Position numbers and translations under genes: made by a program. A stretch of 63,016 nucleotides of DNA, counting the filler. It is 6 parts of 6 records of this genome, joined end to end, with 100 filler letters (N's around TTAATTAATTAA, not from the genome) between each part and the next. Parts side by side here need not be neighbours in the genome. Positions count along the whole stretch, not along the records: positions 1 to 24,990 come from SRR2962707_4458; 5 more parts are not named here. One strand, given 5' to 3'. This document shows, one piece after another, positions 1 to 63,016 of this stretch. The notes under the pieces were generated by a model. The model did no database searches, was not told the DNA's origin, and worked only from the letters and a program-made list of their open reading frames with translations. Each line of letters opens with the position of its first letter. Position 1 is the stretch's first letter.

Positions 1-93
1 ATCCCTACGCCGGTATTATCCGGATCAGGTTGCGGGTTCTGCATGGCAATCTCAGCCGGCGGTCAGATGTTCTGACGCCAGCACCCCGTCAAG
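1..93 (-). ncRNA. TPP riboswitch aptamer (3' end cut by window edge), probably leading a thiamine gene such as thiC outside the window
   Basis: Reverse complement reads GGGGTGC...GCTGAGA...AACCCGCAACCTGATCCGGATAATACCGGCGTAGGGA, matching the TPP consensus elements (GGGGUGC, CUGAGA, ACCUGAUC-GG-UAAU-CC-GCG-AGGGA). It is divergent from tolC. Confidence 0.93.
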
Positions 94-256
94 ACGCGAA
101 ATCAATGTAATTGACACTTACAATCAGTGCCGACTGCAAGTGTAGAGCTCAGGCCGATTATTGTCCATAATGGCGAGCCTGAAACGCTCAATGGTTATCT
201 GAACATATGTGGCCAGGTATTCCAACACGCCGGGTGATTCACTAACAGGAGACATC

Positions 257-1636
257 ATGAAGAAACGACTGCTTTCCGGGCTGATTGGACTGCTCGCAGC
301 CCAGCCTGCACTATCCATGGATCTGGTTGAGACGTACGAGAAAGCACTCTCCTATGATTCCGGCATTGCAACCGCCCGCGCCACGTTTGAAGCTCAGCAG
401 GCAGCAAGCGATGTCAGCCGTAGCAACCTGCTGCCGCAGATCGGTGCCTTTGGTGAAGCCAGCCACACCGACGTGGACGGCCCCAGCCAGGACGCGGCAT
501 ATAAAACCTACGCCTACGGCGTCGAGCTGACCCAGCCATTGTTCCGAGCCGACACCTGGTTTAATTACGACGCCAGCAAATTCCAGACGGAAGCCGCGCA
601 GGCCGAATACAACCTGGCTCAGCAGCAGCTGATTCTTGACGTCGCCACCGCCTATTTCAATGTCCTCAGGGCGGCAGACACCTTAACCACTGCCCGCGCT
701 ACCGAGGCGGCCATTCAGCGTCAATACGAGCAGGCACAGGAACGCTTTGATGTGGGACTGATTGCCATTACCGAAGTGTATGAGGCTCGTGCCAGCTATG
801 ACGACAGCAAGAGCCAGCGTATCGCTGCAGAGAGCGACCTGGATATCGCCCGCGAACAACTGGCACGATTGACCGGCGAGTACACTGAAGACCTGAACAA
901 CCTGCGCCGGAACTTCCCCCTCGGCCGCCCGGAGCCCATGGACCCTTCAGCCTGGGAAAACACCGCACTGAGTCAGAACTGGCAGATCCAGTCAGCCCTC
1001 TATGACCTGAACACCAGCGAGGCCAACCTGAAGAGCGCGAAAGCCGGTCACCTGCCAACGCTTGACCTGAATGCGTCCTACGGCAACACGGAGATTGATG
1101 GGCTGGAGCAGCCAACTCTGACACAGGGCCAGCGCGATGGCACAACGACCGAGGGTCGCATCGCCCTTACCCTCAACGTTCCCCTGTATATGGGCGGCGG
1201 AACCCAGGCCGGCGTGCGACAGCAGCGCTCCCAGGTGACGGTGGCGGAGCAGTCGCTAGAGACAGTACGTCGGGATGTCCGGGTAAACACGCGCAGCCTG
1301 TTCCGTACCGTGAATACCAACATCGAGTCTGCCTCTGCGCTGGAACAAACCATCATTTCCCGCCGTAGTGCATTGGATGCCACCCGCGCCGGTTACGAAG
1401 TGGGTACACGGAACATCGTGGAAGTGCTGGATGCGGAACGGAACTATTACGTGGCATTGCGTGACTTTGCCAATGCCCGTTATGACTACGTGATTAACAC
1501 CCTGAACCTGAAACAGGCGGCTGGCACCCTCAGCCCTCAGGATCTGGTAGACCTGAACAACTGGCTGAGCGCATCAGCACCGGGGATTGAAGCCATGGCT
1601 AACGAGCAGGAAACCATCGACAACCTCTCCCAGTAA
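257..1636 (+). CDS. tolC: TolC family outer membrane channel
   Basis: Signal peptide MKKRLLSGLIGLLAAQPALS; motifs LLPQI, RFDVGL, AGHLPTL, YEVGTRNIVEVLDAE. ATG at 257 follows the RBS AGGAGA. Confidence 0.95.
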   Translation: MKKRLLSGLIGLLAAQPALSMDLVETYEKALSYDSGIATARATFEAQQAASDVSRSNLLPQIGAFGEASHTDVDGPSQDAAYKTYAYGVELTQPLFRADTWFNYDASKFQTEAAQAEYNLAQQQLILDVATAYFNVLRAADTLTTARATEAAIQRQYEQAQERFDVGLIAITEVYEARASYDDSKSQRIAAESDLDIAREQLARLTGEYTEDLNNLRRNFPLGRPEPMDPSAWENTALSQNWQIQSALYDLNTSEANLKSAKAGHLPTLDLNASYGNTEIDGLEQPTLTQGQRDGTTTEGRIALTLNVPLYMGGGTQAGVRQQRSQVTVAEQSLETVRRDVRVNTRSLFRTVNTNIESASALEQTIISRRSALDATRAGYEVGTRNIVEVLDAERNYYVALRDFANARYDYVINTLNLKQAAGTLSPQDLVDLNNWLSASAPGIEAMANEQETIDNLSQ

Positions 1637-1650
1637 ACTGATGAAAATCA

Positions 1651-1673
1651 GGCCGGGGCACCATGCCCCGGCC
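1651..1673. terminator. Hairpin between convergent tolC and waaA (likely intrinsic terminator)
   Basis: GGCCGGGGCA-CCA-TGCCCCGGCC perfect 10-bp stem; followed by TGATTTT on the minus strand. Confidence 0.65.
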
Positions 1674-1697
1674 AATACAAAACACCGGTATCACGCC

Positions 1698-2966
1698 TTA
1701 GACCCGCTCAACTATCCCATCAACCACTTTCTCGAGCGCACCACGGTTGGCATCCACAACCGCCAGCGCGTTGTGACCCGCGTTTTGCGCAGAAGCTCTG
1801 TCCGAAAAGAGATGAACAACGCACCGGGCAAGAGACTCCGCTGAATCCGTAATAAACAGACCCTGTCCTGAATCAAGGCGGTCGTAAATGTTTTCGAAAT
1901 TGAATATGTGCGGCCCGGAAACAACGGGTATTCCCCAAGCGGCTGGCTCCAGCGGGTTGTGGCCGCCACGTTCAATCAGCGAGCCGCCCACAAAGGCCAC
2001 ATCGGAGGCGCCGTAAAGCATTAGCAATTCACCCATGGTGTCACCAAGATACACCTCGCGCCCTACCTTTCCGCCCCCGTCACTTCCTGACTGGGACCGA
2101 CGGACAAGAGAGAGCCCCATGGCGTCAATGAGCCTGGCCACATCATCAAAACGCTCTGGATGCCGCGGCACAATCATCAGCAATGCGTTCGGGAAATGCT
2201 CGAGGATTTGTTGGTGAGCCTCCAATATCTGGCGATCCTCACCGTCGTGGGTACTGGCTGCAATCCAAACCGGACGGTCAGCGCCCAGCGCCGCCCTCAG
2301 CCCCGAAGATTCGGCGCGTACTTCGTCCGAGACCTCAACATCAAACTTGATACTGCCGGTCACCGACACCGATTCCGGCGTGGCCCCAATACGCAGGAAC
2401 CGGCCAGCGTCTTCCTCTGCTTGCGCGGCTATCCAGCTAATACTGCGGAGCAGCGGGCGAACCAGTGACGCCACCCGCTCATATCCCCGCGCGGAACGGC
2501 TGGAAAGGCGCGCATTAATGAGGAAAATGGGCACTTGGCGTTGGCGACTAAGAGCAATCATATTGGGCCAAAGCTCAGTTTCCATAATCACAAGCGCCCG
2601 GGGCCTTACGCGGCCAACAAACCGGCGCACCGCACCGGGTGTGTCATATGGTGAGAAAGCATAGTGGACCCGGTCACCGAACAAAGCCCTGGCTCGGGCC
2701 GAGCCGGTCGGCGTCATCGCGGTCATCAATATGGGGATATCAGGATTACGCCTCAGCAAAGCTTTCACCAGGGGGGCGGCGGCAATGGTTTCACCCACCG
2801 ATACGGCATGAACCCATATGACCGGCTCATCGAAGGCCTCCACGTACCCCAGGCGCTCCTGCCAGCGCACGAACGCTTCAGGATTGGTACGCCCGATCCA
2901 CCACAATCGCAGCAACACAAACGGCAGCGCGATGCGGAAAAAAAGGGAGTAGAAAAAATGAAGCAT
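1698..2966 (-). CDS. waaA: Kdo transferase (lipid IVA 3-deoxy-D-manno-octulosonate transferase)
   Basis: WVHAVSVGET, METELWPN, INARLS, AASTH, VPRHPERF, GDTMGEL, GGHNPLEPAA motifs. Confidence 0.97.
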   Translation of the reverse strand: MLHFFYSLFFRIALPFVLLRLWWIGRTNPEAFVRWQERLGYVEAFDEPVIWVHAVSVGETIAAAPLVKALLRRNPDIPILMTAMTPTGSARARALFGDRVHYAFSPYDTPGAVRRFVGRVRPRALVIMETELWPNMIALSRQRQVPIFLINARLSSRSARGYERVASLVRPLLRSISWIAAQAEEDAGRFLRIGATPESVSVTGSIKFDVEVSDEVRAESSGLRAALGADRPVWIAASTHDGEDRQILEAHQQILEHFPNALLMIVPRHPERFDDVARLIDAMGLSLVRRSQSGSDGGGKVGREVYLGDTMGELLMLYGASDVAFVGGSLIERGGHNPLEPAAWGIPVVSGPHIFNFENIYDRLDSGQGLFITDSAESLARCVVHLFSDRASAQNAGHNALAVVDANRGALEKVVDGIVERV

Positions 2967-3138
2967 GGTAACTCCGGCCGGGTCGATGCGGCGATCATTC
3001 TACATAAAGCGGTGGCCGGCGTCTGCGACCTGGAATTCATGATTTTCCGCAACTTGCGGATATTGCGGCTTTAGCCGGAGATAATGGCCCTGCTAAACTC
3101 CGGTTCTTGCCGTTAAAAATCATCAGGGACTGACACGA

Positions 3139-4089
3139 GTGAAGACCGCTAAACAGAGAACTCGCGACACCCGCTATACCAGCTACCTACATCCGCGCTG
3201 GTGGCCAACCTGGATCGGGGTCGCTGCCATGTGGCTGGGCGCCCAATTGCCACTGAAGTTACAATGGTGGCTGGGAAAACGGATTGGTGACATCGCCTAT
3301 CGCTTTGCCGGCCATCGCAAGCAAATCACCGATGTGAATATTCGCCTGTGCTTTCCAGAGTTATCCGAAACGGAAAAGCAGACACTGGTGAAGGCGTCAT
3401 TCCGCGCCAACGGCATCGGTGTCATGGAGATTGGGCTGGCCTGGTTCCGCAGTCCCACCAGCTTCATGCCCATTACAGAAGTTCACGGCCTTGAACATGT
3501 CGACGCTGCGCTTGCCAGAGGCAAGGGCATCCTGTTGCTGGGCGGTCACTACAGCACCCTTGACTTGGGGGGCGCCCTGGTCACCGAATACATTGAGGCC
3601 GACGTGATGCAGCGCGACCATAACAACCCATTGATGAACGCGGTGATGACCCGCGCCAGGGAACGTCGTTATGGGGTGGCACTGGACAGCCGGAACCTGC
3701 GCGGCCTGCTCAAACAGCTCAAAAACAACCGTATCGTCTGGTACGCCACAGATCAGGACTACGGCCGCAAAGGCATCGTTTTTGCCCCATTTTTCGGAGT
3801 GCCTGCGGGGTCCATCACCGCCACCTCGCGCATAGCCGACCGTAGCGGCTGTGCCGTGGTGCCGTTCAGCCATTTCCGACGGGAACACGCTCCAGGGTAC
3901 GATATCTACTTCCATCCTCCACTGGAGAACTTTCCTTCCGGAGATGACATGGCGGACGCCACATTGGTAAACAAAACCATCGAAAACGAAATCCGAAAAC
4001 ACCCGGACCAGTACCTCTGGATGCATCGCCGCTTCAAGACCCGTCCTTCCAGGGAAGATCCCAACCTGTACAGCAAGGACGCAAACTGA
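3139..4089 (+). CDS. lpxL: Lipid A late acyltransferase LpxL/LpxP family
   Basis: LHPRWWPTW N-terminus, HxxxxD (HYSTLD), DQDYG, FAPFFG, PDQYLWMHRRFKTRP. Confidence 0.92.
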   Translation: MKTAKQRTRDTRYTSYLHPRWWPTWIGVAAMWLGAQLPLKLQWWLGKRIGDIAYRFAGHRKQITDVNIRLCFPELSETEKQTLVKASFRANGIGVMEIGLAWFRSPTSFMPITEVHGLEHVDAALARGKGILLLGGHYSTLDLGGALVTEYIEADVMQRDHNNPLMNAVMTRARERRYGVALDSRNLRGLLKQLKNNRIVWYATDQDYGRKGIVFAPFFGVPAGSITATSRIADRSGCAVVPFSHFRREHAPGYDIYFHPPLENFPSGDDMADATLVNKTIENEIRKHPDQYLWMHRRFKTRPSREDPNLYSKDAN

Positions 4090-5037
4090 ATGCGCTCCCA
4101 CACGGGTTCACCCGCCCCGGTTGTCTGGCTACTGACCGATAATAAGCCTGGCCATCACAACCAGCTGAAAGGGTTGGGCAACCGGCTTCGGGTGCTGGCT
4201 GGCGCCAGCGTGAGTGAAATTGATGCGACCGAAGCGCCCCCGCCCTTGTGGCGGGCGCTGCTTGGCGTTGCGCCGGCCATGGATAAAGCCCTGGGAAGAC
4301 CAAACCTGATTATCGCAGCCGGCAGCGGTACTCATCGCCTGTTGTTATCCCTGCGGCGGCTCCGAAAGGTAAAAACCGTGGTTTTAATGAAACCGGGCTT
4401 CCCTCTCAGCTGGGTCGATGCGGCCATCATTCCAGAACACGATAAGGTCCCCCCAGCCAGACATGTCCTTGCCACCGAAGGTGTCATAAACGCAATCACG
4501 CCCCTGGCCAGAATTACCGACAAACCCGAAGGCCTTGTTCTCGTAGGCGGCCCCTCACCCCATTTCGACTGGGATGACGACGTTATTCTCGGACAGTTAT
4601 CCCAGCTAATGGGTCGCTACCCGGAATGGCGCTGGACGATCAGCGGCTCTCGCCGTACGCCCGAAAACCTGTTGATGCAACTGAACGACCTGGCAGGCCC
4701 GAAGGTCACGGTCGTGGATTCCAAGCGAACGCACGCCAGCTGGCTTCCCCACCAACTCGCCGCCTCCCGCGCGGTGTGGGTCACACCAGACAGCGCCTCC
4801 ATGGCCTGCGAAGCTGCCACCTCCGGCGTGCCTACGGGTCTGTTTGAGCTCGCGCCCAAGAATAACAGCCGGGTCGCCCGGGGCATGGCCAGCCTGGTAG
4901 AGAAAGGGTACGTTGCGCACTGGAGTGACCATGCCTCGGTTATGGCTGGAAAATTGCGCGGATCGCAGGAGCTTTGGGAGGCTGATAGGGCCGCAAGGTG
5001 GCTGATTGAACACTTTTTAAGGGGAGGCAAACGTTGA
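4090..5037 (+). CDS. ELM1/GtrOC1-like GT-B fold protein (putative LOS core glycosyltransferase)
   Basis: WLLTDNKPGHHNQ, IIPEHD, LVGGPS, SRRTP, VWVTPDSASMACEA motifs typical of the mitochondrial-fission ELM1 family; starts immediately after the lpxL stop. Confidence 0.85.
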   Translation: MRSHTGSPAPVVWLLTDNKPGHHNQLKGLGNRLRVLAGASVSEIDATEAPPPLWRALLGVAPAMDKALGRPNLIIAAGSGTHRLLLSLRRLRKVKTVVLMKPGFPLSWVDAAIIPEHDKVPPARHVLATEGVINAITPLARITDKPEGLVLVGGPSPHFDWDDDVILGQLSQLMGRYPEWRWTISGSRRTPENLLMQLNDLAGPKVTVVDSKRTHASWLPHQLAASRAVWVTPDSASMACEAATSGVPTGLFELAPKNNSRVARGMASLVEKGYVAHWSDHASVMAGKLRGSQELWEADRAARWLIEHFLRGGKR

Positions 5038-6149
5038 GGATTCTGCAGGCGTTACCCGCGCTATACAGTGGCGGGGTGGAACGAGGCACCGTGGAGTTCG
5101 CCGCCGACCTGGTGAAACGTGGGCACGAGTCCTATGTGGTTTCGAAAGGCGGCCCCATGGCGGAGCAGCTTCGTGGGCAAGGCTCGGAACACATTTTCAT
5201 GCCAATACACCGGAAGAACCCGGCGTCATTCGGACAAATCCTGCCCATGCGCAAGCTGCTTCTGGAGCTGAAACCGGACATCATACATGTCCGCTCCCGT
5301 ATGCCCGCCTGGATCATCTTCCTGGCTCTGAAGACCATTCCAGCCAACCAGCGCCCGGCCGTCGTCTCAACCTTTCATGGCATGTATTCCGTGACCCCCT
5401 ACAGCGCCATCATGACCCGGGCTGATCACATCATCGCCGTGTCCGGTTGTGTTCGGGATTATGTGCTGAACAAATACCCGGTGCCGGAAGAAAAACTGAC
5501 CGTCATCCAACGGGGCGTGGACGTGAGTGCTTTTCGACAACGGGAGCTCAGCCCACAATGGCTGGACCGCTGGTTCCGGCAGTACCCACAATTGGCCCAG
5601 AAAAAGATCATCATGATGCCCGGGCGCATTTCCCGCTGGAAAGGCCAACTGGACTTCCTGGCCATGATGGCGCAGCTGGTGCAAAAACGACCGGACTGCC
5701 ACGGCATCATTGTCGGCGGCGCTGAACCTGGCAAGGAGCAGTTTCTGGAGGAGCTGGAAAAGGAACGTGCCCGCCTGAACCTGACCGACAAGGTGAGTTT
5801 CCTCGGCCAGCGCAACGATATGACCACCCTCTACCTTCTGGCGGACGTGGTCTGCCACATGTCCACGAAACCAGAACCTTTCGGCCGCACCGTTACCGAA
5901 GCCCTGGCCTCCGGCACACCGGTGGCCGCCTTTGACCGAGGTGGCGCAGCCGAAACACTGCGCGCTTGTTTCTCCGACGGATTGGTACCGCCAGACAATA
6001 TAGAAGCGTTTGCCCAGACCGCGCTCGCCCTCCTCGACAATCCCCGACCTGAGATAGAGATACCGTGGCGATTCCAACTGGAAGCACAGACCGAAACTAC
6101 GCTGAAGGTCTATGAGAACCTTCTTGCGCGGAGGCCTGCGCACCAATGA
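5034..6149 (+). CDS. GT4 glycosyltransferase, LpsB-like
   Basis: N-terminus MRILQALPALYSGGVERGT, HVRSRMPAW, GRISRWKG, EPFGRTVTEA (Ex7E); 4-nt overlap with the upstream gene. Confidence 0.88.
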   Translation: MRILQALPALYSGGVERGTVEFAADLVKRGHESYVVSKGGPMAEQLRGQGSEHIFMPIHRKNPASFGQILPMRKLLLELKPDIIHVRSRMPAWIIFLALKTIPANQRPAVVSTFHGMYSVTPYSAIMTRADHIIAVSGCVRDYVLNKYPVPEEKLTVIQRGVDVSAFRQRELSPQWLDRWFRQYPQLAQKKIIMMPGRISRWKGQLDFLAMMAQLVQKRPDCHGIIVGGAEPGKEQFLEELEKERARLNLTDKVSFLGQRNDMTTLYLLADVVCHMSTKPEPFGRTVTEALASGTPVAAFDRGGAAETLRACFSDGLVPPDNIEAFAQTALALLDNPRPEIEIPWRFQLEAQTETTLKVYENLLARRPAHQ

Positions 6150-7204
6150 ATGCGCAAGGCCCGCTGACAATCGCGCTGATCATCGCCACACCCGGCACAG
6201 GCTGGGGCGGTATGGAAACGCACACAGCCGACCTCGCGAACGCCCTCTCGACAAGAGGCCACACCGTTCACGTTCTGGCACACAGCCACTACAGCGAACG
6301 CTTCGCCTCGCCGGTTTGTTTCCATCCACTGCCCGTGCAGCTCGGCCGACGCAACCCCTGGCTGCACTACCGCCTGCGGCGACAGCTTCGCTCCATCCAC
6401 CCGGATATCGTTCATGCCCAGGGCAACAAGGCCGCTAACCTGGTCAGTTCAGTCCGTCATCTGAACAGTGCAACAGTGGGTACGCTTCATGGCACCAAGC
6501 GCTCCCATAAGGGATTTGAGCGGCTAGATGGCGTGATTGGTGTCAGCCGTGATATTACCGACACCATTGCCCACGCCAATGCTCGGCTGATCCACAATGG
6601 CTTACCGCCTGTGGACACCTCCGGCGAAGAAAAGATGGAGGCCCCGACCTTCGAAATTCCTGCAGATCGCCCTCTCCTGTTAGCCGCAGGCCGTCTGGAA
6701 CCAGTCAAACAGTTCGACCGGCTGATTCGCGCCTGGGCCAGGGCCGACTGCGGTGGCAGTCTGGTTATCCTGGGTGATGGTAGCCAGCGTGCTCAACTAG
6801 GTACCCTGATTCAGGAGCTGGACGTCTCAGACCACGTACTGCTTCCAGGCCATGAGCTCCATATGAAGCCCTGGCTCCAGGCCGCCACCGCCTGCATCAT
6901 CAGCTCCAGCCGCGAAGGTTTTCCTTATATCATGGTGGAAGCGCTGATGGCGGGTTGCCCGGTACTGTCAACGCCAGTCAGCGGAGTGGGGGAATTCCTG
7001 CCTGAACAGAGTATTGCCGCGTCTGACCGCGTTGAGGATATCGCCACACTGGTTCGCACCAATCTCCGCAACCCGATGGTTATGAGGGATTCCCAAAACA
7101 GCAGTTTCCTGTGGGCCCGGGAGCAACTCAGCCTTGAGGCGATGGTATCGAAGACGGAGGCTTTCTATCGGGACCTGTTGACCAGTATGTCGACAGCGCA
7201 CTAA
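6146..7204 (+). CDS. GT4 glycosyltransferase
   Basis: GGME, GRLEPVK, EGFPYIMVEA motifs; ATGA overlap. Confidence 0.9.
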   Translation: MNAQGPLTIALIIATPGTGWGGMETHTADLANALSTRGHTVHVLAHSHYSERFASPVCFHPLPVQLGRRNPWLHYRLRRQLRSIHPDIVHAQGNKAANLVSSVRHLNSATVGTLHGTKRSHKGFERLDGVIGVSRDITDTIAHANARLIHNGLPPVDTSGEEKMEAPTFEIPADRPLLLAAGRLEPVKQFDRLIRAWARADCGGSLVILGDGSQRAQLGTLIQELDVSDHVLLPGHELHMKPWLQAATACIISSSREGFPYIMVEALMAGCPVLSTPVSGVGEFLPEQSIAASDRVEDIATLVRTNLRNPMVMRDSQNSSFLWAREQLSLEAMVSKTEAFYRDLLTSMSTAH

Positions 7205-7838
7205 TCACCGTATCCGCCAGGAGTCGATGCCCTGTTTCGGTAAGGTGAGTTCCATCTGCCATCAAGGACTCGGCTTTCTGCTGCCATAATGGGCGGTAGG
7301 CATCAGCAAGAAACGCATTTGGCTCACGTTCGGCTAACTCTCGCAGGCCCTCATTGTAGCGCTCAATGCGCGGGTTCCGGGGTTCGTCGAGGTTCGGCGG
7401 CGTGGACACCAACGCGAACAGGGTGTCGGGGGCCGAGCGCAACACACGCTCAATATTGCCCAGATACTCGTCCAGCGGCACCTGCTCCACCGCGCCCCAA
7501 CGATCCTGCAGGTGGAGACGCCGGGCCCATTTCTTCAGCTTTTTGACGAGCTTTCGGGCAAGCTTCCTGCGGGGGCTGTCCGGGTAATAAAGCACGTAGG
7601 GCGCACCACGAAAGGTGAGCCAGGAATCAACGAGCCCATACTGAATAAACACCAATTGATAATTCCTGGGCGGGAAGGCCTCAGCATACTGAAGCAGCTC
7701 ACGGGTTGTGCTCATGGTATGACCACAATTGGTGAGCGAAAGGCCCAATTGCTTCGCAACGATCTGCGGCCAGACCGGTTCATGATAGTCTTTCAGGCCC
7801 TCGGTATTACAATCACCGTAGGCAATACAACCGTTCAT
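7128..7838 (-). CDS. SGNH/GDSL hydrolase-like protein with Cys at the nucleophile position
   Basis: Block I GDCNT, block II NCG, block III YGLVD, block V DGTH; ATG at 7838 chosen. Confidence 0.75.
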   Translation of the reverse strand: MNGCIAYGDCNTEGLKDYHEPVWPQIVAKQLGLSLTNCGHTMSTTRELLQYAEAFPPRNYQLVFIQYGLVDSWLTFRGAPYVLYYPDSPRRKLARKLVKKLKKWARRLHLQDRWGAVEQVPLDEYLGNIERVLRSAPDTLFALVSTPPNLDEPRNPRIERYNEGLRELAEREPNAFLADAYRPLWQQKAESLMADGTHLTETGHRLLADTVISALSTYWSTGPDRKPPSSIPSPQG

Positions 7839-7898
7839 AACGTGGCTTCCCGAGGCTTCCGTTACACAAGGCAATAAAACGAGATTCGGATACGATCC

Positions 7899-8567
7899 AT
7901 GATTGACCTGTCAGGCATTGAGCCATTCGCCTCTGGCTACAACCGACACTGCTACCGGCATCCGGATGATCCGGCATTGTGTCTCAAAGTACTGCGGCCT
8001 GAAAACATCGAAGTGCGTTTCCAGCGCCAGTCCTGGCCAAAGAAAATGCTCGGCAGAGCGAGGATTGATGACAACCGCCAGGAACTCCGGGCGCATCAAC
8101 AGCAAGCCATCCGGGCGCTGATCAACGATGGCCACGACGAACTGGTCTGGGCGCACCTGCCGCAATTTCATGGCGCGGTGGAAACCTCGCTCGGCCTGGC
8201 AAACATGAGTGAGCTCCTCTTCGATGACCACGGCCTACCGGGCGAAACGCTCGAACACTACCTGAAACACCGGGGGTTTGATCAACCGATTCGGGACGCT
8301 GCAGACCGCTTCTGCAACTGGTTACTCGAAACCGGAATCCTCACCCGGAACCTGCTGCCCCACAACTTGGTGATCGCCGACAGGGGCGGACAACCGGAGC
8401 TGTTTCTGGTTGACGGGCTCGGCGCCCCCACCATCCCCGACAAATTGGCCACCCTCTCCGCTTGGCGAAAGCGATACATTAGCCGCCGTATCCGGCGCTT
8501 TTACCTGAGAATTGGCTGGGAAACCGGCGACCGAAGCACCAGCTGGGAAGCCTCACAGAGGCTGTAA
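7899..8567 (+). CDS. YrbL-family (PhoP regulatory network) kinase-like protein
   Basis: GYNRHCYRHPDD..LCLKV, VETSLG, NLLPHNLV, LVDGLG pattern. Confidence 0.8.
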   Translation: MIDLSGIEPFASGYNRHCYRHPDDPALCLKVLRPENIEVRFQRQSWPKKMLGRARIDDNRQELRAHQQQAIRALINDGHDELVWAHLPQFHGAVETSLGLANMSELLFDDHGLPGETLEHYLKHRGFDQPIRDAADRFCNWLLETGILTRNLLPHNLVIADRGGQPELFLVDGLGAPTIPDKLATLSAWRKRYISRRIRRFYLRIGWETGDRSTSWEASQRL

Positions 8568-8658
8568 TGGCCAGCGGTGACATTCATCAACCTTGCCGCC
8601 CACGCCGGATGGTGGTAGCTTCCGCTCATCCTGTTTCCTGTTGATAGTCCTCTGGATT

Positions 8659-9567
8659 ATGGCGTTTTCCAAAGCAACGTTTCTGATTACCGCTCTCCGG
8701 CTTGCCGGTAAACTCCCTCTGCGTGGCGCCCAGCTTATCGGGCGCTTCCTTGGCATGATCAGCTGGATGTCCAGATCCCAGTACCGCACGGTTACCGACA
8801 TCAACCTGAAAATCTGCCTGCCGGAGCTGACGGACGACCAGCATGATCGAATGGTACGTTCCAGCCTGCGGCACACCGGCCAGACCATGATGGAAATCCC
8901 CCTGATGTGGGAGTGGCCAGTGGAACGCTGCCTGGGCTTGATCCGCGAGATCGAAGGCGAAGAACTGCTCGCAGAGGCAAAAAAGGACGGCCGGGGGCTG
9001 TTGCTGCTGGCACCGCATCTCGGCAACTGGGAGCTCACCGGGCTTTACTTTTCCTCACGGTACCGCATGGCAGCCCTCTACAGCCCGCCCCATATCCGGG
9101 AATTCGAGGATTACATGATCCAGGTTCGCGGGCGCATGGGCTCGGAGCTGGTTCGAGGTGACCGTCGCGGGCTGGCAAGACTGATCACCCTGCTGCGAGA
9201 AGGCGAGGTCGCCGGTATCCTCCCGGACCAGAGTCCAAGGGGCAAAGGCAACGCGTATGCCCCCTTCTTCGGCATGGAAGTGCGCACCATGACCCTGGTC
9301 TCGAAGTTGTTGCAGAAGTCCGGCGCCAAACCCCTGGTCACCTACTCCGAACGCCTGAAAGACGGCGAAGGTTTCCGGCTGGTGATTCGCGAGTGCGAGC
9401 CTGGCATTGCCGACCCGGACCCGGTGACCGCCACAACTGCCCTGAACAAATCCATTGAAGATGTGGTACGGGAAGTGCCGGAACAATACCAGTGGGAATA
9501 CAAACGCTTTCGCCATCGACCACCCGGCCTCCCCCACCCTTACCGGCCCGGTAGAGTGTGTAAGTAA
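8659..9567 (+). CDS. Second lipid A / lysophospholipid acyltransferase (LpxL/HtrB family)
   Basis: PHLGNWE, ILPDQ, APFFG, PEQYQWEYKRFR. Confidence 0.9.
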   Translation: MAFSKATFLITALRLAGKLPLRGAQLIGRFLGMISWMSRSQYRTVTDINLKICLPELTDDQHDRMVRSSLRHTGQTMMEIPLMWEWPVERCLGLIREIEGEELLAEAKKDGRGLLLLAPHLGNWELTGLYFSSRYRMAALYSPPHIREFEDYMIQVRGRMGSELVRGDRRGLARLITLLREGEVAGILPDQSPRGKGNAYAPFFGMEVRTMTLVSKLLQKSGAKPLVTYSERLKDGEGFRLVIRECEPGIADPDPVTATTALNKSIEDVVREVPEQYQWEYKRFRHRPPGLPHPYRPGRVCK

Positions 9568-9678
9568 TTCCCCCCTCACACAGCCGGTGCCCGCGGAGTA
9601 CTAAAACTGTATAATCCGCGTACCGAAGCAGTCTCCAAGACTGTCTTGTTTTACCTGAATAAAGGCCGGGCCGGATCC

Positions 9679-10509
9679 ATGTCACCAGAACGCATTGGCG
9701 TAGTCATCACTACCTACAATTCCCCACTATGGCTGAGCAAGGTTCTGACGGGCTATGAAAACCAGAGCCAGCCGGACTTTCGGGTGATCATTGCTGATGA
9801 CGGGTCAACCAACGAGACCCGCGACCTCATCGACCGGTTCCGCGAGCGCGGTATCCTGCAGATCGACCACGTGTGGCACGAGGACGACGGCTTTCGCAAG
9901 TGCCAGATCCTCAACAAGGCCATCCGGGAAACCGACTGCGACTATCTGATCTTCACGGACGGCGACTGCATCCCGGAACCGGACTTCATCGCCACCCATC
10001 AACGGCTGGCCGAACCAGGAGTTTTCCTGTCCGGCGGATACATCAAACTCACCATGCCGGTTTCAGAAGCGATTTCCGACGACGATATCCGCAGCGGTGT
10101 CATCTTTGACCCCCAGTGGCTGGTCAGTAAGGGCCAACCGAAGAACCACAAGCTCTGGAAGCTGTCCAGCTCATCCCTGAAGAAGACATTCCTGAATGCC
10201 ATCACGCCGGCAGCCGCCAGTTGGAATGGCATGAACAGCTCCACCTGGACCAAAGACCTGATTGCCGTTAATGGCTTCAACGAAGACATGCAATACGGTG
10301 GCCTGGACCGCGAACTTGGCGAGCGCCTCTGGAACTTTGGTCACAAATCCCGGCAGATTCGCTACAGCACCGTGTGCCTGCATCTGGACCATGCCCGCGG
10401 TTACTCCAAGCCGGAAATCTGGGCAAAGAACCGGGCTATCCGCAAGGCCGTTAAGGACAACCGCACCTTCTGGGCCGAAAACGGCATTGAGAAGAGCCGC
10501 ACTGCATGA
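9679..10509 (+). CDS. GT2 glycosyltransferase
   Basis: VVITTYN, IADDGS, WHEDDGFRK, FTDGDC, VNGFNE, GGLD. Confidence 0.92.
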   Translation: MSPERIGVVITTYNSPLWLSKVLTGYENQSQPDFRVIIADDGSTNETRDLIDRFRERGILQIDHVWHEDDGFRKCQILNKAIRETDCDYLIFTDGDCIPEPDFIATHQRLAEPGVFLSGGYIKLTMPVSEAISDDDIRSGVIFDPQWLVSKGQPKNHKLWKLSSSSLKKTFLNAITPAAASWNGMNSSTWTKDLIAVNGFNEDMQYGGLDRELGERLWNFGHKSRQIRYSTVCLHLDHARGYSKPEIWAKNRAIRKAVKDNRTFWAENGIEKSRTA

Positions 10510-11687
10510 CCGAGCAAGGAAGCATGAGAACCCTGGTTGTGATCCACAGCCTGAAAATGGGCGGCATGGAACGGGTGGCCGTTAACCTGGCGGATGCCTT
10601 TGCGGACGAGGGCCACGAGAGTCACCTGCTGTCCTGCCGCAATCGCCCCAATGATCTCAGCCCTGCCAATTCTGCCGTTCACCTGCATCACTTCGATCAG
10701 TTCCAGGCGTTGATGAAATCGGTTATCGGTATTCCAGTTTTCCTGTTATCCCGCCTTCTACTGGGTGTACTGTTGCCGAAATCCCACTTTATGTGGGTTG
10801 GCTGGCTAAGCGGGTGGCTGCTGAAGAGACACATTCGCGGCCTGGAAAAGCGCTTCGGGCGTTTCGACCGCATTGTTTTCCGAGGCCTGGGTACCTTCAA
10901 GTATTTCTGGTCGTTCCGGGATGACCGCAATGTGTACGTGCTCGAAAACGTTATTCATTATGATCGCCCTCTGTGGCAGAAAAAGCTGGAATGGCAACTG
11001 GTCTTCAATAACCGACACCTGGCTTGCGTTTCCTCTGGTGTGCTGGACTCCGCTCAGGAGGCGTTCAAAAAGGGGGAGATTGAACCGAAAAGCCAGCGGG
11101 TGATCACCAACCCCTGCCCGGTGGAGCAGATTAACGCGTTGGCGCAAGAGGCCGACCCGGACATTCCAGCGGAGCCCTATATCCTCAATGTCGCTCGGCT
11201 CGTGCCTCAGAAAGGCCACGCCTTGCTGCTGGAAGCCTACAAGCAATCAGGAATCGCTCACAAGCTGGTCATTGTAGGCGAGGGTCCGTTGAAAAACGAT
11301 TTGGAGGAGAAAGCGAAGGCCCTAGGCATCGCTGACCGCGTCTTCTTCGCGGGCAAACGCAGAAACCCCTACCCCTGGATGAAGCAGGCGGAACTGTTTG
11401 TGCTGGCCTCAGAATATGAGGGCCTGGGCATCGTATTGACCGAGGCCCTGGCCTGCAACACGCCGATCATGGCTGTAGAGAGCCGCGGTGGCGTACGGGA
11501 TGTGTTCCGTGGCGAATTGGAGGATTTCCTGACGCCACGCACCGTGGATGGTCTGGCAAGCGGGCTCGCAACCGTGGTTAACCGCCTACCGGTCACCGTG
11601 AAACCGGAGTGGCTTGCGCCTTTCCGCAGCCGGGTGGTGGTGAGCGACTTTCTCGAATCCCCGGAAAAGCAAAGCCAACATGACTGA
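10506..11687 (+). CDS. GT4 glycosyltransferase
   Basis: GGMERV, ARLVPQKG, EGLGIVLTEA. Confidence 0.9.
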   Translation: MTEQGSMRTLVVIHSLKMGGMERVAVNLADAFADEGHESHLLSCRNRPNDLSPANSAVHLHHFDQFQALMKSVIGIPVFLLSRLLLGVLLPKSHFMWVGWLSGWLLKRHIRGLEKRFGRFDRIVFRGLGTFKYFWSFRDDRNVYVLENVIHYDRPLWQKKLEWQLVFNNRHLACVSSGVLDSAQEAFKKGEIEPKSQRVITNPCPVEQINALAQEADPDIPAEPYILNVARLVPQKGHALLLEAYKQSGIAHKLVIVGEGPLKNDLEEKAKALGIADRVFFAGKRRNPYPWMKQAELFVLASEYEGLGIVLTEALACNTPIMAVESRGGVRDVFRGELEDFLTPRTVDGLASGLATVVNRLPVTVKPEWLAPFRSRVVVSDFLESPEKQSQHD

Positions 11688-12612
11688 GCACGCCCAACCT
11701 CTCAATATTCTGGTAGCGGGCATTTATTGGTCCGGTTCCGGTGCTGTAGTGGATTACCTCAAGGGACACCCGGACTGCGTCGTGCCCCGGGGTGAATTTA
11801 CCGACTTCAAACGGAGTGGACGAATCGGCAGCCTTCTGGAGGCGGACTCACCCTTCAAGGCAAAATGGCTTGCCAGGATGATGTGGTTCGAAACCGCCAT
11901 GGGCAAACTGCCTGCAGCACAGCTTAAAAAAGCGCGAGGCGCAGACCAGGCCAAGCTTGCTCCAAAGGAGCAGGTGAGACACAACCAGTTGAAGCTTGAA
12001 TACCTTGGCCGCTATCGGAAACATTTAGCCAAAGGCGGTGCGCCCTCGGATAGCCGGATATGGAACGATTGGATGCACGCCGTCGGCCAGGCGTACGCTG
12101 CTAGGGAAAAGGCCATCGTCTGGAACCAGCCGATCTGGGTCGGCAAACACGAAGGGACCTGGCCCGCTGTCTTTACCCCCTTCAAACTGATCGTGGTTCA
12201 CCGAGATCCAGTGGACCAGTTTGCCGAAGTCGTCCGCCAGGGCAAGATCGGCAAGCGTAAATCCGACCCCGCGTTCAATGATAGCGAGAACGACGACATT
12301 GCCTATGTGCTCAAAGGCATCGCCGCAAAAATGGAAAGCCTGATGGCGCTTCAGGCGCAGTTGGGCGAAAGTTATATGCTTGCAGTGAGCTTTGAACGCT
12401 TCGTGAAAGACCACAAAACGGAAGCCCGGAGAGTCTGTGACTTCCTGGATTTCCCGGAAGCGCAACTGCCGTCAGCGCCGTTCAATCCTTCCTACTCCAT
12501 CCGCAATGTCGGCATCGGAGACACGGACCAAATCCGCGGCATGCTCAAGGATCACCAGCCCCTTGTCGACCGACTATATGACCTGAGAACTCAGTTCGAT
12601 AACGCGCAGTAG
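11680..12612 (+). CDS. Sulfotransferase-fold (P-loop) protein with atypical PAPS-binding motifs
   Basis: N-terminal ILVAGIYWSGSGAVVDYLKGHP (5'PSB-like loop), IVVHRDPVDQFAE (3'PB-like), VSFERFV..H....RRVCDFL typical of the family; overlaps the upstream GT4 by 8 nt. Confidence 0.7.
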   Translation: MTEHAQPLNILVAGIYWSGSGAVVDYLKGHPDCVVPRGEFTDFKRSGRIGSLLEADSPFKAKWLARMMWFETAMGKLPAAQLKKARGADQAKLAPKEQVRHNQLKLEYLGRYRKHLAKGGAPSDSRIWNDWMHAVGQAYAAREKAIVWNQPIWVGKHEGTWPAVFTPFKLIVVHRDPVDQFAEVVRQGKIGKRKSDPAFNDSENDDIAYVLKGIAAKMESLMALQAQLGESYMLAVSFERFVKDHKTEARRVCDFLDFPEAQLPSAPFNPSYSIRNVGIGDTDQIRGMLKDHQPLVDRLYDLRTQFDNAQ

Positions 12613-13373
12613 GATGCCAACTCACCTTTTTCCGCCATCGAGGAATAGGCTTCCAGCTCATCCGCGGTATCCACTTCCAGCCAACCGTTGTCCACCAGGC
12701 AGGCCTTCACCGGCCAGCCGGTGTCAATCAGGTGCTGGATAAAGCTCGTCATGTACATGTTATCGAAGTCCTTGCCATCGTAGGTGGCGCTACGGTCCAG
12801 TCTATCGAAAACATCGAGAAACGCCTGCACCTGATCGCCCCGGATCTTGATCAGCCCCATGTATTGAGCCTGGACCTGGCTGTAATCACTGGGCTTCTTG
12901 CCAAGCTCAGTCACAAAACCGGATTCGTTCATAACGAAGGTTTCCGCGTCATCCAACGGCTCCTCCATTCTTAATTGCCACAGGCGCTTCCACTTACGGT
13001 CCGCAGCCAGACAAACCGGCGCATCGCAGTCCAGAACGATTTTCAGAACCGTAGGCTCATAGACGATATCCCCGTAACTGATCAGCAGATCCTCGCCGGG
13101 CTTCATCTTCTCGCGCGCGCAAAAGAGCGTGCGGACCATGTTGGTGGTTGCGTACTCGGGATTGAGGACGAGATCACCGCCTAGAGTGTCCAGGTCATCC
13201 GACCGATAGCCGCCGATGACGGTAATGCCATTGCTCACTCCGCAAGCTGCCATCGCCGCCATCTGACGATGAAGCAGAGGCTTGCCCGCCAGCGCCACCA
13301 TGCATTTGGGGCGGTCGTTGGTGTAGGGGCGAAGTCGGGTGCCCTGCCCTGCGGCCAGTATCAGTGTTTGCAT
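12591..13373 (-). CDS. CTP:phosphoglutamine cytidylyltransferase-like (Cj1416/LicC family NTP transferase)
   Basis: LILAAGQGTRLRPYTNDRPKCMV, NPEYATTNM, YGDIVY, YMGLIK, WLEVD; ATG at 13373 overlaps the upstream stop. Confidence 0.88.
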   Translation of the reverse strand: MQTLILAAGQGTRLRPYTNDRPKCMVALAGKPLLHRQMAAMAACGVSNGITVIGGYRSDDLDTLGGDLVLNPEYATTNMVRTLFCAREKMKPGEDLLISYGDIVYEPTVLKIVLDCDAPVCLAADRKWKRLWQLRMEEPLDDAETFVMNESGFVTELGKKPSDYSQVQAQYMGLIKIRGDQVQAFLDVFDRLDRSATYDGKDFDNMYMTSFIQHLIDTGWPVKACLVDNGWLEVDTADELEAYSSMAEKGELASYCALSN

Positions 13374-14008
13374 GGGGTACCTCTGAAAATACAGTTGAAA
13401 AGTTGTTTGTCGCGCTCGGTGAACGGCGCCTCTCGCTCCGGGTGCCACATGATGCCAGCCCAAGGCAGGCTACGATGCACATACGCCTCGATATCGCCTT
13501 CCGGGCTCAGCAACTGGGGGATGAGTTCCGCCACCAGACCCTCCGGGGAAATTCCCCAGTTATGGAAACTGTTGACGTCCTGGTAGGGGCGAAACCAGCT
13601 ATTTGTCTGTTCAGTTGGTGTCACCGCGTGTCGCACGGCGGTATGACCGGAGACCGGGGTAAGCTGCCCGCCCAGCCAGACGTTCATCATCTGCAGTCCC
13701 CGACAGACTCCGATAACTGGCCACCCCCGCTCGCGTGCAAGCGAAAGCAGGGTTCGTTCCGTCTCATCTCGCTCTGCCGACGTGTTGATGGCATCAGGCA
13801 GGTGAGTGAGATCATTGCCACCCGACAGGATCAGCCCCTCAATTCCCGTCGATGCCAGCCATTCGTTGAGATTGGACAGCGAGTTGGGAATGGGCACGGG
13901 CATGAACCCCAGTGCCTCAAGAAACCGGAACCATTGCTGATCCAGGCAATCCCGGTGCTCACCATAAGACGCAACCACTTCCACGCGCTGACTGACTCCA
14001 ATGCGCAT
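13361..14008 (-). CDS. Peptidase C26 / class I glutamine amidotransferase, gamma-glutamyl-CDP-amidate hydrolase-like (Cj1417)
   Basis: IGVSQRV..YGEHRDCLDQQW, LSGGND, GVCRGLQ (Cys nucleophile), NSFHNWG, MWHPER (His-Glu). Confidence 0.88.
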   Translation of the reverse strand: MRIGVSQRVEVVASYGEHRDCLDQQWFRFLEALGFMPVPIPNSLSNLNEWLASTGIEGLILSGGNDLTHLPDAINTSAERDETERTLLSLARERGWPVIGVCRGLQMMNVWLGGQLTPVSGHTAVRHAVTPTEQTNSWFRPYQDVNSFHNWGISPEGLVAELIPQLLSPEGDIEAYVHRSLPWAGIMWHPEREAPFTERDKQLFNCIFRGTPCKH

Positions 14009-14009
14009 C

Positions 14010-17000
14010 TTAACGGATGACCTCAATTCGCTTGTTGACGGGGTCCAGTTCCAACACGGTTGCCCTCGCCAATGCCTCGTACTTCCCCTCGCCTACGCCA
14101 ATGGCGGCAGGTAGTCCAAACTCTGCGGCCCGTATGGCCATGTGGGAATTGGCACCGCCATACATGGTAATCAACCCGGCAATGCCATGGCCAAACAGCC
14201 AGTCATAACCGGGGTCGGCCTGGGGAATCATGGCAATTTTGCCGGACAGGTTACTCCGCTCGTCAGTGGCTCGTTTTTGCAGATCGACGCACTCGGCGGA
14301 GATCTTCCCGGCACCCACGAAATTCGCGTGGCTATCAGTGTACAGGAAGGCGTAAAAGTCACTTTCTGACAGCAGCAAGGGGGGTAATTCAACCATAGCC
14401 GCTGCCCGGCTGGCCTCATAACCTTCGGTAGCCTGGTCTGCCAGCCAGGAGGCCTCATCGGCCACCGCCACGGTTCCTGACCTCAACGCGGACAGGGCTT
14501 CAACGGAAATACACGCCATCTGCTCCCGCGTTACCCCATGACGCTCTCCGTAACCCGCCAGGCAATTCAGGGCCAGAGAAAGATGCCGGGTAAACACAAA
14601 CTTGGCGTACTCACGGCCCTCGATGGCATTACGCATAAAACGCTCAAGCTGCTCAATGTCACCGGGCAAACCGGCATCTGAAACCGCCTGCGCGAACGTC
14701 TGCCTCTCATTTTCCCACGCGTCCAGAGCGATATGGGAACCCGAGTCGGCGTGCAACTCCGACGCTGAACGCTCAATCACCGGAACCAGGAAATGCTCAG
14801 GGTTATCGCCATAACAGGGCGAGGTTATGTCGTAGGTACCTGGCCGCAAGTGCCGATATTGTTGGGTGAAGGCGGCCATGGACAATTCTTGACGAGCCAC
14901 CTTCGCAGCATCGTCGGTAAACCGGTGGGAAACCGTGCGGATAGAGTTGAGGAACGCATCCATGGCGCCCTGGGACAACACACCTTTTTCGACGGCCGAC
15001 CGAAGCAATGTGATCGCAACAAAGGCACTGCGGGCAAGATGGGCAAACGCCAGGGTTCCGTATCGCCGACACTCTTCAAGCAGCGACAGTGCATCGTCCA
15101 GACTGGCGGCATCAGTGTTCCGGAAACACGCCAGCCGCTCTTCGAAGCGGTCAATTACTTGCAGATCCGCGTCGGTTCGAGCGATGGCGCAGGCAGTGAT
15201 GGTTTTCAATCCCACGCCAAGCCGATCTGCCTCATCGGCATTAAAACCACCCTCGTGGATCAAACGTTCCCGCCAGCGCTCAAAATCCAGCGCGTAGCAG
15301 GTAGGCACCACATCAAACTCAACTTTGTCGTGTAGATGCGGGTGGCGACGTAACCACTCCATGTAGAAGTCCACCAGCCGCCCTGCCAAGCCGTCATCCA
15401 GGGATTGCGGAATGAAAGAGTTGAAGCTGGCGCGAATATCCACGTAAGGGTGCCCGGCAAACATCCTGAGCAACGGCTGGGGGCGAACGTCCCGATAACC
15501 GTATTCCGCTCTCTGGGCTGCCCACACGTCGTCCATGATCAGATAGCGATACAGGCTGGATGCCAGTCGTCCCGGCCGGGTGCCGATGATTTCAGCCGGG
15601 TTCCAGTCCGGCATCACACCGAAACAGGCACGCTTGCCGACAACAAATGGCGCTGGAGCCTGCCACTGCCGAAATCGATCCACGGCGTTCGTCAGCAAGC
15701 TCTCTGCCGCATCACTCTGAGTGAGCTCGTGCTGAACCGCAATCGGGCGCACCTGAAGGATATGGATCAGGCCGCCCTCAGTGATAGCGAATTCCATATC
15801 GAGAGAATCGAAATCCAACAGGTCCTCGACTTCCCTCAGCGCGGGCATCAGTCCCGCCAGGTTCTCCGGCACCCGTACCAGCTTCTCCGGAGCATCCCGA
15901 TGAACAAAGAGGGTTTTGTGATCCCGGCTGGCACCGCTGGTGATGGACTCGGTGCTATTCGTAGTATCGTCGTAATTCACGACATAATACGGAGCCCCCG
16001 AGGACAGGGTTTTGGTGAACGCCACACCACTGGCAATCACCTGTTCCAGCATCGGCTGCACCAGAACCTGGTTGTCGGGGTGGCCATCGGGATAGGAGGC
16101 AATGACCTTCTCAATGGCGGCTCTAAGCTCGCCTTCACTCTGGCGACTGACATTGAGAACACTGGTGTAAGCGCCAGCGTTGGATACCCCGAACCCGTCC
16201 TCTGACAAGGCACTGCTGCGGACAACCAGTTTTTCCGTTTCCGATAGGCGCGCCCCGATCCGGGCGAGTACTTCTGTGTCCAAGTCCTGCCATTCGGCAA
16301 CCGTAAAGCTGACCTGGTCTTCAATACGACTTCTCGTAACCACGCCCTGCAAACGATGGAGCGTCTGCGCCTTGGTGCCCAGGATAAACCGACTGAGATC
16401 GTTCGGCTCGTTCAGTTCTGCCCATCCACCGGCCACATCCACCGCAGCCACACTGAACCCACGAACCCGCAACAGCTCAAGAAGCTGGGTGAGGCTGCCC
16501 TTGCGTATGGCTTCCGGAAAATCCGACTGCCCCGCCAGAAAACCCGCAACCTTGGGCTGCAGCCGAACCAGACCAACGAATTCGGCATCGGCCAGTTCGG
16601 GAAGGATATCCCGCCCCAAACGGGTGATCCGGCCGCCGTGCACGTTCACTTTTTCACATCGCTGTAAATCCTCTTCAGAGCGCCCCTCAAACCGGTGACG
16701 CCAATTGCTGTCCACCAAAACGGCTATATCCGCCTCACTGGAGGATAAAGATTGCACCGCGGAATCCCGAAACAGCACGTCGGAATAGGACACGTAGTGA
16801 ACGACGCGATCATTCAGTGGCGCTTCCAGCAACGACGCCGCCGCACCGGTGGATTGCCAATGAGGGTTCACCGAATAGTGAAGCTCGGGATAACGCTCGG
16901 CAATTTCATCCAGCTGGTATCCGCCCACGAAATGAACGTCGGGCTCTACTGCGCGCATGGAGTGCAATACCCAGTCCAGTACCCGCCTGCGACCGGTTGT

Positions 17001-17093
17001 GCCCCGGAGCACACTATGCTGTTCGCCGCTGAACGGCTTGCCAGCGCCGAGGATGATGAGGCGTGTCTGGTGTGCTCGCTCCGTTGTTCCCAT
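14010..17093 (-). CDS. L-glutamine kinase-like PEP-utilizing enzyme (Cj1418 family) with an N-terminal nucleotidyltransferase-like domain
   Basis: TKAQTL, VRSSALSED..SNAGAY ATP-grasp, LQVRPI, GVMPDWNPAEIIG, ADPGYDWLF, GGANSHMAIRAAE phospho-His domain. First ~238 aa resemble an NTP transferase (IILGAG, YSDVLF, AEFVGL, WAELN). Confidence 0.9.
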   Translation of the reverse strand: MGTTERAHQTRLIILGAGKPFSGEQHSVLRGTTGRRRVLDWVLHSMRAVEPDVHFVGGYQLDEIAERYPELHYSVNPHWQSTGAAASLLEAPLNDRVVHYVSYSDVLFRDSAVQSLSSSEADIAVLVDSNWRHRFEGRSEEDLQRCEKVNVHGGRITRLGRDILPELADAEFVGLVRLQPKVAGFLAGQSDFPEAIRKGSLTQLLELLRVRGFSVAAVDVAGGWAELNEPNDLSRFILGTKAQTLHRLQGVVTRSRIEDQVSFTVAEWQDLDTEVLARIGARLSETEKLVVRSSALSEDGFGVSNAGAYTSVLNVSRQSEGELRAAIEKVIASYPDGHPDNQVLVQPMLEQVIASGVAFTKTLSSGAPYYVVNYDDTTNSTESITSGASRDHKTLFVHRDAPEKLVRVPENLAGLMPALREVEDLLDFDSLDMEFAITEGGLIHILQVRPIAVQHELTQSDAAESLLTNAVDRFRQWQAPAPFVVGKRACFGVMPDWNPAEIIGTRPGRLASSLYRYLIMDDVWAAQRAEYGYRDVRPQPLLRMFAGHPYVDIRASFNSFIPQSLDDGLAGRLVDFYMEWLRRHPHLHDKVEFDVVPTCYALDFERWRERLIHEGGFNADEADRLGVGLKTITACAIARTDADLQVIDRFEERLACFRNTDAASLDDALSLLEECRRYGTLAFAHLARSAFVAITLLRSAVEKGVLSQGAMDAFLNSIRTVSHRFTDDAAKVARQELSMAAFTQQYRHLRPGTYDITSPCYGDNPEHFLVPVIERSASELHADSGSHIALDAWENERQTFAQAVSDAGLPGDIEQLERFMRNAIEGREYAKFVFTRHLSLALNCLAGYGERHGVTREQMACISVEALSALRSGTVAVADEASWLADQATEGYEASRAAAMVELPPLLLSESDFYAFLYTDSHANFVGAGKISAECVDLQKRATDERSNLSGKIAMIPQADPGYDWLFGHGIAGLITMYGGANSHMAIRAAEFGLPAAIGVGEGKYEALARATVLELDPVNKRIEVIR

Positions 17094-17198
17094 GAATCAA
17101 CAATCACTCATTCAATTGACGACAAATCCCCAGATTCCACGAGGGACAAAACCTGATGTAAACTCCGTAGTTTACATCATAGGCGAGCAGACGGCGGC

Positions 17199-17864
17199 AT
17201 GGGTATTACCGAAAAATCCAGATTCGAGCAGCTACGAAGGAACTGGAACAGCCGCCTCCGAGCGTGGCAAACGGATCGACAGAACAAGGCATTATATGGG
17301 GAAGACGCGCCGAGGTTTGCCGAACAACTGTGGGTGCCGATTTCCGAGCTTGAATTTGCCGTCAAGGCGGGAAGCTCAAAACAAAGCGGACAAATCATCC
17401 GTTCCTGGCCCACCGGGGGGCTGGGGCGCGTCGATCAAACCGTCGCCATAAAGGCGTGTGTAGCCCACTGGCGGGGCGGGTTGTCGTGGGAAGAAACGGG
17501 CATTTACGACGCAATGATGGATCAGATACGGAAGCACGGAAAGGTAGACCGCCTCAGGACACTTGAAGACGTTAAACTCCGGTACCGGCAGCTTGATGCC
17601 CTATACGAAAGCGTGCGACAAGCAGGGCGCCTGAGCCCCAGAGATGAGCTGATCCCTGGGAACTTCCGGGAAGAGGGAGGGATACTCGTCAACATTGGTC
17701 CAGACGGCAAGCCCTACTTCGGCAGGAAAGGCAATCATCGTTTAGCGATGGCGATCGCGGCAGGCATTGACCGCATTCCTGCGCAGCTTGGGGTTGTTCA
17801 TATCGAGGGTCTACCTGCACTTCCTGATTATCGAAATGCGCCACCGAATGAAACAGCCAACTAA
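17199..17864 (+). CDS. Hypothetical protein with ParB/Srx-like C-terminal motif
   Basis: ILVNIGPDG...KGNHRLAMA..AGI..IPA resembles the (D)GxHR core of the ParB/sulfiredoxin fold; divergent from the phosphoramidate operon. Confidence 0.65.
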   Translation: MGITEKSRFEQLRRNWNSRLRAWQTDRQNKALYGEDAPRFAEQLWVPISELEFAVKAGSSKQSGQIIRSWPTGGLGRVDQTVAIKACVAHWRGGLSWEETGIYDAMMDQIRKHGKVDRLRTLEDVKLRYRQLDALYESVRQAGRLSPRDELIPGNFREEGGILVNIGPDGKPYFGRKGNHRLAMAIAAGIDRIPAQLGVVHIEGLPALPDYRNAPPNETAN

Positions 17865-17869
17865 CAGAA

Positions 17870-18769
17870 TCAAGATCCGCCAGCTTTCGACGACAAGAAA
17901 AGCGATAGCATAAGCCTCTTAAGAGCTCTGACATCCAAAGGACTGATTCGCAGAAGCCGCAATAGCGTCGAGCGGTAGTCAGCAATCAGACCCGCATCTT
18001 TTTGCCTGCGCGCGAGTAAATTCAGGTAACGGGAGGCCAACTTGGGATGTTGGGCAATGAAACCTGCATGCCGGTCCGCAATCAGGGTGTCGCACTTCGC
18101 CTGCTTGAGTAGATTATCGCTGGTACTCAGGCGCGGGCCAGAGTGAATGAAAAAGTTCACCAATGGAGCCTGAACGGAACCACAACCACTCCCCTCACTT
18201 AACATTCGAAAAACCAGCTCCCGATCTTCGGAAACCGTCAGGGATTCGTCAAAACCTCCAATTCGGCGTATTGATTCTGCTCTGAACATCATGCCCGTCG
18301 TACGGGTGTATGCTGTCGCGGCATACGCGACTTCATCGGCCTTGTGGTGACGACGGATAAGGCAAGAATGCTGCTGGGCCTCCGAGGTGTCACCCGAGGA
18401 AACATCCAACACGCGCAGAGCCGGCCAGGCAAAGTCGATTTCGTCACCGTATTGCTCGAATAACTCGAGCATTTTGCCGGCATAATCCGGAAGCAAGGTG
18501 TCATCATCGTCCAGAAAAGCGATGTACTCCCCATTCGCCAGAGACAGCCCAGCATTGCGGGCTGCAGATACACCCTGGGCGATTGAATGGCGATGCACAC
18601 GAACCCGCTCATCCTCGCCTTCGTAGTCAACTGGCACGCTGCTGCCATCATCAACCACAATTACCTCCAGATCGGAAAGCGACTGGTCGACCGCCGACTC
18701 GATGGCCTTTGCGAGCATGTCAGGGCGATTGTGGGTCGGGATAATGATCGAAACTTTGGGCATACCCAT
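17870..18769 (-). CDS. GT2 glycosyltransferase
   Basis: VSIIIPTHNR, VVDDGS, GVSAARNAG, FLDDDD, GGFDE, SED. Confidence 0.92.
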   Translation of the reverse strand: MGMPKVSIIIPTHNRPDMLAKAIESAVDQSLSDLEVIVVDDGSSVPVDYEGEDERVRVHRHSIAQGVSAARNAGLSLANGEYIAFLDDDDTLLPDYAGKMLELFEQYGDEIDFAWPALRVLDVSSGDTSEAQQHSCLIRRHHKADEVAYAATAYTRTTGMMFRAESIRRIGGFDESLTVSEDRELVFRMLSEGSGCGSVQAPLVNFFIHSGPRLSTSDNLLKQAKCDTLIADRHAGFIAQHPKLASRYLNLLARRQKDAGLIADYRSTLLRLLRISPLDVRALKRLMLSLFLSSKAGGS

Positions 18770-18940
18770 TGGACCGTCAGGAGTTAAAACGCTGATTGTA
18801 TCTAAACTTACTGATGGATTCAGACTGGGCTGAAAGTCCCGCTTGGGCGACTGCTTCTAACCCAACAAATCTGTTACACTAAAACTTAACTTTGCCCTGC
18901 CAACATTCTTCCAATCGACAAGACCCAGAACCAGATTCCA

Positions 18941-20182
18941 ATGCCCAGTCCCCCTTTGTTTGCAACGCCTAACTGGAATGACCTTACCTTATTCATACCG
19001 GTTGCGTTTGCCATGACTGTAATGTGGTGGATTCCTGAAGGCGACAAATACGTACCCGCTATTATATTGGTTCTGTTGGGGTACTTCATTGCTTCAAAAT
19101 GTTGGCGCTCAACCCATAGAGAACAAAAGAGAGCTAAGACCCCCTTTTCATTGGTTGTCGCGTCAACCGCGATCGTGTGTGGCGCTGGCTATTTGCTTAA
19201 AGATGGCAATATCTCTGAACTGAGAACAGTTTCAGCCCTGTCGGTCTATTCCGGAATGTCAGTTTGCATGGTTCTTACCCTCAAAAGCTGGCGAACCGTC
19301 ATACTGCTCTCCGGCGCGGGATTCATCGCCGTGTGTTTTTACCAATCCTTCATCAACGATGTCGCACGTGCGCACTTGAACTACAACCCAATACCTTTCG
19401 CCACTGGGTTAGCAACCGTACTTATCAGTTCGTTATTCCTGGCTGTTACATCCGCCGAACTAAAACTGAAACTGATTGCTTGGACAACGACTCTTCTACT
19501 GTTTATTGCGCTTGCGTTGACGGGGACCAGAGGCGTCGTATTGCCAGCCACCTTAATAATGGGCGTGACAATAACCTACCTGCTCTTCAGGCATGCACGC
19601 TCGAATAAGCTTGCTGTTGCGGGCATTGGAATGACTATAATCGTCGCCGTTGCAATTGGTGGTCAAATTCTCGAAAAGCGAATCGACGCCACAGTGTCTG
19701 ACATGGCTCTTATTGAAGCAGGCGATGAAACCGGCTCCATTGGGCTTAGGCTGCAGTTTTGGAAAGCGGCACTAGAAATGTCGACGCTTGAGCCTCTGAC
19801 CGGGCTGGGGGAAAGCCATAAGTCGTCGTTCCAACACCTCGCCGACCAAGGCCTCGTTAACCAGGCAGCTGCGAATTACGCGCCCTACCATTACCACAAT
19901 CAGTACCTCGATACTCTCGTAAAAAAAGGAATTCCCGGGCTTCTGGCTCTTCTGGGCCTTTTGCTAACACCGCCCCTATTGGCGTTCAAGTACTTTCGGC
20001 GCAGCAAACTGGTGTTAGGGAGCGTATTGGGAATTACGTTTATGTACGCGGTCGCATCTCTGACGGACGTACCCTTTAATCACCCTGTGACGATCAATCT
20101 GTTCGTTCTATCGATGATTTCATTGTTGAGCTTAGACTCCGCCGCCGAGCCCCATTCGGATCTTCAACGAACAACTCTCTGA
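18941..20182 (+). CDS. waaL: O-antigen ligase family membrane protein
   Basis: Many hydrophobic helices; NPI, LTGTRG, SIGLRLQFW, PLTGLG, HYHNQYL..LVKKGIPG Wzy_C motifs. Confidence 0.88.
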   Translation: MPSPPLFATPNWNDLTLFIPVAFAMTVMWWIPEGDKYVPAIILVLLGYFIASKCWRSTHREQKRAKTPFSLVVASTAIVCGAGYLLKDGNISELRTVSALSVYSGMSVCMVLTLKSWRTVILLSGAGFIAVCFYQSFINDVARAHLNYNPIPFATGLATVLISSLFLAVTSAELKLKLIAWTTTLLLFIALALTGTRGVVLPATLIMGVTITYLLFRHARSNKLAVAGIGMTIIVAVAIGGQILEKRIDATVSDMALIEAGDETGSIGLRLQFWKAALEMSTLEPLTGLGESHKSSFQHLADQGLVNQAAANYAPYHYHNQYLDTLVKKGIPGLLALLGLLLTPPLLAFKYFRRSKLVLGSVLGITFMYAVASLTDVPFNHPVTINLFVLSMISLLSLDSAAEPHSDLQRTTL

Positions 20183-20943
20183 TAGCCACGCGATTTGCAT
20201 AAGACCGCGCCGAATCTTCGCTTGAGCCGTTGAAACCGCTTGACCAAAAAACTTAAAAGACCTCTTTGCACCTGAGAGCTCAGGTCACTTCTGCTATTTT
20301 CAATGTGGCTGTCGCTACGGTCTACCGGATGGGCCAATTGATGACTGAAGTGGATGGTCAGGTCTCCATTTTTTCCACTGAAAGCCCACCACGCATCCGC
20401 CAATTTTAAAGAGGCTTTTTGTGAGGTCACAATACTGTCGGCGCTGAATCGGGTCACTCCGTAACAGCATGTCCGAAATATGTGATGGGTGGAGTAATGA
20501 GGCAAGGCGAAAATACGGTTTTCAACAATCGGCTTGCCAAATATATATTTGCGGGAAGGCATTCCCTCCTGACCACCTAGAATGATGACTGACTCGTTCG
20601 GGATTAGACGAACGTCTTCAAGAGCCTTTGACAGCCCTGCGTCATCACCCAGCACGTCATCCTCCAGAATTACGGCGCGCTCGGCACCAGAACTCAGAAA
20701 TTGCTCTAGTGCCTCAATGTGGCTGAGACTGCAACCGACTTCAGCAGGCGCAAGAAGTCGCCTATGGTTAACGAACGCACTCGAAGCATATCGAAAATAG
20801 TCCTGTGCGCTCAGCAGACGCCCGTCAACCGCGTCTACTAACCTCATCGTAGGATAGAGGGTTGGGAATGCTGCAGACATTCGTTCGCGTCGAGCGTGGT
20901 CTCCCTTCATGGAGACCAGAAATACCGGGATATCCACCATCAA
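20164..20943 (-). CDS. GT25 glycosyltransferase (Lex1/LgtB-like)
   Basis: FLVSM...RR, AVDG, EVGCSLSH, ILEDD. Confidence 0.9.
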   Translation of the reverse strand: MMVDIPVFLVSMKGDHARRERMSAAFPTLYPTMRLVDAVDGRLLSAQDYFRYASSAFVNHRRLLAPAEVGCSLSHIEALEQFLSSGAERAVILEDDVLGDDAGLSKALEDVRLIPNESVIILGGQEGMPSRKYIFGKPIVENRIFALPHYSTHHIFRTCCYGVTRFSADSIVTSQKASLKLADAWWAFSGKNGDLTIHFSHQLAHPVDRSDSHIENSRSDLSSQVQRGLLSFLVKRFQRLKRRFGAVLCKSRGYQRVVR

Positions 20944-21629
20944 TCGTACTCTCGGTCGGGCGCTGCATCTCTCGCAGTTCGCTTTTTGCGTAATTGCTGT
21001 TTCTTCTCAGATACCTGGTTCTCAAACTCTTTAACATCAAGCCTTATTCCGCTACCGGCATCACCGAAGGCCTCAACGTATGCCTGGTGCAACACGAGAG
21101 GCAACTCCCCCGGCGGCAGCCTTGCTCCTAGATTCGAAAGATTCGACAAAGCCACGCCCTCACGCAACCCCGCACGATGGACACGCACATCGTCTTCGTC
21201 TACCATCCTGATCTGGCCATCAGCGCCCATTAAAAAGTTAGTCAGATTACAATCAGGTTGTTCGATTCCCTTTTTATGAAGATCGGCAATGCACTCTCCC
21301 AAGCGCTTTAAAAGCTGAATCTGCTCGTCGCGGTCGTCCGTCTCTCTCAACAGCTCTCTCATTGGGCGGTAACCCGTGAGGAACTCGGTAGCGAAACCAA
21401 AACATGTCAATTCGGCGATCCAACCAGCATAAACAGTTGGCGGTACCGGCCCACCCACGCGCCGAATTTTCTTGCCACGGCGCAACGCACGAATCCAATG
21501 AACCAACCCGAAAAGCGGCTTACGGTAACACTTGATCGCCGCCACCCGGCCATCCACCAGCCCCCGATAGGTAATCCGGGTTCTACGGGTATTGGAGTGA
21601 AGCTCTTCTTCGAGTTTGACGGTGGTCAT
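20940..21629 (-). CDS. LPS kinase-like protein (Kdo/WaaP/InaA family)
   Basis: AIKCY, PVP, ATEFL, LHKKGIEQPDCNLTNFL (catalytic loop H-to-Q variant), MVDED. Confidence 0.75.
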   Translation of the reverse strand: MTTVKLEEELHSNTRRTRITYRGLVDGRVAAIKCYRKPLFGLVHWIRALRRGKKIRRVGGPVPPTVYAGWIAELTCFGFATEFLTGYRPMRELLRETDDRDEQIQLLKRLGECIADLHKKGIEQPDCNLTNFLMGADGQIRMVDEDDVRVHRAGLREGVALSNLSNLGARLPPGELPLVLHQAYVEAFGDAGSGIRLDVKEFENQVSEKKQQLRKKRTARDAAPDREYD

Positions 21630-21656
21630 TAACGTGAATCGGGCCTGATTGGAAAT

Positions 21657-22421
21657 TTAGTGGGAGGGCTGGCGATGATAGGCTTGGAGCAGATGCTGCC
21701 AGAGGTTTTCCCGCTGGGATGGGGATAAACCTGGGCACCGCTTCCTGACAGAACGCTGAAGTCGTTCCAGGTTTCGCTGCTTCCATGCTGAATCTGTTTC
21801 ATTTTCGCTCTCTGGGACCAGTTTGCAACGGTCAAAGTCGATCAGATAAAGCTGATCCCCCGTCACGAGTATGTTATCGCAGTTCAAATCAACGTGATTG
21901 AGGCCGTTGTCGTGAAAGCGTCGGATGACCTGCCCCAACTGAGCCCACAGAGACTCATCGCTTAAGCGATCGCTGTCGGAAAACGTGACGGAATTCGGTA
22001 TCCGCTCTACCAGTATAGCGGCCCGATACCAGAAAAGCCGGTATTTCCAGGCAATGGCAGCAACGGCTTCCGGTACCGGCAGACCCAGCGAGCGAAGTTG
22101 GCCCAGCAACCGGAACTCGGCCACAGACCGGGTCTGTTCAAAGCCGGTAAACAAATACGTCTTTTCCGCGAAACGGGCCATCATGCCGCCACGTCTGTAA
22201 TGACGAAGCACCATACCCGGCGGCTCCATATCAACAAACCAGGCACCGCCACGTCCACCAGAGGAGACCGGTTTCGCCCTTCCCTCCCAGAAGTCAGGGG
22301 AAAACCAGGACGCGGTCACCCCCTCATACCTCGGTGAGACCAGCAGCAATGACGTTCCGGAATCTGAATGAGTGCCCGTTGCCAATGTCAAAAGATCGTT
22401 ACCCTCGGCCCGGCAAACCAT
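21657..22421 (-). CDS. kdkA: Kdo kinase
   Basis: GGRGGAWFV, VLRHYRRGG, GLPVP, HVDLNCDNIL, LIDFDR, NLERLQRS; start uncertain (ATG 22421 chosen). Confidence 0.9.
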   Translation of the reverse strand: MVCRAEGNDLLTLATGTHSDSGTSLLLVSPRYEGVTASWFSPDFWEGRAKPVSSGGRGGAWFVDMEPPGMVLRHYRRGGMMARFAEKTYLFTGFEQTRSVAEFRLLGQLRSLGLPVPEAVAAIAWKYRLFWYRAAILVERIPNSVTFSDSDRLSDESLWAQLGQVIRRFHDNGLNHVDLNCDNILVTGDQLYLIDFDRCKLVPESENETDSAWKQRNLERLQRSVRKRCPGLSPSQRENLWQHLLQAYHRQPSH

Positions 22422-22516
22422 GGGTTTGCGGGTAAAGACGTTAAAAGCCCAGTAGGCTAGAATGGCGCTCAGTTTACCAACGAGCCCCGCCCGGCTCCAC
22501 ATCCGGCAGTGAAAGA

Positions 22517-23566
22517 TTGGAAACGGACCGTAACTTGATTAACTCCATCTGTATATTGCGCCTGTCCGCCATTGGCGACGTCACCCATGTCATTCCCGTG
22601 GTATTGAGCCTTCAGGAACAGGTGCCCGGCATTAAAATCACCTGGGTAATCGGCAAGATTGAAGCAAAGCTGATTGGCGACCTGCCCGGTGTCGAGTTTG
22701 TCGTTTTCGACAAGAAAGCCGGTCGAAAAGGTTATGCGGACTTGCATAACACCCTGAAAAACAGAAAATTTGATGCCTTGCTGCATATGCAGGTGGCCTT
22801 CAGGGCCAATCTGGCGGCGGCGATGATTCCGGCAAAGGTGAAAGTGGGGTACGACCGTGCCCGTAGCAAAGACCTTCACAGCCTGTTTATAAACCGGAAA
22901 ATTGCTCCGGCAGCGCAACAGCACGTGCGGGATTGCCTGGCGAGTTTCCTGGAGCCACTTGGCCTGAAGCCCGCCGCACCAAAATGGGTCATCCCATTAA
23001 CCTCCGAAGATCATGAGTTTGCCGGGCAACACCTCGCAACGGACCGCAGGAACCTCGTGATCAGCCCCTGTGCCAGCCACACCCTTCGCAACTGGCCTGC
23101 CGAGCGCTATGCCCAGCTGGCTGATCACGCCATCCGCACTCACGGCATGAAGGTGATCCTGGTGGGCAGCCCCGCCCCTTTTGAAGCGGAATTTTGCACA
23201 GACATCGAAAACGCTATGGCGGAACAAGCGCACAACATCTGTGGCAAGGATACACTGAAACAGCTCACCGCTCTGTTGGAACGCGCCGATCTGGTCGTCG
23301 CACCGGATACCGGGCCGGCCCACATTGCCAGTTCAATGGGCACGGATGTGCTGGGTATTTTCGCGGCCAGCAATCCCAATCGTTCCGGCCCTTACAACTC
23401 GCTGCAATGGTGCGTGAATCGATATCCGGAAGCGTTGAAGCGGTTCACTGGCAAGACTGTTGAGCAGGCTCGCTGGGGCGCCAAGGCAGAATTCGAGGGG
23501 GCGATGGAACTGGTGACGGTGGAGGACGTGACGGAGATGCTGGATCAGTGGGTTGCCCAGCACTGA
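22517..23566 (+). CDS. GT9 heptosyltransferase (OpsX-like)
   Basis: ILRLSAIGDV, LHMQVAFRAN, RNWP, PDTGPAHIA, SNPNRSGPY; divergent from kdkA. Confidence 0.9.
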   Translation: METDRNLINSICILRLSAIGDVTHVIPVVLSLQEQVPGIKITWVIGKIEAKLIGDLPGVEFVVFDKKAGRKGYADLHNTLKNRKFDALLHMQVAFRANLAAAMIPAKVKVGYDRARSKDLHSLFINRKIAPAAQQHVRDCLASFLEPLGLKPAAPKWVIPLTSEDHEFAGQHLATDRRNLVISPCASHTLRNWPAERYAQLADHAIRTHGMKVILVGSPAPFEAEFCTDIENAMAEQAHNICGKDTLKQLTALLERADLVVAPDTGPAHIASSMGTDVLGIFAASNPNRSGPYNSLQWCVNRYPEALKRFTGKTVEQARWGAKAEFEGAMELVTVEDVTEMLDQWVAQH

Positions 23567-23607
23567 TGCCGAGCCACTGCCTAGGGCTCTCTCCGGCCTT
23601 CTCTTTG

Positions 23608-23632
23608 ACCCTCTCCCGCGACGGGAGAGGGT
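23608..23632. repeat. REP-like hairpin / bidirectional terminator
   Basis: ACCCTCTCCCG-CGA-CGGGAGAGGGT perfect 11-bp stem between convergent genes. Confidence 0.65.
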
Positions 23633-23662
23633 GTGACAATCCAGGCGAGTGAAAGCACCGCT

Positions 23663-24067
23663 TTACTTGCGGACGGTGTAATCCTGATAGGACTTTTCTT
23701 CCACAAATCGTGACCCCAGGGCCAGGTTCACGTCCTTCTTGATGGCGGCGCGCTTGTCGTTGGTGACATAGACGGCACGAGCCAGTTCAATAAACGTTGC
23801 GCCGAAATCCTGAGCAGCTTCCTGATCACGAATGTCGTCTTCGATTTCCCAGAGCGCCTCGTTCACTTCCTTAAGCTGCCTGCGCAGGTCTGCGATGGCT
23901 GCTTGATCCTGAACGGCCTCGTTCCAGGTGGCGCTCAGTTCGTCCAGCTCGAGCCGAACATTTTTGACCTTTTCCGCGTCTGCTATGCGTTCAGACTTGA
24001 TCTCCAGAATGGTGATCTTGTCCAGCACTTCGCCGAAGGAGACCGGCACTTTGATAACGTCTGCCAT
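23663..24067 (-). CDS. DUF6165-like small protein
   Basis: VPVSFGEVLDKITILEIK, VNEALWEIEDDIR, FIELARAVY.TND.RA.IK, EEKSY. Confidence 0.85.
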   Translation of the reverse strand: MADVIKVPVSFGEVLDKITILEIKSERIADAEKVKNVRLELDELSATWNEAVQDQAAIADLRRQLKEVNEALWEIEDDIRDQEAAQDFGATFIELARAVYVTNDKRAAIKKDVNLALGSRFVEEKSYQDYTVRK

Positions 24068-24104
24068 TTGCTCTTCCTGCAGGTGTTGTTAGTGGACCAC
24101 GGCG

Positions 24105-24990
24105 TTAGCCGTTAACCGCTGTCAGCCAGTGTGAATGCGCAGGACTCTTGCCCTTCACAGCATCGAAATACATACCCTGCAACTTCTCGGTCAGCGGGCC
24201 GCGCTTGCCAGCGCCGATCAAACGGCCATCCAGCTCACGGATCGGCAGCACTTCTGCAGCGGTGCCAGTAAAGAAGGCTTCGTCCGCAATATAGACCTCA
24301 TCCCGGGTGATACGACGCTCTTTCACCGGAATGTTCAGCTCTTTCGCGAAATCCAGGATGGTCTGGCGGGTGATGCCTTCCAGGCAGGACGTCAGTTCCG
24401 GTGTATGGAGCACGCCATCACGCATAATGAAGATGTTTTCACCGGAACCTTCAGCCACGTAGCCTTCATTATCCAGCAACAGGGCTTCTTCGCAGCCACT
24501 GGCAATGGCTTCATTCAGGGCCAGCATGGAGTTGATGTAGTTACCGTTGGCCTTGGCCTTACACATGGTGATGTTGACGTGATGCCGCGTGTAGGAAGAG
24601 GTGCGAACCTTGATGCCCAACTCCTTCGCTTCCGGTGACATGTAGGACGGCCAGCTCCAGGCGGCGACCATCACATGAACCTTGAGGTTGTCGGCACGCA
24701 GCCCCATACCTTCAGAGCCGAGAAACACCATCGGGCGCAGGTAGGCTTCGTCCAGGTTATTCTCCCGCACGGCGGCGGTCTGTGCCGCATTCAACTCGTC
24801 CTTGCTGAACGGCATGGTCATGTTGAGGATATGCGCGGAGCGGAAAAGACGATTGGTGTGATCTTCCAGCCGAAAAATCGCAGCACCCTTTTCAGTGCTG
24901 TAGGCGCGGACACCCTCGAAACAACCCAGACCATAGTGCAGGGTGTGGGTCAGCACGTGAGTTTTGGCTTCCCGCCAGGGAACCATTTCA
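24105..24990 (-). CDS. ilvE: Branched-chain amino acid aminotransferase (5' truncated at contig end)
   Basis: LHYGLGCFEG, YLRP, KANGNY, EGSGEN, LEGITR, TGTAAE. Confidence 0.97.
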
Positions 24991-25090
24991 NNNNNNNNNN
25001 NNNNNNNNNNNNNNNNNNNNNNNNNNNNNNNNNNTTAATTAATTAANNNNNNNNNNNNNNNNNNNNNNNNNNNNNNNNNNNNNNNNNNNN
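24991..25090. other. Artificial contig spacer
   Basis: 44 N + TTAATTAATTAA (stops in all six frames) + 44 N. Confidence 0.99.
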
Positions 25091-25091
25091 A

Positions 25092-26039
25092 TCGATTACC
25101 CAGTTCGGCGTCAGCTTCAAACGGCTGGGCTGGAACTGTACTTTCGTCGACTGTACCAAACCTGAAACGATCAAGGATGCGATCACGCCAAAAACCAAGG
25201 CGATTTTTATCGAAGTCCTGGCAAACCCGGGAGGTGTCGTCCTCGATCTTGAAGCCATAGCCGCCATCGCCAAGGATGCAGGTATCCCGCTGATCGTCGA
25301 CAACACGCTGGCAACCCCGTATCTGTGCCGCCCCATCGAATGGGGTGCGGATATCGTCTGCCATTCCATGACCAAGTTCCTGCAGGGTCACGGGACGTCC
25401 GTCGGCGGGGTCATCGTTGAAAGCGGCAAGTTCGACTGGACCTGTGCCAACGGCGGTCCGGGCTTCCCGACAATGACTGAGCCCGATCCGGCCTATCACG
25501 GCCTGACGTTCTATGAGACCTTCGGTGACTTCGGTTTCACCATGAAGGCGCGTGCCGTCGCGCTTCGTGATTTCGGCCCGGCGCTGTCGCCCACCAACGC
25601 ATTCAACACCCTAACGGGCACCGAGACCCTGCACGTGCGCATGGACCGGCATGTTGAAAACGCGCTCAAGGTTGCTGAATTCCTGGAGAGTCATCCAGCC
25701 GTCGACTGGGTCAGCTACGCGGGCCTCAAATCCAGCCCGTACCACGATCTGGCCAAAAAATACCTCCCCAAGGGGGCGGGCGCCGTCTTTACCTTCGGCC
25801 TCAAGGGTGGCTTCGAAGCCGGCGTGAAAATGGTCGAGAAGATCAATATCTTCTCCCACCTCGCCAACATCGGCGACACCAAATCACTGATCCTGCATCC
25901 GGCCTCGACCACGCACCGGCAGCTGACTGACGAACAACGGGAATCCGCCGGCGCTACGGATCAGACGATCCGGCTGTCGATCGGGCTTGAAGATGCGGAT
26001 GACCTGATCCGTGATCTCGATGAAGCGATGAGCGGCTGA
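25092..26039 (+). CDS. metY: O-acetylhomoserine aminocarboxypropyltransferase/sulfhydrylase (5' truncated)
   Basis: Open frame from the contig start; IVDNTLATP, HSMTKFLQGHG (PLP Lys), HLANIGD, HPASTTH. Confidence 0.93.
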   Translation, partial: SITQFGVSFKRLGWNCTFVDCTKPETIKDAITPKTKAIFIEVLANPGGVVLDLEAIAAIAKDAGIPLIVDNTLATPYLCRPIEWGADIVCHSMTKFLQGHGTSVGGVIVESGKFDWTCANGGPGFPTMTEPDPAYHGLTFYETFGDFGFTMKARAVALRDFGPALSPTNAFNTLTGTETLHVRMDRHVENALKVAEFLESHPAVDWVSYAGLKSSPYHDLAKKYLPKGAGAVFTFGLKGGFEAGVKMVEKINIFSHLANIGDTKSLILHPASTTHRQLTDEQRESAGATDQTIRLSIGLEDADDLIRDLDEAMSG

Positions 26040-27242
26040 TTATTCAGCCGGCTGTGCCATGGCTGCTTTCCTGTCCGACGGCAGGATCATGGCCGCAAAG
26101 GCACCGGCAAGCGAAATGCAGGCCAGCACCATGAACAGCATGTAAAATTCACCTGAATAATCGAACAGCACGGCTTCCAGTTGCACACCCAGCGTCGAGA
26201 AACCGATCGCCACGATGAACTTACAACCGAATGCCAATGCCCTTCGCGCCGGGGGAATGTATCTGGCGAGGATCACATTCTCGGCCGGCAATGATCCATT
26301 ACTGGCGGAAATCATCATAACCGCGAAAAGCACGACCATCGGCCCTGCGGCATAGGCCATGAGAACAAGCAACGGCACCTGCACCATAAATGCCCCGATG
26401 TAGACAAGCTTTGGCGATACCTTGTCAGCGAGCCAGCCCCCCGCGAACTGCATCAGACCGGCAACGAAGAACACGGCCGCGACCAACGAAGAAATGCCGA
26501 ACACACTGCCTTCGAACAGGTGATCAAGACGCATCTGGAAGGCCTTTGGCAGCCCCGCCTGTGTCGCCTGATAGATCACCCCTGTACAGAGCATGGAAAA
26601 TGCCAGCACAGCAAACACCCGAAGCGCATCGCCCTTATCGGACGGCGGCGTCGGTGAACGGTCGATTTTACTCTCGATGATATCGCCCCGGCTGACCAGA
26701 AGCAGAAACGCACACCCTGTTACCAGGATCAGAACACCAGGGATGATGAAGACGGCACGCCAGCCCATGAGGGTAATAATCGTCCCCGCCGTCAACGCCG
26801 CGATCGTCGGCCCCAATGCCCCGAATATGCCGTTGATACCCAGCGCCGTGCCCCGGTTTTTCGCGTTTCGGATCAGCCAAGCAATACCAACCGGGTGATA
26901 AATCGAGGCACAAAGTCCGGTCAGCGCCAGAGCTGCCATGATCTGCCAAGGCGCGCCTGCAAATCCGGTCAGAATCATCGAGACCCCCGTGCCGATGTAG
27001 TAGACGGACATCAAAGGTACTGCGCCGAATTTATCACCAAGCCAGCCGGCAATTGGTGCCCCGAACCCGAACAGAAAACCGCCCATGACGGCAAGCTGGA
27101 TCGCCTCGCCGTGGGTCAGGCCCAGTTCGTCTTCCAGTGTCAGTACTGCCACGTAATAAAGGGGCTGAAACAGGTGGCTATAGGTGTGGCCAATGCTCGA
27201 AAAAATCAGCGAGAGTCTGGCTGAGCGGGCGTCCGTGGTCAT
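26040..27242 (-). CDS. MFS transporter (Fsr-like)
   Basis: About 12 hydrophobic segments; GWLGDKFG and GWLADK motif A, YHP. Confidence 0.9.
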   Translation of the reverse strand: MTTDARSARLSLIFSSIGHTYSHLFQPLYYVAVLTLEDELGLTHGEAIQLAVMGGFLFGFGAPIAGWLGDKFGAVPLMSVYYIGTGVSMILTGFAGAPWQIMAALALTGLCASIYHPVGIAWLIRNAKNRGTALGINGIFGALGPTIAALTAGTIITLMGWRAVFIIPGVLILVTGCAFLLLVSRGDIIESKIDRSPTPPSDKGDALRVFAVLAFSMLCTGVIYQATQAGLPKAFQMRLDHLFEGSVFGISSLVAAVFFVAGLMQFAGGWLADKVSPKLVYIGAFMVQVPLLVLMAYAAGPMVVLFAVMMISASNGSLPAENVILARYIPPARRALAFGCKFIVAIGFSTLGVQLEAVLFDYSGEFYMLFMVLACISLAGAFAAMILPSDRKAAMAQPAE

Positions 27243-27343
27243 GGGATGATGTTCCTCGTCTTAACTTGGCCCTATACATAATACCTGAACCGGCAGGTAG
27301 ATAGAGCCATTACCCATATTTCTTCACCGAACCGGTGCTAAAT

Positions 27344-28741
27344 TCAGAACCCCAGCCCCTTGATAACGCTCGAAAATACATCAAGCGTATCCTGCTCACG
27401 AACATGCCGGCCGCCCGTCACCTGACGTTTTCCGGCGATCCATACTTCCTGAATACCAGAGGAATTCCCGCTGAAGATCATGGAATCGATCAACCTGTCG
27501 CCACTGCGGCCGACCAGTAATGGATGCGACGGATCAAGCACGACAAAGTCCGCGCGGCACCCTTCTCCGATCTTGCCAATTCTGCGGCCAGAAGCCTGCG
27601 CACCGCCACGGAGAGCATCGTCATACAAGCGGACACCGGTTGATTCACCCGGACCGGCTGCGGCGAGATTACGGCGACGTTTGATCAGCCTTTGCCCATA
27701 TTCAAGCCAGCGCAACTCTTCGACAACACTCACCGAAATGTGGCTGTCCGATCCGATTCCCAATCGCCCACCCTGCTCCAGATAACTCAGCAACGGGAAT
27801 ATTCCGTCACCAAGGTTTGCTTCCGTCGTCGGGCACAACCCGGCAATGGCTCCGGAAGTGGCAATCTGCGTGATCTCCTGTTCCGTCAGATGCGTCGCAT
27901 GAACGAGACACCAGCGAGGGCCGACATCGAAATTTTTCATGAGCCATTCAACAGGCCGCAGTCCTGTCTGTTCAACGGATTCAGTGACGTCTTTTTCCTG
28001 CTCGGCGACGTGAATATGAACCGGCGCATGCTGCTCTATCGCGGTAAGACCGTCGATCACTGCCTGCATACCCTCACGAGTCACCTGCCGTGGGCTGTGC
28101 GGCGCAACGCCGATATGCACCTGCGGGTTCCCATTATGGACCCTGTTCACCGCTTCTATAATCTTCAGAAGCTGATCCGGGCTTGAAATAAAACGTCGTT
28201 GTCCGGGGTTGGGTTCCCGACCAGCGTACCCACCTGTTTCATAAAGCACCGGTAAAAGCGTTATCCCGATCCCCGCCCTTGCGGCGGCACGCACCAGCGC
28301 CATCGACATTTCAGCTGGATCGTCATAGGGCGTCCCGCCCGGTCCATGATGCACGTAATGGAATTCACAGACAGCGGTGTACCCTGCCTTGACCATTTCC
28401 ACATAAAGCTGGGCGGCAACGGCCTCCAGGATTTCCGGCGTCACGACTTCAGCAAAGCGATGCATGACATCGCGCCACGTCCAGAAGCTGTCCTCGGCAC
28501 CGGCACCGGATGCGCGGAATTCGCTTAACCCCGCCAATGCCCGCTGGTGGGCATGAGAATGCAGGTTCGGCATGCCTGGAATGGCCGGCCCCGGAAGACG
28601 CGCCATTAGATCCGATTCATAAACCGTATCCACCGAAATCCCGGTTATATCGCCACGTGCATCGATTTCGATGGCGACATTTTTTGCCCAACCGTCCGCT
28701 AGCAGGACATTTTCGCCGAATACAGTCACACCATTGCTCAT
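27344..28741 (-). CDS. hutF: Formimidoylglutamate deiminase
   Basis: PGMPNLHSHAHQRA, DSFWTWR, EFHYVHH, HIHVAEQ, CPTTEANLGDG, GSDSH. Confidence 0.93.
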   Translation of the reverse strand: MSNGVTVFGENVLLADGWAKNVAIEIDARGDITGISVDTVYESDLMARLPGPAIPGMPNLHSHAHQRALAGLSEFRASGAGAEDSFWTWRDVMHRFAEVVTPEILEAVAAQLYVEMVKAGYTAVCEFHYVHHGPGGTPYDDPAEMSMALVRAAARAGIGITLLPVLYETGGYAGREPNPGQRRFISSPDQLLKIIEAVNRVHNGNPQVHIGVAPHSPRQVTREGMQAVIDGLTAIEQHAPVHIHVAEQEKDVTESVEQTGLRPVEWLMKNFDVGPRWCLVHATHLTEQEITQIATSGAIAGLCPTTEANLGDGIFPLLSYLEQGGRLGIGSDSHISVSVVEELRWLEYGQRLIKRRRNLAAAGPGESTGVRLYDDALRGGAQASGRRIGKIGEGCRADFVVLDPSHPLLVGRSGDRLIDSMIFSGNSSGIQEVWIAGKRQVTGGRHVREQDTLDVFSSVIKGLGF

Positions 28742-28827
28742 AACAGACCCTTGTTCACGATGATGTCAGTCTGGATTGATTGCCTACCCGTGATAGTCTC
28801 TGTTCTGCCAGGTGACAAGGAGATCGC

Positions 28828-30495
28828 ATGACTACTTTAAAGCAATTGCTGGTATTCGGGACTCTCATGCTTTGCGCCGTGTTTTCCCCAACGGGTGCAA
28901 CGGCAAAGGATAATCTTGTCATCGGCATCACCCAGTACCCTTCGACGTTTCATCCAAATATCGACTCCATGCTGGCAAAATCCTATGTGCACGGCCTGAC
29001 CCGCCGTCCGATTACCGTCATCAATGCCGAATGGGACACTGTCTGCCTGCTCTGCGAAGAACTTCCGACACTTGAGAACGGCGGTGCAAAACTTGAGAAG
29101 ACGCCCGACGGAAAGGACGGTATTGCCGTCACTTACAAGATCATCGATGAAGCCGTCTGGGGAGACGGCACCCCGATCACCGTAGATGATGTGATCTTCA
29201 CCTGGGAAACGGGCAAGCACCCGAAAACCGGCGTGTCATCGACCGAAGGTTACCGGCGCATCCTTTCAATCGACCGGATCGACGACAAAACCTTCACCCT
29301 GCACGTCGACAGACGCACCTTCGATTACAACAATCTTTCGACGATGGGCATTCTGCCCGCCCACATCGAACGACCGAAATTCGCCAATCCCGAGGCCTAC
29401 AAGACACAGACTGCTTTCGATACCGACTCGATGAACCCGGGGTTGTTCATGGGTCCGTATGTCATGACCGAGGCCAAAACCGGATCGCACATGATTTTCG
29501 AGCGCAATCCGAAATGGTGGGGCAAGGAACCGGCATTCGATAAAATTACCGTCCGCGTCATTGAAAACACGACGACCCTGGAAGCAAACCTGCTGTCCGG
29601 CGGGATCGACATGATTTCCGGGGAACTGGGGCTGAACGTCGATCAGGCGCTGGCCTTTGAAAAACGTCATGGCCGTAAATACTCGATCCTGTTCCATCCC
29701 GGTCTGATCTATGAACATGTTGATTTGATGCTGGATAATCCTGTTCTGCAGGATATCCGCGTTCGCCAGGCACTGATGTACGCCATCGACCGCAAAGCAA
29801 TTTCGGAACGATTGTTCGGCGGCAAGCAACCGGTGGCCAACACCGGGATCAATCCGCTCGATTGGATATATGCTGACGATGTGCCCAAGTACGATCATGA
29901 CCCGGGCCGGGCGGATGCATTGCTGAACGAGGCCGGCTGGACCAGGGGCGCGAACGGCATGCGGGTCAATGCCGCGGGTGAACCGCTCCGGTTTGAAATC
30001 ATGACCACGGCCGGCAACAGAACACGCGAACTGGTTGAGCAGGTTCTGCAGAGCCAGTGGAAAGAACAGGGTATCGATATACGCATCCGGAACGAACCGG
30101 CGCGGGTGTTTTTCGGGGAAACCGTCACAAAGCGTAAATTTTCGGCCATGGCCATGTTCGCCTGGATCTCGTCTCCTGAAAGCGTGCCCCGCACGACCTT
30201 GCATTCCGAAGAGATACCGACAGAAGCCAACAGTTGGAGCGGCCAGAATTACACCGGCTTCCGCAATCCGGAAATGGATGCGTTGCTTGAACAGATCGAA
30301 CTGGAACTCGACCGTGAAAAACGCCGTGGACTTTGGCAACGCCTACAGCACATTTATGCAACGGAGCTTCCGGCACTGCCGCTCTATTTCCGTGCGAATT
30401 CCTTCATTTTGCCGAAATGGCTGAAGGGAATACGGCCAACGGGGCACCAGTTCCCAACCACGCTTTGGGTCGAAGACTGGACAGTCAATAAGTAG
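28828..30495 (+). CDS. Peptide/nickel ABC transporter substrate-binding protein (SBP family 5)
   Basis: Signal peptide; WGDGTPITVDDV, GPY, RVRQAL..AIDR. Confidence 0.92.
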   Translation: MTTLKQLLVFGTLMLCAVFSPTGATAKDNLVIGITQYPSTFHPNIDSMLAKSYVHGLTRRPITVINAEWDTVCLLCEELPTLENGGAKLEKTPDGKDGIAVTYKIIDEAVWGDGTPITVDDVIFTWETGKHPKTGVSSTEGYRRILSIDRIDDKTFTLHVDRRTFDYNNLSTMGILPAHIERPKFANPEAYKTQTAFDTDSMNPGLFMGPYVMTEAKTGSHMIFERNPKWWGKEPAFDKITVRVIENTTTLEANLLSGGIDMISGELGLNVDQALAFEKRHGRKYSILFHPGLIYEHVDLMLDNPVLQDIRVRQALMYAIDRKAISERLFGGKQPVANTGINPLDWIYADDVPKYDHDPGRADALLNEAGWTRGANGMRVNAAGEPLRFEIMTTAGNRTRELVEQVLQSQWKEQGIDIRIRNEPARVFFGETVTKRKFSAMAMFAWISSPESVPRTTLHSEEIPTEANSWSGQNYTGFRNPEMDALLEQIELELDREKRRGLWQRLQHIYATELPALPLYFRANSFILPKWLKGIRPTGHQFPTTLWVEDWTVNK

Positions 30496-30526
30496 CCCGC
30501 ACATGCGGTGGATGATAGGCTGAAGC

Positions 30527-31495
30527 ATGTCCGCGTTCCTGATCCGCCGTCTCGTTCATTCTCTGGTCGTCCTGTTCGTGATGTCGGTCGTCATCTATGG
30601 CCTGATCGGATTGATGCCCGGAGACCCGGTCGATCTGATGATCTCTGCCGATCCCGACATAACATCTGACGACGCGGCACGTCTTCGTGCCATATACGGT
30701 CTCGATCAGCCGTTATGGTCACGTTACGCAAACTGGCTCGGCGCGGCTCTAACCGGGGATTTCGGCTATTCCCGACTGTATGCCCAGCCAGTCTGGCAGG
30801 CGATCTGGCCGGCACTGACAAATACGCTCGTCCTGCTGATATCAAGCCTGGCGCTGGCCCTTGCCATTGCGTTGCCGGCAGGGATTTTTGCCGCCACCCG
30901 GCCCTACTCCCTCGCCGATTACGGCATCAACTTCGCCGCCTTTGCCGGTATATCCATGCCTCCGTTCTGGCTCGGCATTCTGCTGATCTTGGTCTTTGCC
31001 GTCATGCTGGGCTGGTTGCCGGCGGGCGGCACCGCTGCCTCGGCCGGTGTAAGCGGGCTTTGGGAACAACTTCAGTTCCTGATACTGCCCGTCGCCAGCC
31101 TCACCATTGCCGGCGTCGGCGGTCATACCCGGTATATGCGGGCATCCATGATAGAAACGCTGCGACAGGATTATATCCGAACAGCGAGAGCCAAGGGGCT
31201 GAGTGAGAGCCGGGTCGTTCTTGGACATGCCCTCAGGAACGCCATGATCCCTGTCGTGACCGTGATCGCTCTGGATCTCGGTGTTCTGTTCTCCGGTGCG
31301 TTGATAACGGAAACCGTGTTTGCCTACCCGGGCATGGGCAAACTGATTTTTGATGCCATCATGGGCAATGACTACAACCTTGCCCTGGTCGGATTATTGA
31401 TGGCGACGGCATTGACACTGATCGGAAATCTGCTGGCCGATGTCGCCTATGCAGGGCTGGATCCCCGCATCAGCTACGAGGAACTGGATCAATGA
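30527..31495 (+). CDS. Peptide ABC permease (OppB/DppB family)
   Basis: PGDP, YGLDQP, DYIRTARAKGL, HALRNA, TETVF. Confidence 0.93.
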   Translation: MSAFLIRRLVHSLVVLFVMSVVIYGLIGLMPGDPVDLMISADPDITSDDAARLRAIYGLDQPLWSRYANWLGAALTGDFGYSRLYAQPVWQAIWPALTNTLVLLISSLALALAIALPAGIFAATRPYSLADYGINFAAFAGISMPPFWLGILLILVFAVMLGWLPAGGTAASAGVSGLWEQLQFLILPVASLTIAGVGGHTRYMRASMIETLRQDYIRTARAKGLSESRVVLGHALRNAMIPVVTVIALDLGVLFSGALITETVFAYPGMGKLIFDAIMGNDYNLALVGLLMATALTLIGNLLADVAYAGLDPRISYEELDQ

Positions 31496-32430
31496 GCGCC
31501 CCGGCAATCACCATGACCGGCTCACCGGGCCGTGCCGTACTTGTCCGTTTCATGAAGCACCGGCTGGCCGTCGCCAGCGCTGTTATCCTGTGCCTGCTTG
31601 TAGTTATGTCCCTGCTGGCGCCGTTCATAGAACACTTGCTGGGTATTGATGCCGAAGCCGTCGATCTGTTTGCCCGTTACGCACCACCGTCGGTGGCGCA
31701 TCCTTTGGGTACAGATGAGCTGGGGCGCGATCTGCTGTTGCGGCTTTTATACGGCGGCCAGGTGTCGTTGTTCGTCGGGTTGACGGCAACAATCGTGGCA
31801 GCATTTATCGGCACCGCAATCGGCCTTTGTTCAGGGTATGCCGGAGGCCGCATCGATGCATTCGTCATGCGCGTCACCGACGGCGTCATTGCGCTGCCTG
31901 TCCTGCCTTTGCTGATTGTACTGGCGGCCGTTGACCTGAATAAGCTCGGCTTGCCGGATGATATCCTCGGCTCCGGCAACGTCAGCCTTTATCGTATTGT
32001 CGCAATCGTTGCACTGGTCGGCTGGACAACTGTGGCCCGCCTTGTCCGCGCCTCGACCCTGAGCCTCAAGACCCGGCCGTTCGTGCTTGCCGCCCGTGCC
32101 CAGGGCGCAGGCGCATTCAGGATCATGCTCAGGCACATCCTGCCGAACCTGGCTTCACCGATCATTGTCGCCACGACCCTTTCTGTTGGAAATGTGATCT
32201 TGCTGGAATCCGTACTGAGTTTTCTGGGCCTCGGCATTCAACCGCCCCTGCCGAGTTGGGGTAATCTGCTGACCGGCGCCCAGGAAACCATCTGGGAAGC
32301 CCCCGGCCTCGCCTTTTATCCGGGACTGCTGATTTTTATCACCGTGATCGCCTTCAATTTCATTGGCGATGGCCTGCAGGATGCCCTTGACCCACGCAGT
32401 CGAGACAGCAGAACGGCGGCCCGGACTTAA
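31492..32430 (+). CDS. Peptide ABC permease (OppC/DppC family)
   Basis: HPLGTDELGRD, ARLVR, RHILPN, LSFLGLG, GDGLQDALDP. Confidence 0.93.
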   Translation: MSAPAITMTGSPGRAVLVRFMKHRLAVASAVILCLLVVMSLLAPFIEHLLGIDAEAVDLFARYAPPSVAHPLGTDELGRDLLLRLLYGGQVSLFVGLTATIVAAFIGTAIGLCSGYAGGRIDAFVMRVTDGVIALPVLPLLIVLAAVDLNKLGLPDDILGSGNVSLYRIVAIVALVGWTTVARLVRASTLSLKTRPFVLAARAQGAGAFRIMLRHILPNLASPIIVATTLSVGNVILLESVLSFLGLGIQPPLPSWGNLLTGAQETIWEAPGLAFYPGLLIFITVIAFNFIGDGLQDALDPRSRDSRTAART

Positions 32431-32447
32431 CCGGACCGCCGTTCTTT
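32410..32447. terminator. Stem-loop at the end of the ABC operon, convergent with the USP gene
   Basis: AGAACGGCGG...CCGCCGTTCT inverted repeat followed by TT. Confidence 0.55.
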
Positions 32448-32470
32448 GAGGACAACCTGGAACTTTAAAC

Positions 32471-33310
32471 CTAGTGCGACATCAGCACCGCGATAGAGGA
32501 TTGCTCCATAAGCGTGTCGGTCACGCCGCCCAGAAGCAATTCACCCAGACGGGAATGACCGTAGCCCCCCGTAACGATCAGGTCAGCACCATAATCGGCG
32601 GCTTCATTCAGCAGCGTGGCCCCGACATCGCCGGCAACGGCACTGCGATGGTCCGCCTCCGCCTTAACACCGTGTGTTGCGAGGAAAGCGGCTAGATCGG
32701 CCCCCGGCAGATCACCAAGGCCATACTTGCCCGGTTTCGGATCAACGCACAGCACCTTGACCGCCGAGGCCGTTTCCAGGATCGGCAGAGCATCGCGAAT
32801 GGCACGTGCAGCATGCGGTCCGCCATCCCAGCCGACGAGAACCTTGGAACCGATATCTTTCTTCGGCGAATTCTGCGGGACGATTATGACCGGCGCACCG
32901 GAACCCAAAACGATCCGGTCTGCCACTTCACGGGCATGAGCGACGGCACTGTCATCAACCGGCTGTGCAATCATGACCATATCGGCATACCGGGCATGCA
33001 TGCAGACCACTTCGTCGACAGGATCGCGCCAGTCACCTTCACGGTAATCGTGGGAAATGCCGTTCGCATTGCAGACCTTTTCAAACATCTCAGCCGTTGC
33101 TTTGGCGCTTTCTTCGACATGGGTCTGATGCGACGCGATAACATCCGCCGGCAACTGGGCGATGACATACGTCGGCATGTCATACGGCACACCGGCATAT
33201 AATCCAATCAAACGGGCCTGGTGTTTTTCCGCAAGACCAACAGCTGCATCTACGACAGATTTGCCGCCTTCCGTTCCGCTCAAATGAACGAGAATATCTT
33301 TGACTGACAT
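32471..33310 (-). CDS. Universal stress protein (tandem USP domains)
   Basis: ILVHL, ARYADM, VLVGWDG, ADLIVTGGYGHSRL, LGGVT. Confidence 0.92.
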   Translation of the reverse strand: MSVKDILVHLSGTEGGKSVVDAAVGLAEKHQARLIGLYAGVPYDMPTYVIAQLPADVIASHQTHVEESAKATAEMFEKVCNANGISHDYREGDWRDPVDEVVCMHARYADMVMIAQPVDDSAVAHAREVADRIVLGSGAPVIIVPQNSPKKDIGSKVLVGWDGGPHAARAIRDALPILETASAVKVLCVDPKPGKYGLGDLPGADLAAFLATHGVKAEADHRSAVAGDVGATLLNEAADYGADLIVTGGYGHSRLGELLLGGVTDTLMEQSSIAVLMSH

Positions 33311-33376
33311 GGCGCTGTTCCTTTCCCGGTTATCTTATTGGCAGTATCATTGAAGTTGAATACATCCTTTTCAACC

Positions 33377-33390
33377 TTGATGTAGATCAA
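33377..33390. promoter_or_regulatory. FNR/FixK-type binding site
   Basis: TTGAT-GTAG-ATCAA is a perfect TTGAT-N4-ATCAA palindrome, 66 nt upstream of the USP start. Confidence 0.85.
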
Positions 33391-33495
33391 TTTCTGATTT
33401 TTCTTACTTGCAGGTTCAGACAAGAAGGATCATGGGTAGAGGAGCGCCTGGTATGTCACCGGGTATCTTAAGACCATCCCTCCGGAGGAGTAATA

Positions 33496-34884
33496 ATGAC
33501 CGCCATCGGCAATTCCGCTCAGGCACGAGACATCGCCTATCACGTTCACGGCTACACCAACCTCAAAGCACACGAAGAAAAAGGACCACTGGTGATCGAC
33601 CGTGGCGCCGGCATCCGTGTTTTTGATGACAGCGGAAAAAGCTATATCGAAGGCCTTTCCGGACTCTGGTGCGTCAGCCTTGGATTTGGCGAACAGCGCC
33701 TGATCGATGCCGCAACGGAAGCGATGGGCAAACTGGCCTACTATCACGGCTTCAACCACCGTGTGGCCGATGTGGTTGTCGATCTGGCTGAAAAGCTTGT
33801 GTCGATTGCACCGGGCCGCCTGTCCAAGGTGCTGTTTGCGAACTCCGGTTCCGAAGCTACGGACCTGGCCGTCAAACTGATCTGGTATTACCACAATGCC
33901 ATCGGCAAACCGGAAAAGAAGAAAATCATTTCCCGTGTGCGTGGCTATCACGGCGTCACGGTAGCGTCGGCAAGCCTCACCGGTCTGCCGCACCTGCATG
34001 GTGATTTCGATCTGCCGATTGACCGCATCCTGCACACCACCTGCCCGCACTATTACCGGGAAGGGAAAGATGGTGAGAGCGAAGAACAGTTCGCCACCCG
34101 TTGCGCAGAAGATCTTGAAAAACTGATCCTTGACGAAGGACCGGATACCGTCGCCGCTATGTTCTGCGAACCGGTCATGGGGGCCGGCGGTGTGATCATC
34201 CCGCCCAAAACCTATTACGAGAAAATCCAGAAGGTCCTGAAGAAATATGACGTCCTGCTGGTTGCCGACGAAGTCATCAACGGCTTTGGACGGACCGGCA
34301 ACATGTGGGGAACGGAAACATTTGATCTCGACCCCGATTTCCTGTCCTGCGCAAAGCAGTTGTCATCCGCTTACCTGCCGATTTCGGCGTTGATGATTTC
34401 CGACAAGGTCTACCAGGCCATGGTCGGTCAAAGCGAGAAGCTCGGTATCTTCGGTCATGGGTCGACGTACGGCGGGCATCCGGTTGCCGCTGCCGTGGCA
34501 TTGGAAACCCTGAAAATCTACGAAGAGCGCGATATTGTCGGGCATGTACGGAACGTCATGGGTCATTTCGGAGACCGCATGGCAAAGCTGGGTGAACACC
34601 CACTGGTCGGGAATGCCCGGTCGTGTGGCCTGATGGGCGCACTTGAGCTGATGAAGGACAAAGCCGAAAAGACCCCCTTCGAAGCTGCCGACAAGGTCGG
34701 GGCAATGGTCGAGAATCGTTGTCTGGAAAACGGCCTGATCGTCCGAGCCATCGGCGACAACCTTGCCTTCTGTCCGCCACTCGTCACAACGGACGAAGAA
34801 ATCGATGAAATATTCGATATTGCCGAAAAATCGCTGAATGAAGCGGAAAATCTGGTCACGGAACAGGGTCTCCGCGACGCCTGA
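33496..34884 (+). CDS. Class III (omega) aminotransferase, PLP-dependent
   Basis: GLWC, NSGSEA, GYHG, EPVMGAGG, DEVINGFGRTG, AKQLSS, HGSTYGGHP; RBS GGAGGAG. Confidence 0.95.
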   Translation: MTAIGNSAQARDIAYHVHGYTNLKAHEEKGPLVIDRGAGIRVFDDSGKSYIEGLSGLWCVSLGFGEQRLIDAATEAMGKLAYYHGFNHRVADVVVDLAEKLVSIAPGRLSKVLFANSGSEATDLAVKLIWYYHNAIGKPEKKKIISRVRGYHGVTVASASLTGLPHLHGDFDLPIDRILHTTCPHYYREGKDGESEEQFATRCAEDLEKLILDEGPDTVAAMFCEPVMGAGGVIIPPKTYYEKIQKVLKKYDVLLVADEVINGFGRTGNMWGTETFDLDPDFLSCAKQLSSAYLPISALMISDKVYQAMVGQSEKLGIFGHGSTYGGHPVAAAVALETLKIYEERDIVGHVRNVMGHFGDRMAKLGEHPLVGNARSCGLMGALELMKDKAEKTPFEAADKVGAMVENRCLENGLIVRAIGDNLAFCPPLVTTDEEIDEIFDIAEKSLNEAENLVTEQGLRDA

Positions 34885-34961
34885 GTTATCCGGCGTACTG
34901 AACCACTCATGGACTTCTGACGTATTGAGGACTATATATCAGTACATGGACGGAGTGAATT

Positions 34962-35495
34962 ATGTACGCCGATAACACCCTGACCCCGAAAGAAGCGACC
35001 CGCCTTTGCGCACTCGGCATGCTTGCCGATGGGCCGATGGCTTATGCTGAGCTTGCGGCAGGTGTGCGCCACTTCGTGACTCACGTCATGGGGCCGTCCC
35101 TGGACGTGCTCGGGACCTCAATTGAGCTTCTGAAGCATGAAGGCCTGGTCACGCCGATTACCGGCGAGAAAGATCAGGCTGTTCTCGAAATTACCAAGGA
35201 CGGCGTGGCAGAGCTGAAAATGCTCCTGAAGGCCCGCATCAAGTCAGCCGAAAACGACCTCAACAAACTGGTAATCGCCCTCAAATTCCGCTTCATGGAT
35301 TTGCTGGATGCTGATGAGCGTCTCTTGCAACTCGATCTGCTCTCTGACTCGTTCGAGAACGAGTTGGCACGGCTTGAGGATTTGCGCGCCCATCATTCCG
35401 ATGACTCAGTTCATCTGGTCGAATGGCTGGACCGGGAAATCGAAGACCTTGAGCGCCGGCTCGAATGGCTCAAAGCCAAACGCAACCGGGTCTAG
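34962..35495 (+). CDS. Hypothetical PadR-like winged-helix protein with C-terminal coiled coil
   Basis: LGMLADGPMAYAEL...L..EGLV...ITKDG..EL pattern; C-terminal helices ending LEWL; RBS GGAG. Confidence 0.6.
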   Translation: MYADNTLTPKEATRLCALGMLADGPMAYAELAAGVRHFVTHVMGPSLDVLGTSIELLKHEGLVTPITGEKDQAVLEITKDGVAELKMLLKARIKSAENDLNKLVIALKFRFMDLLDADERLLQLDLLSDSFENELARLEDLRAHHSDDSVHLVEWLDREIEDLERRLEWLKAKRNRV

Positions 35496-35496
35496 T

Positions 35497-36342
35497 TTAC
35501 GCCGCCATTATATCCGCATCCGTACAGCCGATGATCATGCGTAACTTGCGCATCGGTTCCTTATACCCCGCAACGGCACAGTGCATTGATGCTCGGTTAT
35601 CCAGGACGACAAGCTGACGCTTAGCCCATTTATGGGTATAGCGAAATTCGGGCCTGAGCTGGTACTCGAACAGTTCTTCCAGCAGCGCATCGCTTTCATC
35701 AGGGTCCATGCCCTTGATACACATAGTGAAACCCGGATTGACGAAAAGGATTTTTCTGCCGGTCCTCGGGTGTGGCCGCACCACCTGATGCTCGACATCG
35801 GGGGTTCTTCTGCGCTGCTCTTCGGTGAGGCTGGTGATTGCCGCCCCGCCGCGATAACCGTAACGATGGATCGCTGTCAGACCGTCTATCCGCTTTTTCA
35901 TGCTGTCGGGCAACGCATCATATGCCAGTTGGGTATTGGCAACCATCGTATCGCCGCCATCGCTCGGAACATGAGACGCATACAGAAATATGCCGTCTGA
36001 TGGTGTCGACGTATAGGACAGATCGGAATGCCAATAAGCACCGGCCGGTTTTTTGGTGGTGCGGCTCTCCTCGTTATCCATATTGGCGGTAATGATCGAC
36101 ATCTCTGACGAGACCGGATGATGATACTGGTCGAGGATATGCGGCTGAAGCGGGCCGAAGCCCCGCCCCAGTGACAGCAGCCATTCCGGGTCTTCGTCCA
36201 GATCATTGATGACGATCGCCGTGTGCTCGGCAAGCAGGTCCTTCAGGCGCTCAATGTCATTCGCGCTCAAAGGCCGGTCCGTGGAAACTCCGGTAACAAC
36301 GGCACCAAATGCTTCGTCCTTTAACGGAATTGCCTCGATCAT
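35497..36342 (-). CDS. TauD/TfdA family Fe(II)/2-oxoglutarate dioxygenase
   Basis: WHSD, GGDT..AN..AYDAL, HPRTG, DNRASMH, R. Confidence 0.92.
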   Translation of the reverse strand: MIEAIPLKDEAFGAVVTGVSTDRPLSANDIERLKDLLAEHTAIVINDLDEDPEWLLSLGRGFGPLQPHILDQYHHPVSSEMSIITANMDNEESRTTKKPAGAYWHSDLSYTSTPSDGIFLYASHVPSDGGDTMVANTQLAYDALPDSMKKRIDGLTAIHRYGYRGGAAITSLTEEQRRRTPDVEHQVVRPHPRTGRKILFVNPGFTMCIKGMDPDESDALLEELFEYQLRPEFRYTHKWAKRQLVVLDNRASMHCAVAGYKEPMRKLRMIIGCTDADIMAA

Positions 36343-36346
36343 GGTT

Positions 36347-37619
36347 CTACTCCGCCGCTTGTTTCAGCCGTTCAATCTGCGAGATATCACGCACCGCACC
36401 CCGTGACGCTGACGTTGCCAGCAGGCCATAAGCCTTCAATGCCTGGGTCACGACCCGGTTACGTTTCGGCTTCCAGGCTTCCGGACCTTTGGCATTCATG
36501 GCATCACGGCGGCGTTGCATTTCAGCGTCATCAACCAGAACATTGACCTTCCGTGACGGGATATCGAATTCCACGATATCGCCTTCTTCGATCAGGCCGA
36601 TAGCGCCGCCCTCGGCGGCTTCCGGACTGACGTGACCGACGGAAAGGCCCGAGGAACCACCGGAGAACCGGCCGTCCGTGATCAGGGCACAGTCCTTACC
36701 AAGCCCCATGGATTTGATGTAGCTGGTCGGGTACAGCATTTCCTGCATGCCCGGCCCACCCTTCGGCCCTTCATAGACGACGACAACCACATCGCCCTTT
36801 TCGATCTCGCCACCAAGAATCTTGGCAACCGCCTCATCCTGGCTGTGACAGATTTTCGCCGGCCCCTTGAAGGTCAGACATTCCTTGGGAACACCTGCCG
36901 ACTTCACGACACACCCCTCGGCGGCGATGTTGCCGTAAAGTATCCCAAGCCCGCCGTCTTTCGAGTATGCGTGCTCGATATCCCGGATACAGCCGTTCTC
37001 GCGATCGGTGTCGAGCGAGTTATATCGCTTCGACTGGCTGAAGGCTTCAACCGTACGCACATTCCCCGGGGCGGCGAGGTAGAACTTGCGGATCTCGTCG
37101 TCCGGGTTGCGCATGATGTCGAACTTTTCGATGGCTTCTCCGATCGTCGGCATGTGCACGGTGGCGCTGTCACGATGTAGAAGCCCTGCACGGTCAAGCT
37201 CGCCCATGATGCCGAGGATGCCACCGGCGCGGTGGAAATCTTCCATGTGATAAAGGTTCGTCGATGGTGACAGCTTCGACAGGTGTGGCACCTTGCGCGA
37301 CAGTCCATCGATATCGTGGATACCGAAATCGACTTCGCCTTCCTGGGCCATGGCCATCAGATGCAGGATCGTATTGGTCGACCCGCCCATGGCGATGTCG
37401 ACTGTCATCGCGTTTTCAAAACCATGACGATTGGCGATGTTGCGCGGCAGAACGCGATCGTCATCCTGTTCGTAATAACGCTTGGTGATGTCAACAATGG
37501 TACGGCCCGCTTGCAGGAACAGTTCCTTCCGGTCCGAATGTGTTGCCAGAACACTACCATTCCCCGGCAGCGCAAGGCCGATCGCCTCGGCCAGACAGTT
37601 CATCGAGTTGGCCGTGAAC
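36347..37619 (-). CDS. ilvD: Dihydroxy-acid dehydratase (5' truncated)
   Basis: [46 protein letters not shown]. Confidence 0.97.
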
Positions 37620-37719
37620 NNNNNNNNNNNNNNNNNNNNNNNNNNNNNNNNNNNNNNNNNNNNTTAATTAATTAANNNNNNNNNNNNNNNNNNNNNNNNN
37701 NNNNNNNNNNNNNNNNNNN
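37620..37719. other. Artificial contig spacer
   Basis: 44 N + TTAATTAATTAA + 44 N. Confidence 0.99.
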
Positions 37720-37724
37720 ACAAC

Positions 37725-39516
37725 ATGAAGACGTTCGCAACTGCTTTCCTCGCATCGACTGCGCCCGCTGCCCTTGCGGTCGACGGTCTTGCGAACCCGA
37801 CCGTGACGCTCAACAACGGAGTTGAGTTGCCGCTCCTCGCTCTCGGCGTTTGGCAGTACGACAACGCCACAGCAGTTGACGCCATCAACAAGGGTCTGGA
37901 GGTTGGCTTCACGCACATCGACACTGCGTGCGTATTTCCCTTATTATTACTGCTGCTGCTGCTGTTTACTTAGGAAGATGCTGGCGTTGCACCTCGTCCT
38001 TCACTTGTGCCCAACCGGCCCCTGGGGTTTGTTTCGTACACACACTACAGGTACAACTACTACAACCAACAGGGCGTTGGGCAAGCGCTCAAGGGAAAGG
38101 ACCGTAATTCTTTCTTCCTGACCACCAAGACCCCGCCTTGCAAGCGAGGATCCGACGTCGATGCGTGCTACAACCAGGTTGGTTGCACCCGTGTGGCCTC
38201 GTGGGGCTTTTGGTTGTTGTCCCGTTGTCGTAGATGTTTGCCGGAACGTAATTGTTGTTGATTTTGCCAACGCACTTGTGTGCTTCGCAACACCGTTGGC
38301 AAATGTCAGACGGCTGCCCAGTTGGAGTACGACTTGCAAGCTCTGCAAATGGATCACGTGGACCTTGTCCTTATCCACGGAAGCAGCGGGGACATGACCT
38401 CCACCTGTGACCAGGCCGCTTGTGACCTGGACTACGCTCAGTGGCGCGCGTACGTGACGACGGCGCAGTTTCTGTTTCAAGTGCTTTGCAATGCCAAAAG
38501 TTGCTCCGCATTGCAGTGTTGGTGTTCCCTTGACCACTTTTTTCTGCCTCCGCTTCAGCTACGAAGATTTTTACGCCGCAGGCAAGGCGCGGGCGATTGG
38601 TGTATCGAACTACTGCGTGTCCTGCCTGGACTGTCTTTTCGACAAAGATTTGAAAGTGAAACCCACCATCAACCAAGTCCAGTTGCACGTTGGCATGGGT
38701 GTTGACGCGAACACACAGGTTGGGACTTGCCACTTTGTAAAAAACACTTGTGTGCAAGGAGACGGATTCCTTCATTTGGAATTGGTGCTAACAGCAACCA
38801 TGCCGACTTTACTTGTTGGTCGGTGTGCGAAATAATTTGTATTCTCTACAGAATCTGCTGAAGGAGTGCGCTTCGCGCGACATCGTCGTGCAGGCTTACA
38901 GCCCACTTGGCAACGGAAAGCTCATCAGTGATCCTGACCTCGTCAAGATTGCCACGCACTACAACAAGACCTCGGCCCAGGTTTGCGAATCCGCGCCCTG
39001 TGCACAGCCTAGCCAAGTGTGCAGACACGACACAATGACGTTGCTTTGATGCAACGTGCCATTTTTACAATTTCTCTTAGGTGGCCCTCAAGTGGATTGT
39101 GAGCCAAGGGCTTCCGTTGGCAACAAAGGCCGACTCTGTGGAGTACCTCCAAGAGGTATTTTGTGTGCAACGCGTGCTATTCTTCCATCAATTTGTCGGC
39201 TTTTGCGTAAAATCCACAACAGTTGCCCTTTGTTGTTTAACACCGCCACGCGGTGGTGTGCGATTGTGACTAACCCCGACATCTTATGAAACTTGTGTGT
39301 CGGCGTGTATTTGAAAGGACTTCGATCTCTTTTCCTGGAATTTCACCGAGACAGACATGGCTGCGCTCTCGGCCAAGGTACGTTCGATGTGGTGGTCCTT
39401 GTCGAATGCTATCTCACTGTGCCTGCTCAGCGCAGTCGAATGTAAATAGTGTTGTTTGCGTGGCGTGTTTCAAGGACGGACCGGTGGACCGTCCTAGTTG
39501 GAGTTGCACAGCTTGA
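37725..39516 (+). CDS. Eukaryotic aldo-keto reductase, 8 exons, ~311 aa, with signal peptide
   Basis: Exons 37725-37927, 38051-38177, 38310-38449, 38559-38718, 38852-38980, 39081-39155, 39318-39377, 39475-39516 splice GT-AG in frame (936 nt). Tetrad IDTA-Y..Y, TTK, LIH; IGVSN, NQVQ, AYSPLG. Confidence 0.85.
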
Positions 39517-39602
39517 ACCACAGTGTTGGGAGCCCAAGCGTGGATTTGGCTGTCGAGTTGCAAAAGTGTCGAGTAGAAAGCCTGCTGGCAATGCCATTAA
39601 GT

Positions 39603-42600
39603 TTAATCATCGAAGTCATCATCACCATAGTCATCCTCAAAATCGTCGTCGTCATAGTCCTCGTCATCATCTTCCTCAGTACCCTCTCGTTGTCGACGGT
39701 CATCTTCGTCGCCATTGTGAGAACCAGCGACAGAGGTGCCTGAAACGCGTCCGCTCACTTGATCAGAATGCATATTTTCTTCGCTGGCGCCACCTTCCAA
39801 TTCATCGTTGGAGTCGTCGGCATCCGTCTCAACTTCTCCAACATTGTTGTCGTCATTGTCGTCATCATCACCAACACCGTCCGAACCGCTCTCTTCAGAA
39901 CTTTCATCCTCACTGCTTTCATCACTGTCGTCGTCATCAGCAAACATCATGGCCAGCACAGCGCTGTCTTGTACGTTCCGAGGACTAAGTTTGAGTTCCG
40001 CCTTCGCAACCTGACGAGAACGCAAATAACACATCAGGAAATTTTCTTCCCGGCTCATCTAAATTGAATTCCAAGCAAGGAAACCAACAAAAACTACGAA
40101 GCACGTACTTCAGCTTTGTCACTCGATGCTGCCACTTCGGCGGCTCGAGCACGGCTCAGCTTCTTGTCTCTTCCACCACTACGCTTAGCCGCTTCGTTGG
40201 CCGCGCTCTTGGCTTTGCCAGAGGCTTTCGCTGAGGCCTTTTTTACCTTCTTGCGTCTGATGCCACCAGTTCTGACACTTGCTGGCGACGACATTAATGA
40301 CAACTTGGGACGAGGGCGCATGCGACTAAACATATCTAACTCGATATCACCACCACCATCACGGCCGGGCTCTCCATTTTTTCCACCGAAAAGAGCTGCG
40401 GCTGCTGCACTGCTGTGCAGACCACCTCCTGGTGTGTCGGCGCCTCCCGGTGTTGGGTGCGCCAGCCACCGGCTGGCCCTGTCTTTCTTTGCTGCAGCGA
40501 CCGATTCAGCATCATGCTTCCCGCCAGTCACTGTGGCAGGAGATAACGTGGATCCAGAAGGAGAATCCATACCTGCGGACGGCGTAAGCGTGGACGGGTG
40601 CAGATTCAATTGCCGACGTTGCTGACGCTTCCACGCGTCCTTCTGGTTGCGAAACGTATCCTCGATCATAGAGTCAAGCGCTCTCGCATTTTGTTTTTTC
40701 TGCTGCCGTTTGGCTCGCCGGGCCTTCTTCGTGGGTGCTTTGCTTTTGACCTTTTGCTTGCCCTTCGTTTTGGTCTTCTGCTTTCGCGCCCATTGAACGG
40801 CGTCAAGCAGAGCACTCGGCCCTTTGCCTTTCTTGCGGAGTTGGGGTGGACCAGGAGAATTGATTGCAGCATTAAGATGCTGCTCACTGGAGACGAGTAC
40901 CGGCGAAATGTTGGGGGTACTGTGAGATGTGTGCCGCGTGCTGTTGGCACCTTCACTTTTACTTGCTTTCTGCTGGTGCCGTCGCTCCTTCTGCATTTCC
41001 GCAAGTTGCCGTTTCGCCATCTCGATTTTGGCACGGGCTCTTTTTTCCTGTTCACTCATGCCCGGTTCCGAAGCATCCCCGGCCAGGGGTCCATCGACAC
41101 CAACCAGGTCCAGCGGTGGCACCACCGGCTCATCATTGTCACTTCCACCGCTGGTATTGTCGTCGCTGTCGTCTTCCGAATCGGTGGTGCTATTGCCCTC
41201 GCTGCGGCTGGTACGGCCAGTGTGTAGGCGACGCCTTGATGCAGCCGCGTCATTGGCCGATCGGCTGGTGTCTGGAATGCGCCTGGTTCGTGTGCTGTCC
41301 GACGCTTGCGAATCTTCTGCTTCATCGTATCTGTCGTCGTCGTAGTCGTCCTCCTGGTCGGAGTCATTGTCATCTCCTTCAAATGGAGTGTAAGCCGCAG
41401 ACTCGGGGCCGGCAGTCCTGTTCGCGGTGCCGGTTTTCGATTGCTCTCTTTTTCTGCTCTTCTTCTTCTGCTTTTTGGAACGATTCGCCGATTCTTCCTC
41501 CTTCAACAGTCGCAATGAATTCGGGGACAGCATTTTTTGCGCGGCTGCAATAGCGAGCAGGTGGCGGCGCATCTTCTTCTTTTCCTTTTTTACTTTCTTT
41601 CGAACACGCTCCTATACCAATGCACAGCGAAGGCCCGATGACCACAAGAAACGGAGCGACTGCATACTTGGAGTTGGTGGTGCACTTTGAGCAAACACAC
41701 CTTTGCGGCTTTGCGATACTCCTCAACCTTGCGGGCTTTCTCTTCTTCCTCCAGCTCCCGCTCGTACGCCGCCTCCGCAGCGGCCTGCTTCTCCCTCGCT
41801 CGCCGGTCGGCTCGCTCTGCGGCCTCTCGTTCTAACCTTTCTGCATATCTGTACAGGCAGCATCTCAAATATGAGCTTCGGGCCGCATTCAGGCGACCGT
41901 GTTGACTTTGAACATGGCCGAGAGCACTTACGCTGCTTGGCTCTCTTTCAACGCTGCTTGTCGTTCCCTTTCCAACTCGGCTGCTTTGGCTTCCTCCGCC
42001 GCCTGTCGTTCCTCCGCACGTTTAAGTGCCCGAGCTCGATTGCGCCGGCGCTGTCTGGCAAGGACTTTGAGCTCCTCTTCCCGGCGCATCTTTTCTTTTG
42101 CCTCGCGCTCTGCCGCGGCAGCTGCTTCTGCACGAGCCTGGAAACCGAAACCAACCAAAAACATGGAAGTTAGTGTTGAGAAAGCCTGCAGGCCCACGGC
42201 AACATGATTGCAGTGGCGATGGCCGATATGTTGAACGTCCTGCACCAAATATTGTGCCAGGCAAACTCACTTTGTATTCCTGCAGTTCACGCTTTTCGTC
42301 GCGGATTTCGCTGCGCCGCAGCACTTCACGAATTTGTGCAGCTCGTTGGGCTTTTTTCTCTGCCTCTTCGCGGCGTTCTTGGGCCAGCTTTTTTTGCCGT
42401 TTTCGCTCAGCACGTTCACGCGCCTGGAACGAAAGCACAGAAAAAACAGCCCATAGAATAGAAAAACATTAAGCGACACCATGATGCAGATCCCGGGACG
42501 ACGAAAGACACCGCTGACGCAGCATGCTGCACGTCACAGTTCTTGCGACAGCATGGACAGTTACCTTTTGTAAGCGAGCCTCCTTCGCTTTCGAGTCTTT

Positions 42601-44099
42601 GTGCCATTGAAGTCGGGCATTTTCTTTGGCCCGCTCCTCGGCAGCTTGCTCTTCCAGCTAACAAAAAAAAGGAACATCATATGGGAGAACGGAACAAGGG
42701 TGAAGGCAGCACACTATGAAAAATTTCAACATTCAAAACACACCTCTCGTTGTCGTCGCTCAGCCTTTCGCTGTTGGATTCGCAGAAGCTTGGCATCCCG
42801 AGCAGCCTGGTCAGTAGGAGTGTCAGTCAAAAGGACACAATAAGAAAACTCGGTCAACCCAAACATGTGTGCAGGCTATCAGCGGGCGATGAAAAAAAAA
42901 CGATTGGCGATGAACAACTTAGAACACCCGGAGCATACCGATTCTTGCTTCCACTTCGCGCGTTTGATCTCTTTAATTGCCATGGTCTTCAAGGCTTCTT
43001 GCTTCTCCTCGTCCGTCATGTCCGAGTCTGCAAACTTTGCCTCCAATCGTTTAAACGCAGGCATCCATTTTTGCATGTTGGACACTTGCATGGTGCGCTG
43101 CACAGATTTGAGGTGCGTGTTATCTCGCCGTTCGCGGCCTTGTGCTGCACCGTCGTCAACCGCTGCGTCACGATTTCGTGGACTGTTGAGTGGGCTCACG
43201 ACAATTTGTTGCTGGCGCCCATGGTATTTGCTTTTTGGTGAAGCAAGCAATGCGCCGCCTTCAGCGGTGGCGCGCTTTGGTGGTCGTTTCGGCCCAACGC
43301 GACGGGTTTCGACCATTAAAGGACGATCGTGTTGCCCATGTTGCACACCTTCACCCTCTAAGAGACCACGCGACGCCCGCCAGGTCCTTTGGATGAGTTC
43401 CGCACTGGCGCGCCGACGAACATGCCGATGCTGTCGGAATTTGTTTTGAATTGCAGCTGCGTTGGCGTGCCGGCGCTTCTCCTCTGCTGCAGCGTGTGCA
43501 GCGCGCTCGCGGGCAGCCCTGGCCTCGGCTTCGGCCTTCTCACGAGCTGCGATTTGCCGCGCAAGTTCGTCTCTTGCAGCCTGAGCTGCACGCTCGCGCT
43601 CCTCCGATAGTCGTTGGCGCGTGCGCTTCGCGAGATACATACGAGACGCACGAATCAGCGTGGCCGTAGCGCGGCGAACGCGCCACAGTCTATGCTGCGC
43701 AGCAAAGGCACGCCAGACGCTTTGAAGCGCTACCGCCCCATCTTCGCGAGCCTCGCGGTCACGAATGTGCACGAAAAACCGCTGAATCGTGTCGGCTGCG
43801 CGATTAAGTTCGCGTTGCCGCGCCTGCCTCTTCAAGATCCGCTCTTTCCGCAACTGGAGCTTTCGCGCCAGCTCCTCCGCCTTGGCTTGCTCCTCCTGGA
43901 AGGCCTCTTCCAGCTTCTGCGCCCGCTCCAGGTTCTTCTTGGCCCTCAGAGCCGCCAACTTCGTGGCTCGAGTGGCCGCGTGAATGCTGGTGTCGGTCCC
44001 AATACGCCCTGACATGGCAGTCGAGAAGCCCGCGCGCTTGCCGTAAGACTCGTTGGCATTCAGCGCCCGCACCACGTTCGTGTGAGAGTACCCGGACAT
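39603..44099 (-). CDS. Multi-exon eukaryotic IQ-motif/coiled-coil protein with acidic C-terminus
   Basis: Exon ~42938-44099 carries IQ-like motifs (TIQRFF, LQSVWRA, IQNKFRQ, IQRTWRA). E/K/R-rich exons follow, then a large exon ~40110-41610 and a D/E-rich last exon ending at TAA 39603. Exact junctions only partly resolved. Confidence 0.7.
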
Positions 44100-44544
44100 A
44101 GCTGCTGGATCGGGTTCGATTGGGTCGAAGTCGATGCGCCCTAGGTGCGGGGGTGCGATGCAGAATGCACTCAGAGAGTACGCAGAGAGTGCTGCCAACG
44201 CACTTAGCTCAATTCAATCCGAAGGCGCAAGTGGCTGCGAGATTGATGCGTGGATCGGGGCTGTTTGGAACTGCGGCGGTTCCTGTCAAAGCCGAAGGAG
44301 CGAAGGAGCGAGCGAACGAACAGCAGAGGCGCGAACGCAACGGCCTTCGCTGAGCGCTTGCTCCCTCAATCCCACCCCTTTTTCCGCCAGCAAGGCAGGA
44401 AATGGGGAGGAGAGGGAGCTTGCAGCTCTGCGTCAATGGACGTTGGAAAAGTCGGGTCGTGAGCACACACAAAGTGTTTCCAAAAAAACGGCTAAACAGC
44501 GAGGGAAAGGCGGACGGAAAAAAAAAAAGAAAAAAAAAAAAAAA

Positions 44545-44644
44545 NNNNNNNNNNNNNNNNNNNNNNNNNNNNNNNNNNNNNNNNNNNNTTAATTAATTAA
44601 NNNNNNNNNNNNNNNNNNNNNNNNNNNNNNNNNNNNNNNNNNNN
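44545..44644. other. Artificial contig spacer
   Basis: 44 N + TTAATTAATTAA + 44 N. Confidence 0.99.
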
Positions 44645-45306
44645 TCTGCGGCTACATCAACGGCTTTCTCGTGGCCGTGATGAAGCTGCCACCCTTCATC
44701 GTCACGCTAGGCATGTGGCAGATCGTGCTGGCCACAAATTTTCTCTATTCGGCCAACGAGACCATTCGGGCTCAGGACATTGCCGATCAGGCGCCGTTGT
44801 TGCAGTTCTTTGGCAACAAGATCTCCGTCGGCGGCGCTGTTTTCACCTATGGCGTGATCTTCCTGGTGCTGTTGGTTCTGTTCATGGCCTATGTGCTCAA
44901 GCAGACCGCCTGGGGACGCCATGTCTACGCGGTCGGCGATGACCCCGAGGCGGCGGAATTGGCCGGCGTCCAGGTCAAGCGGACACTGATTTCGGTCTAT
45001 ATGCTTTCGGGCCTGATCTGCGCCTTTGCCGGCTGGGCCCTGATTGGACGCATTGGCTCTGTCTCGCCGACCTCGGGTCAGCTGGGAAACATTGAATCCA
45101 TAACTGCCGTGGTGATCGGCGGCATCTCGCTGTTTGGCGGGCGTGGCTCGATCATGGGCATGCTTTTTGGCGCGCTGATCGTTGGAGTCTTCTCGCTCGG
45201 CCTCAGGCTGCTCGGCGCCGACGCACAATGGACTTACCTGCTCATTGGCGTGCTCATCATTGCCGCCGTCACCGTCGACCAGTGGATCAGAAAGGTGTCA
45301 GTCTGA
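44645..45306 (+). CDS. frcC: Sugar ABC permease, fructose-type (5' truncated)
   Basis: LPPFIVTLG, WGRHVYAVGDD, ESITAVVIGG.SLFGG, DQWIRKV; followed by frcA and frcK. Confidence 0.85.
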
Positions 45307-46082
45307 TGGAACCCATTCTCAAAGGCCGCAACCTCGTCAAGCGCTACGGCCGTGTGGTCGCACTCGACAATTGCGATTTCGATCTCCACCACGGCGAGAT
45401 TCTCGCTGTCATCGGCGACAATGGTGCGGGCAAGTCAACCTTGATCAAGGCTGTCTCGGGCGCTGTTGTTCCGGACTCCGGCAAGATCTGGCTTGAAGGC
45501 AAGGAAATCAACTTCCAGACGCCGCTCGACGGCCGCCATGCCGGTATTGAAACCGTCTACCAGACGCTCGCCATGTCACCGGCACTGTCGATCACCGACA
45601 ACATGTTCATGGGCCGCGAACTGCGCAAACCTGGCTTTCTCGGCTCGGTGATGCGGCAACTCGATCACAAGGCGATGGACGCTTTCGCCCGTGACAAGCT
45701 CAATGAGCTTGGCCTGCTGACCATCCAGAACATCAACCAGGCGGTCGAAACACTGTCTGGCGGCCAGCGCCAGGGCGTGGCCGTTGCGCGCGCTGCAGCC
45801 TTCGGGTCCAAGGTTATCGTCCTTGATGAACCGACCGCAGCTCTCGGCGTCAAGGAAAGCCGGCGCGTGCTGGAGCTGATCCTTGATGTCCGCTCGCGCG
45901 GCATCCCGATCATCCTGATCTCGCACAACATGCCGCACGTCTTCGAGGTTGCGGACCGGATCCACATCCATAGGCTCGGAAAACGGCTCTGTGTCATCAA
46001 GCCGAAGGATTACACGATGTCGGATGCCGTCGCCTTCATGACCGGAGCCAAGGAGCCTCCGGAAGAAGCAATAGCAGCCTGA
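45306..46082 (+). CDS. frcA: Sugar ABC ATP-binding protein
   Basis: GDNGAGKS, LSGGQRQ, LDEPT, SHN; TGATG overlap with frcC. Confidence 0.88.
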   Translation: MEPILKGRNLVKRYGRVVALDNCDFDLHHGEILAVIGDNGAGKSTLIKAVSGAVVPDSGKIWLEGKEINFQTPLDGRHAGIETVYQTLAMSPALSITDNMFMGRELRKPGFLGSVMRQLDHKAMDAFARDKLNELGLLTIQNINQAVETLSGGQRQGVAVARAAAFGSKVIVLDEPTAALGVKESRRVLELILDVRSRGIPIILISHNMPHVFEVADRIHIHRLGKRLCVIKPKDYTMSDAVAFMTGAKEPPEEAIAA

Positions 46083-46087
46083 CGCCG

Positions 46088-46729
46088 GTGACGACCATCG
46101 ACGCTAACGCCGAAAGGCTGGTGGAGGCCGCCATCGCCAAGGCAGGGGACAGCCAGCGCTTTGTCATCGCATTGGTCGGTCCACCTGGAGTTGGTAAGTC
46201 AACGCTTTCGGAGGCTTTGGTGGCCGAGTTCAGCCGGCGCGACGAGGGGGCGGCAATCGTTCCCATGGACGGGTTTCATCTGGATAATGCGGTGCTTGAG
46301 GCGCAAGGAACATTGGCGCGCAAGGGTGCCCCGTTCACCTTTGACAGCGATGGATATGCAGCCTTGCTGGGACGCCTCCATGCGGAATCTGACAGGGACA
46401 TCGCAGTGCCGGTGTTCGATCGTTCTCTGGACCTCGCTCGAGCCGGGGGCACCATTGTTACCCCCAGGCACCGGTTCCTGATCGCGGAAGGCAACTATCT
46501 GCTGCTGGACGATCCCGCCTGGAAGCGAATGGCCGGTCTGTTCGATCTCACGATCATGCTGAAGGCCGACATGGCGGAATTGTCCAGACGGTTGATTGAC
46601 CGCTGGCTCGGGCATGGCCTTGATGCCGAACAGGCCCGTATGCGGGCCTTGTCCAACGACATCCCCAATGCCGAACTGGTCCTCCGCAAGTCAGTCAAGG
46701 CCGATCTTGAGATCGATACCGATACGTAA
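46088..46729 (+). CDS. frcK: FrcK/YggC-like P-loop kinase
   Basis: GPPGVGKST, PMDGFH, RKGAPFTFD, EGNYLLL, NDIPNA. Confidence 0.82.
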   Translation: MTTIDANAERLVEAAIAKAGDSQRFVIALVGPPGVGKSTLSEALVAEFSRRDEGAAIVPMDGFHLDNAVLEAQGTLARKGAPFTFDSDGYAALLGRLHAESDRDIAVPVFDRSLDLARAGGTIVTPRHRFLIAEGNYLLLDDPAWKRMAGLFDLTIMLKADMAELSRRLIDRWLGHGLDAEQARMRALSNDIPNAELVLRKSVKADLEIDTDT

Positions 46730-46793
46730 TCCGCTGATAAGATGCAGCGGGTTTGCGGTACGATTGTTTTTGGCGCGACACGATAACAATCAC

Positions 46794-46825
46794 AAAAAAA
46801 GCCCCGGCGCTTTCACACCGGGGCT
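46794..46825 (-). terminator. Rho-independent terminator of the liv operon
   Basis: On the minus strand, an AGCCCCGG...CCGGGGCT stem followed by a T-run. Confidence 0.85.
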
Positions 46826-46849
46826 CCAATCAGTCAACTGAATCGAAGA

Positions 46850-47953
46850 CTATTCGATTTCAGCGTACTTGCCGTCTGACCAGCGGTAGAAGACGTAGCC
46901 CGGAAGCGAGACGTCACCCTTGGCGTCGAAATTCAGATCGCCAAGTACGGTGTTGAAATCGCCTGTGTTGAGGGCTTCGCGGACCGCGTCATAGTCGGTC
47001 GATCCGGCAGTTGTGACAGCCTGTGCATAGGCCTGAATGGCCGCATAGGTGTACATCACGTAGCCTTCGGTGGTCTTGCCGGCATCCTGCAGCGCCTTGA
47101 CGACGGCAGCAGCGCCTTCGCGCTTGGTCGGATCAGGCGAGAAGGTCATCAGTGTGCCTTCGCCGGCATCGCCGGTGATTGCCCAGTACTCGTCGGTAAC
47201 CAGCGCATCGCCCGAAACCAGAACAGTGGACATGCCCTGTTCCTTCATCTGACGAGCCATCAGGCCGGCTTCGGTGTGGTAGCCGCCGACATAAAGGACG
47301 TCGATGCCTTCCTGCTTCATCTTCGAGACGAGAGCGGAATAATCCTTCTCACCTGCGGTGTAGGCTTCGTACATGGCTGCAGTGCCGCCGCCGGCTTCGA
47401 ACGAACCCTTGGTGGCGTCAGCGAGACCCTTGCCGTAAGCGGTCTTGTCGTGAACGAAAGCGATCTTCTTGCCTGCATAGTTCTTCAGCAGGTACGCAGC
47501 AGCGGTTTCACCCTGCTGGTCATCACGGCCACAAACACGGTAGGTGCCGCCATCGGCGCCGCCTGGACGCTCATCGGTGAAGGTCGGGTTGGTCGAGGCC
47601 GGCGAGATCTGGATGATGCCTTCGTCTGAATAGACGGCCGATGCCGGGATCGAGGAGCCCGAGCAGAAGTGACCTGCCACGAACACAACACCGCTACCAG
47701 CGAACTGGTTGGCGACAGCAACAGCCTGCTTCGGGTCGCAAGCGTCATCGCCGATTTCGAGCTTCAGCATTTCGCCGTTGACGCCGCCAGCAGCATTGAT
47801 GTCTGCGACAGCCTGTTCGGCGCCGGTTTTCATCTGCTCACCGAAGGAAGCGTACTGGCCTGTCATCGGACCTGCGGTTGCAATGACGATTTCAGCCGAA
47901 GCTGAAGACATTGCGAAGCCGAGTGCGGCTCCGGCCAAAAGAATCTTCTTCAT
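46850..47953 (-). CDS. livK: Branched-chain amino acid ABC substrate-binding protein
   Basis: Signal peptide MKKILLAG; GPMTGQYA, DDACDPKQA, GHFCSGSS, GRDDQQG. Confidence 0.92.
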   Translation of the reverse strand: MKKILLAGAALGFAMSSASAEIVIATAGPMTGQYASFGEQMKTGAEQAVADINAAGGVNGEMLKLEIGDDACDPKQAVAVANQFAGSGVVFVAGHFCSGSSIPASAVYSDEGIIQISPASTNPTFTDERPGGADGGTYRVCGRDDQQGETAAAYLLKNYAGKKIAFVHDKTAYGKGLADATKGSFEAGGGTAAMYEAYTAGEKDYSALVSKMKQEGIDVLYVGGYHTEAGLMARQMKEQGMSTVLVSGDALVTDEYWAITGDAGEGTLMTFSPDPTKREGAAAVVKALQDAGKTTEGYVMYTYAAIQAYAQAVTTAGSTDYDAVREALNTGDFNTVLGDLNFDAKGDVSLPGYVFYRWSDGKYAEIE

Positions 47954-48121
47954 ATCAACTCCCAGCAACGCCTGTTCGTTTCCTATCACCGGTGTCTCAG
48001 GCGCTGACTGTATTCGGCGCCGGTGTGGGGGGCTTATGCCCCGTGTGCAACCATCTAATCTGATCTTTTGAAAGAAATACAGAGCTTTTTAGATGGTGAT
48101 TCAAACCATTTTGCTGAGCGG

Positions 48122-48472
48122 TTAATTGCTCTTCTGTCGCCAGCCAAATGGCCCTGAACGGGTGAATGCGAAACTGTACTGCGTGGCTATCTGTCCGGCG
48201 CGCGTGAAGCGCATCCCCAGGAACGCAAAGATCAGAATGACAACGAAATCGACCACGAAATAATAGCCCGACAACAACGTCCCGTTGAACAGCGCGAAAT
48301 GGATGAACCGGACCGCCAGGCCCAGGATCAGCATGTAGCCGGCGAGCTGAAGCGGCGTCCGCCAGGTCTGGGCCACTGCCCGCCCGGTCATCCATGCCGT
48401 CCCGCCGCCCAGGATCATCGTGACGAAGATGAATTCCGCAATGGAGACTTCCCACAAGAGGCCGTTTTCCAT
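48122..48472 (-). CDS. Small membrane protein within the liv operon (DUF6867-like)
   Basis: Three hydrophobic segments; GRAVAQTWR, RFIHFALF, QY...R.GP..W. Confidence 0.8.
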   Translation of the reverse strand: MENGLLWEVSIAEFIFVTMILGGGTAWMTGRAVAQTWRTPLQLAGYMLILGLAVRFIHFALFNGTLLSGYYFVVDFVVILIFAFLGMRFTRAGQIATQYSFAFTRSGPFGWRQKSN

Positions 48473-48501
48473 GTCCTATTTCCCTGTTGCTGCGATAGGC
48501 A

Positions 48502-49233
48502 TTAGTGAGCTCCGCCTTCAAGATAGGCGGCGCGAACTTCATCGCGTTTGAGCAACTCCGCACCGGTGCCGGACAGCGTGATGTTGCCATTGACCATCAC
48601 ATAGCCGCGGTGGGCGAGCTTGAGCGCGTGAAATGCATTCTGTTCAACGAGGAACACGGTCAGCCCCTCATTGGTGTTGAGTTCCTTGATGATCTCGAAG
48701 ATCTGCTTGACGATCAACGGCGCAAGGCCGAGCGACGGCTCATCGAGAAGCAACAGCTTTGGGCGGCTCATCAGAGCCCGCGCGATGGCGAGCATCTGCT
48801 GTTCTCCGCCCGACAGCGTGCCGCCGCGTTGCGTGGCGCGCTCCTTGAGCCTCGGAAACAGATCGAAGACCCGCTTGAGATCATCGTCGAAATATTTGTC
48901 ATCGACCAACTGCGAGCCCATCTGGAGATTTTCCAGAACGGTCATGCGGCCAAAGATGCGACGGCCCTCCGGCGACTGGGCGATGCCCATTCGGATAATT
49001 TCATGGGTCGGCATCCGGCTGATGTCCTGGCCGTCAAAGATGATCTCGCCAGCCCGGGCACGCGGGCTGCCGCAGATCGTCATCATCAGGGTCGACTTGC
49101 CCGCGCCATTGGCCCCGATCAGCGTAACGATCTCGCCCTTTTTGACATCGACATCGACGCCACGCAGCGCAACGATCTTGCCATAATAGGTTTCGACGCC
49201 GCGGATCGTCAGGAGGTTTTCGCCACCACTCAT
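48502..49233 (-). CDS. livF: BCAA ABC ATP-binding protein
   Basis: GANGAGKST, SPEGRRIF, LSGGEQQM, LDEPSLGLAP, AYLEGG. Confidence 0.95.
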   Translation of the reverse strand: MSGGENLLTIRGVETYYGKIVALRGVDVDVKKGEIVTLIGANGAGKSTLMMTICGSPRARAGEIIFDGQDISRMPTHEIIRMGIAQSPEGRRIFGRMTVLENLQMGSQLVDDKYFDDDLKRVFDLFPRLKERATQRGGTLSGGEQQMLAIARALMSRPKLLLLDEPSLGLAPLIVKQIFEIIKELNTNEGLTVFLVEQNAFHALKLAHRGYVMVNGNITLSGTGAELLKRDEVRAAYLEGGAH

Positions 49234-50222
49234 GACTGGCCTCCCTTGTCGGTCTCTGTGGAGTTTTTAACGGCATGCCTGATCGGCATCTCGATCTCTT
49301 CCTCGACAGCCGCAACTTCATCTTCATCGACGCCGAGATAGGCCGAAATCACTTTCGGGTCGTTCTTGACATGATCGGCGCTGCCATCGGAAATTTTCTG
49401 GCCATAGTCGAGCACCACCACATGGTCCGAAATCTCCATGACCACGCCCATGTCATGCTCGATCAGCAGGATCGAGGTGCCGTGTTCCTTGCGGATGAAT
49501 TGCAGGAGATTGTTCAGTTCGGTGGATTCACGAGGATTGAGGCCTGCGGCAGGCTCATCCAGGCACAGCAGATGGGGGCGGGTGCACATGGCGCGTGCGA
49601 TTTCGAGCCGCCGCTGATCGCCATAGGGCAGGTCCGCAGCCGGATCGTCCGCCCGCTCGATCAGGCCTGTCTTTTCGAGCCAGTATGCTGCGAAATCGAT
49701 GGCTTCGGCCCGGGCCTTTTTGTAGCCGGGCATATTGAAAATGCCGCCAATTGTCATCGACGAGGCAATCATCAGCGGATTGTGCTGCGCTACCAGAAGG
49801 TTTTCCAGCGCAGTCATGCCGCCGAAAAGCCGGATGTTCTGGAACGTGCGGGCCACCTTGGCGCGTTTGGAAATTTCGAAATCAGGCATGCGTTCGAGCA
49901 AGAACACCCGGTTGTCGCCATCATCGTTGAATTGCCGTCCGGTGCGGGTCAAGGCTTCGATCTTTTCGGACTGGAAGCCTTCGCCATGGCGCATGACAAT
50001 GCGGCCTTCGGTGGGTTTGTAAAACCCGGTCACGCAGTTGAACACCGTGGTCTTGCCGGCGCCGTTCGGTCCGATCAAGGCGGTGATATCGCCGCGGCCG
50101 ACATTGAAGCTGAGATCGTTGACGGCAACCAGTCCGCCGAAGCGCATGGTCAGATGCTCGACCGACAGAACCACATTGGTGTCCCAGTTGTGCGCGGAGG
50201 TCGTTTTCATTGCGGTTTCCAT
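49230..50222 (-). CDS. livG: BCAA ABC ATP-binding protein
   Basis: GPNGAGKTT, RTFQNIRLF, LPYGDQRR, LDEPAAG, IEHDM, AYLG. Confidence 0.95.
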   Translation of the reverse strand: METAMKTTSAHNWDTNVVLSVEHLTMRFGGLVAVNDLSFNVGRGDITALIGPNGAGKTTVFNCVTGFYKPTEGRIVMRHGEGFQSEKIEALTRTGRQFNDDGDNRVFLLERMPDFEISKRAKVARTFQNIRLFGGMTALENLLVAQHNPLMIASSMTIGGIFNMPGYKKARAEAIDFAAYWLEKTGLIERADDPAADLPYGDQRRLEIARAMCTRPHLLCLDEPAAGLNPRESTELNNLLQFIRKEHGTSILLIEHDMGVVMEISDHVVVLDYGQKISDGSADHVKNDPKVISAYLGVDEDEVAAVEEEIEMPIRHAVKNSTETDKGGQS

Positions 50223-51577
50223 CAGTGGCCCTCACCTTGAGCGACCATGTCAGAGCCGATCTTCTTGCGTTCCTTGTAGACCGCGGAAGGGTTTCGGCTC
50301 GATATGATGCCGCGTGGTTTCCACACCATGATCAGAACCATGGCCAGACCGAAAATCAACATGCGATACTGGGTGGGTTCAAAATCGGGTCCGAAGATTT
50401 CCTTCAGGAATCCGAGGTTTCTCAACAGCTCGATGCCGCCGATCATCACCACCGAGGCGATGACCACGCCGACTTGCGAACCAAGCCCTCCCAGAACCAC
50501 AATCGCCAGAATAATGGCCGATTCCAGAAAGGTGAAACTTTCCGGCGAGATGAAGCCCTGCCTGGTGGCAAAGAATGACCCGGCAAATCCGGCAAACATC
50601 GCACCGATCGAAAACGCGGTCAGCTTGGTGTTGGTGGTATTGATGCCGAGCGAGCGGCAGGCGATTTCGTCTTCGCGCAAGGCTTCCCATGCACGTCCGA
50701 TCGGCAGCTTGCGCAGCCGCAACGTGACGAAATTGGTGATCAGCGCCAGGATCAGAATGATGTAATAAAGGTAGATGAAGCGATGGATTGAATCGTAGTC
50801 GAGATTGAAGAATTCGGCAAAGCCGCCTGTTCTTGAGAACTCCAGGCCAAAGAAGCTGGGCTTGGGAATGCCGGAAATCCCGTCCGGGCCACCGGTGAAT
50901 TCATACCAGTTGAGCAGCACCACGCGGATGATTTCCCCGAAGGCAAGTGTCACGATGGCCAGGTAATCACCCCGCAGCCGCAACACCGGGAACCCGAGAA
51001 TGATGCCCCAGGTCGCAGCTAGGAGACCGGCCAGCGGCAGCGCTGTCCAGAAACCGATGTCGAAATACTGCGCCAGCAGCGCGAAGGAATAGGCGCCGAC
51101 GGCATAAAAAGCCACATAGCCAAGGTCCAGCAGCCCAGCGAGACCGACCACGATGTTCAGGCCCCAGCCAAGCATGACATAGGTCATGATCAGGATCGCC
51201 AGGTCGATGAACTGGCGGTCACGGTCCGGGTAGATTGCCATCACGATGAACGGCAGGGTCAGCGCGACCACCAGCAGGAACGGTCCGAGCACCTTGCCAA
51301 CCACGGTCGTCAGCCCAGCAGGAACCGATACGTTCAGTCCGCTTGTGATCGGCTTGGACGTTTTGAAAACAAACACGTTGAGAAGCAGCCGACCGGCAAA
51401 CACGATCGCAATTGCAGTGAACCACAGGCCCCACCGATAGGTCAGGTCGAGGCCGCCGGTGACGATATCGGTGCGCAGGGCAAGGAAGAAAAAGCCCAGC
51501 ACGGCGACAAGGATTGCGGCTATCGCCGCATCCTTGACGGATTCGGCCATCAGGCCGGGTTTCGGAGCGGTCGTCAT
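50222..51577 (-). CDS. livM: BCAA ABC permease
   Basis: GLNIVVGLAGLLDLGYVAFYAVGAY, LRLRGDYLAIVTL, REDEIAC. Confidence 0.95.
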   Translation of the reverse strand: MTTAPKPGLMAESVKDAAIAAILVAVLGFFFLALRTDIVTGGLDLTYRWGLWFTAIAIVFAGRLLLNVFVFKTSKPITSGLNVSVPAGLTTVVGKVLGPFLLVVALTLPFIVMAIYPDRDRQFIDLAILIMTYVMLGWGLNIVVGLAGLLDLGYVAFYAVGAYSFALLAQYFDIGFWTALPLAGLLAATWGIILGFPVLRLRGDYLAIVTLAFGEIIRVVLLNWYEFTGGPDGISGIPKPSFFGLEFSRTGGFAEFFNLDYDSIHRFIYLYYIILILALITNFVTLRLRKLPIGRAWEALREDEIACRSLGINTTNTKLTAFSIGAMFAGFAGSFFATRQGFISPESFTFLESAIILAIVVLGGLGSQVGVVIASVVMIGGIELLRNLGFLKEIFGPDFEPTQYRMLIFGLAMVLIMVWKPRGIISSRNPSAVYKERKKIGSDMVAQGEGH

Positions 51578-51922
51578 TAGACTTTCTCGACTTCAGGTTT
51601 GCCCAGCAATCCCGACGGCATGAAGATCAGGACGATAACCAGGATGGAGAAGGCTGCGACGTCCTTGTATTCGACCGAGAAATAGCCCGACCAGAACACT
51701 TCGATAAGGCCAATCAGAAGCCCGCCGAGCATCGCGCCCGGCAGCGAGCCGATGCCACCGAGAACCGCTGCGGTGAAGGCTTTCACGCCGGCCAGGAAGC
51801 CGATGTAAAAATCGATCACGCCGTAAAGCAGCAGGAACATGAAGCCCGCGACAGCTGCCAGGGCCGCGCCCATGACAAAGGTCAGCGAGATCGTGCGGTC
51901 GACATTGACGCCGAGAAGGGCC
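51577..51922 (-). CDS. livH: BCAA ABC permease (5' truncated)
   Basis: KAFTAAVLGGIG, YKD, PSGLLGKPEVEKV. Confidence 0.93.
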
Positions 51923-52022
51923 NNNNNNNNNNNNNNNNNNNNNNNNNNNNNNNNNNNNNNNNNNNNTTAATTAATTAANNNNNNNNNNNNNNNNNNNNNN
52001 NNNNNNNNNNNNNNNNNNNNNN
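51923..52022. other. Artificial contig spacer
   Basis: 44 N + TTAATTAATTAA + 44 N. Confidence 0.99.
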
Positions 52023-52051
52023 ACATACATCATACATACATACATACATAC
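52023..52051. repeat. (ACAT)n microsatellite at contig start
   Basis: acatacat-catacatacatacatacatac. Confidence 0.85.
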
Positions 52052-52354
52052 GATGTGAGAAGCGAAGCTGCGGGTGGAAAGTGAGCGCTTGGGAGTCACT
52101 CGTAGTGGTGGTGGTGGTGGTGTGCAGGTGCGAACAGCGCGGACAACCGGACTGCGTAGCCGCTTTTTGTGGTCATGAAAGAATGTGGTTTTTGGTGGTC
52201 GCTAGCTTGGTCAAGCCGTTGCTTGAGTGAGGGTTTTGTTTTGTCGGTGGCAGTGCCAGTGGTTGACGAGTGAGTGCTGCAGTGTTGTTGGGTGTGCCTC
52301 AAGACGAAGAAAGAAACCGAAACAACAGAATCAGAAGAAATAAAAAACAAAAAG

Positions 52355-55300
52355 ATGCAAGGTGAGCGCCCGAATCTTGCGCAGATTATCCGGAGCGGCG
52401 CTACTATGGCGCTGGAAGGAGGAGAATATCGGCTGTCAGACGGAGCCAGAGCAACGCTCCGGAGTCTACAGTGGCGCAACAAGCACAGGCTTGATGACGT
52501 GTACCCGTACACTTTCGAGGGCCCGGAGTCACTGAAAGGAGTGACTATTCAAATAGCACAGCGACGGCAGGGCGAGCAAAAGGGGCTGGGAACTGGTGCC
52601 GTTGTTTGGGACGGTGCTGTCATCCTTATGAAGTACCTCGAGAAGCTCTGCAAAGAACAAGAAGAGGGAGAAGGAGGAGGATTAGGAGGAGGACCTGACT
52701 TTCTTGCGGGGAAATCTGTGATCGAACTTGGAGCAGGGACTGGCGCAGTCGGCTTGGCAGCCGCTGCACTTGGTGCCAAACGCGTGGCGATCACTGACGT
52801 GGAAGAAATTCTATTCCTGACACGGGAAAATGTGGTGTCAACCGCACGTACCCTCGCAAAGCATGCCGGATCGACTCCTGCGACTCCTTCGGCAACGTTC
52901 GAATCGCGCGTGCACACCTTCAGCTACAGCTGGGGCACTGAATCCGAGCAGTTGCGTGCCGGTGCACCGTATGATCTAGTGCTGATCGCTGAATGCATCG
53001 TGCCGCGATTATATCCGATCGAGCCCCTCGTCGAAGCCGTTGCGCAGCTGATACCCGCTGGCTGTGCTGCACAGGCATTCATCACGTAAGTGGCAGCGAT
53101 AGTTTTGTGTATTTTGTGGTTGCTTTATTCTGTCGATGTTTGTACCTAACACGGCTCTCGTCAATTGCCGTGGTGGCCGCGTCACTTTATTAAGGTATGA
53201 ACATCGGCATCATCATGAATTCCACCCGGCAGAGCGCTTTGAGCAGTTGCTTCAGGAACGCGGCTTTATGCTTCGAAGCGTTCCTGCAGAGCAACAAGAT
53301 TCTCAATACACCCTTCCGGATGTTGAGCTGTGGTGCGTCATGCGCGCTGACGCTCCTACTGCCATTTTGGACCCATGGATGCAGCAAATGCCACCGCGCG
53401 GCTCCTCCAGTGGCATCAGCGTTGTTGCGAGTTCGACGGCCGAGGCCCAGCTCGAGAGATCTAAAACTCGAGTGCAAGAAGACAGACTTCGTTCTTTGCT
53501 CTCCACAGTGTGGCCAGGTCGCAATGCTGCAGTCATCAAGGGCTTGCAAAAATTGCAAAAGTGTGGCGTGGATTCCGTGGAGGCTTTGCGTGCCGCGCTT
53601 GTTGTGGTTGAACCCAATGAATCGCATTCCACGCACGCATCGATCACAGCAAGTCAAGACAGTATTGATCATGCCAACTTTATTCAAATCCCTGACGATT
53701 TGGAAAATTTGGAGCTCACTCAACGGCTGCGTCAAAAAGGCTACAAGACATTCAGCCGCGCGTCCGTTGACAAAATGGTGCAATGGCTGGCGACAGATAC
53801 CCCTGCTCAACAAGATATTGGCAAAGACGTGACTCGTCAAGGAAACACTGCTCAAGGTCTACCACTCAATGTTGCAACGGAACCCATCCAATCAGTTCAG
53901 GAAGCGATGGACCTATGCTTTGGGAATAGTGGCAGTGAAAGCGATAGTGAAAGTGAGGTTGACTCAGCTCCATTAAAAGTAGACATCGACCCCGTGAATT
54001 CTGTGGAAGCGGCCGTTGCCGCTTGCTTTGGAGATAGCAGCGATGGTGACAGTGACAGCGACAGCAGCAATGGTGACGGTCAAGGTTCAAAGGACAAGCC
54101 CAGTGGCGCAATATTGACAGCTCTTCCAACCTTCGCCAATGCGTTGAAAAAGCTTTTTGAAAGCTTGGTCGATCTGAGGGCACATTGGCTCAAGGTCAGC
54201 ATTGTAGTTTTGGCTGAAACCACAGAGTCCTTTTCAATGGTGAACAACATTGTTCAAAATGCTGGCCACTGGAGCACGAGTTTGGCGGTGAATAACCTTG
54301 AGGTTTCAGAAACCGAGGCACCACATGTCACTGCAACCCGAGTTTTGGCCGAAACGCCGTTTGGATGTGACGTGTTGATTGATTTGCGTGCGCCGAAACA
54401 AGACCCAGTCCAAATATTTGGCAACTTATATAGCGCTGTGGTGGTTCCAGGTGGTGCTTCAATCACAAGTGCCCTTGAAAGGTTTTGTGCTGCTCCAATG
54501 ACCAGATCCCATTACTTTTGGGCCATTCATGGCCGCATTGACGTGGCAGCTGTGCAAATAAGGTCAAACATTGGAGAGTTGGTCAACTTGTCGATTGTGC
54601 ATCGCCGATCAGTTCTTGCCAATCCTCTTTGGCCGCTCCGACCAGCGCCCGTGTCCGATGGTGCTGGCAGCTCAGGAAAGCCGAGGAAACAGACAGGCAC
54701 AGAAAGCGTTCCCCTTTTGCCGCGCCGCGCTCGTGTGACACCAAGGTCACCAGTGGCTGTTTTCAAAGACGTAAAGCGAATAGGTACTACGCATGGCACT
54801 GGTGTGGAGCTTCCACCTGGAGTGGATGGAACTTCTTTTGTGGATATTCTTGCGCCATCCATACAAAGCAATGCAGGGGATCCTAGGAAACAATCTCTTC
54901 GCTTCTGGGAGAGGCCTGAAGAAGTTGTGGAAATGGAATTGCTTGAAAAAGTCACAGTTGCAGGAAGGGCAGGTGAGCGACAAACAGGGCGCCTTAGCAA
55001 GCAATCCTTAGCAAAGGCTGCAACAGCGCTGCGGGAGCATGGAGTGTGCATTTTGAGAGGTGCTTTTGATCCATCAAGTGTGCGCCGAATTGCACAACAA
55101 GGTCGTTTGGACTTGGCCACGATCGAACAACGCCTCGAGGTGCGTTCTTATCCATGCAGTCGCGTTGCCTAGTGTCGCGACGTTGAGAACAATCGGGAAC
55201 ATTTTCGTTGTGGTGTGCTGCAGTGCCTGCATGTTTGCTGAAGCAACATTGTCTTGTGGACTGGGGACTTGCACAGGAAAAGTGTGGGGTCAACTTGCGA

Positions 55301-56477
55301 GATCCCGCTCGCAGCACTGCTTTCAATAGCAACTTCGTCGAGCTGGCAATGCGAGAGCCGAGGCGCTGTGATGTGCATCGCTCTCCAAGATTGCTCGCCG
55401 AGAACATGCTCATTCGAGCGAGCGCGCGAGTCGACGCAGAAAGTCACCCCAAACCTTCTCGACCTCCCGCTCTCCAGGCCAAGGCTGCCTTACAGCCGAC
55501 AGACGAAGCTGCTGCGCTTAATGCTTCTGGCCCAAGCGTGTCACATGCTCACCCGGACGTAATCCACATCTTAAGAGAAGTGTGCAATCCTCCAGGGGGT
55601 GCCAAAAGCGCTGGAAATTGGGGTCGGTGGAACTTTGGTGGCCCAGGGCCTAGTGGTCCACCTGATCCACTTACTGCAGGCGATATTGGGGTGATTTTCA
55701 GCTTTCCTGGTGCTGCCGATCAGTCGTTCCACGCGGACACACCCCATCTGTACGAGCACCTGCATTTGCCACCTCATTACGTTGACCTGTTTATGCCGGA
55801 TGCCGACGGAGTTTTCTCCGACCCAGAGTTTGCGACACACAGTGGGGCTGGACCCAGCGATGCAGACGGCGTTTCGTCCCCAGCTGCGCTTGCACTTGAA
55901 ATTGAGCCATGCTTGCAGACATTCAAAGTGGGGCAGACCGCTTTCGTGTGTGGTTCACATCGGTTGGAGTGTTCTGCACGGGTGTGCTACCATGAAAGTT
56001 CTGCCGTGGCACGCCGGGAGTTTGATGAACGTGCGTGACTGCTTGGCCACTTATTTGTCGTCTGCATTGAGTTTCCACAACCACTTCCTCGGCGAGATTG
56101 CCGTCCATGCCAGCCGAACGCAATTTCGATCTTGTTGCTCATGTCCAGGTACAATTTGCCCCCACCTACGCACAGGGGACGCCCTTTTATTTGACACACG
56201 CACGCTTCACTTTGGGCTAGGAAATCTCAAAAACGGTGTTGCTTCCGCGGATGCAAGCACCGGTGGCAGTGATGGTGCAAGTTCTTCGAATGTCAACGTG
56301 TGCTGGCGCCAAACTGGACCCGACCGGACCCGTGCGCTCCTATACATTAACTACTGGCAGCCTTGGTGGGACAAGAATACGGATAAGAATTGGGGCCAGT
56401 CAGAGTTATTCAACGATGAAGATCGAAACGCTGCGGTCACTGAGGCACAGCAGCGTTTATTGGGAATCTCGTTGTAG
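52355..56477 (+). CDS. Eukaryotic fusion: METTL21/Methyltransf_16-like methyltransferase + PhyH-like Fe/2OG dioxygenase, 4 exons, ~1252 aa
   Basis: Exons 52355-53085, 53195-55139, 55277-56030, 56149-56477 splice GT-AG in frame (3759 nt). MTase motifs: GTGAVVWD, IELGAGTG, ITD, W-G, AECIV, YEHR. Dioxygenase motifs: HGVCILRG, Q.FHADTPH, GQTAF..GSH, GD.LLFD.R.LHFG, RALLY. Confidence 0.8.
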
Positions 56478-56640
56478 TGCGCATGGTGTAAATTTTATTG
56501 CAAGCATTCTCAACTTGTTCGGGATGGCCATGATGATAATTGGACGGTACGCACGCACGCACGCAGACAATTCAAACATTACGCGCGTACGAATTACAAG
56601 TATACGACACTATGGCCACACGCATTACGCCCCTATCCGT

Positions 56641-57622
56641 TCACAACTCGTCGTACACTCGTGCTCCAGTGTAGACGTTGCCATCAACTGCCACCTCCGC
56701 AAAGGCACCCCACCCGCGCGTAGCCTCGAGCGCCGCACGTGCATCACTGGCCAGAAAATTGTCGAAATTGGTCGGCGAATCAAAAACGATCGCGACCTCG
56801 TAGGCCCATTCAGACTTGCAGACTGTGCGTACTACTTTGACAAATCCGGGCAGAGCACGAATCGCAGCCATGCCAGGACCCCGCAAAGCCTCGCCGTCCA
56901 ACCTCAACGCATCGTTTTCCCCGTTTTTGAGCGTGAGGCGAATCAACCTTGCCACTTCCGTCACGGCGACCTCCGCCGTTGGGGGTGCAGTCTGTGTGGG
57001 CGCCCCATCATTGAGCGAGTACCTGAAAACACAAGAGTGTGTCATGCAAAGCCGCGCCACAATGAGACAGGAGAGTAGAGCCCAGGATCTACAACTATTC
57101 AATACACACGCCTTTGGTAGAAAACATCCAGCCAATTCGCGCACCGATTGGATCCCTCTTCCTTGACCAGCAGCGGCTTCAGTGGTTCGGTTGCCGGTGG
57201 CTTGCCTCCATTGGCTGCAACAGCCGCCATCCAACCATCACCCTCAGGAGTGGGTGCTTTGACTGCGCTTAGCCATGCACCAGCGGCGCCATGCCCTCCC
57301 CTGTGTTCACTAGAGCAATCGAAGCGGTGAATAGACCTGATACAACGAAGAAATGACATTATTACCATGTCCGAGACCTGGTTGCCCCCAGAGAAGGTCC
57401 ATTATGCCCCTCCCTCCCTCCAAAGCACGTGGACTTGGAAAATAAAAAAACAGACAAAGATGAGCTCACCCGTAGTCTGTGAGGTCGTCAGTGTTGAGGG
57501 TGCGATCCAGGTCCGCCCACCAAGCTGGAAGGAAGCGCTCTGCGATGATGCGGAACCAGGGTGACCACAGAAGACCAGATTCTGGGCGCATCAGCTCCCG
57601 GAGTTTCTCCTGCGACACATAC
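56641..57622 (-). CDS. 3' part of isopentenyl-diphosphate isomerase (IDI type 1) fused to an extra C-terminal domain (5' exons off-contig)
   Basis: Exons 57470-57622 (YVSQEKLRELM...WSPWFRIIAERFLPAWWADL, IDI1 C-terminus), 57145-57336 (SIHRFD...GGHGAAG) and 56641-57022 splice GT-AG in frame. Confidence 0.75.
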
Positions 57623-57750
57623 CTAGCAGGAAATGAACAGAGGGGAAAAAATGATCAATCAAACGAGGTGCTGTGCTACGATACGCACGGTTGGAATGCA
57701 GTAGTGCGCATCACACAAGGGCAAACAGGAGGGAGGGAGGGGACGGGAGG

Positions 57751-57780
57751 GAGAGAGAGAGAGAGCGAGCGAGAGAGCGA
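57751..57780. repeat. (GA)n microsatellite at contig end
   Basis: gagagagagagagagcgagcgagagagcga. Confidence 0.8.
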
Positions 57781-57880
57781 NNNNNNNNNNNNNNNNNNNN
57801 NNNNNNNNNNNNNNNNNNNNNNNNTTAATTAATTAANNNNNNNNNNNNNNNNNNNNNNNNNNNNNNNNNNNNNNNNNNNN
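57781..57880. other. Artificial contig spacer
   Basis: 44 N + TTAATTAATTAA + 44 N. Confidence 0.99.
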
Positions 57881-57908
57881 ATACATACATACATACATAC
57901 ATACATAC
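57881..57908. repeat. (ATAC)n microsatellite at contig start
   Basis: Seven tandem ATAC units. Confidence 0.9.
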
Positions 57909-58141
57909 ACGCAGAGAGCTCGATAGTCCTGCTCCACCAGCAGCCAGTGTAATCACAGACCGGGTGCGTAGTCACGACCAACACGAACGAGGACGAGACC
58001 CGGGCGATTGGGTGGAGTTTGGGTGGAGTTTGGTAGCAAATAAAATGCAAAGTTGTCCTTTTTGCTGTCCAAGACTACCTGTTGCTGTTGTATTTTCTTA
58101 TTTTATATTTTGGTTGGTGGTGGTGAGAAGACAGGTAAACA

Positions 58142-59873
58142 ATGAGAGGGACCTTGCTGGTGGTACTGGCGACGCTGCTCAGTTTTGTGAGCGCAGCGCT
58201 TGCCGTACAAGGCGAAAAATCCGTCCCGGACTTTTTGAAAGTCAAACTAACCTACTTTGACATCCGCGGGCTGGCAGAACCCATTCGCCTCTACCTGTCC
58301 AGCGTTGGTTCGTGTTTGCGAAAGCGATTCCGTGTCGTCTGCAGTATCAGCAGTTTCTCACTCACCCCGACTTCGTTTACGCTGCACAGGTGTACCATTC
58401 TCGGAAGAAACCGTCGGCAATTGCGAAGAAGCCTCCTGCGACTTCTTGGATTGGCAAACGTACAAAAGGAATGGAATTGCCGCAGGCACTTTGCCGTTTG
58501 GTCAGGTTCGATGTTTCGACAAGGCGATGGCGTAATTGTTGCGCGAGCTGTTGTTCGGTTCGTCACAACGCACACATGTACGCAACAGGTCCCTCTCATG
58601 ACACTGGGAAACTCGGCTCCGGGCTTCGAGGATGCCCCAGATCTCGTCATTGCTCAATCGCACGCGATCTTGCGTTTTTGGGCCAAGCAGGCGCGTGCCT
58701 GGTACTTCGCCCACCGCACACTGCCTGTTGTTAATAAAGCCGGCCCATTAATGCTGTGCTATGCCATGATGCAGGGATATGCAACAACTACGAAACTCAC
58801 GAATACGTTCGTCCTTTCTTTTCTGGGCAAATTGCACGGGGTTCAACTGTGTGCCGCCTTTGCTAATATCTGTCACGCCCACTGCGGCAGGCAACACACT
58901 TTCTTTGACATGGTCGCAGGCGGAGTGCAGGACATGCGTCAGCGTTACTCTGAACTCGTGCGGGCGACATTAGCGTTTCATGACTGGTAAAAGTCCGTCA
59001 TTGCCCACTTGCTTCACCAGAATGCACCAACGTTTGCCGCGCAGGTTTATGGAACAGAGGTTTCAAACGCCGCGCTCGCCACCTACGTTGGCAGCAGCAC
59101 GAAGCCTGCTGCCAGCAGCCTCCGTGCTTGGCTGGGCCACTTCGATCGTTTGATTGGCAAGGGGGAAGATTTTTTCAAGGCACGTCGCGCTCTCGCACTT
59201 GCTCGTTTCGCCGCAAAAAAAAAGACGTGTTTGTGATTCCAGGTTCGCACTTGCTGATTGTTTGCTGCCGGTGTTTCGTAGATCCCCGTTGATGTTTTGA
59301 CCGGAGTGGACCCTGTCAGCTTTGCGCCGGCATTAGTTCGTACATGCTTGCAGTTTGTCCGGCCTGCCTTCGGAACAGTTGTCATCCTGTGTGATCATGG
59401 ATTTGCTGCAATGCATCAGGTGTTTGACATGATTGATAGCAATTTGCGCATCGACCCGAGCTGTCTGAAGGGGTTGACGAGGCTGCAGGTACGCCCAGTG
59501 CAATGTCGCCATCAGCAACACACCAAAGCAGGAAAAATCACTTTTGCTGAAAGTGCTAACCCTGTGGTGAATATAGCATATCCATCGCGAATTTGCTAAA
59601 ATCCCTGGCGTAGCGGCATACCTTTCAGGCCCGACACGGCGCCAGCGAGCAAACGGTACGCTTTTCCACTGCGCATGAATGTGCTCTGCGTGCCACCCGA
59701 AAGGACGAGCATCCCCCTCGTTTTGAAAAGCCGGAGCTGCTTGTGCAGGAAACGGCGCGTTCTATGATACGCCAACCATTCCTCCTCGCTTCGAGGTCAA
59801 TTACGCAGCCGACGGCACCCCCTCCATCAGGTCGACGCAACTCGATGGTGGCACTTCCAAACACGAACTTTGA
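58142..59873 (+). CDS. Eukaryotic glutathione S-transferase (sigma/mu/pi-like), ~10 exons, ~314 aa, signal peptide and C-terminal KHEL
   Basis: LTYFDIRGLAEPIRL, LPFGQVP, AQSHAILR, P.V.AYL...R..NG. Proposed exons 58142-58307, 58390-58505, 58589-58690, 58775-58806, 58891-58957, 59045-59179, 59282-59335, 59420-59488, 59577-59655, 59749-59873 total 945 nt. Confidence 0.78.
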
Positions 59874-59926
59874 GCAGTTTGACGCGATCCGTTTGCAGGG
59901 TCGGCACGCAGGAACAACATAAATAG

Positions 59927-62512
59927 TTAACCAAAGATGCTTCGTTTGTACTTCAACTTGAGCATCGTCGTAACCTCGTCGATTTTCTGCAACGCATCGT
60001 CCAGCTCGGCTCGGGTGTGCCCTGTGTTGCAAAAGACCTTGAATTGTCACAGATCCTAGCAAGGTTGTTTTTTTCGATCAAACTTAAACAGCGCAACAAC
60101 ACCCACGCACCCGCTGAAATGCAGAACCTTGCCCGCGCGAGCATTACTGGCGTCGCCGGGAACCCCACGACCACGACCGCCTGCGCAAATTCATTTAACA
60201 AGCATTGAGAATGCGAAGAGAAAAACGTGCAGCCACATCGAGGGGCAACGAGCTCTCGTCACGTACCAGGCCACGCTTGAGGCACTCGCGTGAAAAGGCG
60301 GTGGTTTTGGTCGGGTGGTAGATCATCAGGGGGATCACTGGACTTCCTACATCGCCAAAAACTTCGCAACCCATCTCAATCAAGGAATCTCGGAAATAGT
60401 TGCTGTTGTCATACACAGCCCGCAACTTGTCCTTGCCGAGAGTTCCCATGGCGCGTCCTGAGTGACACAAAAAAAAAAAATGAAAATGAAAAAAAAAAGC
60501 GGGCAATCAGGGATTTGTCGGGCATACAGGTCAACAAACGAGAGGAGGAGTGCCAAAAAATGCCACACACCTTCAATGATGTCAAAGGCGCGAATTATCT
60601 GCTTGCATATGATTGGCGACATTGCCTCGGAAAAGGTGGACCCGGAGCTGCGGGCTTTGACTGCGTCGATGAAAGTTTTCGAACTTGCGATGTAGCCACC
60701 CATGCCACCGAATGATTTGGTAAAGGTGCCCATGAGGATATCAATGTCGGCCGGGTCGACGCCACAGTGCTACAATCACAAACCCCCGAAACGCCACCGC
60801 CAGCAGTGAGTAGTGGTACAACCGCAATGACACGGGAAGGAGCTCGAATCAAACACGGTGGCACGCTCCGAAGTGTTTGAACGAGTCAAACAGAAGCGGG
60901 TCGACGAACCTCGCACACGCCACGACCAGTAGGTCCAACCGCCCCAATCGAGTGTGCTTCGTCAACGTAGATGTAGCACTTGTACCTTTCCACGAAAAAA
61001 TGCAAACAACACAGGTCGAGGCACAGTAAAGTCGAGTGCATGCGTCCCGCGCCCTCGTTGGTGAGACGACGGGGAGCCAAATAGCAGTTTCACCGAGACG
61101 GAGAAGACTCTGCACATGGACAATCGTGACGGACTTTTTCGCAACTGCCACGATAGACTTCAAGTCGCAGATCTGGCCTTCCATGGAGTAAACTCCTTCC
61201 ACCATCACCAAGATCTTCGTCCATGCGCGATGCGAGCGGGGTCTCCCCTCGACAATCGACTCTCGCAAAATCTTGTCCAACTGTTTAGCATCATTGTGCC
61301 GGAAAACCCTGACTGTCGCGCCAGACCCCCGCGCGCCATTGACGATGGAAGCCTTGGTTGCGAGAGAACGAACAGCAAAGTCACACAAACGCGTAAAAAA
61401 CAAGACCACACAAAAAATGCCCAATGCCGACCCGAGCGAGGCGTTCCGTGGGGCGAGCTTGCCTGCCAAAAAGACACTTACGTGATTCAGTGAGTCGGAA
61501 AGAATCAAACTGCCCGGCCCCATCAAGGCCGGCACCACCGTGGAGTTGGTGCCATACCCCATGTTGAACACGAACGCGTCTTCCTTTCCCACAAACTCGG
61601 CCACTTTTCGCTCCAGCTCTTTGTGAAGCGCGTTGGTGCCAGCGTCAAGTCGGGGCGACCCCGAGCCCACGCTGTAATCTTCAAAAGCAGAAAAGACGTA
61701 CTCTTTGCAAGTCGAATTCCAATCGTCAGCAAAGCCTGCCAAACGCCGTGTACGAGCATTGGTACACCATTAAGTTGCACAGGAAAAAAACGATCGGCAG
61801 CCTGGCCGGGAGCCGGGCAGGCAGGGAGGCAGGCAGCAGGCAGGCAGGCAAGCAACGCACACGCAAGATCCTCCAAAAAATGCGGAAAAAAAAAAAAAAA
61901 TGCGCAAGCGTCGGCACTCCAGAACGTACCAAGGTAATTGTAGGAGCCAAGGTTCAGGCAGTCCTTGTGGTTCTCGGGAGCCGTGGCCGGGGCCTTGGCT
62001 TCAAAGACAACCCCATCTTTCGACTCACGTTTCACGACCTTGATGCGGGCTCCCGGTGGGCCGGTGTACGGCCGGTTGAACACGTCCTGGCACCGGTGGT
62101 ACATGCGCCGCGTGAAAAAGCCGTCGAACAGGTACACGAGCGGCGCGTAGCCGTTCTTGAACGAGTCGATGATGGACGCCTTGTAGCGCGACCACCCAAA
62201 CAGCCGCGCGGCGTAGTCGCGCATCACGCCAAACACCAGCAGCACCACGTAGCTACCGTGGACGCGCAACACGCACACACACACAGTAGCACACAGCAGC
62301 ACACAGCAGCGCAGCAGAAAGTGAGCAACAAACAACGAGGAGGACACCAAGCACAAAGGGAGGGACGGGGGTTGAGGGGGAGGGACGTGGGTGTCAGAAG
62401 TGTCAAGTGACAACAAAACGGCTGCAGTGCAGAGCACGGCCACGCACCACATCTGAGTCGTGACAACACTGAAGAGCGTGATGGGGTTCTCCCCTCCATC
62501 TTTTGCCCCCAT
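59927..62512 (-). CDS. LCB2: Serine palmitoyltransferase catalytic subunit LCB2/SPT2, multi-exon
   Basis: [69 protein letters not shown] (PLP Lys), [17 protein letters not shown]. Confidence 0.92.
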
Positions 62513-62514
62513 GA

Positions 62515-62623
62515 CAGCAGCAGCAGCAGTAGTAGCAGTAGCAGTAGCAGTGGCAGTACTACTAGTTGTAGTAGCAGTAGCAGTGGGAGTAGTAGCAGTA
62601 GCAGTAGCAGCAGCAGCAGTAGC
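62515..62623. repeat. (GCA)/(GCAGTA)n microsatellite in the LCB2 5' flank
   Basis: Tandem gcagta/gca/gta units. Confidence 0.85.
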
Positions 62624-62949
62624 AGGGAGAGAGAGAAAGCGGGAACAGGAGAAGAACAAGGACAAGAACAACAACAAGAACGAGAACGAGAACGAGAGGA
62701 AGCTTCCCGGACCCCGGCAGCTGAACGCTTGTGCAGACCGACACCGAAGCGGGAAGTTACCGAGTGAAGGTGGTGGTGGTGGTGGGAAGATGAAGAACAC
62801 GAACAGAAGGCCCCGCACGCGAAGGCGACGACGGGAAGAAAAAGAAAAACACGAAAAACACGAGAGAATGAAACGGGTGGCGGTGAGTTCGTGAGCGGGG
62901 TGGTAGAGAGAGGGCGGGCGAGTGATGATGACAGCGAGCGAGCGCGCGT

Positions 62950-63016
62950 AGAGACAGAGAGACAGAGACGACAGAGCGACAGAGACGACAGAGAGACAGA
63001 GAGACAGACAGAGAGA
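62950..63016. repeat. (GAGACA)n microsatellite at window end
   Basis: Imperfect gagaca tandem array. Confidence 0.85.

Follow-up and report, generated by a model that had tools for sequence, protein, structure and literature searches.

The window, by which we mean the whole 63-kb stretch of Marinobacter salarius DNA analysed here (63,016 nucleotides, made up of six joined parts of the genome and filler), contains an LPS-core (waa) locus with genes for WaaA, LpxL, several GT4 and GT2 glycosyltransferases, a Wzy_C/WaaL-like protein, a GT25 protein, KdkA and a heptosyltransferase. Positions 11680-17093 inside this locus are best read as an optional, accessory four-gene cassette that appears to have been inserted between backbone core genes, as the flanking genes are also conserved at cassette-free loci. 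One of these context genes, a GT4 glycosyltransferase gene (10506..11687, plus strand, PF00534), retains 75-96% identity in loci with or without the cassette and is translationally coupled to the first cassette gene, which encodes a sulfotransferase-fold protein of 310 aa (Sulfo, 11680..12612, plus strand) and whose start overlaps the GT4 gene end by 8 nt. The remaining three genes lie on the minus strand and encode a fused kinase, a C26 hydrolase and a nucleotidyltransferase (NTase), the 3' end of the latter overlapping that of Sulfo by 22 nt in convergent orientation. The kinase stop codon TAA (14012-14010) is separated by a 1-nt gap from the ATG of the C26 gene at 14008, while the NTase gene, starting with the ATG at 13373, shares 13 nt with the C26 gene, whose stop lies at 13363-13361. 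All genes named in the first-pass annotation were thus recovered, both motifs quoted there occur in the kinase translation, and the tight coupling of the trio and its LPS-core position were confirmed by reading the junctions in the DNA and identifying the surrounding genes.

The kinase (14010..17093, minus strand, 1027 aa) matches PF01326 (PPDK_N), PF00391 (PEP-utilizers) and NF004508/PRK05849, the latter with 888.5 bits, well above the NCBI cut-off of 501. This score agrees with the earlier assignment of the large protein to the Cj1418 family, and residues 232-1026, which are covered by the NF004508 match, are predicted to form an ATP-grasp and phosphohistidine swivel enzyme of the L-glutamine kinase type. 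Residues 1 to about 231 (16386..17093, minus strand) were overlooked in the first pass and form an extra nucleotidyltransferase-like domain. This domain has no match in Pfam and none in a PDB sequence search, and it was found by hhalign comparison to the NTase family (probability 99.85, E 1.6e-30, 224 columns). A 5-residue gap removes the G-x-G-T-R-L-R-P stretch, and the domain lacks the signature loop, the lysine of the P-K motif and the last Asp of W-x-E-x-D, so that we regard it as a catalytically degenerate paralogue of the cassette cytidylyltransferase. As it is strongly conserved (49% mean column identity, n=19 sequences), the domain should have some function, which would probably be binding, scaffolding or regulation rather than catalysis. 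With this fourth, degenerate cytidylyltransferase-like domain on the kinase, describing the system as three genes and as minimal turned out to be an understatement.

The C26/GATase1 hydrolase (13361..14008, minus strand, PF07722 E 3.3e-22) is a predicted gamma-glutamyl-CDP-amidate hydrolase in the role of Cj1417. Its top NCBIfam family is indeed NF045546 (gamma-glutamyl-CDP-amidate hydrolase) at 120.5 bits, which does not reach the equivalog cut-off of 250; the second-ranked family scores 32.8 bits, and the C26 protein from a canonical-type cassette of another Marinobacter reaches 90.5. The NTase (12591..13373, minus strand, 260 aa, PF12804 (NTP_transf_3) and PF00483) is a LicC-like cytidylyltransferase predicted to take the role of Cj1416, the CTP:phosphoglutamine cytidylyltransferase. 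LicC itself (1jyk) is the closest solved relative, found with E 1.5e-10 when searching with the single sequence and with 1.9e-22 when using the profile, and the signature loop and lysine of the invariant family pattern L-A-A-G-x-G-x-R-L-x-P...P-K are intact in the window protein.

According to PMC6429109 and papers from the Raushel group, Campylobacter jejuni reportedly uses Cj1418 as L-glutamine kinase, Cj1416 as CTP:phosphoglutamine cytidylyltransferase, Cj1417 as gamma-glutamyl-CDP-amidate hydrolase and Cj1415 as CDP-amidate 3'-kinase. Compared through family models, the window shares with this O-methyl phosphoramidate (MeOPN) donor pathway the kinase family, above the curated cut-off, a C26 protein that matches the Cj1417 model best, a cytidylyltransferase, and the kinase-hydrolase-cytidylyltransferase order. 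It differs in the extra degenerate domain fused to the kinase, in its location in an LPS-core instead of a capsule locus, in the sulfotransferase-fold candidate transferase, and in having neither a Cj1415-type kinase nor a methyltransferase, the predicted product thus being unmethylated. In line with the first pass, no APS-kinase-like, methyltransferase or TagF-like gene was found in the locus or in the whole 63-kb window. A different transferase is therefore needed, a role for which the adjacent gene with the sulfotransferase fold is the strongest candidate.

Judging from homology and gene context, the LicC-like enzyme would join the kinase product to CMP from CTP to form CDP-L-glutamine, from which the C26 hydrolase would free glutamate to leave cytidine diphosphoramidate (CDP-amidate). 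Neither 3'-phosphorylated nor methylated, CDP-amidate would then be the direct donor for Sulfo, which may move the terminal P(O)(O-)NH2 group onto a core-sugar hydroxyl at the cytoplasmic face under release of CMP, in a geometry that would mirror sulfuryl transfer from PAPS. Our best reading, to which we give an even chance, is therefore a pathway to CDP-amidate without 3'-phosphorylation, from which a sulfotransferase-fold enzyme would modify the LPS core. Unmethylated phosphoramide has been described for Xanthomonas campestris and Shewanella MR-4, in both cases on the LPS core (PMC8042644 and PMC3210612), while a literature search for a Marinobacter LPS-core structure returned none. A comparable logic is found in FtaD from Clostridioides difficile, a TagF-like CDP-N-methylthreonine:GlcNAc phosphotransferase that transfers a phospho-X group from a CDP-amino-acid donor in vitro (bioRxiv 10.64898/2026.02.12.704994). 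As proposed for Sulfo, a CDP-activated non-sugar group is moved together with a phosphate onto a glycan and CMP leaves, although the fold is TagF-like rather than sulfotransferase-like, the donor differs and the target is a flagellin glycan.

The trio might also activate a different compound, either by phosphorylating another amide or amine or by providing CDP-glutamine or another CDP-linked group for transfer, with the second nucleotidyltransferase-like domain active on a second substrate. We consider this unlikely. Substrate specificity is deduced from family membership, the C26 score stays below the NF045546 equivalog cut-off, the kinase N-domain is strongly conserved, and LicC-like enzymes accept varied phospho-substrates, CpgD reportedly being one example (PMC12275187). 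The kinase score on the Cj1418-family model nevertheless speaks for glutamine, and the N-domain has lost its loop, lysine and one Asp. Furthermore, a hydrolase of the glutamine-amidotransferase type adjoins the kinase in 78/80 loci, and keeping it there is sensible only where a gamma-glutamyl group must be cleaved off.

These loci stem from a survey in which 80 fused-trio loci were retained out of 150 relatives. ORF clustering showed the order kinase-C26-NTase to be conserved in 68 of them, whereas separate tblastn matches near the kinase were obtained for C26 in 78 and for NTase in 79, some of the latter being cross-hits to the kinase N-domain. The first-pass label "undescribed" needs qualification, as the fused trio is widespread. 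A literature search found no published description of a fused trio without a 3'-kinase. In Pseudomonas, Vibrio, Woeseiaceae and others, a fused kinase, C26 and NTase at 40-60% identity to those of the window are accompanied by a TagF-like gene (PF04464; 47/80 loci), likewise without a 3'-kinase. The window carries the sulfotransferase-fold gene instead and has none of the sulfatase-family membrane protein, YidC-like protein and 450-aa protein genes that the TagF-type loci often add. Sulfo-family genes neighbour 15 of the 80 trios and never co-occur there with a TagF-like gene (0/80), as would be expected if the two enzymes were alternatives for a single step.

Sulfo is assigned to PF13469 (Sulfotransfer_3, E 1.8e-11), and its AF2 model (pLDDT 93.4) is placed by Foldseek in the sulfotransferase fold with CurM ST, TPST2 and others (E 4.7e-7 to 1e-4, probability 1.00). 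These clear matches to PAPS-dependent enzymes lend some weight to the possibility that the trio makes CDP-amidate while Sulfo is an ordinary PAPS-dependent core sulfotransferase that happens to share the variable segment. The phosphoramidate transferase would then be, for example, the neighbouring ParB/Srx-like protein, some glycosyltransferase-like protein or the product of a gene elsewhere. We regard this as rather unlikely. Sulfo shares with the PAPS-dependent sulfotransferases, including heparan sulfate 3-O-sulfotransferase, the fold and the invariant Arg of the 3'-phosphate motif, but residues of the donor site are replaced: in an alignment with 3-O-sulfotransferase-3, which is weak (21.5 bits overall, 4.9 for the loop segment), Trp takes the place of the loop Lys, Gly that of the Arg after it and Glu that of the 3'-phosphate Ser. 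Throughout the Sulfo family, the position of this Ser is occupied by Glu or Asp.

Genetic linkage likewise ties Sulfo to cassettes for cytidine-nucleotide donors and not to PAPS genes. Across 191 Marinobacter species genomes, the kinase was found in 17, the Sulfo family in 19 and both in 14, counts that ignore shared ancestry and may reflect few gain or loss events; in 13 of these 14, a single contig carries both, at a distance of about 1.4 kb. All 14 intact copies of clade-A Sulfo (at least 62% identity) sit with the trio, and Sulfo behaves as a fourth cassette gene. The sole trio-less clade-A copy, in HL-55, has lost its conserved C-terminus, and strain SS21 lacks both trio and Sulfo, with a 31-residue kinase remnant left behind, so that trio loss is accompanied by truncation or deletion of Sulfo, contrary to what an independent sulfotransferase would suggest. 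Intact Sulfo genes of the sister clade B (about 50% identity) are directly followed, at the same place, by a cytidylyltransferase-PEP-mutase fusion, a TPP decarboxylase and an Fe-ADH, and this fusion, which is absent from the window, is present in exactly 2/191 genomes, namely the two with clade B. By analogy to the Fom1 fusion described in PMC6697681, the product of this cassette may be CMP-hydroxyethylphosphonate, a donor with the same cytidine-5'-P-O-P(X) architecture as CDP-amidate but with a C-P instead of an N-P bond. A Sulfo-family profile run against 1368 ORFs furthermore picked up domains next to the trio in Natronospira, Legionella and a Sulfitobacter MAG (E between 1.7e-15 and 6.8e-11), the Natronospira domain also matching PF13469. 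Against our preferred reading of Sulfo as the phosphoramidate transferase count an intact clade-C member with a loop Arg (G146), which has neither cytidylyl-donor cassette nearby, and a distant member (L170, 28%) with a CysC gene 8 kb away.

The supply of PAPS points in both directions. CysC is present in 11/14 cassette genomes compared to 80/177 others (Fisher p = 0.024, phylogeny-uncorrected), making PAPS use possible in these 11, whereas the other three show no gene of the APS-kinase family and thus no evident PAPS supply. The same counts bear on a further scenario, in which CDP-amidate receives a 3'-phosphate from a housekeeping CysC or some other kinase, and Sulfo uses the resulting PAPS-like donor. 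The retained Arg of the 3'-phosphate motif would fit, as would a canonical-type cassette of the same gene order in Marinobacter G045, which joins a Cj1415-like kinase to sulfotransferase-like genes. We nevertheless hold this scenario to be very unlikely given the three genomes without such a kinase and the family-wide replacement of the 3'-phosphate Ser. In addition, an APS-kinase-like gene was found inside the flanks of only 3/80 fused-trio loci. In two relatives (G001 and G002), a distant true CysC is the only such gene (318 bits with PRK03846; 110 with PRK05541, below the cut-off of 127 of the latter model). The one in G001 is of the standard type and lies 2.36 Mb away, where its neighbours encode a sugar dehydratase and an anion symporter.

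That the core-locus position is incidental and the cassette serves a capsule, O-antigen or glycoprotein appears highly improbable to us. Trio relatives do occur in many contexts, such as the flagellin-glycosylation island that harbours the G045 cassette and polysaccharide loci in other genera, and a Wzy_C/WaaL-like ligase gene is part of the window locus. In 13 Marinobacter loci, however, the cassette is found at one and the same site, with core GT genes on one side and KdkA/heptosyltransferase on the other, and Sulfo is coupled to a core GT4 gene.

In summary of the earlier interpretation, kinase family, gene coupling and missing genes held up, whereas the inclusion of the ParB-fold gene did not. 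This ParB/Srx-like gene (17199-17864, plus strand, 221 aa) has weak ParB/sulfiredoxin fold matches and no Pfam or NCBIfam match. It was rejected as a cassette member, being a backbone gene that 25 Marinobacter genomes carry while lacking the trio; none of 40 non-Marinobacter loci showed a trio either (within flanking sequence of at most 8 kb, on contigs some of which are short), which also argues against it as the transferase. All 14 cassette genomes carry such a gene and two homologues flank the Natronospira trio, which is why a helper role of the protein is possible and why the gene retains some appeal as a transferase should Sulfo use PAPS.

The region 209–23566 of the window is an LPS-core locus, and the domain and family matches of its genes place there the three tightly coupled minus-strand genes that the first-pass annotation had proposed as a minimal phosphoramidate pathway. 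The locus starts with the genes for TolC, WaaA and LpxL, followed by an Elm1-like protein, two GT4 glycosyltransferases, an SGNH hydrolase, a YrbL-like protein and a second LpxL-type acyltransferase. GT2 and GT4 genes precede the cassette region and another GT2 gene comes after it, while the last part encodes a Wzy_C/WaaL-like protein, a GT25 enzyme, a Kdo/WaaP-family kinase-like protein, KdkA and a heptosyltransferase. The trio itself, present as described, consists of a fused Cj1418-family kinase (14010–17093), a C26 hydrolase (13361–14008) and a cytidylyltransferase (12591–13373), and reading the DNA directly showed the kinase and C26 genes to be 1 nt apart and the C26 and cytidylyltransferase genes to overlap by 13 nt. 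It is flanked by a sulfotransferase-fold gene on the plus strand (11680–12612, 310 aa), hereafter called Sulfo, and a ParB/Srx-like gene (17199–17864, plus strand). The window belongs to Marinobacter: the kinase is 93% identical to its homologue in Marinobacter algicola DG893, and the 221-aa ParB/Srx-like protein is 100% identical to a Marinobacter salarius protein. A promoter and terminator scan returned nothing beyond shuffled expectation. The G+C content drops to 0.50–0.53 at positions 18001–22000, compared to 0.55–0.61 over the first 17 kb; this stretch covers the GT2, WaaL-like and GT25 genes, which are the least conserved among Marinobacter loci (missing, or 26–69% identity), and looks like a variable outer-core and ligase segment.

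To our knowledge, the Campylobacter capsule is the only case in which phosphoramidate (P–N) decoration of surface glycans is understood, and the transfer step there has not been reconstituted; our literature searches found the pathway treated for Campylobacter only, plus one prediction for Borg elements. Judged by family models and motifs of the kinase, C26 protein and cytidylyltransferase, the donor module is a clear relative of this pathway. The assignment of the 1027-aa protein as a Cj1418 homologue was borne out by the NF004508 model, which matches residues 232–1026 with 888.5 bits against a cut-off of 501, accompanied by the PEP-utilizer swivel domain PF00391 (E 1.3e-10) and PF01326 (E 6.7e-13); a PDB sequence search gave no solved relative of this kinase core. 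The C26 protein, encoded next to the kinase, scores 120.5 bits with NF045546 (gamma-glutamyl-CDP-amidate hydrolase), which is under the equivalog cut-off of 250 and nevertheless its best family by a wide margin, the next best reaching 32.8 bits. This cut-off is narrow, as the C26 protein of a canonical-type Marinobacter cassette described below reaches just 90.5. The cytidylyltransferase matches PF12804 and PF00483 with invariant signature loop and Lys, and its closest solved relative is LicC; no phosphoglutamine cytidylyltransferase by name was among the best 60 of 100 matches in a PDB sequence search. When the unfused Marinobacter kinase served as query against proteins, none of the 120 matches listed out of 7267 had Campylobacter as its named source.

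In contrast to the Campylobacter pathway, the version in the window is embedded in the LPS core and comes without 3'-kinase and without methyltransferase, in agreement with what had been proposed from the sequence. There is no PF01583-type match among the ORFs of the locus that would indicate a Cj1415-type, APS-kinase-like gene, and tblastn of the whole window with two APS-kinase queries gave just one 30-residue P-loop match (E 4.8e-4). A methyltransferase domain is absent from every locus ORF between 209 and 24067, and three TagF-like (PF04464) transferase queries had no tblastn match in the window. In the two closest relatives used here, G001 and G002, with 93% identity at the kinase, the sole APS-kinase family gene is a standard CysC (PRK03846, 318 bits) located far from the LPS-core locus beside a sugar dehydratase and an anion symporter.

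The first ~231 residues of the kinase form an extra domain that the first-pass annotation had overlooked and that is given no name by Pfam. Its profile, built from 63 loci, aligns with that of the separate cytidylyltransferase over 224 columns at 21% identity (probability 99.85%, E 1.6e-30), but a 5-residue gap removes the G-x-G-T-R-L-R-P stretch, and both the Lys after it and the last Asp are missing. The domain is well conserved all the same, with a mean column identity of 49%, and a PDB sequence search again gave no solved relative. We read it as a putative non-catalytic or altered paralogue of the cytidylyltransferase. A complex prediction of both partners returned a score of 0.00, which speaks neither for nor against contact.

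A fused-kinase scan over species-representative genomes found 150 relatives, of which the best 80 were kept; they stem from Marinobacter, Pseudomonas, Legionella, Halomonas, Idiomarina, Vibrio, haloarchaea and many MAGs. By tblastn, C26 is found in 78 and the cytidylyltransferase in 79 of these 80 loci, a few of the latter being cross-matches to the N-terminal domain, and ORF clustering calls kinase, C26 and cytidylyltransferase in 80, 69 and 68 loci, respectively. Since the fused trio is spread over these 80 loci and an APS-kinase-like gene lies inside the flanks of only three, it is a widespread variant free of the 3'-kinase. A TagF-like gene adjoins the trio in 47 loci and a Sulfo-family gene in 15, never both; 18 loci have neither, eight of them with short flanks. 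A TagF-like enzyme, FtaD, is described as moving phospho-X from a CDP-X donor to a glycan (bioRxiv 10.64898/2026.02.12.704994). Outside Marinobacter, the locus L015:7764-18983 and about 20–30 others from Pseudomonas, Vibrio, Woeseiaceae and further groups show a larger conserved module around the fused trio. In it, the trio and a TagF-like gene are joined by genes for a sulfatase-family membrane protein of 700 aa (LtaS/EptA-like), for a protein that has a YidC/60KD_IMP domain at its C-terminus, and for a protein of 450 aa that matches Formyl_trans_N weakly.

That our search methods detect the canonical parts when these are present is illustrated by one Marinobacter genome, G045, whose cluster encodes an APS-kinase-like protein (PF01583 111.8 bits, NF004041 184.5 bits), a methyltransferase, an unfused kinase of 772 aa, C26 and the cytidylyltransferase, with a Sulfotransfer_1-like gene nearby. 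Comparison of the Sulfo profile with this sulfotransferase-like gene and the genes without assigned function in the cluster by hhalign gave no relationship. The G045 cassette (L149:3656-18763) sits within a flagellin-glycosylation island, which also encodes two flagellins and a Maf-type glycosyltransferase, and the gene content of the cassette suggests a methylated phosphoramidate on the flagellar glycan.

For the cassette of the window, Sulfo, an atypical sulfotransferase-fold enzyme, is judging from its genomic association and predicted structure most likely the transferase. In a census of 191 Marinobacter species genomes, 17 carry the kinase family, 19 the Sulfo family and 14 both; in 13 of the latter the two genes lie ~1.4 kb apart on one contig, the 14th assembly being fragmented. 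The three kinase-only genomes are the canonical-type G045 and two carrying a TagF-like gene instead. The five Sulfo-only genomes comprise strain HL-55, two with members of a sister clade of ~50% identity (clade B, as opposed to the trio-associated clade A), one with a 45% identical clade-C gene and one with a 24% match. In HL-55 the trio is deleted and the clade-A Sulfo diverges past ~residue 258, its conserved C-terminus being gone. In strain SS21 both trio and Sulfo are missing, and next to the backbone GT4 gene just 31 residues of the kinase N-terminus are left. Because of this shared presence and shared loss, trio and Sulfo behave as a single four-gene unit. Among named strains, Sulfo is present in M. 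algicola DG893, M. daepoensis DSM 16072 and, as the 71% identical gene MARHY0660, in M. nauticus ATCC 49840; Marinobacter sp. SS21, M. excellens HL-55 and M. lipolyticus SM19 are without an intact cassette. A scan with the Sulfo protein as single query returned two near-identical loci only.

Of the two flanking genes named in the first-pass annotation, Sulfo goes with the trio, and the ParB/Srx-like gene is common without it. Fisher tests give 1.2e-14 for Sulfo and 2.5e-11 for the ParB/Srx-like gene with kinship ignored, so it is the pattern of exceptions and not the p-values that favours Sulfo. The ParB/Srx-like family occurs in 39 of the 191 Marinobacter genomes, including all 14 with the cassette and 25 without the trio, and several core loci that have neither trio nor sulfotransferase-like gene carry it immediately adjacent to the backbone GT4 gene. 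Its profile yielded 54 loci (L090-L143), 14 from Marinobacter and 40 from other genera, mostly Rhodobacterales. The full trio was within the flanks of one of these 14 Marinobacter loci (L094), with L093 showing a kinase N-terminal remnant only, and in none of the 40 others within flanks of up to 8 kb, some contigs being short. Being common without the trio, in Marinobacter and elsewhere, the gene is classed by us as a backbone gene of the locus outside the cassette; for the same reason we rejected a substitute 3'-kinase as its main reading. A role as helper of the cassette is possible, given that two homologues flank the trio in Natronospira. The family, which has no Pfam or NCBIfam model, shows invariant G178, H180 and R181. 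Its predicted structure (AF2 pLDDT 93.9) gives mutually consistent but weak matches, by Foldseek in the range of E 0.09–1, led by ParB 7bm8 (E 0.09) and sulfiredoxin 6ky4 (E 0.17), and by VIA to sulfiredoxin (Z 5.2 over 85 residues), PadC (4.2), KorB (4.0) and SbnI (3.9). The protein may be a nucleotide-dependent core-modifying enzyme. Besides LPS-core loci of Marinobacter, family members occur in glycan-type loci, among them those of Pontibacter and of the Rhodobacterales genera Marivita, Salipiger and Puniceibacterium.

The fold of Sulfo is well supported by PF13469 (E 1.8e-11), an AF2 model with pLDDT 93.4 and Foldseek (best E 4.7e-7), where the best 30 matches are exclusively sulfotransferases; the ESM Atlas returned generic sulfotransferase clusters only. 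As far as we know, PAPS-dependent sulfotransferases are defined by a basic residue (Lys/Arg) in the 5'-phosphosulfate-binding loop. In a weak profile alignment with 3-O-sulfotransferase-3 (21.5 bits, loop segment 4.9), this loop Lys is replaced by Trp17 in Sulfo, the next loop Arg by Gly, and the Ser after the conserved R-D-P by Glu183 (Asp in clade C), whereas Arg175 of the 3'-phosphate-binding motif is invariant in the Sulfo family. Trp17 is kept in clades A and B and the position is aromatic in the relatives from Natronospira, Legionella and Sulfitobacter, with Arg in clade C only. As the alignment is weak, we take these substitutions as supporting evidence only. An APS kinase is present in 11 of the 14 cassette genomes; in the other three (G016, G094, G091), whose assemblies are possibly incomplete, searches for the family gave 19–25-bit P-loop cross-matches only, which, if these assemblies are complete, argues against PAPS and against a 3'-phosphorylated donor there.

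Searching 1368 ORFs from the 80 loci and the window with the Sulfo-family profile returned 13 Marinobacter genes and three others, each of the three immediately beside the trio: from Natronospira elongata (E 1.7e-15, also PF13469), a Sulfitobacter MAG (E 1.6e-11) and Legionella septentrionalis (E 6.8e-11, fused to heparinase-like domains). All three carry the aromatic-S-G-(S/A)-(G/S)-A loop, the R-D-P-x-D-Q motif and a C-terminal S-x-(R/K)-N motif. The Legionella protein (L013:6983-9889, 968 aa) is an unusual fusion of an N-terminal Sulfo-family domain with heparinase II/III N and C domains.

Clade B pairs with a different donor cassette. In genome G046, Sulfo is directly followed by a CTP_transf_like-PEP_mutase fusion, a TPP decarboxylase and an Fe-alcohol dehydrogenase (L146:8907-13398), and the fusion occurs in 2 of the 191 genomes, exactly the two with clade B (G046 and G179, L147/L168), adjoining Sulfo in both. 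One in-frame TAA/TGA flag in each clade-B gene had raised the idea of pseudogenes, which was dropped as the G046 stop is the gene's own terminator; translation gives an intact gene of 307 aa, and by analogy we infer that the G179 copy is intact as well. The same enzyme set makes CMP-hydroxyethylphosphonate in Fom1-type systems, according to PMC6697681, and by analogy the cassette of G046 and G179, located within the LPS-core locus, is predicted to do the same, which would decorate their LPS core with phosphonate. CDP-amidate and CMP-hydroxyethylphosphonate have a cytidine-5'-phosphate-O-P(X) layout in common and neither has a 3'-phosphate; the simplest reading would be one transferase family for both donors. 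That the Sulfo family goes with an N–P cytidine donor cassette in some genomes and with a C–P one in others, at the same site in the chromosome, points to a possible new activity for the sulfotransferase fold.

For the full mechanism in the window, in which CDP-amidate would be made by the trio and transferred to the LPS core by Sulfo, we see the chances as evenly balanced. The broader proposal, which we put forward somewhat more tentatively, is that sulfotransferase-fold proteins with the aromatic-S-G-S-G loop could be an unrecognised class moving terminal phosphoryl-type groups from a cytidine nucleotide to a glycan with release of CMP. Their donors would be CDP-amidate (phosphoramidyl) or CMP-hydroxyethylphosphonate (phosphonyl), both without 3'-phosphate, and the Marinobacter product would be unmethylated P-NH2 on the LPS core, or phosphonate in two species. 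The locus itself has the donor module within an LPS core, without 3'-kinase or methyltransferases, and it points to a specific candidate transferase. If true, the Sulfo class would fill the transferase step that has long been missing from phosphoramidate decoration of glycans, and would offer a genetic explanation for the phosphoramide that chemical analysis has shown in some LPS cores. Unmethylated phosphoramide is described for the LPS cores of Xanthomonas campestris and Shewanella MR-4 in PMC8042644 and PMC3210612; no locus recovered here carries the name of either genus. A P-NH2 group would alter the core charge and could hereby affect cation binding, antimicrobial-peptide susceptibility and phage receptor identity.

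Elsewhere in the window, a 223-aa ORF at 25368–26039 (plus strand) matches O-acetylhomoserine aminocarboxypropyltransferase over profile positions 207–425 of 427 only, that is the C-terminal half, and this gene may be truncated or frameshifted.

Follow-up and report, generated by a model that had tools for sequence, protein, structure and literature searches.

A sulfotransferase-fold protein beside a phosphoramidate donor cassette in a Marinobacter lipopolysaccharide locus is a candidate CMP-releasing transferase

The gene considered here is an ORF on the plus strand at positions 11680-12612 of the window, by which we mean the whole 63-kb stretch of DNA that was analysed, and it lies in a lipopolysaccharide (LPS) locus of Marinobacter. 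Its product of 310 aa, P0001, is annotated as a sulfotransferase-fold protein and candidate CMP-releasing phosphoramidate transferase from its Sulfotransfer_3 match, its fold model and its gene linkage. The gene closes a run that starts with a GT2 glycosyltransferase (9646..10509, plus strand; Pfam Glycos_transf_2, E 5e-18) and continues with a GT4 glycosyltransferase (10506..11687, plus strand; Pfam Glycos_transf_1, E 3e-29), with overlaps of 4 nt between GT2 and GT4 and 8 nt between GT4 and P0001; the acceptor sugar is probably made by the GT2 enzyme. At its 3' end it meets a convergent ORF for a Cj1416-like nucleotidyltransferase (12591..13463, minus strand; NTP_transf_3, E 2e-12), predicted to be a CTP:phosphoglutamine cytidylyltransferase, in an overlap of 22 nt (12591-12612). 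Both the position at the end of a GT2-GT4 operon and the 22-nt overlap with the cytidylyltransferase, as claimed in an earlier sequence-only reading of this DNA, are thus confirmed by the ORF coordinates. The homology of relatives to the Cj1416-like protein begins at residue 31 of the listed ORF, and its true start is probably near that residue.

The remaining genes of the donor cassette are also on the minus strand. A Cj1417-like class-I glutamine amidotransferase of the Peptidase_C26 family (13361..14026; Pfam Peptidase_C26, E 3e-22), predicted to be a gamma-glutamyl-CDP-amidate hydrolase, scored 120.5 bits against NCBIfam NF045546, under the cut-off of 250. It is followed by P0002, whose C-terminal part of about 790 aa (14010..16385) is a Cj1418-type L-glutamine kinase with Pfam PPDK_N and PEP-utilizers domains; residues 232-1026 match NCBIfam NF004508 at 888.5 bits (cut-off 501). 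The N-terminal domain of P0002, of about 236 aa (16386..17093), has no match in Pfam and is a second nucleotidyltransferase-like domain, which tblastn identifies as a paralogue of the Cj1416-like protein (E 6e-9). This 'long' form of the cassette, with nucleotidyltransferase and kinase fused, is also present at two other loci (L057 and L095). Neither a Cj1415-like 3'-kinase nor a methyltransferase was found in the locus, and the absence of cysC and cysN that had been claimed holds for the 63-kb window, in which tblastn found no homologue of APS kinase or CysN. Furthermore, there were no TagF-like or LicD-like genes in the window or in the Marinobacter loci (tblastn, 1e-4), so another transferase candidate is not evident there.

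P0001 is predicted with high confidence to adopt a sulfotransferase fold. The structure model has a pLDDT of 93 and superposes on TPST1/2 with a Z of 17.4 (rmsd 3.8-4.0 across 237-240 residues), bearing out the sulfotransferase-like fold suggested previously, and all 50 of the 50 structure matches listed are sulfotransferases, as are the top Foldseek and VIA matches. At E up to 0.01 the sole Pfam match is Sulfotransfer_3 (PF13469; E 1.8e-11, 45.2 bits against a cut-off of 27), with none to PF04464, PF04991 or PF01583. No NCBIfam model matches P0001, the ESM Atlas returned generic 'sulfotransferase' clusters with no named family, and a sequence search of the PDB found no solved structure in the family, the best match being heparan sulfate 3-O-sulfotransferase 3 (3-OST-3; E 0.0012). 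A P-loop kinase substituting for Cj1415 was rejected, as the loop YWSGSGA does not contain the Walker-A Lys (GxxxxGK[ST]) and there is no match to PF01583.

P0001 has the fold, the profile match and the 3'-phosphate-binding (3'-PB) Arg of a PAPS sulfotransferase, but the basic residue of the 5'-phosphosulfate-binding (5'-PSB) loop and the 3'-PB Ser are absent. The two motifs read exactly as first described. In the place of the 5'-PSB loop, residues 14-22 (11719..11745, plus strand) are GIYWSGSGA, with Trp17 for Lys/Arg, and in the place of the R-x7-S motif, residues 175-183 (12202..12228, plus strand) are RDPVDQFAE, with Glu183 for Ser. The profile alignment to 3-OST-3 agrees: Trp17 is paired with the second Lys of its GVKKGGTRA loop, and the Arg and Ser of its 3'-PB motif are paired with Arg175 and Glu183, although this alignment is weak (whole-sequence E 0.0012; loop segment 4.9 bits). 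Both changes run through the family, which comprises 1276 representative clusters: across 201 sequences, position 17 holds an aromatic residue (W/Y/F) in 157, R in 9 and K in 3, and position 183 is E/D in 172, Q/N in 20 and S in 2, while Arg175 is retained in 199 of the 199 sequences aligned. Judged by this conservation, the Trp17 and Glu183 deviations are not chance. The loop, Glu39, Arg175, Asp179, Gln180 and Glu239 are strongly conserved family-wide, and the family has an extra invariant Asp-Gln inside the 3'-PB motif (RDPxDQ). Of 139 distant relatives, 116 retain Glu39; it aligns with what we take to be the catalytic-base Glu of the 3-O-sulfotransferases, which makes it the candidate base here. 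In family forms of 412-584 aa the extra part consists of TPR repeats only, and as a weak indication on fusions, no protein of 602-2000 aa matches the diverse family alignment (A2) at 1e-5. With the same profile at 1e-10, only the centre genome was matched among 400 gammaproteobacterial genomes.

The linkage of homologues to phosphoramidate genes was borne out within Marinobacter, where the P0001 gene and the 1416/1417/1418-like cassette are kept together in 14 of 16 genome loci and in 8 metagenome loci (the latter collected with a separate alignment, A1), counts that come from one genus and are not independent evidence. In M. algicola, the one Sulfotransfer_3 match in 4.4 Mb adjoins the sole NF004508 gene. 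At two loci, L007 and L035, the cassette is absent and the C-terminal 46-47 residues of the P0001 relative are swapped for unrelated sequence. A further ORF, orf221 (17199-17864), borders the cassette at its far end and was judged less likely as a transferase: it has no family match and persists in L007 despite the loss of the cassette. In the sister Marinobacter clade represented by L016, identity to the window is 91% for the flanking GT2 and 86% for GT4 but only 52% for the sulfotransferase-like gene, which is followed by a CTP_transf_like-PEP_mutase gene and a TPP enzyme, that is, by a phosphonate cassette with no phosphoramidate cassette. In the tree, the phosphoramidate-cassette and L016-type subclades of Marinobacter are sisters. 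The sulfotransferase-like gene has been exchanged together with the donor cassette and not with its operon partners.

Distant members of the family in other phyla adjoin PF01467 cytidylyltransferase or PEP-mutase genes in 7 of 10 informative loci, a count that leaves out L038 and L033, which are too short to judge, and that does not take as positive L019, L039 and L040, where there is only a 37-residue cytidylyltransferase remnant. Loci with PF01467 and/or PEP mutase within a few genes (L016, L017, L020, L042, L043, L044 and L045) belong to three deep clades of the tree; the family gene of L045 is placed between decarboxylase and Fe-ADH genes. No cytidylyltransferase was seen near the relatives in L018 and L021. 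In Marinobacter, homologues with Glu at this position accompany Cj1416-18-like genes without Cj1415; elsewhere the neighbours of Glu/Asp-type relatives are cytidylyltransferase and phosphonate genes and not Cj1416-18, and the reading of the donor must be widened accordingly. The P0001 family looks like a general user of cytidine-diphospho-type donors that do not carry a 3'-phosphate.

The reciprocal comparison started from 19 other NF004508 loci, outside Marinobacter, none of which has a Glu-type gene beside its cassette. At least 9 of the 19, from other Pseudomonadota, carry a different sulfotransferase-fold gene, mostly TPR-fused (L055, L084, L085, L088, L089, L091, L092, L093 and L094), and TagF-like (PF04464) genes adjoin at least three others (L056, L057 and L095); both counts are minima. 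All 12 of the sulfotransferase-fold proteins read from these loci keep R-x7-S and 10 have GRSG[ST], and in 7 of 8 genomes carrying such R-x7-S genes a Cj1415-like APS-kinase homologue is present in the locus or genome. Both other long-kinase cassettes (L057 and L095) have TagF-like genes, as do both other cassettes without Cj1415. It had been argued that the Ser-to-Glu change fits the missing Cj1415, and this gains comparative support: R-x7-S goes with kinase-containing cassettes and Glu with the kinase-less Marinobacter cassette.

How might these proteins act together? 3'-Phospho-CDP-amidate is a look-alike of PAPS. Judging from the homologous enzymes of C. jejuni, the Cj1418-like kinase would phosphorylate the amide of L-glutamine, the Cj1416-like nucleotidyltransferase would make CDP-L-glutamine and the Cj1417-like amidohydrolase would free cytidine 5'-diphosphoramidate. 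With neither a Cj1415-like 3'-kinase nor a methyltransferase in the locus, CDP-amidate lacking the 3'-phosphate would serve as the donor, and the sugar phosphoramidate formed would be unmethylated. P0001, as the proposed last enzyme of this pathway decorating the Marinobacter LPS core, may bind CDP-amidate where sulfotransferases bind PAPS, as its fold, motifs and gene linkage suggest; Glu183, standing where their Ser touches the 3'-phosphate, would face the free ribose hydroxyls. P0001 would then pass the terminal P(O)(O-)NH2 in line to a hydroxyl of the core sugar that the co-transcribed GT2 and GT4 enzymes assemble, and CMP would leave as PAP does in sulfotransfer. Members of the wider Glu/Asp family could carry out the same transfer with other cytidine-linked donors, such as CMP-phosphonates.

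The phosphoramidate-transfer reading is supported by the cassette swap in the sister clade, the phosphonate neighbours of distant relatives and the reciprocal Cj1418-type loci. P0001 probably attaches cytidine-linked phosphorus groups of the phosphoramidate or phosphonate type to surface sugars. That it is specifically the CMP-releasing transferase that moves phosphoramidate from CDP-amidate onto the LPS core is the reading to which we lean, with modest confidence. The above-threshold Sulfotransfer_3 match, the fold and the invariant Arg175 would also fit a conventional PAPS-dependent sulfotransferase acting on the LPS core, with the phosphoramidate genes as neighbours only because both modify the same glycan. 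PAPS may be available, since M. algicola, the nearest relative sequenced, encodes a canonical APS kinase (CysC; 235 bits) beside a Polysacc_synt_2 gene. In L018, two other sulfotransferase genes lie on either side of the relative, and a CysNC-type gene is 8 kb away. However, the aromatic residue that replaces the basic one in 157 of 201 sequences, and the acid that replaces Ser in 172 of 201 and should repel a 3'-phosphate, speak against such an enzyme, as do the exchange of the gene with the donor cassette and the presence of relatives inside phosphonate operons. Furthermore, two genomes with intact Glu-type genes, both incomplete assemblies, have no real APS kinase (none in G003; a marginal match of 20.5 bits in G005). 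We therefore regard sulfation as unlikely.

It is also conceivable, if quite improbable, that P0001 binds a cytidine-linked intermediate and does not carry out the final transfer, acting instead in transfer from CDP-L-glutamine, in proofreading or hydrolysis of the donor, or as a scaffold for another transferase, or being an inactive relic. Gene linkage indicates a shared function and leaves the step unspecified; TagF-like genes serve the other long-kinase cassettes; LicD-like proteins, which belong to an established class of phosphotransferases with CDP donors and could be the transferases there, are also present alongside relatives in L043, L044 and L045; and no role is apparent for the additional nucleotidyltransferase-like domain of the kinase. 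Set against this, the window and the Marinobacter loci offer no TagF-like or LicD-like gene for the final step, orf221 outlasts the cassette in L007, the missing Walker-A Lys of the loop makes a kinase role unlikely, and the residues conserved family-wide argue for a catalytic protein.

Taking the Glu/Asp family and the set with PAPS-type motifs together, we suggest, more tentatively than for P0001 itself, that proteins of the sulfotransferase fold have come, probably on more than one occasion, to transfer phosphorus groups in place of sulfate. The Glu/Asp family would then supply the missing CMP-releasing transferases that place phosphoramidate, 2-aminoethyl- or 2-hydroxyethyl-phosphonate and perhaps further CDP-linked groups on glycans, the PAPS-type set would use 3'-phospho-CDP-amidate, and the presence or absence of a 3'-phosphate on the donor would be readable from the residue in the place of the 3'-PB Ser. 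The enzymes that attach phosphoramidate or phosphonate to cell-surface glycans are largely unknown, and the literature searched contained no paper linking sulfotransferase-like proteins with either transfer. If the proposal is true, both chemistries gain a candidate enzyme that is soluble and easy to express, a scaffold for sulfuryl transfer has been turned to phosphoryl-type transfer, and a single residue (Ser versus Glu/Asp) marks the type of nucleotide donor. The proposal also predicts unmethylated phosphoramidate on Marinobacter LPS, similar to the phosphoramide reported on the core of Xanthomonas campestris in the available text of PMC8042644.

Among known systems, the PAPS sulfotransferases (PF13469/PF00685; nearest solved structures TPST1/2, CurM, the ST domains of olefin synthases and the heparan sulfate 3-OSTs) share with P0001 the fold (Z 17.4-12.6), the 3'-PB Arg and a Glu at the 3-OST base position. 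P0001 differs from them in its aromatic residue for the 5'-PSB Lys/Arg, its Glu/Asp for the 3'-PB Ser, its RDPxDQ motif and a gene context of cytidine-linked P-donor genes rather than sulfate activation. The mostly TPR-fused sulfotransferase-fold proteins at kinase-containing cassettes belong to the same fold family as P0001 and adjoin the same donor pathway, but they keep R-x7-S and, in most cases, GRSG[ST], have no match to the Glu-type profile and form an outgroup in the tree. The TagF-like CDP-glycerol glycerophosphotransferases (PF04464) release CMP from a CDP-linked donor and occupy the slot of P0001 at L056, L057 and L095, although their fold is unrelated and P0001 has no PF04464 match. 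In phosphonyl tailoring (PntC/Fom1-type and LicD systems), CMP activation of AEP/HEP has been shown, and the accessible text calls the later transfer steps unknown and names LicD-like candidates (Rice et al., 2019, PMC6697681); the word sulfotransferase is absent from the main text of that paper, whose supplement may list neighbourhood families. Relatives of P0001, which is not LicD-like, adjoin Fom1-type CT-PEP-mutase, Ppd and Fe-ADH genes. Finally, the closest parallel in pathway is the C. jejuni MeOPN system, as the neighbours of P0001 are clear relatives of Cj1418, Cj1417 and Cj1416 and its proposed role equals that of Cj1421/Cj1422. The transferase role of Cj1421/Cj1422 was assigned genetically from knock-out evidence, according to the available text of PMC11800397 and PMC3907429, and their fold family is not stated in that of PMC3546167, PMC8949473 or PMC3907429. 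In C. jejuni the target is the capsule, whereas the LPS core is proposed here, and the Marinobacter locus differs in having no Cj1415-like kinase or methyltransferase and in a glutamine kinase with an extra N-terminal nucleotidyltransferase-like domain.

Pfam and NCBIfam matches identify the window as an LPS-core locus of Marinobacter, with waaA, two lpxL-type acyltransferase genes, an ELM1-like gene, GT4, GT2, GT9 and GT25 glycosyltransferases, Kdo/WaaP-type kinases and an O-antigen-ligase-like gene. The gene for P0001, a 310-aa sulfotransferase-fold protein (11680-12612, + strand), ends a run in which GT2 (9646-10509, +) overlaps GT4 (10506-11687, +) by 4 nt and GT4 overlaps the P0001 gene by 8 nt. 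Convergent with it, and overlapping its 3' end by 22 nt, lies a Cj1416-like nucleotidyltransferase gene (12591-13463, - strand); gene order and coordinates thus agree with the sequence-only reading, which had placed P0001 at the end of a GT2-GT4 operon with this overlap. Two further - strand genes encode a Cj1417-like class-I amidotransferase, whose highest-scoring NCBIfam model is 'gamma-glutamyl-CDP-amidate hydrolase' (120.5 bits, under the cut-off of 250), and the 1027-aa Cj1418-like protein P0002, which matches the glutamine-kinase model NF004508 over residues 232-1026 (888.5 bits) and has PPDK_N and PEP-utilizers domains. By homology, these three convergent genes are the counterparts of Cj1416, Cj1417 and Cj1418 from C. 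jejuni, where Cj1415-Cj1418 are described as yielding 'CDP-phosphoramidate 3'-phosphate', from which the phosphoramidate of the capsule is likely donated (PMC11800397). An ORF of 221 aa that neither Pfam nor NCBIfam matches (17199-17864, +) adjoins the cassette in Marinobacter at 37-58% identity, in varying orientation, and persists where the cassette has been lost.

P0001 matches Pfam Sulfotransfer_3 (45.2 bits, cut-off 27), and the sulfotransferase-like fold claimed for it was borne out by an AlphaFold model (pLDDT 93, pTM 0.90, resting on a 16-sequence alignment). Among the matches listed by Foldseek and VIA-align, the top ones were sulfotransferases only: TPST1/2 (Z 17.4, 237-240 residues aligned), the ST domains of CurM and olefin synthase (Z 16.5-16.8) and 3-OSTs (about 13). 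A profile alignment on 3-OST-3, weak as it is (E 0.0012 overall, the loop segment giving just 4.9 bits), confirmed the altered 5'-PSB loop and the Glu at the Ser position of R-x7-S: GIYWSGSGA falls on GVKKGGTRA, with Trp17 in place of the loop Lys, and RDPVDQFAE on RDPVTRAIS, with Arg175 retained and Glu183 in place of Ser. When 1.84 billion representatives were searched with a profile, 1276 family members emerged at E <=0.001, 304 at 1e-10 and 66 at 1e-30. Over 201 family sequences, position 17 is W in 100, Y in 37, F in 20, R in 9 and K in 3, position 183 is E in 112, D in 60, Q in 12, N in 8 and S in 2, and Arg175 is kept in 199 of 199 aligned sequences. Among 148 non-Marinobacter representatives, Asp179 (145/147), Gln180 (131/147), Glu39 (116/139) and Glu239 (131/140) are conserved, as are Ser273 and Asn276. 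These tallies and conserved residues mark the Trp17 and Glu183 deviations as characteristic of a separate, conserved family and not as chance changes. A third Marinobacter subclade (P0049-P0053; L038), at 46-48% identity, has an Arg restored to the loop (GIYRSGSSA), with Asp where the Ser would stand.

Homologues of P0001 come almost throughout from Marinobacter, the nearest named being that of M. algicola DG893 (94%), and the expected linkage to phosphoramidate genes held: the same convergent cassette follows the P0001 gene at 14 of the 16 loci taken from species-representative Marinobacter genomes, and the two occur together in eight Marinobacter-type metagenome loci, the remainder ending too early or equalling the M. 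excellens HL-55 locus, L007. The sole Sulfotransfer_3 match in the 4.4 Mb of M. algicola is the P0001 homologue, beside that genome's only NF004508 gene. L007 (ORF 10001-10930) and L035, which is identical, lack the cassette; there the homologue is conserved to residue 263 only, its last 46 residues are unrelated, the ORF is open and the invariant C-terminal SxxNxGIG region is gone. The loss of the cassette thus went hand in hand with that of the gene's 3' end. A genuine APS kinase is not evident in the HL-55 genome, where the score is just 21 bits.

A different exchange is seen in L016, from a Marinobacter MAG, where identity to the window is 91% for lpxL2, 91% for GT2, 86% for GT4 and 52% for the P0001 homologue; this drop after GT4 places a recombination breakpoint between the GT4 and sulfotransferase-like genes. 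On the same strand after the homologue, the place of the phosphoramidate cassette is taken by a fused CTP_transf_like-PEP_mutase gene and then a TPP-enzyme gene, a phosphonate start of Fom1/PntC type. The sulfotransferase-like gene is thus part of the donor module, not of its co-transcribed glycosyltransferase operon. In a maximum-likelihood tree, the Marinobacter subclade linked to phosphoramidate is sister to the one linked to phosphonate.

Loci of distant relatives (23-34% identity) were drawn from genomes and metagenomes. A cytidylyltransferase and/or PEP mutase lies within a few genes of the relative in seven of ten distinct loci (L016, L017, L018/L041, L019/L039/L040, L020, L021, L042, L043, L044 and L045), and in the family tree the seven belong to three deep-branching clades. 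The relative precedes CT-PEP mutase, Ppd and Fe-ADH in L042; the order is GT2, CT-PEP mutase, Ppd, relative, Fe-ADH in L045; CT-PEP mutase and Ppd are followed by a TPR-fused relative in L020 (Nitriliruptoraceae); a 161-aa PF01467 cytidylyltransferase divergently adjoins the relative in L017 (Methanomassiliicoccaceae); and a PF01467 cytidylyltransferase and LicD-like genes adjoin it in L043 and L044. This context was negative in L021 and in L018/L041 (a gammaproteobacterial MAG), whose relative is flanked by two other sulfotransferase genes, with a CysNC-type gene 8 kb away. The Methanomassiliicoccaceae-type loci L019, L039 and L040 keep only a 37-residue cytidylyltransferase remnant; their sulfotransferase-like ORF is shorter (267 aa versus 325 aa in L017), and the pair may have decayed jointly. 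PF01467 domains fused to PEP mutase (Fom1) make CMP-HEP, and the steps past CMP activation are stated there to be unknown (PMC6697681).

Sampling of 400 gammaproteobacterial and 401 Pseudomonadota genomes turned up NF004508 genes in 8 and 14 respectively, M. algicola being among them each time, and 19 non-Marinobacter loci formed a reciprocal test. The kinase is short (about 770-900 aa) in 17 of them; an APS-kinase-like gene lies within the fetched sequence for 11 of these and on the adjoining contig for a twelfth. These proteins share 26-36% identity with the canonical M. algicola enzyme, the divergent copies score 90-115 bits against PF01583 versus 220-235 for canonical CysC, and we take them as putative Cj1415 equivalents. 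The long kinases of L057 and L095 have the same N-terminal nucleotidyltransferase-like domain as P0002, which is similar to the Cj1416-like protein (E 6e-9); no APS-kinase-like gene was found near either cassette. A TagF-like PF04464 gene adjoins both cassettes and occurs in the short-kinase locus L056. Seen at window 16386-17093 (- strand) and in the kinases at L057 8729-11761 and L095 8841-11888, this N-terminal domain is paralogous to the Cj1416-like gene. It occurs in precisely those three cassette lineages, Marinobacter, G272 and G541, that have no APS-kinase-like gene close by. Nine of the 19 cassettes include a gene of about 250 aa resembling SAM methyltransferases (L055, L083, L085, L086, L087, L088, L090, L091 and L096), which suggests a methylated product there versus an unmethylated one in the window. 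A Formyl_trans_N-like gene, absent from the window, recurs in these cassettes, sometimes fused to a small ORF (L056 8030-8764; L057 6905-7753; L058 5437-6774; L093 7781-8521; L095 5226-6092), and one lies near the archaeal relative (L017 15591-16397).

At least 9 of the 19 loci have a sulfotransferase-fold gene within the stretch (L055, L084 with three copies, L085, L088 with two, L089, L091, L092, L093 and L094). Because the cassette-linked share of the genome's sulfotransferase-fold genes is 1/2 in G524, 1/3 in G451 and 2/3 in G408, proximity to the cassette is far from random in genomes with few such genes. Outside Marinobacter these proteins are mostly TPR-fused, form an outgroup in the tree and are unmatched by the Glu-type profile. 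In G592, G535, G472 and G280 they look like a separate divergent subgroup, since their PF13469 scores are about 25-53 bits versus 120-176 for other TPR-sulfotransferases. Ser stands at R-x7-S in 12 of 12 cassette-linked proteins read, with a GRSG[ST] loop in 10, and a Cj1415-like kinase is encoded, at the locus or at another site, in seven of the eight genomes with Ser-type proteins; the eighth, G408, has the canonical one only. In M. algicola, which carries the Glu form, the canonical kinase is the only one. This matches the predicted covariation of the 3'-PB residue with the Cj1415-like kinase. The Glu side, however, rests on one phosphoramidate lineage and the phosphonate-linked relatives, whose CMP donors likewise have no 3'-phosphate.

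We consider it somewhat probable that P0001 is a phosphoramidate transferase. That it is a true PAPS-dependent sulfotransferase seems unlikely: the retention of Arg175, the presence of CysC in M. algicola and the L018 context speak for it, yet G003 and G005 (incomplete assemblies) carry the family and no real APS kinase. The sole M. algicola APS kinase gene (L022, contig C87 of G001) lies between Polysacc_synt_2 and CitMHS/TrkA_C transporter genes and not beside cysDN, which suggests that PAPS is made for polysaccharide in this organism. Some other role tied to the cytidine donor is rather more doubtful still, and the LicD-like genes could be the true transferases in L043-L045.

For a phosphoramidate transferase, steps 1-3 would fall, by homology, to the glutamine kinase, cytidylyltransferase and amidohydrolase. 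The window contains no 3'-kinase (tblastn) and no homologue of the methyltransferase from the nine other cassettes, and we therefore propose CDP-amidate as donor and an unmethylated phosphoramidate as product. P0001 would bind CDP-amidate as sulfotransferases bind PAPS and move the terminal phosphoramidyl group onto a hydroxyl of a sugar, with CMP as the leaving group; the model has no evident signal peptide or membrane segment, which fits an enzyme working at the cytoplasmic face. No publication in the literature searched connects sulfotransferase-like proteins with the transfer of phosphonate or phosphoramidate, and the word 'sulfotransferase' is absent from the main text of PMC6697681. We regard as new the Glu/Asp-type family, its pairing with donors lacking a 3'-phosphate, the cassette swap and the Ser/Glu covariation. 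The proposed transfer would have the same geometry as sulfotransfer, nucleoside-5'-P-O-X with X transferred, and its unmethylated product would resemble the phosphoramide described on mannose of the Xanthomonas campestris core (PMC8042644).
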